Source of the DNA: Pristiophorus japonicus
Taxonomy: Eukaryota
Assembly (NCBI RefSeq): GCF_044704955.1
Contig: NC_092003.1
Span: 3,782,001 to 3,846,000, forward strand
DNA length: 64,000 nucleotides
Reading direction: 5' to 3'
In this document: piece after piece, positions 1 to 64,000 of the stretch
Numbering within the stretch: position 1 is the stretch's first letter
Layout: each line of letters opens with the position of its first letter
The notes under the pieces: model-generated
What the model saw: the letters and a program-made list of their open reading frames with translations, nothing else
Told to the model about the DNA's origin: nothing
Databases searched by the model: none
Program-made: the position numbers and the translations under genes

Positions 1-999
1 GCGGGGTGCAAAATCCCGACCAAGTTACCGCACCCCAGAAAGAAGGGCAGCCTCCCGGCAAAAATTGGCAACAGTGCGTTGGAGGGTTATTTCACCGGGA
101 GATTGCAGGGCCGAGCCTGAAGTGGATCCTGTCCGCCAGGGGTGATTGCAGAGCGACTGGGGGAGGGGAATGGGGCGGGGCAGGAACTTACATGCTGAAG
201 GGTACTGAGGTCAAGTGTAGTCATCCCGGGATGAGATCAGCAGGTTGGGAAGGAGCGATCTGGATATGTGTCGCCACTCATTAGCAATTGGACTCTGACT
301 TCCTACCGTTACACTTCGCACTCACACTGAGAGTTCCTGCACGTCAGTGGATTCTTCACCCCCTTAATCTGGGCCATTTGAAGGTGCTGAACATTCATTT
401 CGTGGTCTCTTGGGGTTTTTTTTTATTAATCTTCTCACTTTCTGTCTCTGAAGGCACAGATTGCAGCCGGGGCTCGTCCCTCCCCATCTCCCATATTCCG
501 GCACACGGGCCAAGAGGCTGTCCCTCGTGCCCGAGTCCCAGACTGCTGACGGTTGGCAGGGTATTCAACCAAGGCGGGCGGTGCAGAGTCTGGGAAACGG
601 TGCGATCTCACACAAGAGCCATCTGAGCTCCCACACAGAGCACAGAGCAGCCTGGGGAACACTGGGATTCAATACAGAGCAGTCTGGTGAGGAAAGACAA
701 TAACAATCGGTATCTCTCCGCCAGCCCAGTTGCTGACTCTTTTGCCCAAACTCCATCTCGACTCAGAGCTATATCTTCTTGGGCCGACCCCAGAGTCGAG
801 GATGACTTGCTTCCACACCGACAGGAGTCTTCAGGTGACAGTCTCTGTCACAGGCGGGGCTGGTGGAGGTTGAAGGGACGGGTGGGTGGGGTGCTTGGTT
901 TGTCGTATGCTGCCTCCCGCTGTCTGGTACTTGCCACGCACAGAGCACTGTAGCCCAGCAGTAAAATCCAAGAACGCCCCTCCTCGTATGCACGGCCCG

Positions 1000-1918
1000 A
1001 GTACATCTTCATCACAGGCAGTCCCTCGGAATCCAGGAAGACTCGCTTCCACTCTTAACATGAGTCCTCAGGTGGCTGAACAGTCCAATACGAGAACCAC
1101 AGTCCCCGTCACAGGTGGGACAGACAGTGGTTGAGGGAAAGGGAGGGTGGGACTGGTTTGCCGCACGCTCCTTCCGCTGCCTGCGCTTGGTTTCTGCACG
1201 CTCTCGGCGACGAGACTCGAGGTGCTCAGCGTCCTCCCGGATGCACTTCCTCCACTTAGGGCGGACTGGTCTTTGGCCAGGGACTCCCAGGTGTCGGTGG
1301 GGATGTTGCACTTTTATCAGGGAGGCTTTGAGGGTGGTCGCTTGTAACGTTTCCTCTGCCCACCTTTGGCTTGTTTGCCTGTGAAGGAGTTCCGAGTAGA
1401 GCGCTTGCTTTGGGAATCTCGTGTCGGGGCATGCGGACAATGTGGCCCTGCCCAGCGGAGCCGGTCGAGTGTGGTCAGTGCTTCGATGCTGGGGATGTTG
1501 GCCTGGTCGAGGACGCTAACGTTGGTGCGTCTGTCCTCCCAGGGGATTTGCAGGATCTTGCGGAGACATCGTTGGTGGTATTTCTCCAGCGACTTGAGGT
1601 GCCTACGGTACATGGTCCATGAATGTTGAAGATGAATGCTGTAATGTTGTGAAACAATAATAAATTAAATTAATCGCCAGACCTGTTGCCATCTCTAGCT
1701 GGTCTTTGGCCAGGAACTCCCAGGTGTCGGTGGGGATGTTGCACTTTATCAGGGAGGCTTTGAGGGTGTCCCCTGTAACGTTTCCACTGCCCACCTTTGA
1801 CTCGTTTGCCGTGAAGGAGTTCCGAGTAGAGCACTTGCTCTTGTGTCGGGGAATGCGAACGATGTGGCCCGCCCAGCGGAGCTGGTCGAGTGTGGTCAGT
1901 GCTTTGATGCTGGGGATG
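1000..1918 (-). mobile_element. RTE-clade LINE 3' fragments (two pieces); paralogous copies ~5098-6014 and ~9263-10178
   Basis: Translates to YHQRCLRKILQIPWEDRRTN...LRWAGH and a C-terminal CPTC..C.SRIGLFSHLRTH zinc knuckle typical of RTE ORFs; frameshifted. Confidence 0.9.
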
Positions 1919-2369
1919 TCACGCGCTGTGCACTTGTCCCATCGAACTGTCGGCTGTGAATTCCCGCGCTGTACAAACTGAGAGGCCCACACACACACCG
2001 GGACAGAACTTACACAGAGTCTTTAATCCACTGACAGTAACAAGAGCTACATCCGCCCGCCGTGATCTGCCCGCTGAGAGATGGGGGACAAGGGAGTTTC
2101 GCAGATGGGAAAAGGGGAATCAGGAGAACGCGATGGCCAGTGTTCTGTCGCACTGAACCTGGCTCGGCACAGCACACATCAGCTCCTGGGCAAGGGAAGA
2201 TACTCGACTCTCTTAGCGAGGGACTCAGTCCCACCCCACCCCGTCAAACCAATCAGAGGGGCTGCACACTTCCCTCAACTGTAAATCTGGGCAGGGAGAG
2301 TGGCCGAGAAGTGCTCGTGTCCCCTTTACCTTAGACCTATGTCGCCTCGAAATTAAGAGGGGATGATGT

Positions 2370-3085
2370 AATTATTATTTAAATGGAGAAAGATTGCAAA
2401 GTGCTGCAGTACAGCGGGACCTGGGGGTTACTTGTGCATGAAACACCAAAGGATAGTATGCAGGTACAGCAAGTGATCAGGAAGGCCAATGGTATCTTGG
2501 CCTTTATTGCAAAAGGAGGAGTATAAAAGCAGGGAAGTCTTGCTACAGTTACACAGGGTATTGGTGAGGCCACACCTGGAGTACTACGTGCAGTTTTGGT
2601 TTCTATATTTACGAAAGGAAGCAGTTCAGAGAAGGTTCACTCGGTTGATTCCAGAGATGAGGGTGTTGACTTATGAAGAAAGGTTGAGGAGGTTGGGCCT
2701 CTACTCATTGGAGTTCAGAAGAATGAGAGGTGATCTTATCGAAATGTATAAGATTATGAGGGGGCTTGACAAGGTGGATGCAGAGAGGATGTTCCTACTG
2801 ATGGGGGAGACTAGAACTAGGGGGCATGGTCTTAGAATAAGGGGCCGCCCATTTAAAACTGAGCTGAGGAGGAATTTCTTCTCTCAGAGGGTTGTAAATC
2901 TGTGGAATTCACTGTCTCAGAGAGCTGTGGAGGCTGGGACATTGAATATATTTAAGACAGAGATCAACAGTTTCTTAACCGATAAGGGGATAAGGGGGCG
3001 GGCAGGGAAGTGGAGCTGAGTCCATGATCGGATGAGCCATGATCGTATTAAAAGGCCTACTCCTGCTCCTATTTTTTATGTTCTA
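2370..3085 (+). mobile_element. CR1 (HER1-like) LINE 3' fragment; paralogous copies ~6470-7185 and ~10605-11325
   Basis: LVRPHLEY.VQFW...RRMRGDLIE.YKI...RTRGH...FFSQRVVNLWNSL motifs of CR1 ORF2, followed by the CR1 3' UTR. Confidence 0.92.
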
Positions 3086-3124
3086 ATTGAGGTCTGTAAA
3101 CGGATTAAAGGATTCCATAGGGTA

Positions 3125-3985
3125 AAGAAAGACTTGGATTTATATAGCGCCATTCGAGACCACCGGACGTCTCAAAGCACCTCACAGCCAATGAAGTAAT
3201 TTCGGAGTGCGCTCACTGTTGTAATGTGGGAAACGCCAATTTGCGCACAGCAAGCTCCCACACACAGCAATGTGATAATGACCCAGATCATCTGTTTTAG
3301 TGATGTTGGTCGAGGGATAAATATTGGCCCGAGGACACCGGGGAGAACTCCCCTGCTCTTCTTCCAATAGTGGCCCCGGGATCTTTTACATCCCCCCCGA
3401 GAGGGCAGACGGGGCCTTGGTTTAACGTCTCATCCGAAAGACGGCACCTCCGACAGTGCGGCACTCCCTCAGCACTGTCCCTCCAACAGTGCGGTGCTCC
3501 CTCACTACTGCCCCTCCGACAGTGCGGCGCTCCCTCAGTACTGTCCCTCCGACAGTGCGGCGCTCCCTCAGTACTGCCCCTCCGACAGTGCGGCGCTCCC
3601 TCAGTAAGCCCCTCCGACAGTGCGGCGCTCCCTCAGCACTGTCCCTCCGACAGTGCGGCACTCCCTCAGCACTGTCCCTCCAACAGTGCGGTGCTCCCTC
3701 AGTACTGCCCCTCCGACAGTGCGGCACTCCCTCAGCACTGCCCCTCCGACAGTGCGGCGCTCCCTCAGTACCGGCCCTCCGACAGTGCGGCGCTCCCTCA
3801 GTACCGCCCCTCCGACAGTGCGGCGCTCCCTCAGTACTGCCCCTCCGACAGTGCGGTGCTCCTTCAGTACGGCCCCTCCCACAATATTGGCCTAGATTAT
3901 GGGGCTTGTGTCTGTGAAGCAGAGACCCTTACCCGCGACCTTCTGACTCGGAGGTGTGAGTCCCTCCCAGTGAGACAGGGCTGAC
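3125..3985 (-). mobile_element. tRNA-derived DeuSINE (SacSINE1/AmnSINE1-like) with internal 33-bp minisatellite; copy at ~7225-8150
   Basis: Degenerate tRNA-like head at the right end; body GCCGTCTTTCGGATGAGACGTTAAACC...GAAGAGCAGGGGAGTTCTCCCC; L2-type tail GGCGCTATATAAAT. The family name is recalled, not searched. Confidence 0.8.
3447..3870. repeat. 33-bp minisatellite (CAGTACTGCCCCTCCGACAGTGCGGCGCTCCCT)n inside SINE; paralogous arrays ~7546-8035 and ~11665-12118
   Basis: Direct tandem repeat visible; 11-aa periodic translations (DSAALPQYCPS). Confidence 0.95.
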
Positions 3986-6900
3986 GAAGGAGCGGACTGG
4001 CGGGAGGGAAGCAAAACAGCAGACGGCTGACTTATCCACAGCGTAGCCTCATTTCCCACGCACCCCACCCCTCAAATGGGCAGTGGCGAGATGCAAGCGG
4101 GGTGCAAAATCCCGACCAAGTTACCGCACCCCAGAAAGAAGGGCAGCCTCCCGGCAAAAATTGGCAACAGTGCGTTGGAGGGTTATTTCACCGGGAGATT
4201 GCAGGGCCGAACCTGAAGTGGATCCTGTCCGCCAAGGGTGATTGCAGAGCGACTGGGGGAGGGGAATGGGGCGGGGCAGGAGCTTACATGCTGAAGGGTA
4301 CTGAGGTCAAGTGTAGTCATCCCGTGATGAGATCAGCAGGTTGGGAAGGAGCGATCTGGATATGTGTCGCCATTTATTAGCAATTGGACTCTGACTTCCT
4401 ACCGTTACACTTCGCACTCACACTGAGAGTTCCTGCACATCAGTGGATTCCTCACCCCCTTAATCTGGGCCATTTGAAGGTGCTAAACATTCATTTCGTG
4501 GTCTCTTGCCGTTTTTTTTTATTAATCTTCTCACTTTCTGTCTCTGAAGGCACAGATTGCAGCCGGGGCTCGTCCCTCCCCATCTCCCATATTCCGGCAC
4601 ACGGGCCAAGAGGCTGTCCCTCGTGCCCGAGTCCCAGACTGCTGACGGTTGGCAGGGTATTCAACCAAGGCGGGCGGTGCAGAGTCTGGGAAACGGTGCG
4701 ATCTCACACAAGAGCCATCTGAGCTCCCACACAGAGCACAGAGCAGCCTGGGGAACACTGGGATTCAATACAGAGCAGTCTGGTGAGGAAAGACAATAAC
4801 AATCGGTATCTCTCCGCCAGCCCAGTTGCTGACTCTTTTGCCCAAACTCCATCTCGACTCAGAGCTATATCTTCTTGGGCCGACCCCAGAGTCGAGGATG
4901 ACTTGCTTCCACACCGACAGGAGTCTTCAGGTGACAGTCTCTGTCACAGGCGGGGCTGGTGGAGGTTGGAGGGACGGGTGGGTGGGCTGCTTGGTTTGTC
5001 GTATGCTGCCTCCCGTTGTCTGGTACTTGCCACGCACAGAGCACTGTAGCCCAGCAGTAAAATCCAAGACTGCCCCTCCTCGTATGCACGGCCCGAGTAC
5101 ATCTTCATCACAGGCAGTCCCTCGGAATCCAGGAAGACTCGCTTCCACTCTTAACATGAGTCCTCAGGTGGCTGAACAGTCCAATACGAGAACCACAGTC
5201 CCCGTCACAGGTGGGACAGACAGTGGTTGAGGGAAGGGGAGAGTGGGACTGGTTTGCCGCACGCTCCTTCCGCTGCCTGCGCTTGGTTTCTGCACGCTCT
5301 CGACGACGAGACTCGAGGTGCTCAGCGTCCTCCCGGATGCACTTCCTCCACTTAGGGCGGACTGGTCTTTGGCCAGGGACTCCCAGGTGTCGGTGGAGAT
5401 GTTGCACTTTTATCAGGGAGGCTTTGAGGGTGGTCGCTTGTAACGTTTCCTCTGCCCACCTTTGGCTTGTTTGCCTGTGAAGGAGTTCCGAGTAGGGCGC
5501 TTGCTTTGGGAATCTCGTGTCGGGGCATGCGGACAATGTGGCCCTGCCCAGCGGAGCCGGTCGAGTGTGGTCAGTGCTTCGATGCTGGGGATGTTGGCCT
5601 GGTCGAGGACGCTAACGTTGGTGCGTCTGTCCTCCCAGGGGATTTGCAGGATCTTGCGGAGACATCGTTGGTGGTATTTCTCCAGCGACTTGAGGTGCCT
5701 ACGGTACATGGTCCATGAATGTTGAAGATGAATGCTGTAATGTTGTGAAACAATAATAAATTAAATTAATCGCCAGACCTGTTGCCATCTCTAGCTGGTC
5801 TTTGGCCAGGAACTCCCAGGTGTCGGTGGGGATGTTGCACTTTATCAGGGAGGCTTTGAGGGTGTCCCCTGTAACGTTTCCACTGACCACCTTTGACTCG
5901 TTTGCCGTGAAGGAGTTCCGAGTAGAGCACTTGCTCTTGTGTCGGGGAATGCGAACGATGTGGCCCGCCCAGCGGTGCTGGTCGAGTGTGGTCAGTGCTT
6001 TGATGCTGGGGATGTCACGCGCTGTGCACTTGTCCCGTCGAACTGTCGGCTGTGAATTCCCGCGCTGTACAAACTGAGAAGCCCACACACACACCGGGAC
6101 AGAACTTACACAGAGGTGTCTTTAATCCACAGACAGTAACAAGAGCTACATCCGCCCGCCGTGATCTGCCCGCTGAGAGATGGGGGACAAGGGAGTTTCG
6201 CAGATGGGAAAAGGGGAATCAGGAGAACGCGATGGCCAGTGTTCTGTCGCACTGAACCTGGCTCGGCACAGCACACATCAGCTCCTGGGCAAGGGAAGAT
6301 ACTCGACTCTCTTAGCGAGGGACTCAGTCCCACCCCACCCCGTCAAACCAATCAGAGGGGCTGCACACTTCCCTCAACTGTAAATCTGGGCAGGGAGAGT
6401 GGCCGAGAAGTGCTCGTGTCCCCTTTACCTTAGACCTGTGTCGCCTCGAGATTAAGAGGGGGTGATGTAATTATTATTTAAATGGAGAAAGATTGCAAAG
6501 TGCTGCAGTACAGCGGGACCTGGGGGTTACTTGTGCATGAAACACCAAAGGATAGTATGCAGGTACAGCAAGTGATCAGGAAGGCCAATGGTATCTTGGC
6601 CTTTATTGCAAAAGGAGGAGTATAAAAGCAGGGAAGTCTTGCTACAGTTACACAGGGTATTGGTGAGGCCACACCTGGAATACTACGTGCAGTTTTGGTT
6701 TCCATATTTACGAAAGGAAGCAGTTCAGAGAAGGTTCACTCGGTTGATTCCGGAGATGAGGGGGTTGACTTATGAAGAAAGGTTGAGGAGGTTGGGCCTC
6801 TACTCATTGGAGTTCAGAAGAATGAGAGGTGATCTTATCGAAATGTATAAGATTATGAGGGGGCTTGACAAGGTGGATGCAGAGAGGATGTTTCCACTGA

Positions 6901-9900
6901 TGGGGGAGACTAGAACTAGGGGGCATAATCTTAGAATAAGGGGCCGCCCATTTAAAACTGAGCTGAGGAGGAATTTCTTCTCTCAGAGGGTTGTAAATCT
7001 GTGGAATTCTCTGCCCCAGAGAGCTGTGGAGGCTGGGACATTGAATATATTTAAGACAGAGATCAACAGTTTCTTAACCGATAAGGGGATAAGGGGGCGG
7101 GCAGGGAAGTGGAGCTGAGTCCATGATCGGATGAGCCATGATCGTATTAAATGGCCTACTCCTGCTCCTATTTTTTATGTTCTAATTGAGGTCTGTAAAC
7201 GGATTAAAGGATTACATAGGGTAAAGAAAGACTTGGATTTATATAGCGCCATTCGAGACCACCGGACGTCTCAAAGCACCTCACAGCCAATGAAGTAATT
7301 TCGGAGTGCGCTCACTGTTGTAATGTGGGAAACGCCAATTTGCGCACAGCAAGCTCCCACACACAGCAATGTGATAATGACCCAGATCATCTGTTTTAGT
7401 GATGTTGGTCGAGGGATAAATATTGGCCCGAGGACACCGGGGAGAACTCCCCTGCTCTTCTTCCAATAGTGGCCCCGGGATCTTTTACATCCAGCCGAGA
7501 GGGCAGACGGGGCCTCGGTTTAACGTCTCATCCGAAAGACGGCACTTCCGACAGTGCGGCACTCCCTCAGCACTGTCCCTCCAACAGTGCGGTGCTCCCT
7601 CACTACTGCCTCTCCAACAGTGCGGCGTTCCCTCAGTACTGCCCCACCGACAGTGCGGCGCTCCCTCAGTACAGCCCCTCCGACAGTGCAGCGCTCCCTC
7701 AGTACCACCCCTCCGACAGTGCGGGGCTCCCTCAGCACTGCCCCTCCGACACTGCGGCACTCCCTCAGCACTGCCCCTCCGACAGTGCGGCGCTCCCTCA
7801 GTACCGGCCCTCCGACAGTGCAGCGCTCCCTCAGTACCACCCCTCCGACAATGCGGGGCTCCCTCAGCACTGCCCCTCTGACAGTGCGGTGCTCCCTCAG
7901 CACTGCCCCTCCGACAGTGCGGCGCTCCCTCAGTACCGGCCCTCCGACAGTGCGGCGCTCCCTCAGTACCGCCCCTCCGACAGTGCGGCGCTCCCTCAGT
8001 ACTGCCCCTCCGACAGTGCGGTGCTCCTTCAGTACGGCCCCTCCCACAATATTGGCCTAGATTATGGGGCTTGTGTCTGTGGAGCAGAGACCCTTACCCG
8101 CGACCTTCTGACTCGGAGGTGTGAGTCCCTCCCAGTGAGACAGGGCTGACGAAGGAACGGACTGGCGGGAGGGAAGCAAAACAGCAGACGGCTGACTTAT
8201 CCACAGCGTAGCCTCATTTCCAACGCACCCCACCCCTCAAATGGGCAGTGGCGAGATGCAAGCGGGGTGCAAAATCCCGACCAAGTTACCGCACCCCAGA
8301 AAGAAGGGCAGCCTCCCGGCAAAAATTGGCAACAGCGCGTTGGAGGGTTATTTCACCGGGAGATTGCAGGGCCGAACCTGAAGTGGATCCTGTCCGCCAG
8401 GGGTGATTGCAGAGCGACTGGGGGAGGGGAATGGGGCGGGGCAGGAACTTACATGCTGAAGGGTACTGAGGTCAAGTGTAGTCATCCCGGGATGAGATCA
8501 GCAGGTTGGGAAGGAGCGAACTGGATATGTGTCGCCACTCATTAGCAATTGGACTCTGACTTCCTACCGTTACACTTCGCACTCACACTGAGAGTTCCTG
8601 CACGTCAGTGGATTCTTCACCCCCTTAATCTGGGCCATTTGAAGGTGCTGAACATTCATTTCGTGGTCTCTTGGGGGTTTTTTTTATTAATCTTCTCACT
8701 TTCTGTCTCTGAAGGCACAGATTGCAGCCGGGGCTCGTCCCTCCCCATCTCCCATATTCCGGCACACGGGCCAAGAGGCTGTCCCTAGTGCCCGAGTCCC
8801 AGACTGCTGACAGTTGGCAGGGTATTCAACCAAGGCGGGCGGTGCAGAGTCTGGGAAACGGTGCGATCTCACACAAGAGCCATCTGAGCTCCCACACAGA
8901 GCACAGAGCAGCCTGGGGAACACTGGGATTCAATACAGAGCAGTCTGGTGAGGAAAGACAATAACAATCGGTATCTCTCCGCCAGCCCAGTTGCTGACTC
9001 TTTTGCCCAAACTCCATCTCGACTCAGAGCTATATCTTCTTGGGCCGACCCCAGAGTCGAGGATGACTTGCTTCCACACCGACAGGAGTCTTCAGGTGAC
9101 AGTCTCTGTCACAGGCGGGGCTGGTGGAGGTTGGAGGGACGGGTGGGTGGGGTGCTTGGTTTGTCGTATGCTGCCTCCCGCTGTCTGGTACTTGCCACGC
9201 ACAGAGCACTGTAGCCCAGCAGTAAAATCCAAGACAGCCCCTCCTCGTATGCACGGCCCGAGTACATCTTCATCACAGGCAGTCCCTCGGAATCCAGGAA
9301 GACTCGCTTCCACTCTTAACATGAGTCCTCAGGTGGCTGAACAGTCCAATACGAGAACCACAGTCCCCGTCACAGGTGCGACAGACAGTGGTTGAGGGAA
9401 GGGGAGGGTGGGACTGGTTTGCCGCACGCTCCTTCCGCTGCCTGCGCTTGGTTTCTGCACGCTCTCGGCGACGAGACTCGAGGTGCTCAGCGCCCTCCCG
9501 GATGCACTTCCTCCACTTAGGGCGGTCTGGTCTTTGGCCAGGGACTCCCAGGTGTAGGTGGAGATGTTGCACTTTTATCAGGGAGGCTTTGAGGGTGGTC
9601 GCTTGTAACGTTTCCTCTGCCCACATTTGGCTTGTTTGCCTGTGAAGGAGTTCCGAGTAGGGCGCTCGCTTTGGGAATCTCGTGTCGGGGCATGCGGACA
9701 ATATGGCCAGCCCAGCGGAGCTGGTCGAGTGTGGTCAGTGCTTCGATGCTGGGGATGTTGGCCTGGTCGAGGACGCTAACCTTGGTGCGTCTGTCCTCCC
9801 AGGAGATTTGCAGGATCTTGCGGAGACATCGTTGGTGATATTTCTCCAGCGACTTGAAGTGCTTACTGTACATGGTCCATGAATGTTGAAGATGAATGCT

Positions 9901-11364
9901 GTAATGTTGTGAAACAATAATAAATTAAATTAATCGCCAGACCTGTTGCCATCTCTAGCTGGTCTTTGGCCAGGAACTCCCAGGTGTCGGTGGGGATGTT
10001 GCACTTTATCAGGGAGGCTTTGAGGGTGTCCCTGTTACATTTCCACTGCCCACCTTTGACTCGTTTGCCGTGAAGGAGTTCCGAGTAGAGCACTTGCTCT
10101 TGTGTCGGGGAATGCGAACGATGTGGCCCGCCCAGCGGAGCTGGTCGAGTGTGGTCAGTGCTTTGATGCTGGGGATGTCACGCGCTGTGCACTTGTGCCG
10201 TCGAACTGTCGGCTGTGAATTCCCGCGCTGTACAAACTGAGAGGCCCACACACACACCGGGACAGAACTTACACAGAGGTGTCTTTAATCCACAGACAGT
10301 AACAAGAGCTACATCCGCCCGCCATGATCTGCCCGCTGAGTGATGGAGGACAAGGGAGTTTCACAGATGGGAAAAGGGGAATCAGGAGAACGCGATGGCC
10401 AGTGTTCTGTCGCACTGAACCTGGCTCGGCACAGCACACATCAGCTCCTGGGCAAGGGAAGATACTCGACACTCTTAGCGAGGGATTCAGTCCCACCCCA
10501 CCCCGTCAAACCAATCAGAGGGGCTGCACACTTCCCTCAACTGTAAATCTGGGCAGGGAGAGTGGCCGAGAAGTGCTCGTGTCCCCTTTACCTTAGACCT
10601 GTGATGTAATTATTATTTGAATGGAGAAAGATTGCAAAGTGCTGCAGTACAGCGGGACCTGGGGGGTACTTGTGCATGAAACACCAAAGGATAGTATGCA
10701 GGTACAGCAAGTGATCAGGAAGGCCAATGGTATCTTGGCCTTTATTGAAAAAGGAGGAGTATAAAAGCAGGGAAGTCTTGCTACAGTTACACAGGGTATT
10801 GGTGAGGCCACACCTGGAGTACTACGTGCAGTTTTGGTTTCCATATTTACGAAAGGAAGCAGTTCAGAGAAGGTTCACTCGGTTGATTCCGGAGATGAGG
10901 GGGTTGACTTATGAGGAAAGGTTGAGTAGGTTGGGCCTCTACTCATTGGAATTCAGAAGAATGAGAGGTGATCTTATCGAAACGTATAAGATTATGAGGG
11001 GGCTCGACAAGGTGGATGCAGAGAGGATGTTTCCACTGATGGGGGTGACTCGAACTAGGGGGCATAATCTTCGAATAAGGGGCCGCCCATTTAAAACTGA
11101 GCTGAGGAGGAATTTCTTCTCTCAGAGGGTTGTAAATCTGTGGAATTCACTGCCTCAGAGAGCTGTGGAAGCTGGGACATTGAATATATTTAAGACAGAG
11201 ATCGACAGTTTCTTAACCGATAAGGGGATAAGGGGACGGGCAGGGAAGTGGAGCTGAGTCCATGATCGGATCAGCCATGATCGTATTAAATGGTCTACTC
11301 CTGCTCCTATTTTTTAATGTTCTAATTGAGGTCTGTAAACGGATTAAAGGATTCGATAGGGTAA

Positions 11365-12228
11365 AGAAAGACTTGGATTTATATAGCGCCATTCGAGACC
11401 ACCGGACGTCTCAAAGCACCTCACAGCCAATGAAGTACTATCGGAGTGCGCTCACTGTTGTAATGTGGGAAAAGCCAATTTGCGCACAGCAAGCTACCAC
11501 ACACAGCAATGTGATAATGACCCAGATCATCTGTTTTAGTGATGTTGGTTGAGGGATAAATATTGGCCCCAGGACACTGGGGAGAACTCCCCTGCTCTTC
11601 TTCCAATAGTGGCCCGAGAGTGCAGACAGAGACTCGGTTTAACGTCTCATCCGAAAGACGGCACCTCCGACAGTGCAGCGCTCCCTCAGTACCACCCCTC
11701 CGACAGTGCGGGGCTCCCTCATTACTGCCCCCGACAGTGCGGCGCTCTCCCTCAGTACCGGCCCTCCGACAGTGCGGCGCTCCCTCAGTACTGCCCCTCC
11801 GACAGTGTGGCGCTCCCTCAGTACTGCCCCTCCGACAGTGCAATGCTCCGTCAGTACTGTCCCTCCGACAGTGCGGCGCTCCCTCAGTACCGCCCCTCCG
11901 ACAGTGCGGCGCTCCCTCAGTACCGCCCCTCTGACAGTGCGGCGCTCCCTCAGTACTGCCCCTCCGACAATGCGGCGCTCCCTCAGTACTGCCCCTCCGA
12001 CAGTGTGGCGCTCCCTCGGTACCGCCCCTCCGACAGTGCGGCGTTCCCTCGGTACTGCCCCTCCGACAGTACGCCGCTCCCTCAGTACTGCCCCTCCGAC
12101 AGTGCGGCGCTCCTTCAGTGCTGCACTGGGTGTGTCAGCCTAGGTGTGCCCAAGTTGCCAGGAGTGGGACTTGAACCAACAACCTTCTGACTCAGAGGCG
12201 AGGGTGCTGCCCACTGAGCTACGGCTGA
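11365..12228 (-). mobile_element. DeuSINE copy with well-preserved tRNA head (Pol III A/B boxes)
   Basis: The - strand reads TCAGCCGTAGCTCAGTGGGCAGCACCCTCGCCTCTGAGTCAGAAGGTTGTTGGTTCAAGTCCCACTCC (A box TAGCTCAGTGG, B box GGTTCAAGTCC), then the minisatellite, body and tail. Confidence 0.85.
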
Positions 12229-12715
12229 TTGCACTGACTTTTAACACATGGAAATCTGACACAGTTGGTGAATGTCGATGTAGAAGGTCGGTGAGAAGCT
12301 TATTTTGATTAATATCTCGGTCAAAAGGTTCTTGGAATAGTGATTCGGGGACTTGTGCAATGAAGTGGGGCAGGCTTGTGTTGAGTATTAAGGTTGGCAT
12401 CGACTGGCTGGGCCGCATGGCCTGGCTCGGAGGGAAATCCCTTGAGGGGAGGGCGGCTAGCTGCACTGCAACCGACACGCAGCCTGCCTTTTGACATCAC
12501 TGGCATCTGCAAATTCCAGGAAATTCTGGCCACAGTGTTACGGGTGCCTGCTCTCTGACAGCGACAATAATGTACAGCCAGCAAAGGATTAGCGTGATTA
12601 CTGTCCCACGGAATGTGCCAGCTGTGATTCAGCCGGCGGGGTGTAGCGTGCGAATCTCGTGACTCTCAGCTGTGCGTGCGTACGTGTGGTGGGGGCAGAG
12701 GGGGAGGGGGATTAC

Positions 12716-14460
12716 ACAGCACAGGAGGATCCCATCGAGCCCGTGCTGTGCCGGCTCTGTGACAGAGCGATCCAATCAGTCCCACTCCCCCCGCTGCTCT
12801 TTCCCCACAGCCCCGGGCACATTTCTCCTGTCCCAGTATTGATCCAATTCCCGGTTTGAAAATCACGATTGAATCTGCTCCCACCGCCCTTTCAGGCAGC
12901 GCGTTCCCGATCACAACAACTCGCTGCGTAAAAACATTCTCCTCGTCTCCCCCTCTGGTTCCATCGCCGATTATCGTCAATCCGTGTCCCTCTGGTTACC
13001 ATAAGAAATAGGAGCAGGAGTCGGCCATTCGGCCCCTCGAGCCTGCTCCGCCATTCAATAAGTTTGCGGCTGATCTGATCCTGGCCTCAACTCCACTTCC
13101 CCGCCCGCTCCCCATAACCCTCGACTCCCTTATCGCTCAAAAATTTACCTTATCACCACCTTTAAATATATTCACTGACCCAGCCTCCACAGCTCTCTGG
13201 GGCAGAGAATTCCACAGATTCACGAGGAGAAATTCCTCCTCATCGCTGACTTAAACGGGCGGCCCCTGATTCTGAGACCGTGCCCCCTAGTTCTAGATTC
13301 CCCCACGAGGGGAAACCTCCTCTCTGCATCTACCCAGTCAGGACCCTTCCCGCCAATGGGAACAGTTTCTCCCGATCTATTCTACCCGAACCGTTCATGA
13401 TTTTGAACACCTCGACCAAACTTCCTCTCAACCTTCTCTGCTCCAAAGACAACCACCCCAGCCTCTCCACGTTGCCCTCTGGTTTGTACTGATCACTTCC
13501 GGGATCAGCTCCCTGTATGTAGAAAGCAGCCCCAGTCAAACTCGGAGCCCAGAAGCTCGCACTCGGAGTGGAGAGAGCCTCGTCACAGTCTCAGAACGAG
13601 GGCTCGGCCATTTAGGACTGAGGTGAGGAGGAATTTCTTCACTCAGAGGGTGGTGAATCTTTGGAATTCTCTGCCCCAGGGGGCTGTGGAAGTTCTGCTA
13701 AGTCGCAACAAGACAGCGCTCGATAGATTTTTTGGATATTAAGGGAATCAAGGGAAATGGGGACAGTGCAGGAAAGTGGGGTTGAGGTCGAAGATCAGCC
13801 GTGATCCCATTGGATGGCGGAGCAGGCTCGAGGGGCCGAATGGTCGACTCCTGTTCCTAATTCTTACACGAACAGCAGAGCTTTGCGACAGCAATCGGCG
13901 GAGAAACTGGAGAAGCTGGGGCTGTTCTCCCTGGAGCAGAGGAGATTGACCAGAATGGTCCGCAGGATAGCAACATAGAAATTTGCAGCGCAGGAGGGGG
14001 CTGTTTCGGCCCATCGTTGAGGGGCTTCAGTGAGGTGGTGAGACTGGAGAAGCCGGGGTTGGAGCAGAGAAGGTTAAGGGGGAGATTTGATCGAGGTGTT
14101 CACAATCACGGGGGGGGGGGTTCTGATGGAGTAAATGAGGAGGGACTGTTCCCGGGGGCAGGAGGGCCGGTAACCAGAGGGACACGGATTGACGATAATC
14201 GGCGATGGAACCAGAGGGGGAGACGAGGAGAATGTTTTTACGCAGCGAGTTATTGTGATCGGGAACGCGCTGCCTGAAAGGGCGGTGGGAGCAGGTTCAA
14301 TCGTGACTTTCAAACCGGGAATTGGATCAATACTGGGACAGGAGAAATGTGCCCGGGCTGTGGGGAAAGAGCAGGGGGGGAGTGGGACTGATTGGATCGC
14401 TCTGTCACAGAGCCGGCACAGCACGGGCTCGAGGGGCCCAGTGGGATGCTCCTGTGAGCT
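12716..14460. mobile_element. Cluster of CR1 3' fragments in both orientations, including a ~265-bp inverted pair (12735-13000 / 14169-14432)
   Basis: CR1 motifs (FTQRVV..WN/GNALPE, SLEQRRLRG) and 3' UTR GGCCATTCGGCCCCTCGAGCCTGCTCCGCC. The two arms are reverse complements. Confidence 0.85.
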
Positions 14461-14509
14461 TCTATGATCAGTATAGCTGTGCAAGAGTGTCCTGCTCAGC
14501 CTCTCTCTC

Positions 14510-15112
14510 GCTCTCGGGGAGGTGAGCTGTTCCTTGCTCTCGGGGAGGTGAGCTGTTCCTTGCTCTCGGGGAGCTGAGCTGTTCCTTGCTCTCGGGGAGG
14601 TGAGCTGTTCCTTGCTCTCGGGGAGGTGAGCTGTTCCTTGCTCTCGGGGAGGTGAGCTGTTCCTTGCTCTCGGGGAGGTGAGCTGTTCCTTGCTCTCGGG
14701 GAGGTGAGCTGTTCCTTGCTCTCGGGGAGGTGAGCTGTTCCTTGCTCTCGGGGAGCTGAGCTGTTCCTTGCTCTCGGGGAGCTGAGCTGTTCCTTGCTCT
14801 CGGGGAGCTGAGCTGTTCCTTGCTCTCGGGGAGGTGAGCTGTTCCTTGCTCTCGGGGAGCTGAGCTGTTCCTTGCTCTCGGGGAGCTGAGCTGTTCCTTG
14901 CTCTCGGGGAGCTGAGCTGTTCCTTGCTCTCGGGGAGGTGAGCTGTTCCTTGCTCTCGGGGAGGTGAGCTGTTCCTTGCTCTCGGGGAGGTGAGCTGTTC
15001 CTTGCTCTCGGGGAGCTGAGCTGTTCCTTGCTCTCGGGGAGGTGAGCTGTTCCTTGCTCTCGGGGAGGTGAGCTGTTCCTTGCTCTCGGGGAGGTGAGCT
15101 GTTACTTGCTCT
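14510..15112. repeat. 26-bp minisatellite (CTCTCGGGGAG[G/C]TGAGCTGTTCCTTG)n, ~23 copies
   Basis: Direct tandem repeat with two interspersed variants. Confidence 0.95.
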
Positions 15113-15174
15113 GAGCGGCGTGGTGTCTGAGGGGGAGGTGAAGGAAGCTTAAAAAGGGCCGATAAAACAAGCAG

Positions 15175-15470
15175 TAAACTTGCATTTATATAGCCTCTTT
15201 CCCCCACCTCAAGCGCTTCTCGGCCAATGAAGTACTTTTGGAGTGTGCTCACTGTTGTAATGTGGGAAACGCCAATTTGCGCACAGCAAGCTCCCACACA
15301 CAGCGATGTGATAATGACCCAGATCATCTGTTTTAGTGATGTTGGTCGAGGGATAAATATTGGCCCCAGGACACCGGGGAGAACTCCCCCTGCTCTTCTT
15401 CCAATAGTGGCCCCGGGATCTTGTACATCCACCCGAGGGGGCAGACGGGGCCTCGGTTTAACGTCTCATG
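15175..15470 (-). mobile_element. DeuSINE 3' fragment
   Basis: Same body and tail sequence as the other SINE copies. Confidence 0.8.
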
Positions 15471-15675
15471 TAGAACGATGTACATCCATTTCCCCCGTCC
15501 CCCGCTTCTCTGAAATACTAGCCACAGCCCTCCGAGGAAGGGCAAAACGTTCTGCTGGTGGAGGAGGGGGAAGTTCGGACGGAGAATTGGACGCGACACC
15601 AGGGGATAGGAGGGGGAATCAGTCGGTCCATTGGATAGAGCCCCCCTCACCCCCCCGCCCTGTGTCCTCGGCCCC

Positions 15676-15762
15676 TCAGCCCACGACCAGCCCCTCGCTG
15701 ACCGGCATGTTGATATGAGCGGTCAGTATTGGCGTTCTTCTTCCCACACGCAGCACGAACAC
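15676..15762 (-). CDS. BBS1: BBS1 terminal coding exon (VFVLRVGRRTPILTAHINMPVSEGLVVG*)
   Basis: Matches the BBS1 C-terminus (human ...LLSAHVNMPGSEGL...). Acceptor TTTTCCAG; TGA at 15678-15676; 87 bp. Not present in the ORF track. Confidence 0.92.
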   Translation of the reverse strand: MFVLRVGRRTPILTAHINMPVSEGLVVG

Positions 15763-16019
15763 CTGGAAAACACAAAGCAATGCCCGGGGATCAGCCACCA
15801 TTATACTCGCCGCCCCCCTCCTTCACACAGCACCGGGGGGGGAGCTTTAAACTGTTCTCCACCACCCCCGGCACCCCTCATCGCTCCCGGCACCCCTCAT
15901 CGCTCCCGGCACCCCTCATCGCTCCCCCCCACCCCCCACCACTCCCCACACTGGTGGGAGAGACAATCACACGTTGACACCGGGGGGCCAACCAATGGTT
16001 TCAAACCCCCGCAACGCCA

Positions 16020-17300
16020 CCATTTTAAAATTCTCCATCCTCCTCCAGCCCCACACCCCTCCCTATCTCTGTAACCTCCTCCAGCCCCACACCCCTCCCT
16101 ATCTCTGTAACCTCCTCCAGCCCTTACACCCCTCCCTATCTCTGTAACCTCCTCCAGTCCCTACACCCCTCCCTATCTCTGTAACCTCCTCCAGCCCTTA
16201 CACCCCTCCCTATCTCTGTAACCTCCTCCAGTCCCTACACCCCTCCCTATCTCTGTAACCTCCTCCAGCCCTTACACCCCTCCCTGTCTCTGTAACCTCC
16301 TCCAGCCCTTACACCCCTCCCTGTCTCTGTAACCTCCTCCAGTCCCTACACCCCTCCCTATCTCTGTAACCTCCTCCAGCCCCTACACCCCTCCCTGTCT
16401 CTGTAACCTCCTCCAGCCCCTACACCCCTCCCTATCTCTGTAACCACCTCCAGCCCCTACACCCCTCCCTATCTCTGTAAACTCCTCCAGCCCTTACACC
16501 CCTTCCTGTCTCTGTAACCTCCTCCAGCCCCTACACCCCTCCCTATCTCTGTAACCACCTCCAGCCCCTACACCCCTCCCTATCTCTGTAACCTCCTCCA
16601 GCCCCTACACCCCTCCCTATCTCTGTAACCACCTCCAGCCTCTACACCCCTCCCTATCTCTGTAACCCCCTCCAGCCCCTACACCCCTCCCTATCTCTGT
16701 AACCCCCACCAGCCCCTAAAATCCTCCCTATCTCTGTAACCCCCTCCAGCCTCTACACCCCTCCCTATCTCTGTAACCTCCTCCAGCCCCTACACCCCTC
16801 CCTATCTCTGTAACCCCCTCCAGCCCCTACACCCCTCCCTATCTCTGTAACCTCCTCCAGCCCCTACACCCCTCCCTATCGCTGTAACCTCCTCCAGCCC
16901 CTAAAATCCTCCCTATCTCTGTAACCCCCTCCAGCCCCTAAAACCCTCCCTATCTCTGTAGCCCCCTCCAGTCCCTTAACCCCTCCCTTTCTCTGTAACC
17001 TCCTACAACCCTCCGAGATCTCTGCGCTCCCCCAATTCTGGCTCTTGCCCATCCCCCAATTCCCATCGCTCCACCATCGGTGGCCGTGCCGTCTGTTGCC
17101 TGGGCCCCAAGCTCTGGAACTCCCTCCCTAAACCTCTCCGCCTCTCTCTCCTCCTTTAAGGCGCTCCTTAAAACCGACCTCTCCGACCCAGCTTTTGGTC
17201 GCCTGTCCCAGTATCACTTTATGCGACCCGGTGTCGAAGTCTGCTTAATAATCGCTCCTGTGAAGCTCCTTGGGATGTCTTACGACACTAAGTGCATTAA
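16020..17300 (+). mobile_element. L2-type LINE 3' fragment with internal ~37-bp minisatellite (CTCCAGCCCCTACACCCCTCCCTATCTCTGTAACCTC)n at ~16040-17000
   Basis: L2-like flanks (FKIL..., IGGRA..., PKLWNSLP, SSFKALLKT); tandem array in the middle. Confidence 0.8.
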
Positions 17301-17687
17301 AGGTGCACAGCTCCTCACCAACGGCAGGGCCCCAGGCAGCGGCAGATGCTGCACGAAGGCCCGCGCACCGATCATGTCCGGTAAGCAGTGCGAGTGGAGT
17401 TAGCTGAGCTCAAGTCAGGGGAGCAGCAGGTCCGCGGTTGACAACAGCGACCAGTGACCCCGGCTGGGCGAGTCGGGGGTTCGGGCTTGGCTACGACGCC
17501 CTACCCAGTCAAATAGCCCACCTACTGGGGTTCGGGCAGGAAGAATGACGGCCGGGCGTGGGAGTGCAGGAGACCATCCCGCCCCTCCCCAGCGACATCG
17601 CCCCCCCTCCCCCCTTCGAGGGGGCGGGATGAAGGGGACACTGTGGAAGCTCGGCAACAATGACACTGAAGGGCGCTGCGACCTTAC

Positions 17688-17774
17688 CTTGATGGTGTCG
17701 GAGAAGCCTCGGTCACTCAAACACTGCACGAACGTCTCGATGGGATAGGTCAGGCCAGGCACCAGCATGGGGAC
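17688..17774 (-). CDS. BBS1: BBS1 penultimate coding exon (VPMLVPGLTYPIETFVQCLSDRGFSDTIK)
   Basis: Homologous to human [35 protein letters not shown] acceptor, GTAAGG donor; 87 bp, phase 0/0. Confidence 0.95.
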
Positions 17775-17939
17775 CTGCAACACCAGATTCACAACCCGTT
17801 ACACACGGCAGCTGCTGCCCATTCAGTCTGCCCACAGTTTGGGGGAAATACTTCTCTCCAGGGCCGCAGTACGTCCCACATCGCCATTCCTCACGTGCGC
17901 GCGCGTGCCCTGTGTGTCCCCACATGGCCATTCTACGAG

Positions 17940-19240
17940 GGAAGTACTGAGGGAGTGCCGCACTGTCGGAGGGGCGGTACTGAGGGAGCGCCGCACTGTC
18001 GGAGGGGCAGTACTGAGGGAGCGCCGCACTGTCGGAGGGGCAGTACTGAGGGAGCGCCGCACTGTCGGAGGGGCGGTACTGAGGGAGCGCCGCACTGTCG
18101 GAGGGGCAGTACTGAGGGAGCGCCGCACTGTCGGAGGGGCAGTACTGAGGGAGCGCCGCACTGTCGGAGGGGCAGTACTGAGGGAGCGCCGCACTGTCGG
18201 AGGGACAGTACTGAGGGAGCGCCGCACTGTCGGAGGGGCGGTACTGAGGGAGCGCCGCACTGTCGGAGGGGCAGTACTGAGGGAGTGCCGCACTGTCGGA
18301 GAGGCAGTACTGAGGGAGCGCCACACTGTCGGAGGGGCAGTACTGAGGGAGCGCCGCACTGTCGGAGGGGCAGTACTGAAGGAGCGCCGCACTGTCAGAG
18401 GGGCAGTACTGAGGGAGCGCCGCACTGTCGGAGGGGCAGTACTGAGGGAGCACCACACTGTCAGAGGGGCAGTACTGAGGGAGCGCCGCACTGTCGGAGG
18501 GGCAGTACTGAGGGAGTGCTGCACTGTCGGAGGGGCAGTACTGAGGGAGCGCCGCACTGTCAGAGGGGCAGTACTGAGGGAGCGCCGCACTGTCGGAGGG
18601 GCAGTACTGAGGGAGCACCACACTGTCAGAGGGGCAGTACTGAGGGAGTGCTGCACTGTCAGAGGGGCAGTACTGAGGGAGCGCCGCACTGTCGGAGGGG
18701 CAGTACTGAGGGAGCGCCGCACTGTCAGAGGGGCAGTACTGAGGGAGCGCCGCACTGTCGGAGGGGCAGTACTGAGGGAGCACCACACTGTCAGAGGGGC
18801 AGTACTGAGGGAGTGCTGCACTGTCGGAGGGGCAGTACTGAGGGAGTGCTGCACTGTCGGAGGGGCAGTACTGAGGGAGCACCACACTGTCAGAGGGGCA
18901 GTACTGAGGGAGTGCTGCACTGTCGGAGGGGCAGTACTGAGGGAGTGCTGCACTGTAGGAGGAACCGTCTTTTGGGATGAGGCCCCGTCTGCTCTCTCGG
19001 GTAAAAGATCCCACGACCACTATTGGAAGAAGAGCAGGGGAGTTCTCCCCGGTGTCCTGGGCCCAATATTTATCCCTCGACCAACATCACTAAAGCAGAT
19101 TGTCTGGGTCATTATCACATTGCTGTGTGTGGGAGCTTGCTGTGTGCACACTGGCATTTCCCACATTACAACCTCGAAAATTGGCTGTGAGGTGCTTTGT
19201 GACGTGCTGATGTGATGAAAGGCGACATTGCAGTGCAAGA
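17940..19240 (+). mobile_element. DeuSINE with ~31-copy 33-bp minisatellite (17942-18960)
   Basis: Array followed by SINE body and tail in + orientation. Confidence 0.85.
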
Positions 19241-19267
19241 TTTTCGTCTCTTTGTATTCAGGGGCAT

Positions 19268-21660
19268 AAAGTGAGAAGATTAACAAAAAAACCCCCGAGA
19301 GGCGAGGAATTAAGTGTTCAGCACCTTCAAATGGCCCAGATTAAGGGGGTGAAGAATCCACTGACGTGCAGGAACTCTCAGTGTGAGTGCGAAGTGTAAC
19401 GGTAGGAAGTCAGAGTCCAATTGCTAATGAGTGGCGACACATATCCAGATCGCTCCTTCCCAACCTGCTGATCTCATCCCGGGACAAACATCTGGATGAC
19501 TACACTTGACCTCAGTACCCTTCAGCATGTAAGTTCCTGCCCCGCCCCATTCCCCTCCCCCAGTCGCTCTGCAATCACCCTTGGCGGACAGGATCCACTT
19601 CAGGCTCGGCCCTGCAATCTCCCGGTGAAATAACCCTCCAACGCACTGTTGCCAATTTTTGCCGGGAGGCTGCCCTTCTTTCTGGGGTGTGGTAACTTGG
19701 TCGGGATTTTGCACCCCGCTTGCATCTCGCCACTGCCCATTTGAGGGGTGGGGTGCGTGGGAAATGAGGCTACGCTGTGGATAAGTCAGCCGTCTGCTGT
19801 TTTGCTTCCCTCCCGCCAGTCCGTTCCTTCGTCAGCCCTGTCTCACTGGGAGGGACTCACACCTCCGAGTCAGAAGGTCGCGGGTAAGGGTCTCTGCTCC
19901 ACAGACACAAGCCCCATAATCTAGGCCAATATTGTGGGAGGGGCCGTACTGAAGGAGCACCGCACTGTCGGAGGGGCAGTACTGAGGGAGTGTCGGAGGG
20001 GCGGTACTGAGGGAGCACCGCACTGTCGGAGGGGCAGTACTGAGGGAGCACCGCACTGTCGGAGGGGCAGTACTAAGGGAGCGCCGCACTGTCGGAGGGG
20101 CAGTACTGAGGGAGCACCGCACTGTCGGAGGGGCAGTACTGAGGGAGCACCGCACTGTCGGAGGGGCAGTACTGAGGGAGCACCGCACTGTCGGAGGGGC
20201 GGTACTGAGGGAGCACCGCACTGTCGGAGGGGCGGTACTGAGGGAGCGCCGCACTGTCGGAGGGGCGGTACTGAGGGAGCGCTGCACTGTCGGAGGGACG
20301 GTACTGAGGGAGCGCCGCATTGTCAGAGGGGCGGTACTGAGGGAGCGCCGCATTGTCGGAGGGGCGGTACTGAGGGAGCGCTGCACTGTCGGAGGGGCGG
20401 TACTGAGGGAGCGCCGCATTGTCGGAGGGGCGGTACTGAGGGAGCGCCGCATTGTCGGAGGGGCGGTACTGAGGGAGCGCCGCATTGTCGGAGGGGCAGT
20501 ACTGAGGGAGTGACTGTCGGAGGGGCAGTACTGAGGGAGCACCGCATTGTCGGAGGGGCGGTACTGAGGGAGCGCCGCATTGTCGGAGGGGCAGTACTGA
20601 GGGAGTGACTGTCGAAGGGGCGGTACTGAGGGAGCGCCGCATTGTCGGAGGGGCGGTACTGAGGGAGCGCCGCACTGTCGGAGGGCCAGTACTGAGGGAG
20701 CACCGCACTGTTGGAGGGGCAGTACTGAGGGAGCACCGCACTGTCGGAGGGGCAGTACTGAGGGAGCGCCGCACTGTCGGAGGGCCAGTACTGAGGGAGC
20801 ACCGCACTGTCGGAGGGGCAGTACTGAGGGAGCACCGCATTGTCGGAGGGGCGGTACTGAGAGAGAGCCGCACTGTTGGAGGGGTGGTACTGAGGGAGTG
20901 GGGTGCACTGTCGGAGGGGCGGTACTGAGGGAGCACCGCACTGTCGGAGGGGCAGTACTGAGGGAGCGCCGCATTGTCGGAGGGGCGGTACTGAGGGAGC
21001 GCTGCACTGTCGGAGGGGCGGTACTGAGAGAGAGCCGCACTGTCGGGGGGGCGGTACTGAGGGAGCACCGCACTGTCGGAGGGGCAGTACTGAGGGAGCG
21101 CCGCACTGTCGGAGGGACAGTACTGAGGGAGCCCCGCACTGTCTGAGGGACAGTACTGAGGGAGCGGGGTGCACTGTCTGAGGGGCGGTACTGAGGGAGC
21201 CCCGCACTGTCGGAGGGGCAGTACTGAGGGAGCGCCGCACTGTCTGAGGGGCGGTACTGAGGGAGCGCCGCACTGTCGGGGGGCAGTACTGAGGGAGTGC
21301 CGCACTGTCGGAGGGGCAGTACTGAGGGAGCGCCGCACTGTCAGAGGGGCCGTCTTTCGGATGAGACATTAAACCGAGGCCCCGTCTGCCCTCTCGGGTG
21401 GATGTAAAAGATCCCGGGGCCACTATTGGAAGAAGAGCAGGGGGAGTTCTCCCCGGTGTCCTGGGGCCAATATTTATCCCTTGACCAACATCACTAAAAC
21501 TGATGATCTGGGTCATTATCACATCGCTGTGTGTGGGAGCTTGCCACGTGCAAATTAGCGTTTCCCACATTACAACAGCGACTGCACCTCGAAAATTGGC
21601 TGTGATGCGCTTTGGGATGTGCTGAAATGGTGAAAGGGGCTGTCACAATGCAAGCCTTTC
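19268..21660 (-). repeat. Inverted partial copy of the 4.1-kb repeat unit (unique part + SINE with long 33-bp array ~19945-21348), inside a BBS1 intron
   Basis: 19424..19714(-) encodes the same translation as 6..284(+), with a 12-bp indel; ~19720-19945 is the reverse complement of ~3870-4096. Confidence 0.9.
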
Positions 21661-22364
21661 GTCTATCTGTGCTTCAGTCAGTTGCTGGAGTGCACGTGTT
21701 GTCAGGTCTTTGCTGTCAGACCCAGTGTGGCTTCACACTTCCCCAATTTGCACGGCCCATGGGGCTTTTTTCTCTGTTCCTGGAAAGGTCGTTTTATTCA
21801 GCAAGCCCACTACTGCCGCAAGGCTCCCATGCAGGCCACGGGTTGCGATCGCGGACTTCACCCAAAGCATCCTGTCCTCGGGGTGCTGACTCACACTGAG
21901 GTACGGCTTTGCACACGCGTGCTTGGCTCTGCTGTGCCTCAACTCTCTCCCCCGCTCCCTCCCTCCCGCCGCCCCCATCCTCCCCCAGGAGCAGCCACGC
22001 GAAGATCCCGGACATGAGCCGACTGGCCATTCGACTGCAGCAGGAATCGCCGTCCTCTTGCTCCATGGCCCCCGGGTGGGCCGGTGGTCGCTCTGAGCAG
22101 TACCTTCCCCGCTCGGTGAAGGCTTGCCCCAACCCCCCCCCGCCCAATTCATCGCGGCGCCTCCACTTCCGCTCCCTGTGGAGTCGGAGCAGACCCCAAA
22201 CCGAATACGGGATCTTCCTGTGCCGTCTAGGGAACGGACTCGCACAGCGAGCCATCTCCCTCATCTCCTCCACCACCGCCCCGCCCGCCCCCTGCCCCCC
22301 GCCTCCCCCCCCCCCCCCCCCCCCGCCTCTAACCCAAATCACGCGCGTCCAATGAATGTCCCAC

Positions 22365-22499
22365 CTGAAAAAAGCCCCTCTTGATGGAGTAGAGAGTTTC
22401 ATCGTACAGGAAGCTGATCAGGAGGTTGATCACTGGACGGGCGGCCGACGTGTTCTGTATGTTCAGGGTCAGCTTGAACGACGGGCCAATGCCCTGGAC
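22365..22499 (-). CDS. BBS1: BBS1 coding exon ([45 protein letters not shown])
   Basis: Homologous to human VQGLGPTFKLTLHLQNTS...; CCCCAG acceptor, GTGGGA donor; 135 bp. Confidence 0.95.
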
Positions 22500-22569
22500 C
22501 TGGGGTGGAGACAGGCACAAAGGTTTCAGTAACAAACTCTTCTCAGCTCTCAAAGATCGCTTTTCCTCC

Positions 22570-22897
22570 CCAGGCCTCAACTCCAGGGTAATTCACTAGG
22601 CCTCATCTCCATGGTTACTTGCTGGGCTTCAACTCCAAGGTTACCCGCTGGGCCTCATCTCCATGGTTACCCGCTAGGCCTCAACTCCATGGTTACCCGC
22701 TAGGCCTCAACTCCATGGTTACCCGCTAGGCCTCAACTCCATGGTTACCCGCTAGGCCTCAACTCCATGGTTACCCGCTAGGCCTCAACTCCATGGTTAC
22801 CCGCTAGGCCTCAACTCCATGGTTACCCGCTAGGCCTCAACTCCATGGTTACCCGCTAGGCCTCAACTCCATGGTTACCCGCTAGGCCTCAACTCCA
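22570..22897. repeat. 26-bp minisatellite (CCATGGTTACCCGCTAGGCCTCAACT)n, ~12 copies
   Basis: Direct tandem repeat in a BBS1 intron. Confidence 0.92.
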
Positions 22898-23041
22898 AGT
22901 GCGCTGTTTCAATTGACTCTGTTTGCTGAGTGAACAGACTGATTCTATCGGACGACAGGCTTTCTCTTGCACCCAGCCCGGGAGCGGGAGATTGCGCGAC
23001 GAGAATCGCCCTCCCCGGGTCGGGGAAGGGAGAGAACTCAC

Positions 23042-23175
23042 CACTGCGTTCAGCTTCAGCGGCTCCGTGAGGTCGGCAGAGACTGGCGCCAGGCTCGCCT
23101 CGAGAGCCTTGGCGTAGGCGCGCGCCACACTGAGACGCAGCCGGTACAAATCCGTCTGGAAGGCCCGGTGCATAG
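23042..23175 (-). CDS. BBS1: BBS1 coding exon ([45 protein letters not shown])
   Basis: Conserved BBS1 [13 protein letters not shown] motif; GACAG acceptor, GTGAGT donor; 134 bp, phase 1/0, consistent with its neighbours. Confidence 0.95.
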
Positions 23176-23238
23176 CTGTCAAGAGGGGGAAGGTGGGGGA
23201 GGGAATACGACACGGTCAATGAATGGTCAACACAGTCA

Positions 23239-23532
23239 TCATCATCATCGGCGGTCCCTCGAAACGAGGCTGACTTGCTTCCATGCCAAAAAAGGACGAG
23301 TTCAATGAAGGATCCGAACTCCATCCTGAAGGGTGGAAGATGCCTGTGCGTGGATTGTTTTAACGTGGGGTGACCGTTGCACACCAGCCACCACACGGGG
23401 CTTGACAGAGCGAGGCCTTGGTCCAGTGGCCAGGGTTAACCAGGACAACTGGAGACCAGCTCTGCTGCACGGACCCAGTGCGCTCACATATCGCACAGTG
23501 TGGGCTGGGCCCGTGCTGCCCCTGGGCCCCGA
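23239..23532 (-). mobile_element. Short non-autonomous RTE-tailed element with TSD ACAGTCA; second copy ~55845-56095 (+)
   Basis: 3' tail GGAAGCAAGTCA.CCTCGTTTCGAGGGAC.GCC..(TGA)n closely resembles the RTE LINE tail in this window; direct repeat ACAGTCA at 23232-23238 and 23533-23539. Confidence 0.75.
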
Positions 23533-23822
23533 ACAGTCAGGGCATCGCTAACTCAACAACACAGCGTCGGGAGCGCGTGCAGATCGACACAGTGGCTACC
23601 GACCACACTGTGCCGGCTAACGCGTTGGAGGCGGGGCCTGGCTTGCGGCACGACTCACGGCAAACAAGTCTTACTCGACAGCAAACAGTCCACAGGGTCT
23701 ACTTAAAAAGAGTCAATACGAACTACCGCAAACAGAACCCACGCCCAACACTACAGCAAAGTCTCCCGATAAAAGCAGGGATATTTCTCCAGCTTAAGTA
23801 ATATAAATATGTGTTGTAAATT

Positions 23823-25470
23823 CAACAACCACTTGTATTTATATAGCACCTTTAACGTAGTTGTGGAAGAAAGAATCTATGAATCTATGGCTTATGGAAA
23901 AGGGAAGGGTTAAATTCTGTTTTTGCTATGCTTAAAGAAATAATAGTACTAGAAAAATAGCCACGCTTTTTTAGCCTTGAAACTTAGAAATGCAATTAAA
24001 TGACCATCTGGTATTAAAAGGGAGTCTCCTTTTGACTTTGCTTATCAGACTGCGAACAGAGAGAAACTATGCAAGGAAAGATAGAGTGTGTACCTCCCGA
24101 GACGACCTTTGTACTCGCGGGACTAATGAATAAGATTCCTTTTATATTTCTGTATTCAATTTCTGTATAAAGATAGGGACAATTTGCCTGTACGACAGAG
24201 TTTTGCCTTGGTACGGTCCAAGCAGGCTCTCCGAGATATATCTCGCATTTTAAAATAAATTCTCTCGAAGTGCAGTTCTGAACGTCTCCGCCTGAGTTAA
24301 TTTAAGCGAAATATTTCCTCGACAGTAGTGAAACGTCCCAGAGTGCTTCACAGGGGTGTTAGGAGATAAAAAATTTGACCCCGAGCCGCATAAGGAGATA
24401 TTGGGACAGGCGACCAAAAGCTGGGTCGGAGAGGTCGGTTTTAAGGAGCGTCTTGAAGGAGGAGAGAGAGGCGGAGAGGTTTAGGGAGGGAGTTCCAGAG
24501 CTTGGGGCCCAGGCAGCTGAAGGCACGGCCACCAATGGTGGAGCGATTGAAATCGGGGATGCTCAGGAGGGCAGATATTTCCGGGGGTTGTGGGGCTGGA
24601 GGAGGTTACAGAGATAGGGAGGAGTGTAGGGGCTGGAGGAGGTTTCAGAGATAGGGAGGTGTGTAGGGGCTGGAGGAGGTTTCAGAGATAGGGAGGTGTG
24701 TAGGGGCTGGAGGAGGTTTCAGAAATAGGGAGGGGTGTAGGGGCTGGAGAAGGTTACAGAGATAGGGAGGTGTGTAAGGGCTGGAGGAGGTTACAGAGAC
24801 AGGGAGGGGTGTAGGGGCTGGAGGAGATTACAGAGACAGGGAGGGGTGTAGGGGCTGGAGGAGGTCACAGAGATAGGAAGGGATGTAGGGCTGGAGGAGG
24901 TCACAGAGATAGGAAGGGATGTAGGGCTGGAGGAGGTTACAGGGACAGGGAGGGGGAGGATTTGAAAACAGGATGAGAATTTTGAAATGGAGCCATTGCT
25001 TAACCGGGAGCCAATGTGGGGCAGTGAGCACAGGGGGTGATGGATGAGCGGGACTCGGTGCGAGTTAGGACATGGGGCAGTGAGCACAGGGGGTGATGGA
25101 TGAGCAGCACTGGGTGCGAGTTAGGACACGGGGCAGCGAGCACAGGGGGTGATGGGTGAGCGGGACTGGGTGCGAGTTAGGACACGGGGGCAGCCGAGTT
25201 TTGGATCACCTCTAGTTTACGTCGGGTAGAATGTGGGAGGCTGGCCAGGAGTGCGTTGGAATAGTCAAGTCTGGAGGTAACAGAGGCACGGATGAGGGCT
25301 TCAGCAGCGGATGAGCTGAGGGAGGGGGCGGAGACGGGCGATGTTACGGAGGGGGAAACAGGCGGGTTTAGTTATGCTGCGGGATATGTGGCCGGAAGCT
25401 CATTTCAGGGCCAAATCTGACCCCCAGGTTGCGAACAGTCTGGTTCAAGCCTCAGACAGGAGTTGGGGAG
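23823..25470 (-). mobile_element. L2-type LINE 3' fragment, interrupted by a solo LTR and containing 37-bp (~24590-24955) and 56-bp (~25020-25195) tandem repeats
   Basis: L2 tail AAAGGTGCTATATAAATACAAGT; HWLPVKQ..FKIL motif on the - strand. Confidence 0.8.
23862..24324 (+). mobile_element. Solo LTR (463 bp) with 5-bp TSD GTAGT
   Basis: TG...CA termini (TGTGGAAGAAA...TTTCCTCGACA, imperfect inverted ends); GTAGT at 23857-61 and 24325-29; TATAAA at 24166; AATAAA at 24254. Confidence 0.85.
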
Positions 25471-25919
25471 AGCGATGAGTCAAATCCTGCCTTAGCCAGC
25501 AGTGCAGTGTCCGGGTGTGATTGGTGGTACGGGGACGGGGGTCACTATTGCTCCGGGATAGACTTTATGCCAGCGGTTTTCAATAAGCGAGTCGGTTGGA
25601 GACCGGTCTTCAGAGCGAGCGAGGGCTGAAAGGGAGCGTCGGTTAAACCAGAGGTCGCACATTGCGACCTCGCATGTCCCAGCTGGAATGCAGGTGATTG
25701 GGTAATTGTCCCGCCAATCATGCCCGGAGCCCCGCCCTGCTGTGACCCGGCGAGGATCGGTTTAACACCACACCATTCATACCGAGTAACCGTCCGCCCC
25801 TCTGCTGGATAAATCACCCTGCCACTGTCGGGAGACTTTGCTGGTAGTTTCGTTCATGAGTCCCGTTTGCTGTGGATCGCAAGCGGCTCCGTTTAAATAG
25901 ACTGTGCAGACCGTTTAAA

Positions 25920-26480
25920 TTATCGCTCAAAAATCTGTCTATCTCCGCCTTAAATATATTCAATGACCCAGCCTCCACAGCTCTCTGGGGCAGAGAATTC
26001 CGCAGATTTACAACCCTCTGAGAGAAGAAATTCCTCCTCATCTCCGTTTTAAATGGGCGGCCCCTTATTCTGAAACTATGCCCCCGAGTTCCAGATTCCC
26101 CCACGAGGGGAAACATCCTCTCTGCATCTACCCTGTCAAGCCCCCTCAGTAATTTATACATTTCAATAAGATCACCTCTCATTCTCCTAAACTCCAATGA
26201 GTACAGGCCCAACCTGCTCAACCTGTCTTCATAAGTCAACCCCTCCATCGCGGGAATCAACCGAGTGAGCCTTCACTGAACTGCCTCCAATGCAAGTATA
26301 TCCTTCCTTAAATACGGAGACTTATTTCGAAAGGGAACTGGATCAAAACTTGAAGGGGAAAACTTTGCAGGGCTGTGGGGAAAGAGCAGGGGGAGTGGGA
26401 CACAGCTGGAGGCTCTTACAAAGAGCCGGCACAAGGCACGATGGGCCGAATGGCCTCCTTCTGTGCCGCATCATTCTGTG
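25920..26480. mobile_element. CR1 fragments (- strand to ~26320, then a + strand tail)
   Basis: CR1 ORF2 C-terminal motifs and 3' UTR. Confidence 0.85.
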
Positions 26481-26764
26481 ATTCCAAATAGATTCTGTTT
26501 GGCTGTTCGTAGCCCCGCTACCCTTCCTGTGCGAGGGAGGTGGGAGGGTCGGGGGGGTGAGGTTAACCGGATTCTACTCCACCCTGTGTCACAGGCTACC
26601 CTCAGACGCACCGGGGAAAGTCAGGTGGCGTGACGCCTCTGCAGTCGAATAGCCAGCTGACCATTTCTTTCCCAGCCAGCCACGAAGACTGGCTGCTGAG
26701 GGGGCGAGGCTCAACCCCTCCAGGGGTGGGCCCGAAAGGGCAGGGGAAGATGTTCAACGCTCAC

Positions 26765-26923
26765 CCACGGCGTTCTCTCGCTCCCGCAGCGTCTGATCCA
26801 CGTACAGCTTGGTTTTCTTCGGCACGCTGAGCTTAATGCTCTGGGCCAGGGGCGGCCCCGGGCTGGTGTCTTTGTCCTCGAAGACTGCCGTCCGCTTCAG
26901 TATCTTAATGATCAGCCCGCCGC
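26765..26923 (-). CDS. BBS1: BBS1 coding exon ([53 protein letters not shown])
   Basis: Conserved BBS1 [12 protein letters not shown] and [15 protein letters not shown] motifs; CACAG acceptor, GTGAGC donor; 159 bp, phase 1/1. Confidence 0.95.
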
Positions 26924-27197
26924 CTGTGGGGGGGGGGGGGGGAGGGGAGGGGAGGGGGAGAACAGAAACACCGTCAGCAACAGCACGCGCTCATAGCGGC
27001 CCCGTCCCCGTCCCCCACGGAGAATAGGCCGATAAATGACCGCAGCTCCCTCCCCCCGCCCACTGTCGGTACGGGAGGTTTCACCAGCTCGATCCCCGAA
27101 CTGTGCCGGCCCAGCTGGTCTCAGCTGTGATACAGATCGGGGGCGACACAATCCAGGAAGTGAGTGTTCGAACGCCAGCGACAGAGTGAGAGCGACA

Positions 27198-27244
27198 GTG
27201 TGTGTGTCCCGTGTGAGAGTGGTTGTGTGTGTGTGTGTGTCTGC

Positions 27245-27297
<53 letters not shown>

Positions 27298-27390
27298 TGT
27301 ATACATGTCTGCATGTGTATGTGTCTGCATGTGTGTGTTTGCCTGTGTGCACGTATGCCTGTCTGCGTGCACGCGTGTGTGTGTGTGGTC
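27198..27390. repeat. (TG)n microsatellite and degenerate flanks
   Basis: Dinucleotide run. Confidence 0.95.
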
Positions 27391-27837
27391 ACGAGAGCGG
27401 GTGTGAGAGAACCTCCCCGGGCTCCCACTCCTCAGTGCCATGCAGTGAGCCAGCTGGTCAGTGGGTAGGAGCGTCCAGTGAGGACGGGACTGGGCACGGC
27501 TGTGAACGCTTTCACAGTCGAACAGCCCGCCAACAGTTTCCATCTGAGCTCACACATGTACAGTCTCTTTGGCTGGGGGGGGGGGGGGGCCCGGCTCCTG
27601 TGGGTCTGCACCCCAACACCAGTCAGCAACCGGCGGAGGGGAGGCGAGTGGGAGAACTGGTTCTGCTGACCTGACCTCAACCACCCCAGCTCGCTTGGGG
27701 CCTCTTGTGGCTGCTGCCTGGTACTGTAGCAGTACAACATTGCAAGGACACAGGATGCTGATTGGCCAGCCCTGTTGTCCCTGCTTTCTCCCTTTAATTT
27801 GCTGGCATTTGTATCCGAGAGCCTTTGCATCCCCTGT

Positions 27838-28580
27838 CCTGGGAGTGTTTGATGGGACAGTGTAGAGGGAGCTTTACTCTGTATCTAACCCCGTGCTGTA
27901 CCTGCCCTGGGAGTGTTTGATGGGACAGTGTAGAGGGAGCTTTACTCTGTATCTAACCCCGTGCTGTACCTGCCCTGGGAGTGTTTGATGGGACAGTGTA
28001 GAGGGAACTTTACTCTGTATCTAACCCCCTGTACCTGCCCTGGGAGTGTTTGATGGGACAGTGTAGAGGGAGCTTTACTCTGTATCTAACCCCCTGTACC
28101 TACCCTGGGAGTGTTTGATGCGACAGTGTAGAGGGAGCTTTACTCTGTATCTAACCCCGTGCTGTACCTGCCCTGGGAGTGTTTGATGGGACAGTGTAGA
28201 GGGAGCTTTACTCTGTAACTAACCTCCTGTACCTGCCCTGGGAGTGTTTGATGGGACAGTGTAGAGGGAGCTTTACTCTGTATCTAACCCCCTGTACCTG
28301 CCCTGGGAGTGTTTGATGGGACAGTGTAGAGGGAGCTTTACTCTGTATCTAACCCCGTGCTGTACCTGCCCTGGGAGTGTTTGATGGGACAGTGTAGAGG
28401 GAGCTTTACTCTGTATCTAACCCCCTGTACCTGCCCTGGGAGTGTTTGATGGGACAGTGTAGAGGGAGCTTTACTCTGTATCTAACCCCGTGCTGCACCT
28501 GCCCTGGGAGTGTTTGATGGGACAGTGTAGAGGGAGCTTTACTCTGTATCTAACCCCGTGCTGCACCTGCCCTGGGAGTG
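27838..28580. repeat. 64/68-bp minisatellite (CTGGGAGTGTTTGATGGGACAGTGTAGAGGGAGCTTTACTCTGTATCTAACCCC[GTG]CTGTACCTGCC)n, ~11 copies
   Basis: Direct tandem repeat with two length variants. Confidence 0.93.
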
Positions 28581-28747
28581 CTGTGATCCCCGACACACTC
28601 ACATTCCTCCAAGTGCCTAGACTAAAATTCAAAATGAATGTTGATGAAGGGAAAGCAAAAAAGGAGCACGCGACTTCTGAACGAGAGAGCGAGAGAGAGA
28701 GCGAGAGAGAGAGCGAGAGCAAGAGAGAGAGAGAGAGAGAGATTCAC

Positions 28748-28817
28748 CTTTGGTCGTCATGATGAGCGATCCATCTTCCCGCCCGTACCTGCCGAAACAG
28801 AGGCTGGTCACCACGTC
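28748..28817 (-). CDS. BBS1: BBS1 coding exon ([23 protein letters not shown])
   Basis: Conserved [18 protein letters not shown] motif; CCCAG acceptor, GTGAAT donor; 70 bp, phase 0/1. Confidence 0.95.
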
Positions 28818-29029
28818 CTGGGACAAAGCGAGGATGGAGAAAAATAATCAGCGATTGGCGTTGTGCGGCGCGCGGAACCCGTGCGCGCGATGCAGTCCCG
28901 CCATTCCCAAGTTGAGCGCTGTGTCGGCCGGGGGTCAGGTGTCAGGGGGCGGAGCTCGGAAATCACACAGTGCGTAGTCACAGCGCTTTGAACCCCAACA
29001 CTTTAATCGACAACTTGCATTTATATAGC

Positions 29030-30030
29030 GCCGTCAACGTCCCAAGCATGGACCTTACGCTAAACATCCGTAAGACAAAGGTCCTCGATCAGCCTGTCCC
29101 TGCCGCACAGCACTGCCCCCCAGACATCAAGATCCACGGCCCGGCCCTGGACAACGTGGACCATTTCCCCTATCTCGGGAGCCTCCTATCAACAAGAGCG
29201 GGCATTGATGACGAGATCCAACACCCCCTCCAGTGCGCCAGCGCAGCTTGAGGAAAAGAGTGTTTGAAGACCAGGCCCTCAAATCCAGCACCCAGCTCAT
29301 GGTCTACAGGACTGTAGTGATACCCGCCCTCCTGTATGGCTCAGAGACATGGACCATGTACAGTTGACACCTCAAGTCGCTGGAGAAATACCACCAACGC
29401 TGTCTCCGCAAGGTCCTGCAAATCCCCCGGGAGGACAGACGCACCAACGTTAGCGTCCTCGACCAGGCCAACATCCCCAGCATCGAAGCACTGACCACAC
29501 TCGACCAGCTCCGCTGGGCAGGGCCACATTGTCCGCATGTCCCCCAGACACGAGACTCCCAAAGCAAGCGCTCTACTCGGAACTCCTTCACGGCAAACAA
29601 GTCAAAGGTGGGCAGAGGAAACGTTACAAGGGACCACCCTCAAAGCCTCCCTGATAAAGTGCAACATCCCCACCGACACCTGGGAGTCGCTGGCCCAAAG
29701 ACCAGTCCGCCCTAAGTGGAGGAAGTGCATCCGGGAGGGCGCTGAGCACCTCGAGTCTCGTCGCCGAGAGCGTGCAGAGACCAAGCGCAGGCAGCGGAAG
29801 GAGCGTGCGGCAAACCAGTCCCACCCTCCCCTTCCCTCAACCACTGTCTGTCCCACCCTCCCCTTCCCTCAACCACTGTCTGTCCCACCCTCCCCTTCCC
29901 TCAACCACTGTCTGTCCCACCTGTGACAGGGACTGTGGTTCTCGTATTGGGCTGTTCAGCCACCTGAGGACTCGTGTTTAGAGTGGAAGCGAGTCTTCCT
30001 CGATTCCGAGGGACTGCCTGTGACGATGAT
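29030..30030 (+). mobile_element. RTE LINE 3' ~1 kb, with an internal 32-bp triplication (~29819-29920)
   Basis: LTLNIRKTKV, VDHFPYLGS, ALLYGSETW motifs, zinc-knuckle end and RTE tail. Confidence 0.9.
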
Positions 30031-30351
30031 GTTATTGTAGGCTACACAAGTCCCCCCCGCCACTGCTGCTCAGTATCTCTTACCCCTCCCCCCCACCCCC
30101 GTGGAACACCCTCAAAACCGATCTCAAACCTGCCGCCCCAGCGATAATGATTTCAAACGGTGACTGGGCAGGGCAGGCCATTTTAACTCCCGGATGTCGA
30201 GGGGCCTCGACCTGATGTCACTTGGAGCCCGCTGCAGTTTTGGTCGGGCATCGTGGCCAGGTCTTGAAACCCGAGGGGAATATGGCGGCCGACGGGGTGG
30301 GGGAGAGGCCGGTCGGGTATTTAAAAAAAAAATCAATCATGGGTTTCCGTC

Positions 30352-31800
30352 TGGGGGGGAGGGAGCGCGAGGGGGGGGGGGGAGGGAACGCGAGGGGGGG
30401 AGGGAGCGCGAGGGGGGGGGCGAGGGAGCGCGAGGGGGGGGGGAGGGAGCGCGAGGGGGGGGGGAGGGAGCGCGAGGGGGGGGGGAGGGAGCGCGAGGGG
30501 GGGGGAGGGAGCGCGAGGGGGGGGGAGGGAGCGCGAGGGGGGGGAGGGAGCGCGAGGGGGGGGGGAGGGAGCGCGAGGGGGGGAGGGGAGGGAACGCGAG
30601 GGGGGGAGGGGAGGGAGCGCGAGGGGGGGGAGGGGGGGGAGGGAACGCGAAGGGGGGAGGAGGGAACGCGAGGGGGGGGAGGAGGGAACGCGAGGGGGGG
30701 GAGGAGGGAACGCGAGGGGGGGGAGGAGGGAACGCGAGGGGGGGGAGGAGGGAACGCGAGGGGGGGGAGGAGGGAACGCGAGGGGGGGAGGAGGGAACGC
30801 GAGGGGGGGGAGGAGGGAACGCGAGGGGGGGGAGGAGGGAACGCGAGGGGGGGAGGAGGGAACGCGAGGGGGGGGAGGAGGGAACGCGAGGGGGGGGAGG
30901 AGGGAACGCGAGGGGGGGGAGGAGGGAACGCGAGGGGGGGGAGGAGGGAACGCGAGGGGGGGGAGGAGGGAACGCGAGGGGGGGAGGAGGGAACGCGAGG
31001 GGGGAGGAGGGAACGCGAGGGGGGGGAGGAGGGAACGCGAGGGGGGGGAGGAGGGAACGCGAGGGGGGGGAGGAGGGAACGCGAGGGGGGGGAGGAGGGA
31101 ACGCGAGGGGGGGGAGGAGGGAACGCGAGGGGGGGGAGGAGGGAACGCGAGGGGGGGAGGAGGGAACGCGAGGGGGGGGAGGAGGGAACGCGAGGGGGGG
31201 GAGGAGGGAACGCGAGGGGGGGAGGAGGAGCGGAGGGACGCGAGGGGGGGGAGGAGGGAACGCGAGGGGGGGGAGGAGGGAACGCGAGGGGGGGGAGGAG
31301 GGAACGCGAGGGGGGGAGGAGGGAACGCGAGGGGGGGAGGAGGAACGCGAGGGGGGAGGAGGGAACGCGAGGGGGGGAGGAGGGAACGCGAGGGGGGGAG
31401 GAGGGAACGCGAGGGGGGGGAGGAGGGAACGCGAGGGGGGGAGGAGGGAACGCGAGGGGGGGGAGGAGGGAACGCGAGGGGGGGAGGAGGGAACGCGAGG
31501 GGGGGAGGAGGGAACGCGAGGGGGGGGAGGAGGGAACGCGAGGGGGGGAGGAGGGAACGCGAGGGGGGGGAGGGAACGCGAGGGGGGGAGGGGACGCGAG
31601 GGGGGGGGAGGGAGCGCGAGGGGGGAGGGAACGCGAGGGGGGGAGGAGGAACGCGAGGGGGGAGGGCGCGAGGGGGGAGGGAACGCGAGGGGGGGAGGGA
31701 ACGCGAGGGGGGAGGGGACGCGGGGGGGGAGGAACGCGAGGGGGGGGAGGGGACGCGAGGGGGGGAGGGGACGCGGGGGGGGGAGGGGACGCGGGGGGGG
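30352..31800. repeat. G-rich ~20-22-bp minisatellite (GAGGGAACGCGAGGGGGGGGAG)n
   Basis: Tandem repeat with variable G-run length; starts ~25 bp from a BBS1 donor. Confidence 0.92.
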
Positions 31801-31826
31801 GAGGTAGCGCGAGTGAGGGAGCGTAC

Positions 31827-31861
31827 CTGAGTCCTGGTGATGTTGATGAGGTTCTTGTCAC
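31827..31861 (-). CDS. BBS1: BBS1 coding exon, 3' part only (..DKNLINITRTQ), truncated by the assembly gap
   Basis: Corresponds to human RDKALLNVIHTP, which precedes [12 protein letters not shown]; donor CAG/GTACGC, phase 0. Confidence 0.8.
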
Positions 31862-32061
31862 NNNNNNNNNNNNNNNNNNNNNNNNNNNNNNNNNNNNNNN
31901 NNNNNNNNNNNNNNNNNNNNNNNNNNNNNNNNNNNNNNNNNNNNNNNNNNNNNNNNNNNNNNNNNNNNNNNNNNNNNNNNNNNNNNNNNNNNNNNNNNNN
32001 NNNNNNNNNNNNNNNNNNNNNNNNNNNNNNNNNNNNNNNNNNNNNNNNNNNNNNNNNNNNN
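31862..32061. other. Assembly gap (200 N placeholder)
   Basis: Run of N. Confidence 1.
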
Positions 32062-32447
32062 GTCGACCTCAGCCTTGAATATACTCAACGACTCAGCATA
32101 AGCGGCCCTCTGGGGCAGAGAATTCCAAAGACCCACAGCCGAGCGAGCTTGCGTTTAGCAATAGTAGAATTGGCCACAGCTCGGCTGGGTGAGATTCACG
32201 CCAACGACCACTGCCCAGTGACCACTGCGGAAAAGAGCAGGCGGATGGGCGTGCACCATATCAGGACTGGGCGATAACGCCCCCCCCCACTTTGGTCCAA
32301 GAGTTTGCCCCAAGGATGCCACCTGGGCTGCCATATTCAGAATGGGCACCCCTCACTACACCACACAAGAGGATGATGGTCCCTCCCAACCCCACCGCCT
32401 TCAAGAGAAGGAACTCAGGCGGGCAAATTATATTTCCAATACTGTAC

Positions 32448-32537
32448 CTGTGGTAGGTTAGGCACAAACTTGGTGTCCCCAAAGGACTTGTAGTTGCCCA
32501 TGTTGGAATAAACTCCCGCTGCATACACAAGGAATGC
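32448..32537 (-). CDS. DPP3: DPP3 second coding exon (AFLVYAAGVYSNMGNYKSFGDTKFVPNLPQ)
   Basis: Highly conserved peptidase M49 motif NMGNYKSFGDTKF; TTCCAG acceptor, GTACAG donor; 90 bp. Not present in the ORF track. Confidence 0.96.
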
Positions 32538-32584
32538 CTGGAACACAGCACAAACATCACGGTCAAATACTCAAAACACAAACA

Positions 32585-32750
32585 TACTTGCATTGCTATA
32601 GTGTCTTTCGCAACCACCGGACCACAGCCAATGAAGTACTTGTGGAGTGTGGTCACTGTTGTATTGTGGGAAACGCGGCAGCCAATTTGAGCACAGCAAG
32701 CTCCAACAAACAGCAATGTGATAATGACCAGATCATCTGTTTTTGTTATG
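32585..32750 (-). mobile_element. DeuSINE 3' fragment
   Basis: SINE tail sequence. Confidence 0.75.
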
Positions 32751-32779
32751 AGATGGGGGGGGGCGGAGAATGTATGTGT

Positions 32780-33815
32780 GGGGGGAGGGGGGAGGGGGAA
32801 CGGGAGGGGGGGAGGGGGGACGGGGGGGGGGGAGGGGGGACGGGAGGGGGGGGGAGGGGGAACGGGAGGGGGGGGAGGGGAACGGGAGGGGGGGAGGGGG
32901 GAACGGGAGGGGGGGGAGGGGGAACGGGAGGGGGACGGGAGGGGGCGGGGGAGGGGGGAACGGGAGGGGGGGAGGGGGAACGGGAGGGGGGGGAGGGGGA
33001 ACGGGAGGGGGGGGAGGGGGAACGGGAGGGGGGGGGAGGGGGGAACGGGAGGGGGGGAGGGGGAACGGGAGGGGGGGAGGGGGAACGGGAGGGGGGGGAG
33101 GGGGAACGGGAGGGGGGGGAGGGGGAACGGGAGGGGGGGAGGGGAACGGGAGGGGGGGGAGGGGGAACGGGAGGGGGGGAGAGGGAACGGGAGGGGGGGG
33201 GGGAGGGGGAACGGGAGGGGGGGAGGGGGGAACGGAAGGAGGGGGGGAGGGGGAACGGAAGGAGGGGGGGAGGGGGAACGGGAGGGGGGGGAGGGGGAAC
33301 GGGAGGGGGGGGGAGGGGGAACGGGAGGGGGGAAGGAGGGGGAACGGGAGGGGGGGAAGGAGGGGGAACGGGAGGGGGGAAGGAGGGGGAACGGGAGGGG
33401 GGGAAGGAGGGGGAACGGGAGGGGGGGAAGGAGGGGGAACGGGAGGGGGGGAAGGAGGGGGAACGGGAGGGGGGGAAGGAGGGGGAACGGGAGGGGGGGA
33501 AGGAGGGGGAACGGGAGGGGGGAAGGAGGGGAACGGGAGGGGGGGAAGGAGGGGGAACGGGAGGGGGGAAGGAGGGGGAACGGGAGGGGGGGAGGGGGAA
33601 CGGGAGGGGGGGGAGGGGGAACGGGAGGGGGGGGAGGGGGAACGGGAGGGGGAACGGGAGGGGGAACGGGAGGGGGGGGGAGGGGGAACGGGAGGGGGGG
33701 GGAGGGGGAACGGGAGGGGGGGGAGGGGGAACGGGAGGGGGGGAGGGGGAACGGGAGGGGGGGGAGGGGGAACGGGAGGGGGGGGAGGGGGAACGGGAGG
33801 GGGGGGGAGGGGGAA
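32780..33815. repeat. G-rich ~21-24-bp minisatellite (GGGGGAACGGGAGGGGGGGGA)n
   Basis: Tandem repeat. Confidence 0.92.
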
Positions 33816-34124
33816 TGGGAGGGGGAACATGGGGTGGAGGGGGAAGAGGGGGAATGGGGAGAAAGCGAGAGACACCAAGAGGTGAGGGATGTATTTGTAG
33901 AACAGGCCATGTGTTATGGAGCTTTTACACATCTCCCTCCCACTTGAGGTGGATTGCAGGCGTGGTTATAACTTTAAAAGCCAACAGAAAGCCTGGATGC
34001 TGAAGAGTGACGCAGTTGGATGTTTGGATTGTGATCAGAGCAGGGCCTGGGACACAGGGTGACCCTCTGAAATTCCACCAGACCGAGGCAAATGGATTCA
34101 GCCGAGGTGCCTGAAGGGTTAATT

Positions 34125-34158
<34 letters not shown>

Positions 34159-34542
34159 CAGTTTTGCTTTGCAGTGCACTGCAGGGTTGGCCGAAACCAA
34201 GCTCAAGCCATGTAAACAGTTGGGAGGTCAGTGAGAAGGTCGGGCTGCACATTGTGTCAATGGTTCTCGGGCGGCAAACGTTTCAGGCAAATCTGGTGTC
34301 CCTGGGCCAGCCGCTTTCCATCGCGCGCACTGTCGCACAGTCGCTGCTCGGCTGGGGGCCCTGTGGATCCCCCCCACCTCAGCCTCAGACTCAAGCCCCG
34401 AGGCAGCACTGTATTGTCGTGAGGCCCCCTCCCCAGTTTCAGTGGATAAGGCAGACGCCGAAACATCCGGCTGTCCTGGCCAATATTCCTCCCTTATCGA
34501 GAACAAGGCTAACTGGTCATTCATCTGACCGTTTGTGAAATA

Positions 34543-35355
34543 GGAACAGGAACAGGAGGAGGCCATTCAGCCCCTCGAGCCTGTTACATTAGGAATAGGA
34601 GGAGTCCATTCAGCCCCTCGAATCTGTTACATTAGGAACAGGAGGAGGCCATTCAGCCCCTCGAGCCTGTTACATTAGGAACAGGAGGAGGCCATTCAGC
34701 CCCTCGAGCCTGTTACATTAGGAACAGGAGGAGGCCATTCAGCCCCTCGAGCCTGTTACATTAGGAACAGGAGGAGTCCATTCAGCCCCTCGAACCTGTT
34801 ACATTAGGAACAGGAGGAGGCCATTCAGCCCCTCGAACCTGTTACATTAGGAACAGGAGGAGGCCATTCAGCCCCTCGAGCCTGTTACATTAGGAACAGG
34901 AGGCCATTCAGCCCCTCGAGCCTGTTACATTAGGAATAGGAGGAGTCCATTCAGCCCCTCGAGCCTGTTACATTAGGAACAGGAGGAGACCATTCAGCCC
35001 CTCGAGCCTGTTACATTAGGAACAGGAGGAGACCATTCAGCCCCTCGAGCCTGTTATATTAGGAACAGGAGGAGGCCATTCAGCCCCTCGAGCCTGTTAC
35101 ATTAGGAACAGGAGGAGTCCATTCAGCCCCTCGAGCCTGTTACATTAGGAACAGGAGGAGGCCATTCAGCCCCTCGAGCCTGTTACATTAGGAACAGGAG
35201 GAGGCCATTCAGCCCCTCGAGCCTGTTACATTAGGAACAGGAGGAGGCCATTCAGCCCCTCGAGCCTGTTACATTAGGAACAGGAGGAGACCATTCAGCC
35301 CCTCGAGCCTGTTACATTAGGAACAGGAGGAGACCATTCAGCCCCTCGAGCCTGC
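34543..35355. repeat. 43-bp minisatellite (GGAACAGGAGGAGGCCATTCAGCCCCTCGAGCCTGTTACATTA)n derived from a CR1 3' UTR, ~19 copies
   Basis: Tandem array that runs directly into CR1 tail sequence (..CCTGCTCCACCATTCAATCAGATCGCGGCTGATC) and CR1 ORF2 remnants up to ~35830 (-). Confidence 0.92.
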
Positions 35356-36089
35356 TCCACCATTCAATCAGATCGCGGCTGATCTGCATCTTAACCCCAT
35401 CTACCTGCCTTGGTTCCGTCACCCTCAATACCTTACTCCCCAGTTTTGACCTTTCCAATTGACCCCCGACCTCGACAGTGTTTTGGGGGAGAGAGTTCCC
35501 GATTCCCAGGGCCCTTTGTGTGAAGAAGTGCTCCCTGACATCACCCTGAACGGCCGGGCTCTAATGGTAAGGTGTCGCCCCCTTGTTCTGGACTGACCCA
35601 CCAGAGGGAACACTTTCTCTCTCGATCTCCCCCATCGAACCCTTTAACCCTCTCAAACCCCTCGATGAGATCGCCCCTTAACCTTCCCCACTCGAGGGGA
35701 CACAGGCCCAGTCTGTGTGTGTGCGACCTGCCCTCGGGATTTAACCCTCGAAGCCCCGGGGTATGGTTCTGGTGAATCTGCCCCACTGCCCCTCCAAGGC
35801 CGATATACCCTCCCCAAGGGGCGGTGGGGGGAGCCCGGGACAGGACACAGTGACTCCAAGATGGGGTATGAGAGGAGCTTTATATATAACCTGCTGTGTG
35901 CAAAATGGCTGCAACGATACTCCAAACAGCACAGGAACCCAAACTGAGGCTGAACAGCTTATTCTTATCCCTGTGTCCCTGACGTGTTGTGATTAGAGGT
36001 TGCTGCAACAGTGGGGTGGGGTGCGGTGTTCGGCTGTGCTCAAATGCTGCCGTTAAGATTTATTGTCTTAGCAGCTTTCTCTCCCCCGC

Positions 36090-36965
36090 CTCCAGTTCAA
36101 AGTTCTCCATTGTCCTTGAAGAACTTTTGTCCCGGCTGGCCTTCCACAGTCTACCCGACATAAACTAGGTGATCCCAAAACTGCTGCTGCCCCTCCAGTG
36201 TCCTAACTCGCAACGAGTCCCACTCACCCATCACCCCCTGTGCTCGCTGCCCCGTGTCCTAACTCACACCGAGTCCCACTCACCCATCACCCCCTGTGCT
36301 CGCTGCCCCGTGTCCTAACTCACACCCAGTCCCACTCACCCATCACCCCCTGTACTCGCTGACCCGTGTCCTAACTCGCACCGAGTCCCAATCACCCATC
36401 ACCCCCTGTGCTCACTGCCCCATGTCCTAACTCGCACCCAGTCCCACTCACCCATCACCCCCTGTGCTCACTGCCCCGTGTCCTAACTCGCACCCAGTCC
36501 CGCTCACCCATCACCCCCTGTGCTCACTGCCCCATGTCCTAACTCGCACCAAGTCCCACTCACCCATCACCCCCTGTGCTCACCATTGGCTCCTGGTTAA
36601 GCAACGCCTCGATTTCAAAATTCTCCATCCTCATGTTCAAATCCCTCCTTGTCTCCCCTCCCACCTCTTCCAGCCCCCCCTCCAACAGATATCTGCACTC
36701 CCCTAATTCTCCCTCTTGACCATCCCTGATTATAATCGCTCAACCATCGGTGGCCGTGCCTTCTGTTGCCTGGGCATCAAACTCTGGAACTCCCTGCCGA
36801 AACCTCTCCACCTCTCTGTCCTCCTTCAAGGCGCTCCTTAAAACCGACCTCTTTCTGCCCTAATTTCTACTTGGGCTGTGTCAAATTTTTTAGCTCAATA
36901 CTCCTGTGAAGTGCCTTTGGGACGGTTCACTATGTTAAAGGCGCTATATAAATACAGGTTGTTGT
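36090..36965 (+). mobile_element. L2-type LINE 3' fragment with internal 56-bp tandem repeat (~36195-36585)
   Basis: VLTRTKSHSPITP..HWL.VKQR.DFKIL motif; tail AAAGGCGCTATATAAATACA. Confidence 0.82.
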
Positions 36966-37284
36966 TATAGATGCAGGGCCAGGGTACGTAAGGGGGTAGA
37001 GTGTAGGGAGGAAATATCTTCCACTTCTATTGCTCTCCATCACAGCTCTCAAACGCCCCAACGCGCTTCAAACACACACAAAGGATTGCTTTTAAGTGCA
37101 GTGGCCATTGTTGGGTGGGAGCCATTTTGTGCACACCAAGATCCCACAAATATTCCACGGTATTTACAGCACAGATACATTCGGCCCCACTGCTCCGTGT
37201 CAGTGTTTATACTCCACACAAACCTCCTCCCACTCCCTCTTCATCTCCCCCCCCCCCCCCCCCCCCATCACCATAATCATCCTT

Positions 37285-39170
37285 ATACTTGCTTTGGAGG
37301 CTGTTCAGAGAAGGTTCACTCGGTTAATTCCTAAGATGAAGGGGTTGCCTTATGAAGAAAGGTTGAGCAGGTTGGGCCTCTACACATTGGAGTTTAGAAG
37401 AATGAGAGGTGATCTTATTGAAACATATAAGATTCTGAAGGAGCTGGACAGTGTAGACACAGACAGGATATTTCCCCTCGTGGGGTAATCTAGAACTAGT
37501 TTCAGAATAAGGGGTCGCCCATTTAAAACTGAGATGAGAAGGAATTTCTTCTCTCAGAGGGTTGTAAATCTGTGGAATTCTCTGCCTCAGAGAGCTGTGG
37601 AGGCTGGGTCATTGAATATATTTGAGGTGGAGATAGACAGATTTTTGAGCGATAAGGGAGTGAAGGGTTATGGGGAGCGGGCGGGGAAGTGGAGCTGAGT
37701 CCGTGATCGGATCAGCCACGGTTTAATTGAATGGCGGAGCAGGCTCGAGGGGCCGAATGGCCGACTCCTGCTCCTCCTCAGGGCAATGCGTGAGGAGGAC
37801 ATAAAGAGGCTGCAAAAGGACATAGGCAGGCTAAGTGAGTGGGCAAGAATTTGGCAGATGGAGTATAATGTTGGAAAGTGTGAGGTCATGCACTTTGGTA
37901 GAAAAACAATCAAAGAGCAAGTTATTATTTAAATGGAGAAAGATTACAAAGTGCCGCAGTACAGCGGGACCTGGGGGTACTTGTGCATGAAACACAAAAG
38001 GTTAGTATGCAGATACAGTAAGTGATCAGGAAGTCCAATGGTATCTTGGCCTTTATTGCAAAGGGGATGGAGTATAAAAGCAGGGAAGTCTTGCTCCAGT
38101 TATACAGGGTATTGGTGAGACCACACCTGGAGTACTGCGTGCAGTTTTGGTTTCCATATTTACGAAAGGCTATACTTGCTTTGGAGGCAGTTCAGAGAAG
38201 GTTCACTCGGTTGATTCCGGAGATGAGGGGGTTGACTTATGAGGAAAGGTTGAGGAGGTTGGGCCTCTACTCATTGGAATTCAGAAGAATGAGAGGTGAC
38301 CTTATCGAAATGTATAAGATTATGAGGGGACTTGACAAGGTGGATGCAGAGAGGATGTTTCCACTGATGGGGGAGACTAGAACTAGGGGGCATGGTCTTA
38401 GAATAAGGGGCCTCCCATTTAAAACAGAGATGAGGAGGAATTTCTTCTCTCAGAAGGTTGTAAATCTGTGGAATTCGCTGCCTCAGAGAGCTGTGGAGGC
38501 TGGGACATTGAATATAGACAGTTTCTTAACCGATAAGGGGGCGGGCAGGGAAGTGGAGCTGAGTCCATGATCGGATCAGCCATGTTCGTATTAAATGGCG
38601 GAGCAGGCTCAAGGGGTTGTATGGCTGACTCCTGCTACTATTTCTTATGTATGTTATGTTCATTGCCGGGCCCCCACCATCAACATCCTAGTGGGGGGGC
38701 GGGGGGGGGAGGCTCACCATTGACCAGAAACTTAACTGAGCAGCCACATAAATATGTTCTTATGTATGTTATTCTTTCCTTCCTTATGTGTTTATCCAGC
38801 TTCCCCTTAAATGCATCTCTGCTATTGGCCTTCACCACTCCCTGTGGCAGCGAGTTCCACATTCTCACCGCTCTCTGGGGAAAGAAGTTTCTCCTGAATT
38901 CCCCATTGGGTTTATCAGTGACTGTCTGATATTGGTGGCCCCCTTAGTTATGGTCTCCCTCTCTCTCCACCTACCCGATTGAACCCCCTCGGACTTCCCT
39001 TTTCTGGAGAAAGGTTGGGCCCGTACTCATTGGAGTTCAGAAGAATGAGGGGCGATCTTATTGAAACGTATAAGATACTGAGGGAGCTTGACAGATGCAG
39101 AGAGCATGTTTGCCTTCGTGGGGAAAATCAAGAACTAGGAGGCATAGTTTCAGAATAAGAGGTCCCCCCT
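37285..39170. mobile_element. Cluster of CR1 fragments (37285-37775 +, 37783-38655 +, 38745-38990 -, 39005-39170 +)
   Basis: CR1 ORF2 motifs (e.g. ORF 38022..38570) and 3' UTRs. Confidence 0.9.
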
Positions 39171-39194
39171 TCCCACCCCTCCCCCCTCCCCACC

Positions 39195-39860
39195 CGGGGA
39201 GGGGGGAGGGGTGGGGATGGGGGGGAGGGGTGGGGATGGGGGGGGAGGGGTGGGGATGGGGGGGAGGGGTGGGGATGGGGGGGGAGGGGTGGGGATGGGG
39301 GGGGAGGGGTGGGGATGGGGGGGGAGGGGTGGGGATGGGGGGGGAGGGGTGGGGATGGGGGGGGAGGGGTGGGGATGGGGGGGGAGGGGTGGGGATGGGG
39401 GGGGAGGGGTGGGGATGGGGGGGGGGGGTGGGGATGGGGGGGGAGGGGTGGGGATGGGGGGGAGGGGTGGGGATGGGGGGGGAGGGGTGGGGATGGGGGG
39501 GGAGGGGTGGGGATGGGGGGGGAGGGGTGGGGATGGGGGGGGAGGGGTGGGGATGGGGGGGGAGGGGTGGGGATGGGGGGGGAGGGGTGGGGATGGGGGG
39601 GAGGGGTGGGGATGGGGGGAGGGGTGGGGATGGGGGGGAGGGGTGGGGATGGGGGGGAGGGGTGGGGATGGGGGGGAGGGGTGGGGATGGGGGGAGGGGT
39701 GGGGATGGGGGGGAGGGGTGGGGATGGGGGGGAGGGGTGGGGATGGGGGGGAGGGGTGGGGATGGGGGGGAGGGGTGGGGATGGGGGGGGAGGGGTGGGG
39801 ATGGGGGATGGGGGAGGGGATGGGGAGGGGGGATGGGGGAGGGGATGGGGGAGGGGGCAG
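39195..39860. repeat. G-rich ~19-20-bp minisatellite (GGGGTGGGGATGGGGGGGA)n
   Basis: Tandem repeat beginning ~20 bp from a DPP3 donor. Confidence 0.92.
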
Positions 39861-39878
39861 AGACGCGATCGGCTTTAC

Positions 39879-40148
39879 CTGGTATTCCTCGGAGGTCATG
39901 CCGAGCGCCGTGGCCGCTTCCTGAAGCTCGCAGAGGGGCTGAGCTTTGAAGAGCTTCTGCAGCAGCACGTAGATGGCGGGTGACTCTGGCGAGGTCTGTA
40001 ACAGCACCACCAGCCCGCCGTACCAGGAGGCCCGCGAGACGTAGTGCGCATACAGCTTCTCCTCCTTTGACAGGAGCTGGAAGGCCTCCTTGCAGTCCAG
40101 CAGCGAGATGCCGACATCGTTGGGCAACACGTACTGAGAGTCCACCAT
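39879..40148 (-). CDS. DPP3: DPP3 (dipeptidyl peptidase 3) first coding exon, MVDSQYVLPNDVGISLLDCKEAFQLLS...MTSEEYQ
   Basis: N-terminus matches DPP3 (YILPND...LDC.EAF..LS..E..YAH..SRA.WYGGL.VLLQTSPE). ATG in AAGATGG context; donor CAG/GTAAAG; 270 bp, phase 0. Likely acceptor at ~40180. Confidence 0.96.
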
Positions 40149-40329
40149 CTTGCCTCGCTTCGACAGGCCGCAGTCAAATCTGCCGCGGCCCGGGAAAAAA
40201 AACAATTAAACCAGAAACGTCGCAATTTAATGCCAGCCGGTTTCCACCTGATGACACCGGCTCTCTGCTCAGTGTAGTCCCACCCCGAACATTAAAAAAG
40301 GTACACACACACACATATCCCCCGACTAT

Positions 40330-41565
40330 TCATAGAAATTTACGAGACAGAAGGAGGCCATTCGGCCCATCGTGTCCACACCGGCCGACAAAGAGCTATC
40401 CAGCCTAATCCTTGACAAGGTGGATGCAGAGAGGATGTTCCCACTGATGGGGGAGACTAGAACTAGGGGGCATGGTCTTAGAATAAGGGGCCGCCCATTT
40501 AAAACTGAGATGAGGAGGAATTTCTTCTCTCAGAGGGTTGTAAATCTGTGGAACTCGCTGCCTCAGAGAGCTGTGGAGGCCGGGTCATTGAATAAATTTA
40601 AGACAGAGATAGACAGTTCCTTAACCGATAAGGGAGCGGGCAGGGAAGTGGAGCTGAGTCCATGATCGGATCAGCCATGATCGTATTAAATGGCAGAGCA
40701 GGCTCGAGGGGCCGAATGGCCGACTCCTGCTCCTATTTCCTATGTTTTTATTATCATAGCCCTGTAGGTTACGGCACTTCAAGTGCACATCCAAGTACTG
40801 TTTAAATGTGGTGAGGGTTTCTGCCTCTACCACCCTTTCAGGCAGTGAGTTCCACCCCAGACCCCCACCACCCTCTGGGTGAAGGAAATTCCCCTCAAAT
40901 CCCCTCTAAACCTCCTACCAAATACTTTAAATCTCTGCCCCCTGGTTGTTGACCCCTCCCCGCTAAGGGAAATAGGTCCTTCCTATCCACTCTATCTAGG
41001 CCCCTCATAATTTTATATGCCTCAATTAAATCTCCCCTCGGCCTCCTCTGTTCCAAAGCAAATAAACCCAGCCTATCTAATCTTTCCTCACGGCTAAAAT
41101 TCTCCAGTCCTGGCAACATCCTCTTAAATCTCCTCTGTACCCTCACTCATGCAATCACATCCTTCCTGTAATCTGGTGACCAGAACTGCACGCAGTGCTC
41201 TAGCTTTGGCCTAACTAGTGTTTTATCCAGTTGAAGCATAACCTCCCTGCTCTTGTATTCTATGCCTCGACTAGTAAAGGCAAGAATCATGTATGCCTCC
41301 CGAACCACCTTATCTACCTGGCCTGCCACCTTTCGGGATCTGTGGACATGCACTCCAAGGTCCCTCTGTTCCTCTACACTTCTCAGTGTCCATTTATTGT
41401 GTATTCCCTCGCCTTGTTAGTCCTCCCCAAATGCATTACCTCACACTTCTCCGGATTGGATTCCATTTGCCACTGTTCTGCCCACCTGACCAGACCATCG
41501 ATATCTTCCTGCAGTCTACAGCTTTCCTGCTCACCATTAACCACACAGCCAATTTTTGTATCATA
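40330..41565. mobile_element. CR1 fragments (~40410-40750 +, ~40755-41565 -)
   Basis: CR1 ORF2 motifs (LVRPKLEHCVQFWSP, LEQRRPRGDLIE). Confidence 0.88.
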
Positions 41566-42525
41566 TTAAAAGGCACACACACACTCCTATTAAAAAGAGA
41601 AATGCACACCCCAATATTACAAAGGAAGCCACACCCGGCCTCCCCACCCCAATATTAAAGGGACATGCCTATTCCTAATATTAAAGAGTCCTGCACATCC
41701 CCAATATTAAAGAGATATGCGCCCCCATAATAAATGCACATACACCCCAATATTAAAGGCACATGCACCCCCCAATATTAAAAGGATATGCACCCAATAT
41801 TAAAGAGACATGGACCCCCCAATATTAAAGAGACATACATCCCCCCAATATTAAAGGGACATGCACCCCCAATATTAAAGAGACATGCACCCCCCAATAT
41901 TAAAGAGACATGCACCCCCCAATATTAAAGAGACATGCACCCCCCAATATTAAAGAGACATGCACCCCCCAATATTAAAAGGACATGCACCCCCCCAATA
42001 TTAAAAGGACATGCACCCCCCCAATATTAAAGGGACATGCACCCCATCCCAATATTAAAGGGACATACACCCACCCCAATATTAAAGGGACATGCACCCC
42101 CCACAATATTAAAGGGACATGCACCCCCCACAATATTAAAGGGACATACATCCCCCCAATATTAAAGAGACATACATCCCCCCAATATTAAAGAGACATG
42201 CACCCCCCAATATTAAAGGGACATGCACCCCATCCCAATATTAAAGGGACATGCACCCACCCCAATATTAAAGGGACATGCACCCCCCACAATATTAAAG
42301 GGACATGCACCCCCCACAATATTAAAGGGACATGCACCCCCCACAATATTAAAGAGACATGCACCCACCCCCCAATATTAAAGGGACATGGACCCCCCCC
42401 AATATTAAAGGGACATGCACCCCCACAATATTAAAGGGACATGCACCCCCACAATATTAAAGGGACATGCACCCCCACAATATTAAAGGGACATGCACCC
42501 CCACAATATTAAAGGGACATGCACA
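41565..42525. repeat. ~26-30-bp minisatellite (CCCAATATTAAAGGGACATGCACCCC)n
   Basis: Degenerate tandem repeat upstream of the DPP3 CDS. Confidence 0.92.
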
Positions 42526-42639
42526 CTTTAATATATTTTCCCCTCCCTGGCCACAAAAGGAAAGTTTCCCGGGAGAATAAAGTTGCTGAGAGATTGAATC
42601 CAGTCAGTGAGGGCCCACATGGAGCAGCCCCGAGCTTCC

Positions 42640-43830
42640 CCCCCGCACCTACAGTTACCGGCGCCTCGCTTCTCCGCCGCTTCATTCATCCACTGCCTGC
42701 GGCCTGAGATGACCTGGGGCCGGCCGGCGCAGCCCCTGCCCCTCCCAGGGCCTCTCTCCGCCAATCCCACACCGCCGCCGCCTGTCAGACAACTGTTTCG
42801 ACCAAGCGCACGCCGCCACTGCCGGACGGACATCTGCTTCAGCCAATGGCGTGCCACGGCGCCACCCAGCCCCCACCTGGCGCACCGCCACCGCCTCCCG
42901 GGATCCCTCTTCGCCAATCGCGCGTCGCCGGCTCTAATGGACACCTCCTTCCGCCAATCGGTTGCAACCCATGTCTGATGGACAGCTGCCTGGACCAATA
43001 GCGCACCGCAGCGCCACCCGGCCCCCCCTTTTACACCAATCAGGCAGCGCCGCCTCCCGGGCGCCTGATCCGCCAATCACGCGTCGCCAACTGTGATGGT
43101 CGTTTCCCTCCACCAATCGCCCATCCTTATCCGCTGACGGGCCTCGCCCTCCGCCCTCCGCGGACCGCGCCGCCTCCCCTCCGCTCTCCGCCAATGGAAC
43201 GTCGCCTCCACTTGATGGACAGCTTCCTCCACCAATTGGAGGGCGCCACTCCCTGACTGACGCGAGTCGCATCCAATGGAAAAGCGGTGGGAGGCGGGAC
43301 CGCCGTTCAAAGATATCAGGTGGTTAACGCCTGGGCGGTTGGTAATGACTTCTGCTTGTGACCGTTTGAAAATAAAAAATAAAATAAATTTCTTACACCG
43401 GAGACCGCGGGAGGATATTTAATAATCGTTGGGCAAAAAATAAATGAAGCAACGTTGGACCTGACCTGACATTAATTGATTGACAGGCGGGTCAGCCAAT
43501 GGAGAGGCGGATTGGTATGACTGACGTTCCAATTGTCCAGTCGGAGCGCGAGGCGGGTGGGACTCCAGGGGTCGAGGGTTATGGCGACACTTAGAAAGCA
43601 TTTGTGACTAAGAATCGGGCTCAATCTCAAATCAAACAAGCTACACTGCGAGTCAATGTTATTATCTTTTAATTTTTTTCCCATAATGGAATTTTATCGC
43701 AGTTAGAAATAGTTTTTTGGGGATCCGGGAACTATTGGCGGGGCTTTTGGTTGTCCGGGGGAAGGTTTAGAGCGGGACGCATTCAGCACTGAAAGGGTCC
43801 GTCCCTTGGTAAGGGTCCGCCCCGCGAAAA
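42640..43830. promoter_or_regulatory. CpG-island bidirectional promoter region for DPP3 (-) and DMAC1 (+), with phased CCAAT/DECA array
   Basis: CpG-rich and TE-free. CCAAT at 42761, 42843, 42914, 42954, 42995, 43036, 43073, 43113, 43191, 43232, 43273, 43496, 43529; GC boxes; YY1-like AAAATGGCG at the DMAC1 start. A possible DPP3 non-coding exon 1 donor (CG/GTAACT) at ~42658 is unconfirmed. Confidence 0.8.
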
Positions 43831-44031
43831 TGGCGGGTTCTGGCAAAAACGAGGAGGCTGCTGCTGCTGCTGCTCCCGCTCAACTCTTCAAGGACTGCTG
43901 GGGCTGCCGGGCGGTGAGCGGCGGCGGCCTGATCGGGGCGGGGGGCTACGTGTTGGCCGCCGCCCGCCGGGTGATGCAGCGAGGGGCCCCGCCCGGCCTG
44001 GGCGCCGTGGCCCAGATTGTCTTCGGCCTTG
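43830..44031 (+). CDS. DMAC1: DMAC1 (TMEM261) exon 1: MAGSGKNEEAAAAAAPAQLFKDCWGCRAVSGGGLIGAGGYVLAAARRVMQRGAPPGLGAVAQIVFGL
   Basis: CW.CR..SG.GL.GAGGYV...AR motif of the DMAC1/DUF4536 family; ATG in AAAATGG context; donor G/GTGAGT, phase 1. Confidence 0.9.
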
Positions 44032-44374
44032 GTGAGTGGCCATGGAGGGAGGGGGGACATGGGCCAGCTTCTCTCCCCTGGAGGAGCTGATCCATCTCCC
44101 CACAGCCGCCCTACGCCCGCCAACCACCACCCCCACCCCCACCCCCACCACATTCTGCCCGCTATTTGACTGTGGGAGGCATCACACCCTGGCCAAAAAT
44201 ATAGATCGGCCTTTCCTTCATCCTGGCTGGGTCAGAATCCTGGAATTCCCTCCCGAACTGCGCCGCGAGGGAGCGCCTTCACCCCACCAGCTCGCCGCCA
44301 CCTTCGCGAGGGGCGACCAGCGACGTCCCATCCCCCATCCCATAGAACGAATAAAAGCAAAAACATTGGCACAT

Positions 44375-45490
44375 TGGGAGCAGGAGAAGGCCATTCAGCC
44401 CCTCGAGCCTGTTACATTAGGAACAGGAGGAGGCCATTCAGCCCCTCGAGCCTGTTACATTAGGAACAGGAGGAGGCCCATTCAGCCCCTCGGGCCTGTT
44501 ACATTAAGAACAGGAGGAGGCCATTCAGCCCCTCGAGCCTGTTACATTAGGAACAGGAGGAGGCCCATTCAGCCCCTCGGGCCTGTTACATTAGGAACAG
44601 GAGGAGGCCGTTCAGCCCCTTGAGCCTGTTACACAGGAACAGGAGGAGGCCATTCAGCCCCTCGAGCCTGTTACATTAGGAACAGGAGGAGGACATTCAG
44701 CCCCTCGAGCCTGTTACATTAAGAACAGGAGGAGGACATTCAGCCCCTCGAGCCTGTTACATTAGGAACAGGAGGAGGCCATTCAGCCCCTCGAGCCTGT
44801 TACATTAAGAACAGGAGGAGGACATTCAGCCCCTCGAGCCTGTTACATTAGGAACAGGAGGAGGCCATTCAGCCCCTCGAGCCTGTTACATTAGGAACAG
44901 GAGGAGGACATTCAGCCCCTCGAGCCTGTTACACAGGAACAGGAGGAGGCCATTCAGCCCCTCGAGCCTGTTACATTAGGAACAGGAGGAGGACATTCAG
45001 CCCCTTGAGCCTGTTACATTAGGAACAGGAGGAGGACATTCAGCCCCTCGAGCCTGTTACATTAAGAACAGGAGGAGGCCATTCAGCCCCTCGAGCCTGT
45101 TACATTAGGAACAGGAGGAGGCCGTTCAGCCCCTCGAGCCTGTTACATTAGGAACAGGAGGAGGCCATTCAGCCCCTTGAGCCTGTTACATTAGGAACAG
45201 GAGGAGGCCATTCAGCCCCTCGGGCCTGTTACATTAAGAACAGGAGGAGGCCATTCAGCCCCTCGAGCCTGTTACATTAGGAACAGGAGGAGGCCGTTCA
45301 GCCCCTTGAGCCTGTTACATTAGGAACAGGAGGAGGCCATTCAGCCCCTCGGGCCTGTTACATTAAGAACAGGAGGAGGCCATTCAGCCCCTCGAGCCTG
45401 TTACATTAGGAACAGGAGGAGGCCATTCAGCCCCTCGAGCCTGTTACATTAGGAACAGGAGGAGGCCATTCAGCCCCTCGAGCCTGTTAC
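44375..45490. repeat. 43-bp CR1-tail-derived minisatellite, ~26 copies, in the DMAC1 intron
   Basis: Same unit as 34543-35355; continues into CR1 tail sequence. Confidence 0.92.
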
Positions 45491-45589
45491 GCCATTCACT
45501 GAGATCGCGGCTGATCTGCGACCTAACTCCATCCACCCACCTTTGCCTCATATTCCTTAATAGCTTTGCTTAACAGAAAGTTAGCAATC

Positions 45590-46450
45590 TGTAGATCGAG
45601 AGAAACTGTTCCCATTGGCGGAAGGGTCGAGAACCAGAGGACACAGATTTAAGGTGACTGACAAAAGAAGCAGCATTGACACGAGGAAAAACTTTTTTAC
45701 TCAGCGAGTGGTTAGGATCTGGAAGGGTGATGGAGGCAGATTCAATCACAGCTTTCAAAAGGGAGTTGGATAAGTACCTGAAGGAAAAAAATTGCAGGGC
45801 TACGGGGATAGAGCGGGGGAGTGGGATTAGCTGAAGTGCTCTTGCAGAGAGCCGTCACGGGCTCGAGGGGCCGAATGGCTGCCTTCTGTGCTGTAAGCGT
45901 TCTATGATTCTAACTATTCAGCAACAATCAGCAGAGGAAGCATGGGTAACATCACAATGTTCGTTACAATTTCATATTTGGTTCATTTGTGAAGGGCATC
46001 AAGAAAGTTGTGAGGAAGTCCAGGGGTCACAGTCTAAGGATAAGGGGTAAGCCATTTCGGATCGAGATGAGGAGAAACTTCTTCACTGAGAATTATGAAC
46101 CTGTGGAATTCTCTACCACAGAAAGTTGTTGAGGCGAGAGAGTTAGATAGGGTCCTTATGGCTAAAGGGATCAAGGGGTATGGAGAGAAAGCAGGAAAGG
46201 TGAATGATCAGCCATGATCATCTTGAATGCCGGTGCAGGCTCGAATGGCCTGCTCCTGCACCTATTTTCTATGTTTCAATGATCTGGAATGCGCTGTATG
46301 AAAGGGCGGTGGAAGCAGATTCAATAGTAATTTTCAAAAGAGCAATTGGATATATACTTGAAAAGGGCTATGAGGAAAGAAGAGAGTGGGATTAATTGGA
46401 TAACTGGTTTGAGAGAGCTGGTACAATGGGCCAAATGGCCTCCTGCGCTA
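45590..46450 (+). mobile_element. CR1 3' fragments
   Basis: RTRGH/FFTQRVV/WNSLP motifs and tails. Confidence 0.8.
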
Positions 46451-46497
46451 TCGGATTCCAACTAATCATAATTTCCCTCCACTTCTCTAATCGGCAG

Positions 46498-46559
46498 GTC
46501 TGGCATCCTGGGGTGTGGTGATCTTAGTCGACCCGGTTGGGAAATCTCACCCAAAGTAG
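46498..46559 (+). CDS. DMAC1: DMAC1 exon 2 (GLASWGVVILVDPVGKSHPK*); total 87 aa
   Basis: Pyrimidine tract + CAG acceptor; phase matches exon 1; resembles human IATWGIVVMADPKGK; TAG TAA stops. Confidence 0.9.
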
Positions 46560-47459
46560 TAAGAATTGCACAGAATCGGCACTCTGCCTTGAATGCCATC
46601 TACATCACGCAGGGAAGGAAAGAGAAACCCTGTCAAAGTGCATGTTAATCGAGACTTTCCAACTTCTGTCCATACTGTGACCGTGGTGGGGGGGAACCTG
46701 TGAAGGATTGTGTTTGAGAGGAAACCAAACAAAATCTTTTGTGCTGTGGAAGGATTTTATTCTAATACACTTTCTGAATGGAAGCCTGAGGTGGCCGGAT
46801 AAGGCAGGAATGAATGTTTGTGCAACGAATTAACATGGAACTTTTATTGTGTGCGCGCGTATTTAATCAATGTATCTCGACAGCTTTATCAAATGTTCAA
46901 CATCACTGCAGCGAGTTCTGTAATGTGTTGAGCCAAGAAAAAATTAAAATGTCACAGTGACTCAAGACCCTGTAACCCACCATTCTTTGTTCAATACTGT
47001 GGTGCATCTGCGCATTAATAATGCCTTGGTGTTGGGGACGTGCCTGTTGATGGCCCAACGTTAATACGGTGGCTCTCAGATAAGTGACGCTGCAGCCCGA
47101 CACTCGCGAGCTGGCAAAATTAGTTGCTTTGTAGCCTCCACAGAAAACCTCGCTCCCACTCCAAATTCCACCCTTTCGGGTCCAGAGGAGTGTCCGATAC
47201 AAAGCTGGAAAAGTTCACAACACTGACGGGCTGGGGAACTTGTATTGTACGGTAGCATTTATCTTTTAAGATTAGACTTGGCAGGACTTTTTCTTTTAAA
47301 TAGTCGTTCAAGGGATGAGTGTGTCGTTGTGGGGAGTGAGCAGGAGAGAGGGTTTAGGCTGGGATATTAAAGGAGATAGGGAGTGACGGATATTGAAGGA
47401 TGTGAGAATGGGTAGAATAGACTGGGTGGGATATTAGGGTACAGGGATACGCCACAGTA

Positions 47460-47730
47460 TCAGTACCAAGGGAGCGCGCTGCTGGTGGGGCGGTAGCGAG
47501 GGAGCACCGCACTGTCGGAGGTGCCGTCTTTCTGATGAGACGTTAAACCGAGACCCCGTCTGCTCTCTCGGGTGGATAGAAAAGCTCCCACAGCACGATT
47601 TCGAAGAGTTCTCCCCGGTGTCCTGGGGCTAATATTTAATACCTCAACCAACAAGACTAAAAACAGACTGGTCATTATCAGACTGGTTGTTTGTGGGAGT
47701 TTGCTGTGCGCAAATTGGTTGCCGCCTTTA
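47460..47730 (+). mobile_element. DeuSINE fragment with only 1-2 units of the 33-mer
   Basis: SINE body sequence. Confidence 0.75.
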
Positions 47731-49250
47731 ATAAGAACATAAGAATTAGGAACAGGAGTAGGCCATCTAGCCCCTCGAGCCTGCTCCGCCATTCAAAAAG
47801 ATCATGGCTGATCTGGCCGTGGACTCAGCTCCACTTACCCGCCCGCTCCCCATAACCCTTAATTCCCTTATTGGTTAAAAATTTATCTATGTGTGATTTG
47901 AATACATTCAATGAGCTAGCCTCAACTGCTTCCTTGGGCAGAGAATTCCACAGATTCACAACCCTCTGGGAGAAGAAATTCCTTCTCAACTCGGTTTTAA
48001 ATTGGCTCCCCCGCATTTTGAGGCTTGCCCCCTAGTTCTAGTCTCCCCGACCAGTGGAAACAACCTCTCTGCCTCTATCTTGTCTATCCCTTTCATTATT
48101 TTAAATGTTTCTATAAGATCACCCCTCATCCTTCTGAACTCCAACGAGTAAAGACTCAGTCTACTCAATCTATCATAAGGTAACCCCCTCATCTCCGGAA
48201 TCAGCCTAGTGAATCGTCTCTGTACCCCCTCCAAAGCCAGTATATCCTTCCTTAAGTAAGGTGACCAAAACTGCACGCAGTACTCCAGGGGCGGTCTCAC
48301 CAATACCCTGTACAGTTGCAGCAGGACCTCCCTGCTTTTGTACTCCATCCCTCTCGCAATGAAGGCCAACATTCCATTCGCCTTCCTGATTACCTGCAAA
48401 CTAACTTTTTAGGATTCATGCACAAGGATCTAAAAGAGTTTCATGCACAAGGACCCCCAGGTCCCTCTGCACTGCAGCATGTTGTAATTTCTCCCCATTC
48501 AAATAATATTCCCTTTTACTGTTTTTTTTTCCCCCAAGGTGGATGACCTCACATTTTCCGACATTGTATTCCATCTGCCAAACCTTAGCCCATTCGCTTA
48601 ACCTATCTAAATCTCTTTGCAGCCTCTCTGTGTCCGCTACACAACCCGCTTTCCCACTAATCTTTGTGTCATCTGCAAATTTTGTTACACTACACTCTGT
48701 CCCCTCCTCCAGGTCATCTATGTATATTGTAAACAGTTGTGGTCCTAGCACCGATCCCTGTGGTACACCACTAACCACCGATTTCCAACCTGAAAAGGAC
48801 CCATTTATCCCGACTCTTTCCTACGTTACAGCAGTGACCACTCTCCAAAAAGCACTTCATTGGCTGTAAAGCACTTTGGGACGTCCGGAGATGGTGAAAA
48901 GTGCTATGACTGGGTTGGACAGACTGGATGTGGGGAGGATGTTTCCCCGGAGCTGGGAAGTCCAGAACAAGGGATCACAGTCTCAGGATACAGGGTAAGA
49001 TATTTAGGACCGAGATGAGGAGAAATGTTTTCACTCAGAGGGCGGTGAACCTGTGGAATTCTCTCCCACAGAAGGCTGTGGAGGCCAAGTCACTGAATAT
49101 ATTTAAGAGGGAGATAGATAGATTTCTTGACACAAAAGGCATCAAGGGAAAAGCAGGAATATGGTGTTGAGATAGAGGATCAGCCATGATCATATTGAAT
49201 GGCAGTGCAGGCTTGAGGGGCTGAATGGCCTACTCCTGCTCCTATTTTCT
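47730..49250. mobile_element. CR1 fragments (47730-48820 -, including RT core [10 protein letters not shown]...KFADDTK; 48908-49250 +)
   Basis: Reverse transcriptase motifs, frameshifted. Confidence 0.92.
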
Positions 49251-49671
49251 ATACAAATGCACATCTTTCCTTTTAAAGACAAGAATAAAGTGCATCTCTC
49301 CCCTGTTCTCCATTAAACTCCTGACACGAGGATTATCGACTATCCTTTACTGACCCAATTCCATATTGGAATTTTATGAAAGGACTTACCACAGACACAA
49401 CCCCACGGGGTACCACAAGCTGAAAGAGCGACGTTGTCGGGACAGGATACAAAGCATCGAGTAAAATCAGCTGGACAATCGAAATTTTACACTTTTTTTA
49501 ATTACACTTTTTCCATTTATCTGGAGATAAACAAGTCTTTCCTTAAAGAAGGCTGGTCTCACACGGATAAAGCACTGGTGATGGTACGCTTGACGCACCC
49601 ATGGGTGCTGATTTGCTGGGCGTTGAGATCAGGCAGGAGAATGCAAGGCCATGCTCGCTCGCTCGTTCTCT

Positions 49672-49706
<35 letters not shown>

Positions 49707-49789
49707 CCTCGGTAAATTTCCGGCACAGATACGCCGCTGACTTAGTGCTGCGGTGAAGGAACATCGAGTGGGGGCCCCCGTCACGGGTT

Positions 49790-49830
49790 TTACTTCTTGC
49801 AAACGAACAAGACTGCAGAAGGAACCAGAC
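49790..49830 (-). CDS. UBXN1: UBXN1 terminal coding exon (GLVPSAVLFVCKK*)
   Basis: UBX-domain end GLVPSAVL; TTTTTTCCAG acceptor; phase matches the upstream exon; TAA stop. Possible ATTAAA poly(A) signal ~49497-49502. Confidence 0.92.
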
Positions 49831-50019
49831 CTGGAAAAAAACGACAAAACAAAAAGACAAGAATTAATTCGCTGCACCATTTTTTTTTAAAATCGGTTTG
49901 GGTGGGGGGGTGGCTCGGGAAGCGGTCTGGGTTTAATGTACAACCTACAGAGACACAATTTGCCAGACCAGAGACGCTAAACCAAAGCACCATCTGTCCT
50001 CTCAGGTCCCATGGCCACG

Positions 50020-51000
50020 ATTTCAATGCAGAGCAAGAGGGAGTTTTCCCGGTGCACTGGCTAATATTTATTCCTCAACAAACATCACTAAAAACCAAAT
50101 TACAGGTCACTGTTGTAATAAAGCTCACAGCAACTGCAATGTGATAATGATACATTTTGGCCCCAGGACACCAGCGAAAACTCCCCGGCTCTTCTTCAAA
50201 ATAGTGCCGTGGGATCTTCTGCATCCACCCGAGGGGGTAGACAGGACCTCGGTTTAATGCCTCTCCGACAGTGCGGTGCTCCCTCAGTACCGCCCCTCCG
50301 ACAGTGCGGTGCTCCCTCAGTACTGCCCCTCCGACAGTGCGGTGCTCCCTCAGTACCGCCCCTCCGACAGTGCGGTGCTCCCTCAGCACTGCCTCTCCGA
50401 CAGTGCGGCGCTCCCTCAGTACCACCCCTCCGACAGCACGGCGCTCCCTCAGTACCGCCCCTCCGACAGCGCGGCGCTCCCTCAGTACCGCCCCTCCGAC
50501 AGTGCGGCGCTCCCTCAGTACCGCCCCTCCGACAGTGCGGCGCTCCCTCAGTACCGCCCCTCCAACAATCCCTCAGTACCGCCCCTCCGACAGTGCGGCG
50601 CTCCCTCAGTACTGCCCCTCCGACAGTGCGGCGCTCCCTCAGTACCGCCCCTCCGACAGTCCCTCTGTACTGCCCCTCCGACAGTGCGGCGCTCCCTCAG
50701 TACTGCCCCTCCGACAGTGCGGCGCTCCCTCAGTACTGCCCCTCCGACAGTGCGGAGCTCCCTCAGTACTGCCCCTCCGACAGTGCGGAGCTCCCTCAGT
50801 ACTGCTCTGGGAGCGTCAGCCTGGATTTTGTGCTCAAGTCTTTGGAATGGGGGCCCGAACCCACATACTTCTGAGGTGAGAGAGAGAGTGCTACCCACCG
50901 AGCCACAGCTTTAGCACAACTCATGCGTTTGAGAGAGTTACATTTGCAAGGCAGGAAATTGCGGCAGACAATTTGCGCACAGCAAGCTCCCACAAACAAC
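50020..51000 (-). mobile_element. DeuSINE (rearranged) with 33-bp array ~50262-50805
   Basis: tRNA-like head near 50850-50910, array, body. Confidence 0.8.
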
Positions 51001-51004
51001 ATGT

Positions 51005-52262
51005 TTGACAAATTTGCTAGAGTTCTTTGAGGATGTAACGAACAGGGTGGATAAAGGGGAACCAGTGGATGTGGTGTATTTAGATTTCCAGAAGGCATTT
51101 GACAAGGTGCCACATAAAAGGTTACTGCACAAGATAAAAGTTCACGGGGTTGGGGGTAATATATTAGCATGGATAGAGGATTGGCTAACTAACAGAAAAC
51201 AGAGAGTTGGGATAAATGGTTCATTCTCGGGTTGGCAATCAGTAACTAGTGGGGTGCCGCAGGGATCAGTGCTGGGACCCCAACTATTTACAATCTATAT
51301 TAACGACTTGGAAAAAGGGACTGAGTAACATAGGCAAGTTTGCTGACGATACAAAGATGGGAGGAAAAGCAATGTGCGAGGAGGACACACAAAATCTGCA
51401 CAAGGATACAGACAGGCTAAGTGAGTGGGCAAAAATTTGGCAGACAGAGTATAATGTTGGAAAGTGTGAGGTCATGCACTTTGGCAGAAAAAAAATCAAC
51501 GAGCAAGTTATTATTTAAATTGAGAAAAATTGCAAAGTGCTGCAGTACAGCGGGACCTGGGGGTACTTGTGCATGAAACACAAAAGGATAGTATGCAGGT
51601 ACAGCAAGTGATCAGGAAGGCCAATGGTATCTTGGCCTTTATTGCAAAGGTGATGGAGTATAAAAGCAGGGAAGTCTTGCTACAGTTATACAGGGTATTG
51701 GTGAGGCCACACCTGGAGTACTGCGTGCAGTTTTGGTTTCCATATTTACGAAAGGATATACTTGCTTTGGAGGCAGTTCAGAGAAGGTTCACTCGGTTGC
51801 TTCCGGGATGAGGGGGTTGACTTATGAGGAAAGGTTGAGGAGGTTGGGCCTGTACTCATTGGAATTCTGAAGAATGAATGGTGATCTTATTGAAATGTAT
51901 AAGATTATGAGGGGGCTTGACAAGGTGGATGCAGAGAGGATGTTTCCACTGATGGGAGACTAGAACTAGAGGGCATGGTCTTAGAATAAGGGGCCGTCCA
52001 TTTAAAACAGAGATGAGGAGGAATTTCTTCTCTGAGGGTTGTAAATTTGTGGAATTCGCTGCCTCAGAGAGCTGTGGAAGCTGGGTCATTGAATAAATTT
52101 AAGACAGAGTTCGACAGTTTCTTAAACGATAAGGGGTTATGGGGAGTGGGCGGGGATGTGGACCTGAGTCCATGATCGGATCAGCCATGATTGTATTAAA
52201 TGGCGGAGCAGGCTCGAGGGGCCGAATGGCCCACTCCTGCTCCTATTTCTTATGTTCTTATA
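51005..52262 (+). mobile_element. CR1 LINE 3' ~1.25 kb (RT domain to tail)
   Basis: [33 protein letters not shown] motifs; frameshifts. Confidence 0.93.
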
Positions 52263-52369
52263 AACGATCAGGTGATCTGTCGCTCCCTCTCAGAGATCTC
52301 AGTAAATCAGTCAGATTATAGCCAGGGGAGCTCGTTCAACTGCCCCCCCTCCCCCCCCCAGCCCGCAAC

Positions 52370-52851
52370 TGTACGATCAGGATCACAGGTCACACACATG
52401 GATACCCAAAGTGTCTGGAAGAGTTATAAGGCATTTTATTAAGGAGCGGTAATTCAAATATAGTCAAACACAACACACAATCGGGTTAGACACTACGACC
52501 GTGACAAGTAGCTGGTACTAGTCCCGAACAGTTCTTCTCTGCACCGTCTGCCCTCTCGGTCTTTGTTTTATTTTAGGGGTGGGCCTAGTGTAGGATATGG
52601 ACAGGACTACTTAAACTTCGAGGCATGGCGAGTTCTTTGTCACAACTCTTCCCATGAGATCGCACCTTGTCTTGGAACCGTTTTTTTTTTAAATCACACT
52701 GTTGCTTGCTTGACCTTTTATCAAGGCCTGTTGTTGCATTATGCCCTTGTAACTCAGCTCTCTGTACGATTCCTTATCGGATGTGACTGCAATCCTTCAG
52801 GGTTATCGACTGCCGAGCTCGAGACCCGGACACACGAGACTATTCCTTACA
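52370..52851 (-). mobile_element. Probable solo LTR (482 bp)
   Basis: TGTA...TACA termini; near-TSD CAAC/CAAT; AATAAA on the - strand at 52435-52440; no similarity to the flanking LINE/SINE sequence. Confidence 0.65.
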
Positions 52852-52874
52852 CAATTCTGACACAAGGCATCTAC

Positions 52875-53055
52875 CTAGCTCCTGAAGGGGTTTCTCCATG
52901 TCCTCCTCGGAGAAGACTTTCCGCGGGAACGAGGTCATCAGGTTGAAGTTGTCGCTGTCGTCCTGTCGCTGCAGCTGGACGTACAGCCGGACAGCCGCGA
53001 GCTGCTCCCGGCTCTTGAAGGACTGCGTGAGCTGTGTGCCGTCTAGTAACCGGAT
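52875..53055 (-). CDS. UBXN1: UBXN1 coding exon, UBX domain ([60 protein letters not shown])
   Basis: UBX FPR motif and [10 protein letters not shown]; CTCAG acceptor, GTAGAT donor; 181 bp. Confidence 0.95.
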
Positions 53056-53254
53056 CTGAGCACGGGAGGGAGAACCAAACGCAGTCAAGCACGCGACCCG
53101 ACACAAACTCATGTACCTCACTCCACCCTGCCTCCCCCACCCACCCACCCTCCGAGTTCCGACGGTGCAGCCCCCTTCCCTCAGTCCCACCGACGGTGCA
53201 GCCCCTCCCAACACCCCACCGAACCCTCCCTCCCTCCCCCACCTCCCCCTACCC

Positions 53255-55690
53255 CGGACTCCAGAGGTTAAATTATGAGGTGTGATTACACAAACTATAG
53301 TTGTATTCCCTGGAGTTTGGAAGCTTAGGGGGTGATTTGATCGAAGTTTTCAACACATTAAGGGGAACCGCTAGGGTAGATAGAGTGACACTATTTCTGC
53401 TGGTTGGGAGTCTGGGACTAGGGGGCATAGGCTAAAAATTAGAGCCAGTCCTTTCAGGAGTGAAATTAAGAAACTCCTCTACACACAAAGGGTGGTGGAA
53501 GTTTGGAAACCTCTTCCGCAAATGGCAATTGATGCTGGGTCAATTAATTTTAAATCGGAAATCGACAGATTTTTGTTAACCAAATGTATTAAGGGATACG
53601 GGGCAAAGGCGGGTCCTATGGAGTTAGGTCGCAGATCAGCCGTGATTTCCTCGAATGGCAGAACAGGCTCGAGGGGCTGAATGGCTTCCTCCTGTTCCTG
53701 TGTCCAACTGACACCGCAGCCCACCCTCTCAATCCCAACCACTAACAATGCAGCACTGTAACTGCAGGAGAATACCTGCATGTATCTCTATATAGATTAG
53801 TTTAATAGTCCCAGATGCCAGCTAACACCGGCTGCTGGGGAAAGAGACATTTCCAGGTCATATGCTGCGTATGTTTTACTTAGAATTCGATTAGATTTAT
53901 ATAGATTACATGGGATATACGGCACAGAAACAGGCCATTGGGCCCAACCAGTCCATGCCAGAGCAGGGAGGTTATGCTTCAGTTGTACAGGGCCTTGGTG
54001 AGACCACACCTTGAGTATGGTGTGCAGTTTTGGTCTCCTGGTCTGAGGAAGGACGTTCTTGCTACTGAGGGAGTGCAGCGAAGGTTCACCAGACTGATTC
54101 CCGGGATGGCAGGACTGACATATGAGGAAAGAGACTGGATCGACTAGGCTTATATTCACTGGAATTTAGATGAGAGGGGATCTCATAGAAACATATAAAA
54201 TTCTGACGGGACTGGACAGGTTAGATGCGGGAAGAATGTTCCCAATGTTGGGGAAGTCCAGAACTAAGGGACACAGTCTAAGGATAAGGGGTAAGCCATT
54301 TAGGACCGAGATGAGGAGAAACTTCTTCACCCAGAGAGTTGTTAACCTGTGGAATTCTCTACCACAGAAAGTTGTTGAGGCCAGTTCATTAGATATATTC
54401 AAAAGGGAGTTAGATGTGGCCCTTACGGCTAAAGGGATCAGTGGGTATGGAGAGAAAGCAGGAAAGGGGTACTGAGGTTGAATGATCAGCCATGATCATA
54501 TTGAATGGTGGTGCAGGCTCGAAGGGCCGAATGGCCTGCTCCTGCACCTATTTTCCATGTTTCTATGTTATGCTCCACTCGAGCCTCCTCCTGTCTTTCC
54601 TCATCTAAATCTATCAGCATAACCCTCTGTTCCCCTTCTCCCTCATATGCTTGTCCCAGCATCATCATAATAGGCAGTCCCTCGGAATCGAGGAAGAATT
54701 GCTTCCACTCCTGAAGTGAGTCCTTCGGTGGCTGAACAGTCCAATATGAGAGCCACAGACCCTGTCACAGGTGGGACAGATAGTCGTTGAGGGAAGGGGG
54801 GAGTGGGACTGGTTTGCCGCACGCTCCTTCCGCTGCCTGCGCTTGACCTCTGCACGCTCTCGGCGACGAGACTTGAGCCTCCCCTCAAATACATCGATAC
54901 TATTCGCTTCAACCCCTCCCTGTGGCAGCGAGTTCCACATTCTCACTGCTCTTTGGGTAAAGAAGTTTCTCCTGAATTCCCCATTGGATTTCTTGGTGAC
55001 TATCTTATGTTGATGGCTTCTAGTTATGCTCTTTCCCACAAGTGGAAACATTCTCTCTGTATCCATTTTATCGAAACCTTTCATAATTTTAAAGAGCTCT
55101 ATTAGGTCACCTCACAGCCTACTTTTTCTTCTCGTGAAAGCACCCTTTCAGGCAGCAAGTTCCAGACTCCACCACCCTCAGTGAAAAAATACTTCCTCAT
55201 CGCCCCTCTAATCCTTCCACCAATTATTTGAAATCTATTCCCCTGGTTATTGACCCCTCTGCTGAGGGAAACAGGTCCGTCCTATCCACTCTATCTAGGC
55301 CCCTCATCATTTTATACACCTCAATCAGCTCTCCCCTCAGCCTCCTCTGTTCCAAAGAACACAACCCCAGCCTATCCAATCGTTCCTCATCGCTAAAATT
55401 CTCCAGTCCAGGCAACATCCTAGTAAATCTCCTCTGTACCCTCTCCAGTGCAACATCCTGGTAAATCTCCTCTGTACCCTCTCCAGTGCAACATCCTGGT
55501 AAATCTCCTCTGTATCCTCTCCAGTGCAACATCCTGGTAAATCTCCTCTGTATCCTCTCCAGTGCAACATCCTGGTAAATCTCCTCTGTATCCTCTCGAG
55601 TGCAATCACATCCTTCCTGTAACGTGGTGACCAGAACTGCACGCAGTACTCCAGTTGTGGCCTAACTCGTGTTTTATACAGCTCCAGCAT
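53255..55690. mobile_element. Cluster of CR1 fragments and an RTE 3' end (54660-54875 -); 38-bp tandem repeat inside CR1 at ~55420-55610
   Basis: CR1 and RTE motifs in translation. Confidence 0.85.
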
Positions 55691-56199
55691 AATCGTAAAA
55701 TTAGAGAAGGCCGTTTTAGGAAATCAGGATGCTTCTTTTTTCCACAAAAATGATAGCGGCAAATCTGAAGCGGCCTGCTCCTGTTCCTACGTGGCACAGG
55801 ATCAAAGCTGAACCCGTAACTATTCGATCGCCAATATATGTGCACTCGGCCCGTGTGCAGCAGAGCTGGTCTCCAGTCGTCTTGGTTAACCCTGGCCACT
55901 GGACCAAGACCTCGCTCTGTCAAGCCCCGTGTGGTGGCTGGTGTGCAACGGTCACCCCACGTTAAAAAAATCCACCCACAGGCATCTTCCACCCTTCAAG
56001 GCTGGACATATTAGGTCCTTCATTGAAGCACCTGTGAACTCATCCCTTTTTGGCGTGGAAGCAAGTCATCCTCGTTTCGAGGGACTGCCTATGAGCTATC
56101 GCCAGCGATGATTCAGCCCCGTACGCCCCGGTTACAACTCCTCTCTGCTGTGTGTCGCTTCCCCAAAACCTGAACCAGCAAAATAAAAATGGCCGTTAC

Positions 56200-56313
56200 C
56201 TGTAATCTGCATTCGTCGTACTCCCGCTTTGCCGGCGGCACTTGGCTGGACTGAGGGACTGCTGGTGCCGGTTGTACCGGGGCAGCTGCTGCCGTGACTC
56301 CACCGCCGCCAAA
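56200..56313 (-). CDS. UBXN1: UBXN1 coding exon (FGGGGVTAAAAPVQPAPAVPQSSQVPPAKREYDECRLQ)
   Basis: KREYD.CR.Q start of the UBX domain; TTCCAG acceptor, GTAACG donor; 114 bp. Confidence 0.93.
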
Positions 56314-56694
56314 CTGGAACGCGAGGGAAAATTTTTTTACAAAAGGGACAAGGTTGAACAAGCCGAGCCGCCTGATATTTTAATCTTGGCCACCGCGGCA
56401 GGCACCATCGATACAATTAGTCCCGGTTCTCCACCGCAGCTCCCCCCCCCCCCTCCAACCACAAATGTCTGATCCCAGGGTGCATAAAGAAGCTGCATTT
56501 GTATAGCACCTTATGTCCTCCCATCACCTAAAACACCTCACAAATCATCACTCGAGAAGCGTACGCGCGATTATTCAGAGAACTGCGGCAGCCATTTTGC
56601 ATACAAGTTCCCACGAACCGCAAATAAATGAATCTGTTGTAGTCAAATTGGCAAACACCGGCGTCTGGGCACTGCTGGTCTGGTGACAATGTCC

Positions 56695-58125
56695 CAGTTT
56701 GAAGACCAGGCCCTCAAATCCAGCACCAAGCTCATGGTCTACAGGGCTGAAGTGATACCCGCCCTCCTGTATGGCTCAGAGACACGGACCATGTACAGTA
56801 GACACCAAGTCGCTGGAGAAATACCACCAACGATGTCTCCGCAAGATCCTGCAAATACCCTGGGAGGACAGACGCACCAACGTTAGCGTCCTCGACCAGG
56901 CCAACATCCCCAGCATCGAAGTACTGACCACACTCGACCAGCTCCGCTGGGCAGGGCCACATTGTCCGCATGTCCCCCAGACACGAGACTCCCAAAGCAA
57001 GCGCTCTACTCGGAACTCCTTCACGGCAAACGAGCCAAAGGTGGGCAGAGGAAACGTTACAGGGACCACCCTCAAAGCCTCCCTGATAAAGTGCAACATC
57101 CCCACCCACACCTGGGAGTCCCTGGCCAAAGACCAGTCCGCCCTAAGTGGAGGAAGAGCATCCGGGAGGGCGCTGAGCACCTCGAGTCTCGTCGCCGAGA
57201 GCGTGCAGAAACCAAGCGCAGGCAGCGGAAGGAGCGTGCGGCAAACCAGTCCCACCCTCCCCTTCCCTCGACCACTGTCTGTCCCACCTGTGACAGGGGC
57301 TGTGGCTCCCGTATTGGACTGTTCAGTCACCTAAGGACTCGTGTTTAGAGTGGAAGCAAGTCTTCCTCGATGCCGAGGAACTGCCTATGATAGAAACATA
57401 GAAAATAGGTGCAGGAGCAGGCCATTCAGCCCTTCTAGCCTGCACCGCCATTCAATGAGTTCATGGCTGAACATGAAACTTCAGTACCCCCTTCCTGCTT
57501 TCTCGCCATACCCCTTGATCCCCCGAGTAGTAAGGACTTCATCTAACTCCCTTTTGAATATATTTAGTGAATTGGCCTCAACTACTTTCTGTGGTAGAGA
57601 ATTCCACAGGTTCACCACTCTCTGGGTGAAGAAGTTTCTCCTCATCTCGGTCCTAAATGGCTTACCCCTTATCCTTAGACTGTGACCCCTGGTTCTGGAC
57701 TTCCCCAACATTGGGAACATTCTTCCTGCATCCAACCCGTCAGAATTTTAAACGTTTCTATGAGGTCCCCTCTCACTCTTCTGAACTTCAGTGAATACAA
57801 GCCCAGTTGATCCAGTCTTTCTTGATAGGTCAGTCCCACCATCCCGGGAATCAGTCTGGTGAATCTTCGCTGCACTCCCTCAATAGCAAGAACGTCCTTC
57901 CTCAAGTTAGGAGACCAAAACTGTACACAGTACTCCAGGTGTGGCCTCACCAAGGCCCTGTACAACTGTATCAACACCTTCCTGCCCCTGTACTCAAATC
58001 CCCTCGCTATGAAGGCCAACATGCCGTTTGCTTTCTTAACCGCCTGCTGTACCTGCATGCCAACCTTCAATGACTGATGTACCATGACACCCAGGTCTCT
58101 TTGCACCTCCCCTTTTCCTAATCTG
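56695..58125. mobile_element. RTE 3' fragment (56695-57390 +) tail-to-tail with a CR1 3' fragment (57390-58125 -)
   Basis: Characteristic motifs and tails. Confidence 0.9.
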
Positions 58126-58344
58126 ATGATGATGATGATAATTCCAACCCTGCCTTCAACTGACATGCACATAATCTCCGAGCACGCATTCTCACACACA
58201 CACACAAGCAATCAGAAATACCAACCGTGGTCAGTCTCCCCGCCCTCCAGTCGACTGTAGCAGCCCCAGCAGTACTCCAGCTGATGAGACCTGCTCAATC
58301 AGACACAGACACTGACCCATGATGTTCCCGCTCCATATGAAAGA

Positions 58345-59460
58345 TTTGCATTTATATAGCACCTTTCACGACCACTGGATGCCTCAAAGCGCTTTAAAGC
58401 CAATGAAGTGGAGTGTGATGTGGGAAATGCGGCAGCTAATGTGCGCACAGCAAGCTCCCACACACAGCAATGTGATAATGACCCAGATCATCTGTTTTTT
58501 AGTGATGTTGGTCGAGGGATAAATATTGGCCCTGGGACACCGGGGAGAACTCTCCTGTTCTTCTTCGAAATAGTGCCATGGAATCATTTACGTCCATCTG
58601 AGGGGGCAGACGGGGCATCAATTTAATGTCTCATCCGAAAGACGGCACCTCCGACAGTGCGGCGTACCCTCAGTACTGCCCCTCCGACAGTGGAGCACTC
58701 CCTCAGTACTGCCCCTCCGACAGTGGAGCACTCCCTCAGTACTGCCCCTCCGACAGTGCGGCGCTCCGTCAGTACTGCCCCTCCGACAGTGGAGCACTCC
58801 CTCAGTACTGCCCCTCCGACAGTGCGGCGCTCCCTCAGTACTGCCCCTCCGACAGTGCGGTTCTCCCTCAGTACCGCCCCTCCGACAGTGCGGCGCTCCC
58901 TCAGTACCGGCCCTCCGACAGTGCGGCGCTCCCTCAGTACTGCCCCTCCGACAGTGCGGCGCTCCCTCAGTACCGCCCCTTGTTGAGGGAAGGGGAGGGT
59001 GGGACAGACAGTGGTTGAGGGAAGGGGGAGGGTGGGACTGGTTTGCTGCACGCTCCTTCCACTGCCTGCGCTTGGTTTCTGCACGCTCTTGGCGACGAGA
59101 CTCGAGGTGCTCAGCGCCCTCCCGGATGTACTTCCTCCACTTAGAGCAGACTGGTCTTTGGCCAGGGACTCCCAGGTGTCGGTGGGGATGTTGCACTTTA
59201 TCAGGGAGGCTTTGAGGGTGTCCCTTGTAACGTTCCCTCTGCCCACCTTTGGCTCGTTTGCCGTGAAGGAGTTCCGAGTCGAGCGCTTGCTCTGGGAGTC
59301 TCGTGTCGGGCATGCGAGCAATGTGGCCCTGCCCAGCGGAGCTGGTCGACTGTGGTCAGTGCTTCGATGCTGGGGATGTTGGCCTGGTCGAGGACGCTAA
59401 CGTTGGTGCGTCTGTCCTCCCATGGAATGGGCCTTACGCTAAACATCTGTAAGACCAAGG
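58345..59460 (-). mobile_element. DeuSINE fragment with 33-bp array (58648-58980) fused to an RTE fragment (58981-59460)
   Basis: Sequence identity to other copies in the window. Confidence 0.85.
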
Positions 59461-59611
59461 TCCGAGGCTGGCGACACTCACTGCCCGAGGCTGGCATTGG
59501 AAGAATGGCCAGCGGGGTGGAGGTCAAATTGGGTTCCTGCACCCGAGGGACACCGCCATCCCCACCCCCACAAACCAGAAGAGGAGCCCCAGCAGCGACA
59601 GTTGCAGTTAC

Positions 59612-59663
59612 CTTCAGGGCTCTCTCAGCTTTGTCTCTCTCAATCTTTTCGCGCACTCGCTGC
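59612..59663 (-). CDS. UBXN1: UBXN1 coding exon (QRVREKIERDKAERALK)
   Basis: Conserved RVREKIERDKAERA; TTTCAG acceptor, GTAACT donor; 52 bp, phase 2/0. Confidence 0.94.
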
Positions 59664-59939
59664 CTGAAACAGTGAAAGACAACAGTTAGGTCTGGCAGTA
59701 AAAGGCGACTGCAGAGGTTTCACACCGAGGTGCGCCCGAGACATTTCTAATCGTCGCTTCGCTGATCCATCTCCAAAATCCATACACAGAGTTACGCTAA
59801 ACTTGTAGCGAACCTTGGTTAGACCACACTGCGTACAATCCTGGTTCCTATATTATAAAAAGGATAGAGAGGCACTGGAGAGGGTGCAAAAAAGTTTTAC
59901 AAGGGTGATACCAGAAATGCGAGGGTGCATCCACCAGGA

Positions 59940-61485
59940 AGTGCGGCACTCCCTCAGTACTGACCCTCCGACAGTGTGGCACTCCCTCAGTACTGACCCT
60001 CCGACAGTGTGGCACTCCCTCAGTACTGCCCCTCCAACAGTGCGGCGCTCCCTCAGTACTGCCCTTCCTCAGTACCACCCCTCCGACAGTGCGGCGCTCC
60101 CTCAGTACTGCCTCTCCGACAGTGCGGCGCTCCCTCAGTACTGCCCCTCCGACAGCGCAGTACGGCGCTCCCTCGGTACAGCCCCTCCGACAGTGTGGCG
60201 CTCCCTCAGTACTGCCCCTCCGACAGTGCGGCGCTCCCTCAGTACTGCCCCTCCAACAGTGCGGCGCTCCCTCAGTACAGCCCCTCCAACAGCACAGTAC
60301 GGCACTCCCTCAGTACTGCCCCTCCAACAGCACAGTACGGCACACACTCAGTACAGCCCCTCCGACAGCACAATATGGCGCTCCCTCAGTACTGCCCCTC
60401 CGACAGTGCGGCACTCCCTCAGTACTGCCCCTCCAACAGTGCGGCGCTCCCTCAGTACTGCCCCTCCAACAGTGCGGCGCTCCCTCAGTACTGCCCCTCC
60501 GACAGCACAGTGCGGCGCTCCCTCAGTACTGCCCCTCCGACAGCGCAGTACGGCGCTCCCTCGGTACAGCCTCTCCGACAGTGTGGCGCACCCTCAGTAC
60601 TGCCCCTCTGACAGCGCTCCCTCAGTACTGCCCATCCGACAGTGCGGCGGTCCCTCAGTACTGCCCCTCCGACAGCGCAGTACGGCGCTCCCTCAGTACT
60701 GTCCCTCCGACAGTGTGGCTCTCCCTCAGTACTGCCCCTCCGACAGTGCGGCGCTCCCTCAATACTGCCCCTCCGACAGCGCAGTAAGGCGCTCCCTCGG
60801 TACAGCCCCTCCGACAGTGCGGCGCTCCCTCGGTACAGCCCCTCCGACAGTGCGGCGCTCCCTCAGTACTGCCCCTCCAACAGCGCAGTACGGCGCTCCC
60901 TCAGTACTGCCCCTCCGACAGTGCGGCGCTCCCTCAGTACTGCGCTCCCTTAGTACTGCCCCTCCGACAGTGCGGTGCTCCCTCAGTACTGCCCCAACGA
61001 CAGCGCAGTACGGCGCTCCCTCAGTACTGCCCCTCCAACAGCGCAGTACGGCGCTCCCTCAGTACTGCCCTTCCGACAGTGCGGCGCACCCTCAGTACTG
61101 CCCCTCCAACAGTGCGGCGCTCCCTCAGTACTGCCCCTCCGACAGCGCAGTACGGCGCTCCCTCAGTACTGCCCTTCCGACAATGCGGGCACTCCCTCAG
61201 TACTGCCCCTCCGACAGTGCGGCGCTCCCTCAGTACTGCCCCTCCGACAGTGCGGCGCTCCCTCAGTACTGCCCCTCCGACAGTGCAGTACGGCGCTCCC
61301 TCGGTACAGCCCCTCCGACAGTGCGGCGCTCCCTCAGTACTGCCCCTCCGACAGTGCGGCGCTCCCTCAGTACTGCCCCTCCGACAGTGCGGCCTAGATT
61401 TATGTGCTCAAGTCCCTGGAGTGGGATTGAACCCACAACCTTGTGACTCAGAGGTGGGAGTGTTGCAAACCGAGCCTCTGGCTGA
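59940..61485 (-). repeat. DeuSINE head + ~1.45-kb 33/38-bp minisatellite
   Basis: Array includes a 38-bp variant (CAGCGCAGTACGGCG); tRNA-like head at ~61415-61485. Confidence 0.88.
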
Positions 61486-61583
61486 CTCTGTTGCAGTCTG
61501 GCGTCTAACCCACTCGCACTCTCTCTCCAGCCGCCATCGTATCTGTGCGCAGTTTGTGTGTGTGTGTTTTTTTTTTTGTTTAC

Positions 61584-61775
61584 TTGGCCCTGATGTCCTC
61601 CATTTTCTCCTTCCGCCTGTCCTCGGCGATCTTCCTCATCTCCTCCTCCTGCATCTTCTGCCGGATCATCGACAGCTCCTGGCCTTGTTTCCGCCGCTGC
61701 TTTTCCCGGTCTATCTCGTCCTTCTTCTCCCGTTCCTCTCGCTCCAGCTGCCGCTGTTTCATCAACTCTTCCAAC
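61584..61775 (-). CDS. UBXN1: UBXN1 coding exon, coiled coil ([64 protein letters not shown]); upstream exons not found in the window
   Basis: RRQGQELS-like motif; CGTAG acceptor, GTAAAC donor; 192 bp, phase 2/2. Confidence 0.93.
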
Positions 61776-62196
61776 CTACGGGAGCGCGGGGGGTGGGGGG
61801 GGGGGGGGGGGAAAGAGACACACAGTCCAAAGGTTAAGCGGTTAAACAAAAACCGCTTTCGACATTTCAGTAAATGCACGGGGCAGCCCCCATCGAAACA
61901 TAAGAAATAGGAGCAGGAGTCGGCCATTCGGCCCCTCGAGCCTGCTCCGCCATTCACTCAGATCGTGGCTGATCCGATCATGGACTCAGCTCCACTTCCC
62001 CGCCCGCTCCCCATAACCCTTCACTCCCTTATCGCTCAAAAATCTGTCTATCGCCGCCTTAAATATATTCAATGAAACAAGTTGTGTACTAAGCTGCAGG
62101 ACTGGCAACAGATTTGCATTTCTATAACGCCGATCACAACCTCGGGACGTCGCTAAGCGCTCTACAGCCCAATGAAGTACTTTTTTTTTAAACTGT

Positions 62197-62486
62197 TGTT
62201 ATATATGCAGACTATAGATATACTCTCTGTATAGTCACTGTATAGTTGCATAAGATGGAGACTTGTTTATCTGATGTACTTTCAATAAGGTTTACACTGT
62301 GTATATACTATGCTGGCACCACTAGAGGGTGCAACTGGTGGAGACTGGGGTTTCCTGCCCTGATGGTTGGGGCTGCATAAAAGAGTAGTGCTTGTGCCTC
62401 ACTCGAGAGTTACAAATAAAGGACCAAGATCACTACAGTTTGAGTACAACACATTGCCTCGTGGAGTCATTCATTGGTACAGTACA
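62197..62486 (+). mobile_element. Short LTR-like insertion in a DeuSINE, carrying a CTCF-type motif
   Basis: Interrupts the SINE consensus CACTGTTGTAATG; TG...CA ends; CATAAAA and AATAAA; CCACTAGAGGGTGC at 62319-62332. TSD unclear. Confidence 0.55.
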
Positions 62487-62538
62487 GTTGTAATGTAGGA
62501 AACGTCGTCAGCCAGTTCAGCAATGTGATAAAGACCGG

Positions 62539-63148
62539 TGTAATGTGTGCACTGGTGTCTATACCCACAAGTCTGTCGAGCTGTTGCCTGCTCCTGGGCC
62601 TGGCCAAGGTGGCCATTGACCGGTCCAGGCAGCGGGCGGTCGAGGGGTGTCGTTCAGCCCCGACTGCCTGCCTCTTGTCCGCGGCTACATTCGCACCAGG
62701 GTGACCCTGGAGATAGAGCACGCCCTGTCCACCGGTACGCTCGCGGCCTTCCGCGAGAGGCGGGCGCCAGAGGGACTGGAGCGCACCATTTCAGGTCACA
62801 AAATTTTTTATTTGATTTAAATTTTCTGTAAAAGTTTATTTGGAAATTTGTGGGTTCAAATTTGCCCTTGCCAAAAGGGGGCGCTGAATTTAATGTTCTG
62901 CTAAAATAGTTGTCGAGCTGTTGAGTGGGAGTGGCTTAGCCAGTCACGTGACATTCACAAGACTCAATAAAACCCCGGCCAGTTGGGTTCGGGGGATCCA
63001 CGATGAGGCAGGTGGTTGTGAGCCTGGTGGATGAACTGGTAATGTGTCGTGTGATTGTTAAACCTTTGCTAATAAACCAATTAATTCTTAATAGCAATGT
63101 GTTGCTATGAATTCTTCAGCAAACAACCCACAAACCAAACACATTACA
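62539..63148 (+). mobile_element. LTR-like element with perfect 10-bp inverted termini, split by a LINE insertion
   Basis: TGTAATGTGT...ACACATTACA; near-TSD ACCGG/ACCCG; AATAAA motifs. Confidence 0.65.
62587..62910 (+). mobile_element. 5'-truncated Tx1/L1-clade LINE with 13-bp TSD TGTCGAGCTGTTG
   Basis: LLLGLAKVAI.RSR C-terminal ORF2 motif, T-rich 3' UTR; exact direct repeat at 62574-62586 and 62911-62923. Confidence 0.75.
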
Positions 63149-63544
63149 ACCCGTGAGATCTTTTACGTCCACCAGAAAGAGCGGACGGGGGGGGCCTGGA
63201 TTTGATGTCTCGGCTGATGGGCAGCGCCACAGAATCAGCTGGGGTTACGTGCTCGAGGCATGGAGTGAAACTTGGGAGCGTACCGCCCCCATCTGGGGCT
63301 GCAATTCTTCACAGAAATCTCAGCTGTCCCATCAGGGTACATTAAGCTGGGACTTGGTATTCACCACCTATAAAAGTGTGGGGGGGGGGAAAAAGAGCGG
63401 GGGAGGAGAGTGGGAGATGGCGGAGAACGAGAGGAAGAATTACCCCTCCCTCTCACCGAACTCCCGTTGTGTGGTCAAACAGCGAGACACTAAAGGATAA
63501 CTTCTTAAAGCTCCATGGCGGGTTGGCATGGTGTTAAGACAGAT

Positions 63545-64000
63545 ATCAGCAAGGGCAGACATTGATGACGAGATCCAACACCGCCTCCAGTGCACCAGCG
63601 CAACCTGAGGAAAAGAGTGTTCGAAGACCTGGCCCTCAAATCTGGCACCAAGCTCATGGTCTACAGGGCTGTACTAATACCCATAAGGCTCAGAGACATG
63701 GACCATGTACAGTAGACACCTCAGGTCGCTGGAGAAATACAACCAATGATGTCTCCGCAAGATCCTGAAAATACCCTGGGAGGACAGACACACCAATGTT
63801 GGCGTCCTCGACCAGGCCAACATCCCCAGCATCGAAGCACTGACCACACTCGACCAGCTCCGCTGGACAGGGCCACATTGTCCGCATGCCCCAGACACGA
63901 GACTCCCAGAGCAAGCGCTCTACTCGGAACTCCTTCACGGCAAACGAGCCCCAGGTGGGCAGAGGAAACGTTACAGGGACCACCCTCAAAGCCTCCCTGA
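63545..64000 (+). mobile_element. RTE LINE fragment (runs off the window)
   Basis: Same RTE sequence as the other copies. Confidence 0.88.

What the first reader, a model, noticed from the sequence alone, without database searches (positions are those of the whole stretch)
42761..43533. Helically phased array of DECA(PBX/PREP)-9bp-CCAAT(NF-Y) composite elements in the DPP3/DMAC1 bidirectional promoter
Seen: eleven same-orientation CCAAT boxes at 42761, 42843, 42914, 42954, 42995, 43036, 43073, 43113, 43191, 43232, 43273. Spacings are 82, 71, 40, 41, 41, 37, 40, 78, 41, 41, and a CCAAG at 42802 fills the first gap in register. The intervening DNA is not a conserved tandem repeat. However, a decamer resembling TGANTGACAG sits exactly 9 bp before several boxes: TGATGGACAG at 42976 and 43213, TAATGGACAC at 42935, TGATGGTCGT at 43094, TGACTGACGC at 43254, GGACGGACAT at 42824. 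A perfect TGATTGACAG-N9-CCAAT occurs again at 43477-43500. Established: TALE (PBX-PREP) DECA motifs co-occur with NF-Y CCAAT boxes at constrained spacing in vertebrate promoters, and CCAAT boxes are enriched in bidirectional promoters, usually as a few copies. Inference: about a dozen modules at ~4 helical turns, with motifs and spacing kept while spacers diverged, looks like a selected periodic NF-Y/TALE scaffold, possibly built from an ancient 41-bp tandem duplication.
Basis: partly seen in the sequence, partly recalled or inferred. Interest (0 to 1): 0.72.

Follow-up and report, generated by a model that had tools for sequence, protein, structure and literature searches.

The report
Phased NF-Y/PBX promoter array, known grammar
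Between two back-to-back housekeeping genes (DPP3 and DMAC1) of a probable shark lies a row of twelve old, diverged copies of a 41-base unit in which two short signals stayed intact while the rest drifted; it is likely a multi-site landing pad for the gene-activating proteins NF-Y and PBX/PREP, a layout already known from mammals and repeated at 18 other promoter-like places in this genome.

Summary
Eleven same-strand CCAAT boxes plus one CCAAG sit at the stated places in a CpG island between head-to-head DPP3 and DMAC1. Seven of the 12 units carry a DECA-like site at the published geometry (GAnnGAC, 11 bp, CCAAT); 4 are exact, and a fifth exact one lies at 43477. The block is a diverged higher-order tandem duplication, single-copy in the genome, with motif columns kept far better than the rest (32/35 against 62%). 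The layout is not unique: 18 other CpG-island loci carry tandem composites, 11 of them at 41-42 bp. The composite, helically phased CCAAT repeats and 41-bp NF-Y arrays are each published, so this is a large new member of a known kind. Binding, function and cross-species conservation were not testable. The less expected by-product is two unrelated transposon-like families in this genome that carry tandem DECA-CCAAT arrays at 40 and about 52 bp; the window's array shows no descent from them. The scan noted similar arrays earlier on other DNA (SP2, UBL5, WRN/PURG, FAN1).

The parts
39879..40148 (-). DPP3 first coding exon (coding part, 90 codons from the ATG)
   Evidence: matches residues 1-90 of human DPP3, E 2e-33
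42653..42747 (-). Likely DPP3 5' untranslated exon, at least this long; a GT donor follows at 42652
   Evidence: one contig of run X6 covers it and continues for 91 letters elsewhere; where those letters lie was not shown
42600..44100 (.). CpG island spanning both gene starts
   Evidence: CpG observed/expected 0.87 here, 0.99 over the array, 0.56 for the window
42726..43290 (+). Array of 12 units of about 41 bp, organised as four higher-order blocks (42726-42878, 42879-43037, 43038-43155, 43156-43290) of pattern A-B-B-C, A-B-B-C, A-B-(C), A-B-B
   Evidence: blocks 53-68% alike; 4 of 6 block pairs significant with motif letters masked
42783..42806 (+). B unit, DECA core with one mismatch plus CCAAG; also TGACAG on the minus strand
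42824..42847 (+). B unit, exact GAnnGAC-N11-CCAAT
42935..42958 (+). B unit, DECA core with one mismatch plus CCAAT
42976..42999 (+). B unit, exact composite (TGATGGACAG)
43094..43117 (+). B unit, DECA core with one mismatch plus CCAAT
43213..43236 (+). B unit, exact composite (TGATGGACAG)
43254..43277 (+). B unit, exact composite (TGACTGACGC)
42738..43195 (+). Four A units (CCAAT at 42761, 42914, 43073, 43191) without DECA; three carry CCGCCTCCC and one CCCCTCCC in its place, GC-box-like (Sp/KLF label recalled). One C unit (CCAAT at 43036) has a C-rich tract.
43477..43500 (+). Separate perfect composite TGATTGACAG-N9-CCAAT, 223 bp after the array and nearer DMAC1
43511..43533 (.). ATTGG, a TGACTGACGT decamer and a CCAAT, not in the 11-bp geometry
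43830..44031 (+). DMAC1 exon 1 coding part; the ATG lies in a YY1-like AAAATGGCGG context (label recalled)
46498..46559 (+). DMAC1 exon 2 coding part
   Evidence: contigs of 3 runs continue from exon 1 into this sequence; 87-residue open frame

Best explanation
The block is an old, higher-order tandem duplication of a 41-bp unit in the CpG island between DPP3 and DMAC1, and it likely works as a redundant, multi-site promoter platform on which NF-Y would bind the CCAAT boxes and PBX/PREP the DECA sites 11 bp upstream, probably bridged by Sp2. Shown: the motifs, their geometry, the duplication history, the better retention of motif columns, single copy number and the recurrence of the 41-42-bp period at other islands. 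Inferred: selection kept the motifs; 41 bp (4 turns of about 10.3 bp) is favoured because it is the shortest in-phase period that leaves room for a PBX/PREP dimer between two NF-Y trimers (NF-YB reaches +17 from a box, and the next DECA starts at +22 at 41 bp but at +12 at 31 bp); bound NF-Y keeps the island free of nucleosomes and supports constitutive transcription, chiefly of the adjoining DPP3 start and possibly of DMAC1, which has its own composite at 43477.
For: Geometry equals the published GAnnGAC-11bp-CCAAT. In the 7 B units the DECA core is kept in 32 of 35 cells and CCAAT in 34 of 35, against 134 of 217 (62%) for other columns; Fisher P 2e-4; 0 of 20,000 neutral star-model runs reach this. 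All three NF-Y-type flank features occur at 8 of 13 boxes, at 19% of 130 other boxes in the window and at 0 of 24 boxes of the neighbouring minisatellite. CpG o/e is 0.99. Of 18 other CpG-island loci with tandem composites, 11 have a period of 41-42 bp within a 35-48 search range, P 7e-5; in 7 of the 18 the two units are no more alike than chance outside the motifs, so the period is not only a product of duplication. Other CCAAT spacings in these islands are in phase at 10.3 bp (60 values, P 2.5e-4). The same search with a 15-bp spacer gives 1 match. Five of 18 scanned loci have a recognisable gene downstream. NF-Y footprint and phasing: PMC4982600.
Against: No binding, chromatin or reporter data. 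No orthologous promoter could be fetched, so selection rests on comparison among the copies themselves; these are not independent, a star tree is crude, and I assigned B units knowing the motifs. Five of 12 units lack DECA and 3 of the 7 others have a core mismatch. Two junctions are out of phase. Two of 6 block pairs are not significantly alike with motifs masked (P 0.07 and 0.69). For periods of 49-73 bp the phase signal rests on hand-sorted loci: pooled 25 loci P 0.003, but the 11 loci alone P 0.27, and nothing at a period of 10.5. Thirteen of 18 scanned loci gave no gene hit. About a quarter of this window is minisatellite by rough reading, so tandem duplication needs no adaptive cause.
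Confidence: 0.7

Rival explanations
1. A decayed minisatellite: an ordinary one- or two-site promoter element was amplified by the repeat-prone machinery of this region, only one or two sites matter, and the rest is passenger DNA.
For: The window is crowded with minisatellites (97 rows). The block is a duplication product. Young, near-identical composite arrays exist at other loci (L140 91%, L144 75% outside the motifs). Minisatellites with a chance composite exist outside islands (L125, L137).
Against: Non-motif columns have drifted to 43% pairwise identity among B units (chance 30%) while 11 of 12 boxes and 32 of 35 DECA cells are intact; passenger copies should have lost them.
Confidence: 0.14
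2. An exapted transposon or LTR: the array is the relic of a mobile element carrying DECA-CCAAT repeats, like human LTR12 or the two families found here.
For: This genome has a TA-flanked element with terminal inverted repeats and 40-bp DECA-CCAAT units and a second family with units of about 52 bp. LTR12 carries 5-17 NF-Y repeats of about 41 bp. The best blastn match of the array to family 1 is 71% over 69 bp, E 0.014.
Against: One match in the genome by DNA search and 3 of 3 pattern matches at this locus. No match of either family's arms in 42500-44100 at E up to 10 (the family 2 profile had only 2 copies, so that test is weak). The array's spacers match family 1 at 4.9 of 11 bases, inside the range 2.1-6.9 of 20 unrelated islands. 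The one search match is centred on the shared motifs.
Confidence: 0.08
3. A single continuous superhelical scaffold in which all twelve sites must be bound in phase and act as one cooperative structure steering both genes.
For: 9 of 11 neighbour spacings lie within 0.12 turn of a whole number at 10.3 bp. NF-Y bends DNA by about 80 degrees.
Against: The 37- and 78-bp junctions are 3.59 and 7.57 turns. Two C units lost their box. The DMAC1 ATG is 557 bp beyond the last box and has a separate composite before it.
Confidence: 0.08

Closest known systems
DECA-CCAAT composite bound by PBX/PREP, NF-Y and Sp2; mouse Sp2 promoter (bioRxiv 10.64898/2026.02.16.706105: abstract, sections 3, 22, 24 and passages seen)
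   Same: Same GAnnGAC-11bp-CCAAT geometry and orientation; several copies in one promoter (Sp2: five CCAAT, three with DECA).
   Different: Twelve units with seven DECA-like sites, built by higher-order duplication; no binding data here.
Helically phased CCAAT direct-repeat promoters in human (Haubrock 2016, PMC4982600: abstract and passages); tandem CCAAT at Sp2 sites, 30-50 nt apart (Voelkel 2015, PMC4368557: passages)
   Same: Same-strand boxes at whole helical turns (31, 41, 52, 63 bp).
   Different: The human peak is at 31 bp and concerns pairs without regard to DECA; composite pairs in this genome peak at 41-42 bp and form long runs.
Mrps12/Sarsm bidirectional promoter with an array of four CCAAT boxes (PMC1802594: abstract and passages)
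   Same: Head-to-head housekeeping genes, a mitochondrial partner, boxes on one strand.
   Different: There under 200 bp, four boxes, tested by reporter and ChIP; here about 1 kb, 13 boxes, untested.
LTR12/ERV9 U3 enhancer (PMC11853044, PMC3730095: passages)
   Same: 5-17 tandem units of about 41 bp, each with an NF-Y site, in several unit subtypes.
   Different: Retroviral, thousands of copies, partners GATA-2/MZF1/MAF; this block is single-copy, has DECA sites and shows no LTR features.
ABO CBF/NF-Y minisatellite enhancer (PMC2988417: passages)
   Same: Tandem-amplified NF-Y site acting on a host gene.
   Different: One to four repeats about 4 kb upstream, polymorphic; here an old, strongly diverged array at the gene start.

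Membership tests
DECA-CCAAT composite (TALE/NF-Y/Sp2) | GAnnGAC followed by 11 bp and CCAAT on one strand | tested here: met
   5 exact of 13 boxes, 3 more units with one mismatch; geometry
DECA-CCAAT composite (TALE/NF-Y/Sp2) | NF-Y-type flanks around CCAAT | tested here: met
   purine at -1 in 11 of 13, C/G at +1 in 10 of 13, purine at +2 in 12 of 13; the flank rule is recalled and was recovered from 88 composites of 20 islands
DECA-CCAAT composite (TALE/NF-Y/Sp2) | Location in a promoter or enhancer | tested here: met
   CpG island between two gene starts
DECA-CCAAT composite (TALE/NF-Y/Sp2) | Co-binding by PBX/PREP, NF-Y and Sp2 | not testable with these tools
   needs ChIP or EMSA
DECA-CCAAT composite (TALE/NF-Y/Sp2) | Conservation of the sites across species | not testable with these tools
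   no related genome is held; the run search listed one organism only
Phased CCAAT direct-repeat promoter | Same-strand boxes at whole helical turns | tested here: met
   9 of 11 spacings in phase, 2 not
Phased CCAAT direct-repeat promoter | NF-Y and c-Fos occupancy | not testable with these tools
   no chromatin data
Bidirectional CCAAT-array promoter (Mrps12/Sarsm type) | Head-to-head starts under 1 kb apart | tested here: inconclusive
   head-to-head is shown; transcript-like contigs reach 42747 and 43820, at most 1,073 bp apart, and contigs cannot show starts
Bidirectional CCAAT-array promoter (Mrps12/Sarsm type) | The array drives both directions | not testable with these tools
   needs a dual reporter
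LTR12/ERV9-type U3 array | Tandem NF-Y units of about 41 bp | tested here: met
LTR12/ERV9-type U3 array | Part of a multi-copy LTR | tested here: not met
   single copy by DNA search and by pattern; both searches can miss very old copies
Transposon family 1 of this genome (40-bp units) | Terminal inverted repeats and arm sequence around the array | tested here: not met
   profiles from 25 loci give no match in 42500-44100 at E up to 10
Transposon family 2 of this genome (about 52-bp units) | Arm sequence and G-rich unit with GC box | tested here: inconclusive
   unit length and strand bias differ; arm profile from only 2 copies finds nothing here
Minisatellite or VNTR enhancer (ABO type) | Closely similar head-to-tail units | tested here: not met
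   no 41-bp hit by Tandem Repeats Finder at score 30; masked identity 38-54%

The most novel reading that the evidence does not exclude
The DECA-CCAAT composite has a second-order grammar: modules stack at 41-42 bp, the closest in-phase packing of NF-Y and PBX/PREP, and at about 52 bp when a GC box is added. In sharks two unrelated miniature DNA transposon families have adopted exactly these arrays and spread hundreds to thousands of them, acting as mobile NF-Y/TALE enhancers active at genome activation and possibly seeding host promoter arrays such as this one.
Probability: 0.15. Interest if true: 0.68.

Novelty: new member of a known kind. Interest (0 to 1): 0.36.

Why it matters
As it stands it is an unusually long natural example of a known promoter module, useful as a test piece: spacer insertions here could show whether NF-Y/TALE modules cooperate across 41 bp and why composites prefer four turns to the three seen for plain CCAAT pairs. 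The genome-wide peak at 41-42 bp and the transposon-borne arrays matter more than this locus. A survey of NF-Y on human and mouse transposable elements found binding only at retroviral ones, with TALE sites in a non-canonical position (PMC12065363, passages), so DNA transposons with canonical, tandem composites would be a new route for spreading such modules.

Tried and rejected
Orthologue comparison: not possible; no related genome is held and the run search listed 7 runs of one organism, with no RNA holder listed. Runs X5-X7 have no contig over the array; that gap is not used as evidence. The join of the DPP3 5' exon to its coding exon was not shown and stays inferred from one contig's end at a GT donor. 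Descent from family 1 or 2: not supported. A 13-base match between the window (near 43318) and one family 1 copy (L020) was noticed; it was not seen in the other nine aligned copies nor picked up by the arm profiles, and is taken as chance. Family 1 as a neutral comparator for motif retention: inconclusive, because partial end units were mixed in (125 of 192 units intact). Periods of 23-34 bp gave 41 matches, mostly low-complexity minisatellites, not tested statistically. The reversed-pattern controls that the search tool prints vary widely (16, 0, 31, 26, 107, 703, 1), probably through single satellites, so I counted loci rather than matches. Pfam scans of 288 reading frames found genes at 5 of 18 loci; a mucin-like hit below cut-off was ignored. 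One search, a bacterial promoter scan, was irrelevant. Voelkel 2018 (J Biol Chem), the primary paper on the composite, is not held and is known here only through citing papers; it and its supplements, and the closed supplements of the bioRxiv preprint, may already report multi-copy spacing.

Full report
Observation. The eleven CCAAT boxes, their spacings, the CCAAG at 42802 and the quoted decamers are all present as described. A decamer plus 9 bp equals the published core geometry GAnnGAC-11bp-CCAAT. It is exact at 42843, 42995, 43232, 43273 and 43496, that is 5 of the 13 plus-strand boxes in 42761-43533 (chance 5e-13), and has one mismatch at 42802, 42954 and 43113. Five units have no DECA-like site; four of them have a C-rich, GC-box-like stretch instead (label recalled).

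Setting. The window lies in a 5.9-Gb genome, which I take to be a shark; this is inferred from size and repeat content and from earlier notes of the scan, and was not checked. DPP3 starts on the minus strand (first coding exon 39879-40148) and DMAC1 on the plus strand (ATG at 43830). Contigs of three runs from one study, not on record as RNA, pass from DMAC1 exon 1 into sequence that lies at 46500, so they behave as spliced transcripts. One contig covers 42653-42747 and ends at a GT donor, as a DPP3 5' exon would; it reaches to 14 bp from the first box. A DNA run agrees with the assembly across the array. CpG o/e is 0.99 over the array and 0.56 over the window.

Architecture. Tandem Repeats Finder sees no 41-bp repeat, but the block resolves into four higher-order blocks, 53-68% alike. 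With motif letters masked, 4 of 6 block pairs still score above shuffles (P 0.002, 0.002, 0.002, 0.018) and 2 do not (0.07, 0.69). Among the 7 B units the DECA core is kept in 32 of 35 cells and CCAAT in 34 of 35, other columns in 134 of 217; 0 of 20,000 neutral star-model runs match this. The units are not independent and were assigned with the motifs in view, so the P values are indicative. Nine of 11 neighbour spacings are whole turns at 10.3 bp; 37 and 78 bp are about half a turn off.

Is it a mobile element? The block has one match in the genome, and a pattern for its A-to-B junction finds 3 matches, all here. A search for tandem composites 38-44 bp apart gave 634 matches; 98 of the 100 listed belong by eye to one family with a 40-bp unit. 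That family (F1) is 393-1,085 bp long, has terminal inverted repeats in 25 of 37 loci examined (a few are the same element twice) and TA on both sides in 14 of those 25, as Tc1/mariner-type miniature elements do (classification recalled); a DNA search gave 2,073 first-look candidates. A second family (F2) has a unit of mostly 50-54 bp with GC box, DECA and CCAAT and shared arms (103 matches); hAT-like ends are visible by eye, but my pattern found both in only 2 of 17 loci. Neither family's arms match the window's promoter, and the window's spacers are no closer to F1 than those of 20 unrelated islands.

Is it unusual in this genome? A search that avoids most F1 copies (periods 35-48 bp) gave 86 matches. 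After setting aside the obvious F1 and F2 rows and the window, 23 loci were examined. Five were dropped as not CpG islands (periods 41, 37, 39, 42, 46; the 39 is an F2 variant). Of the 18 left, 11 have a period of 41-42 bp (P 7e-5, corrected for the choice of bin), and in 7 the paired units are no more alike than chance outside the motifs. Several are as long as the window's array or nearly: 7 boxes at 41-42 bp in L131, 11 exact composites in L129, 6 in L144. Sixty other adjacent CCAAT spacings in these islands are in phase at 10.3 bp (P 2.5e-4). Letters not in the search pattern follow the expected factor preferences (T before the core 85%, purine after it 93%, purine two bases after CCAAT 92%). 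With a 15-bp spacer the same search gives 1 match. For periods of 49-73 bp I kept one value per locus or family from 49 and 35 matches, dropping F1, F2 and minisatellite rows by eye: 25 values cluster near 50-52, 59-62 and 69-72 (P 0.003), but the 11 alone are not significant (P 0.27) and the best period is about 10.1, not 10.5. Pfam found genes at 5 of 18 loci scanned, 16 frames each (a 6-phosphogluconolactonase-type domain, BLOC1S3, Misato, a dynamin-family domain, RAMP4), all downstream in the DECA-to-CCAAT direction. In the window that direction points to DMAC1, while DPP3 abuts the array from the other side.

Mechanism. Shown: motifs, geometry, duplication, retention, recurrence. Established: PBX/PREP and NF-Y bind this composite and Sp2 bridges them at 11 bp; NF-Y bends DNA by about 80 degrees, keeps promoters nucleosome-free, and contacts DNA from -7 to +17 of a box. 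Inferred: at 41 bp the next DECA starts at +22 and clears that footprint, at 31 bp it would start at +12 and overlap it, which would explain why composites peak at four turns while plain CCAAT pairs in human peak at three. The array then acts as three phased runs of redundant modules. I put this at 0.7.

Comparison. Each ingredient is in print: the composite and a promoter with three of them, tandem CCAAT 30-50 nt apart at Sp2 sites, phasing at 31/41/52/63 bp, a CCAAT array in a bidirectional promoter, 41-bp NF-Y arrays in LTR12 and an NF-Y minisatellite at ABO. Passages of PMC7793273, PMC6023610, PMC11802806, PMC3730095 and the TF-COMB preprint add the zebrafish and ENCODE support and nothing on multi-copy period. 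My nine searches showed no paper on a 41-42-bp period of whole composites or on animal DNA transposons with such arrays; most subscription papers, including Voelkel 2018, were not searchable. Earlier notes of this scan describe like arrays at SP2, UBL5, WRN/PURG and FAN1; they are unchecked and not counted as support.

Verdict. Real, well formed and probably functional, but a new member of a known kind. Interest 0.36. The genome-wide period and the two transposon-like families are the parts worth following.

Noticed in passing
L002-L031, L037-L066 (e.g. G000:C1:511065124-511065814): Family F1: miniature DNA-transposon-like element, 393-1,085 bp, terminal inverted repeats, TA flanks, with 1-16 internal 40-bp units each a near-perfect DECA-N9-CCAAT; 2,073 first-look candidates.
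   Followed up: partly
L067-L096, L120 (e.g. G000:C6:142491895-142492077): Family F2: second dispersed element of about 400-500 bp with hAT-like ends (label recalled) and tandem units of mostly 50-54 bp holding GC box, DECA and CCAAT; variants of 39 and 46 bp.
   Followed up: partly
L129, L131, L132, L135, L141, L144, L140: Other CpG-island arrays of 4-11 exact composites, beside genes with PGLS-type, BLOC1S3, Misato, dynamin-family and RAMP4 domains; L141 has a 63-bp period.
   Followed up: partly
G000:C19:4294591-5367802 and several small contigs: A multi-locus family with DECA-CCAAT plus GC-box units at a 71-73-bp period, clustered on one contig; may be promoters of a tandem gene family.
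   Followed up: no
G000:C3757:63242-63488: Young 32-bp tandem array of perfect composites, an exception to the proposed packing limit.
   Followed up: no
window 41647-42524: 26-bp minisatellite (34 copies) in DPP3 intron 1, next to the island; many copies contain CCAAT but 0 of 24 have NF-Y-type flanks, a useful negative control.
   Followed up: yes
window 1-12800: A unit of about 4.1 kb appears three times in tandem (matching CCAAT and minisatellite positions about 4,100 bp apart): a local duplication within the DPP3 region or an assembly effect.
   Followed up: no
window 43857-43874: GCT repeat encoding a poly-alanine run at the DMAC1 N-terminus; read cover in the DNA run breaks just after it.
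   Followed up: no
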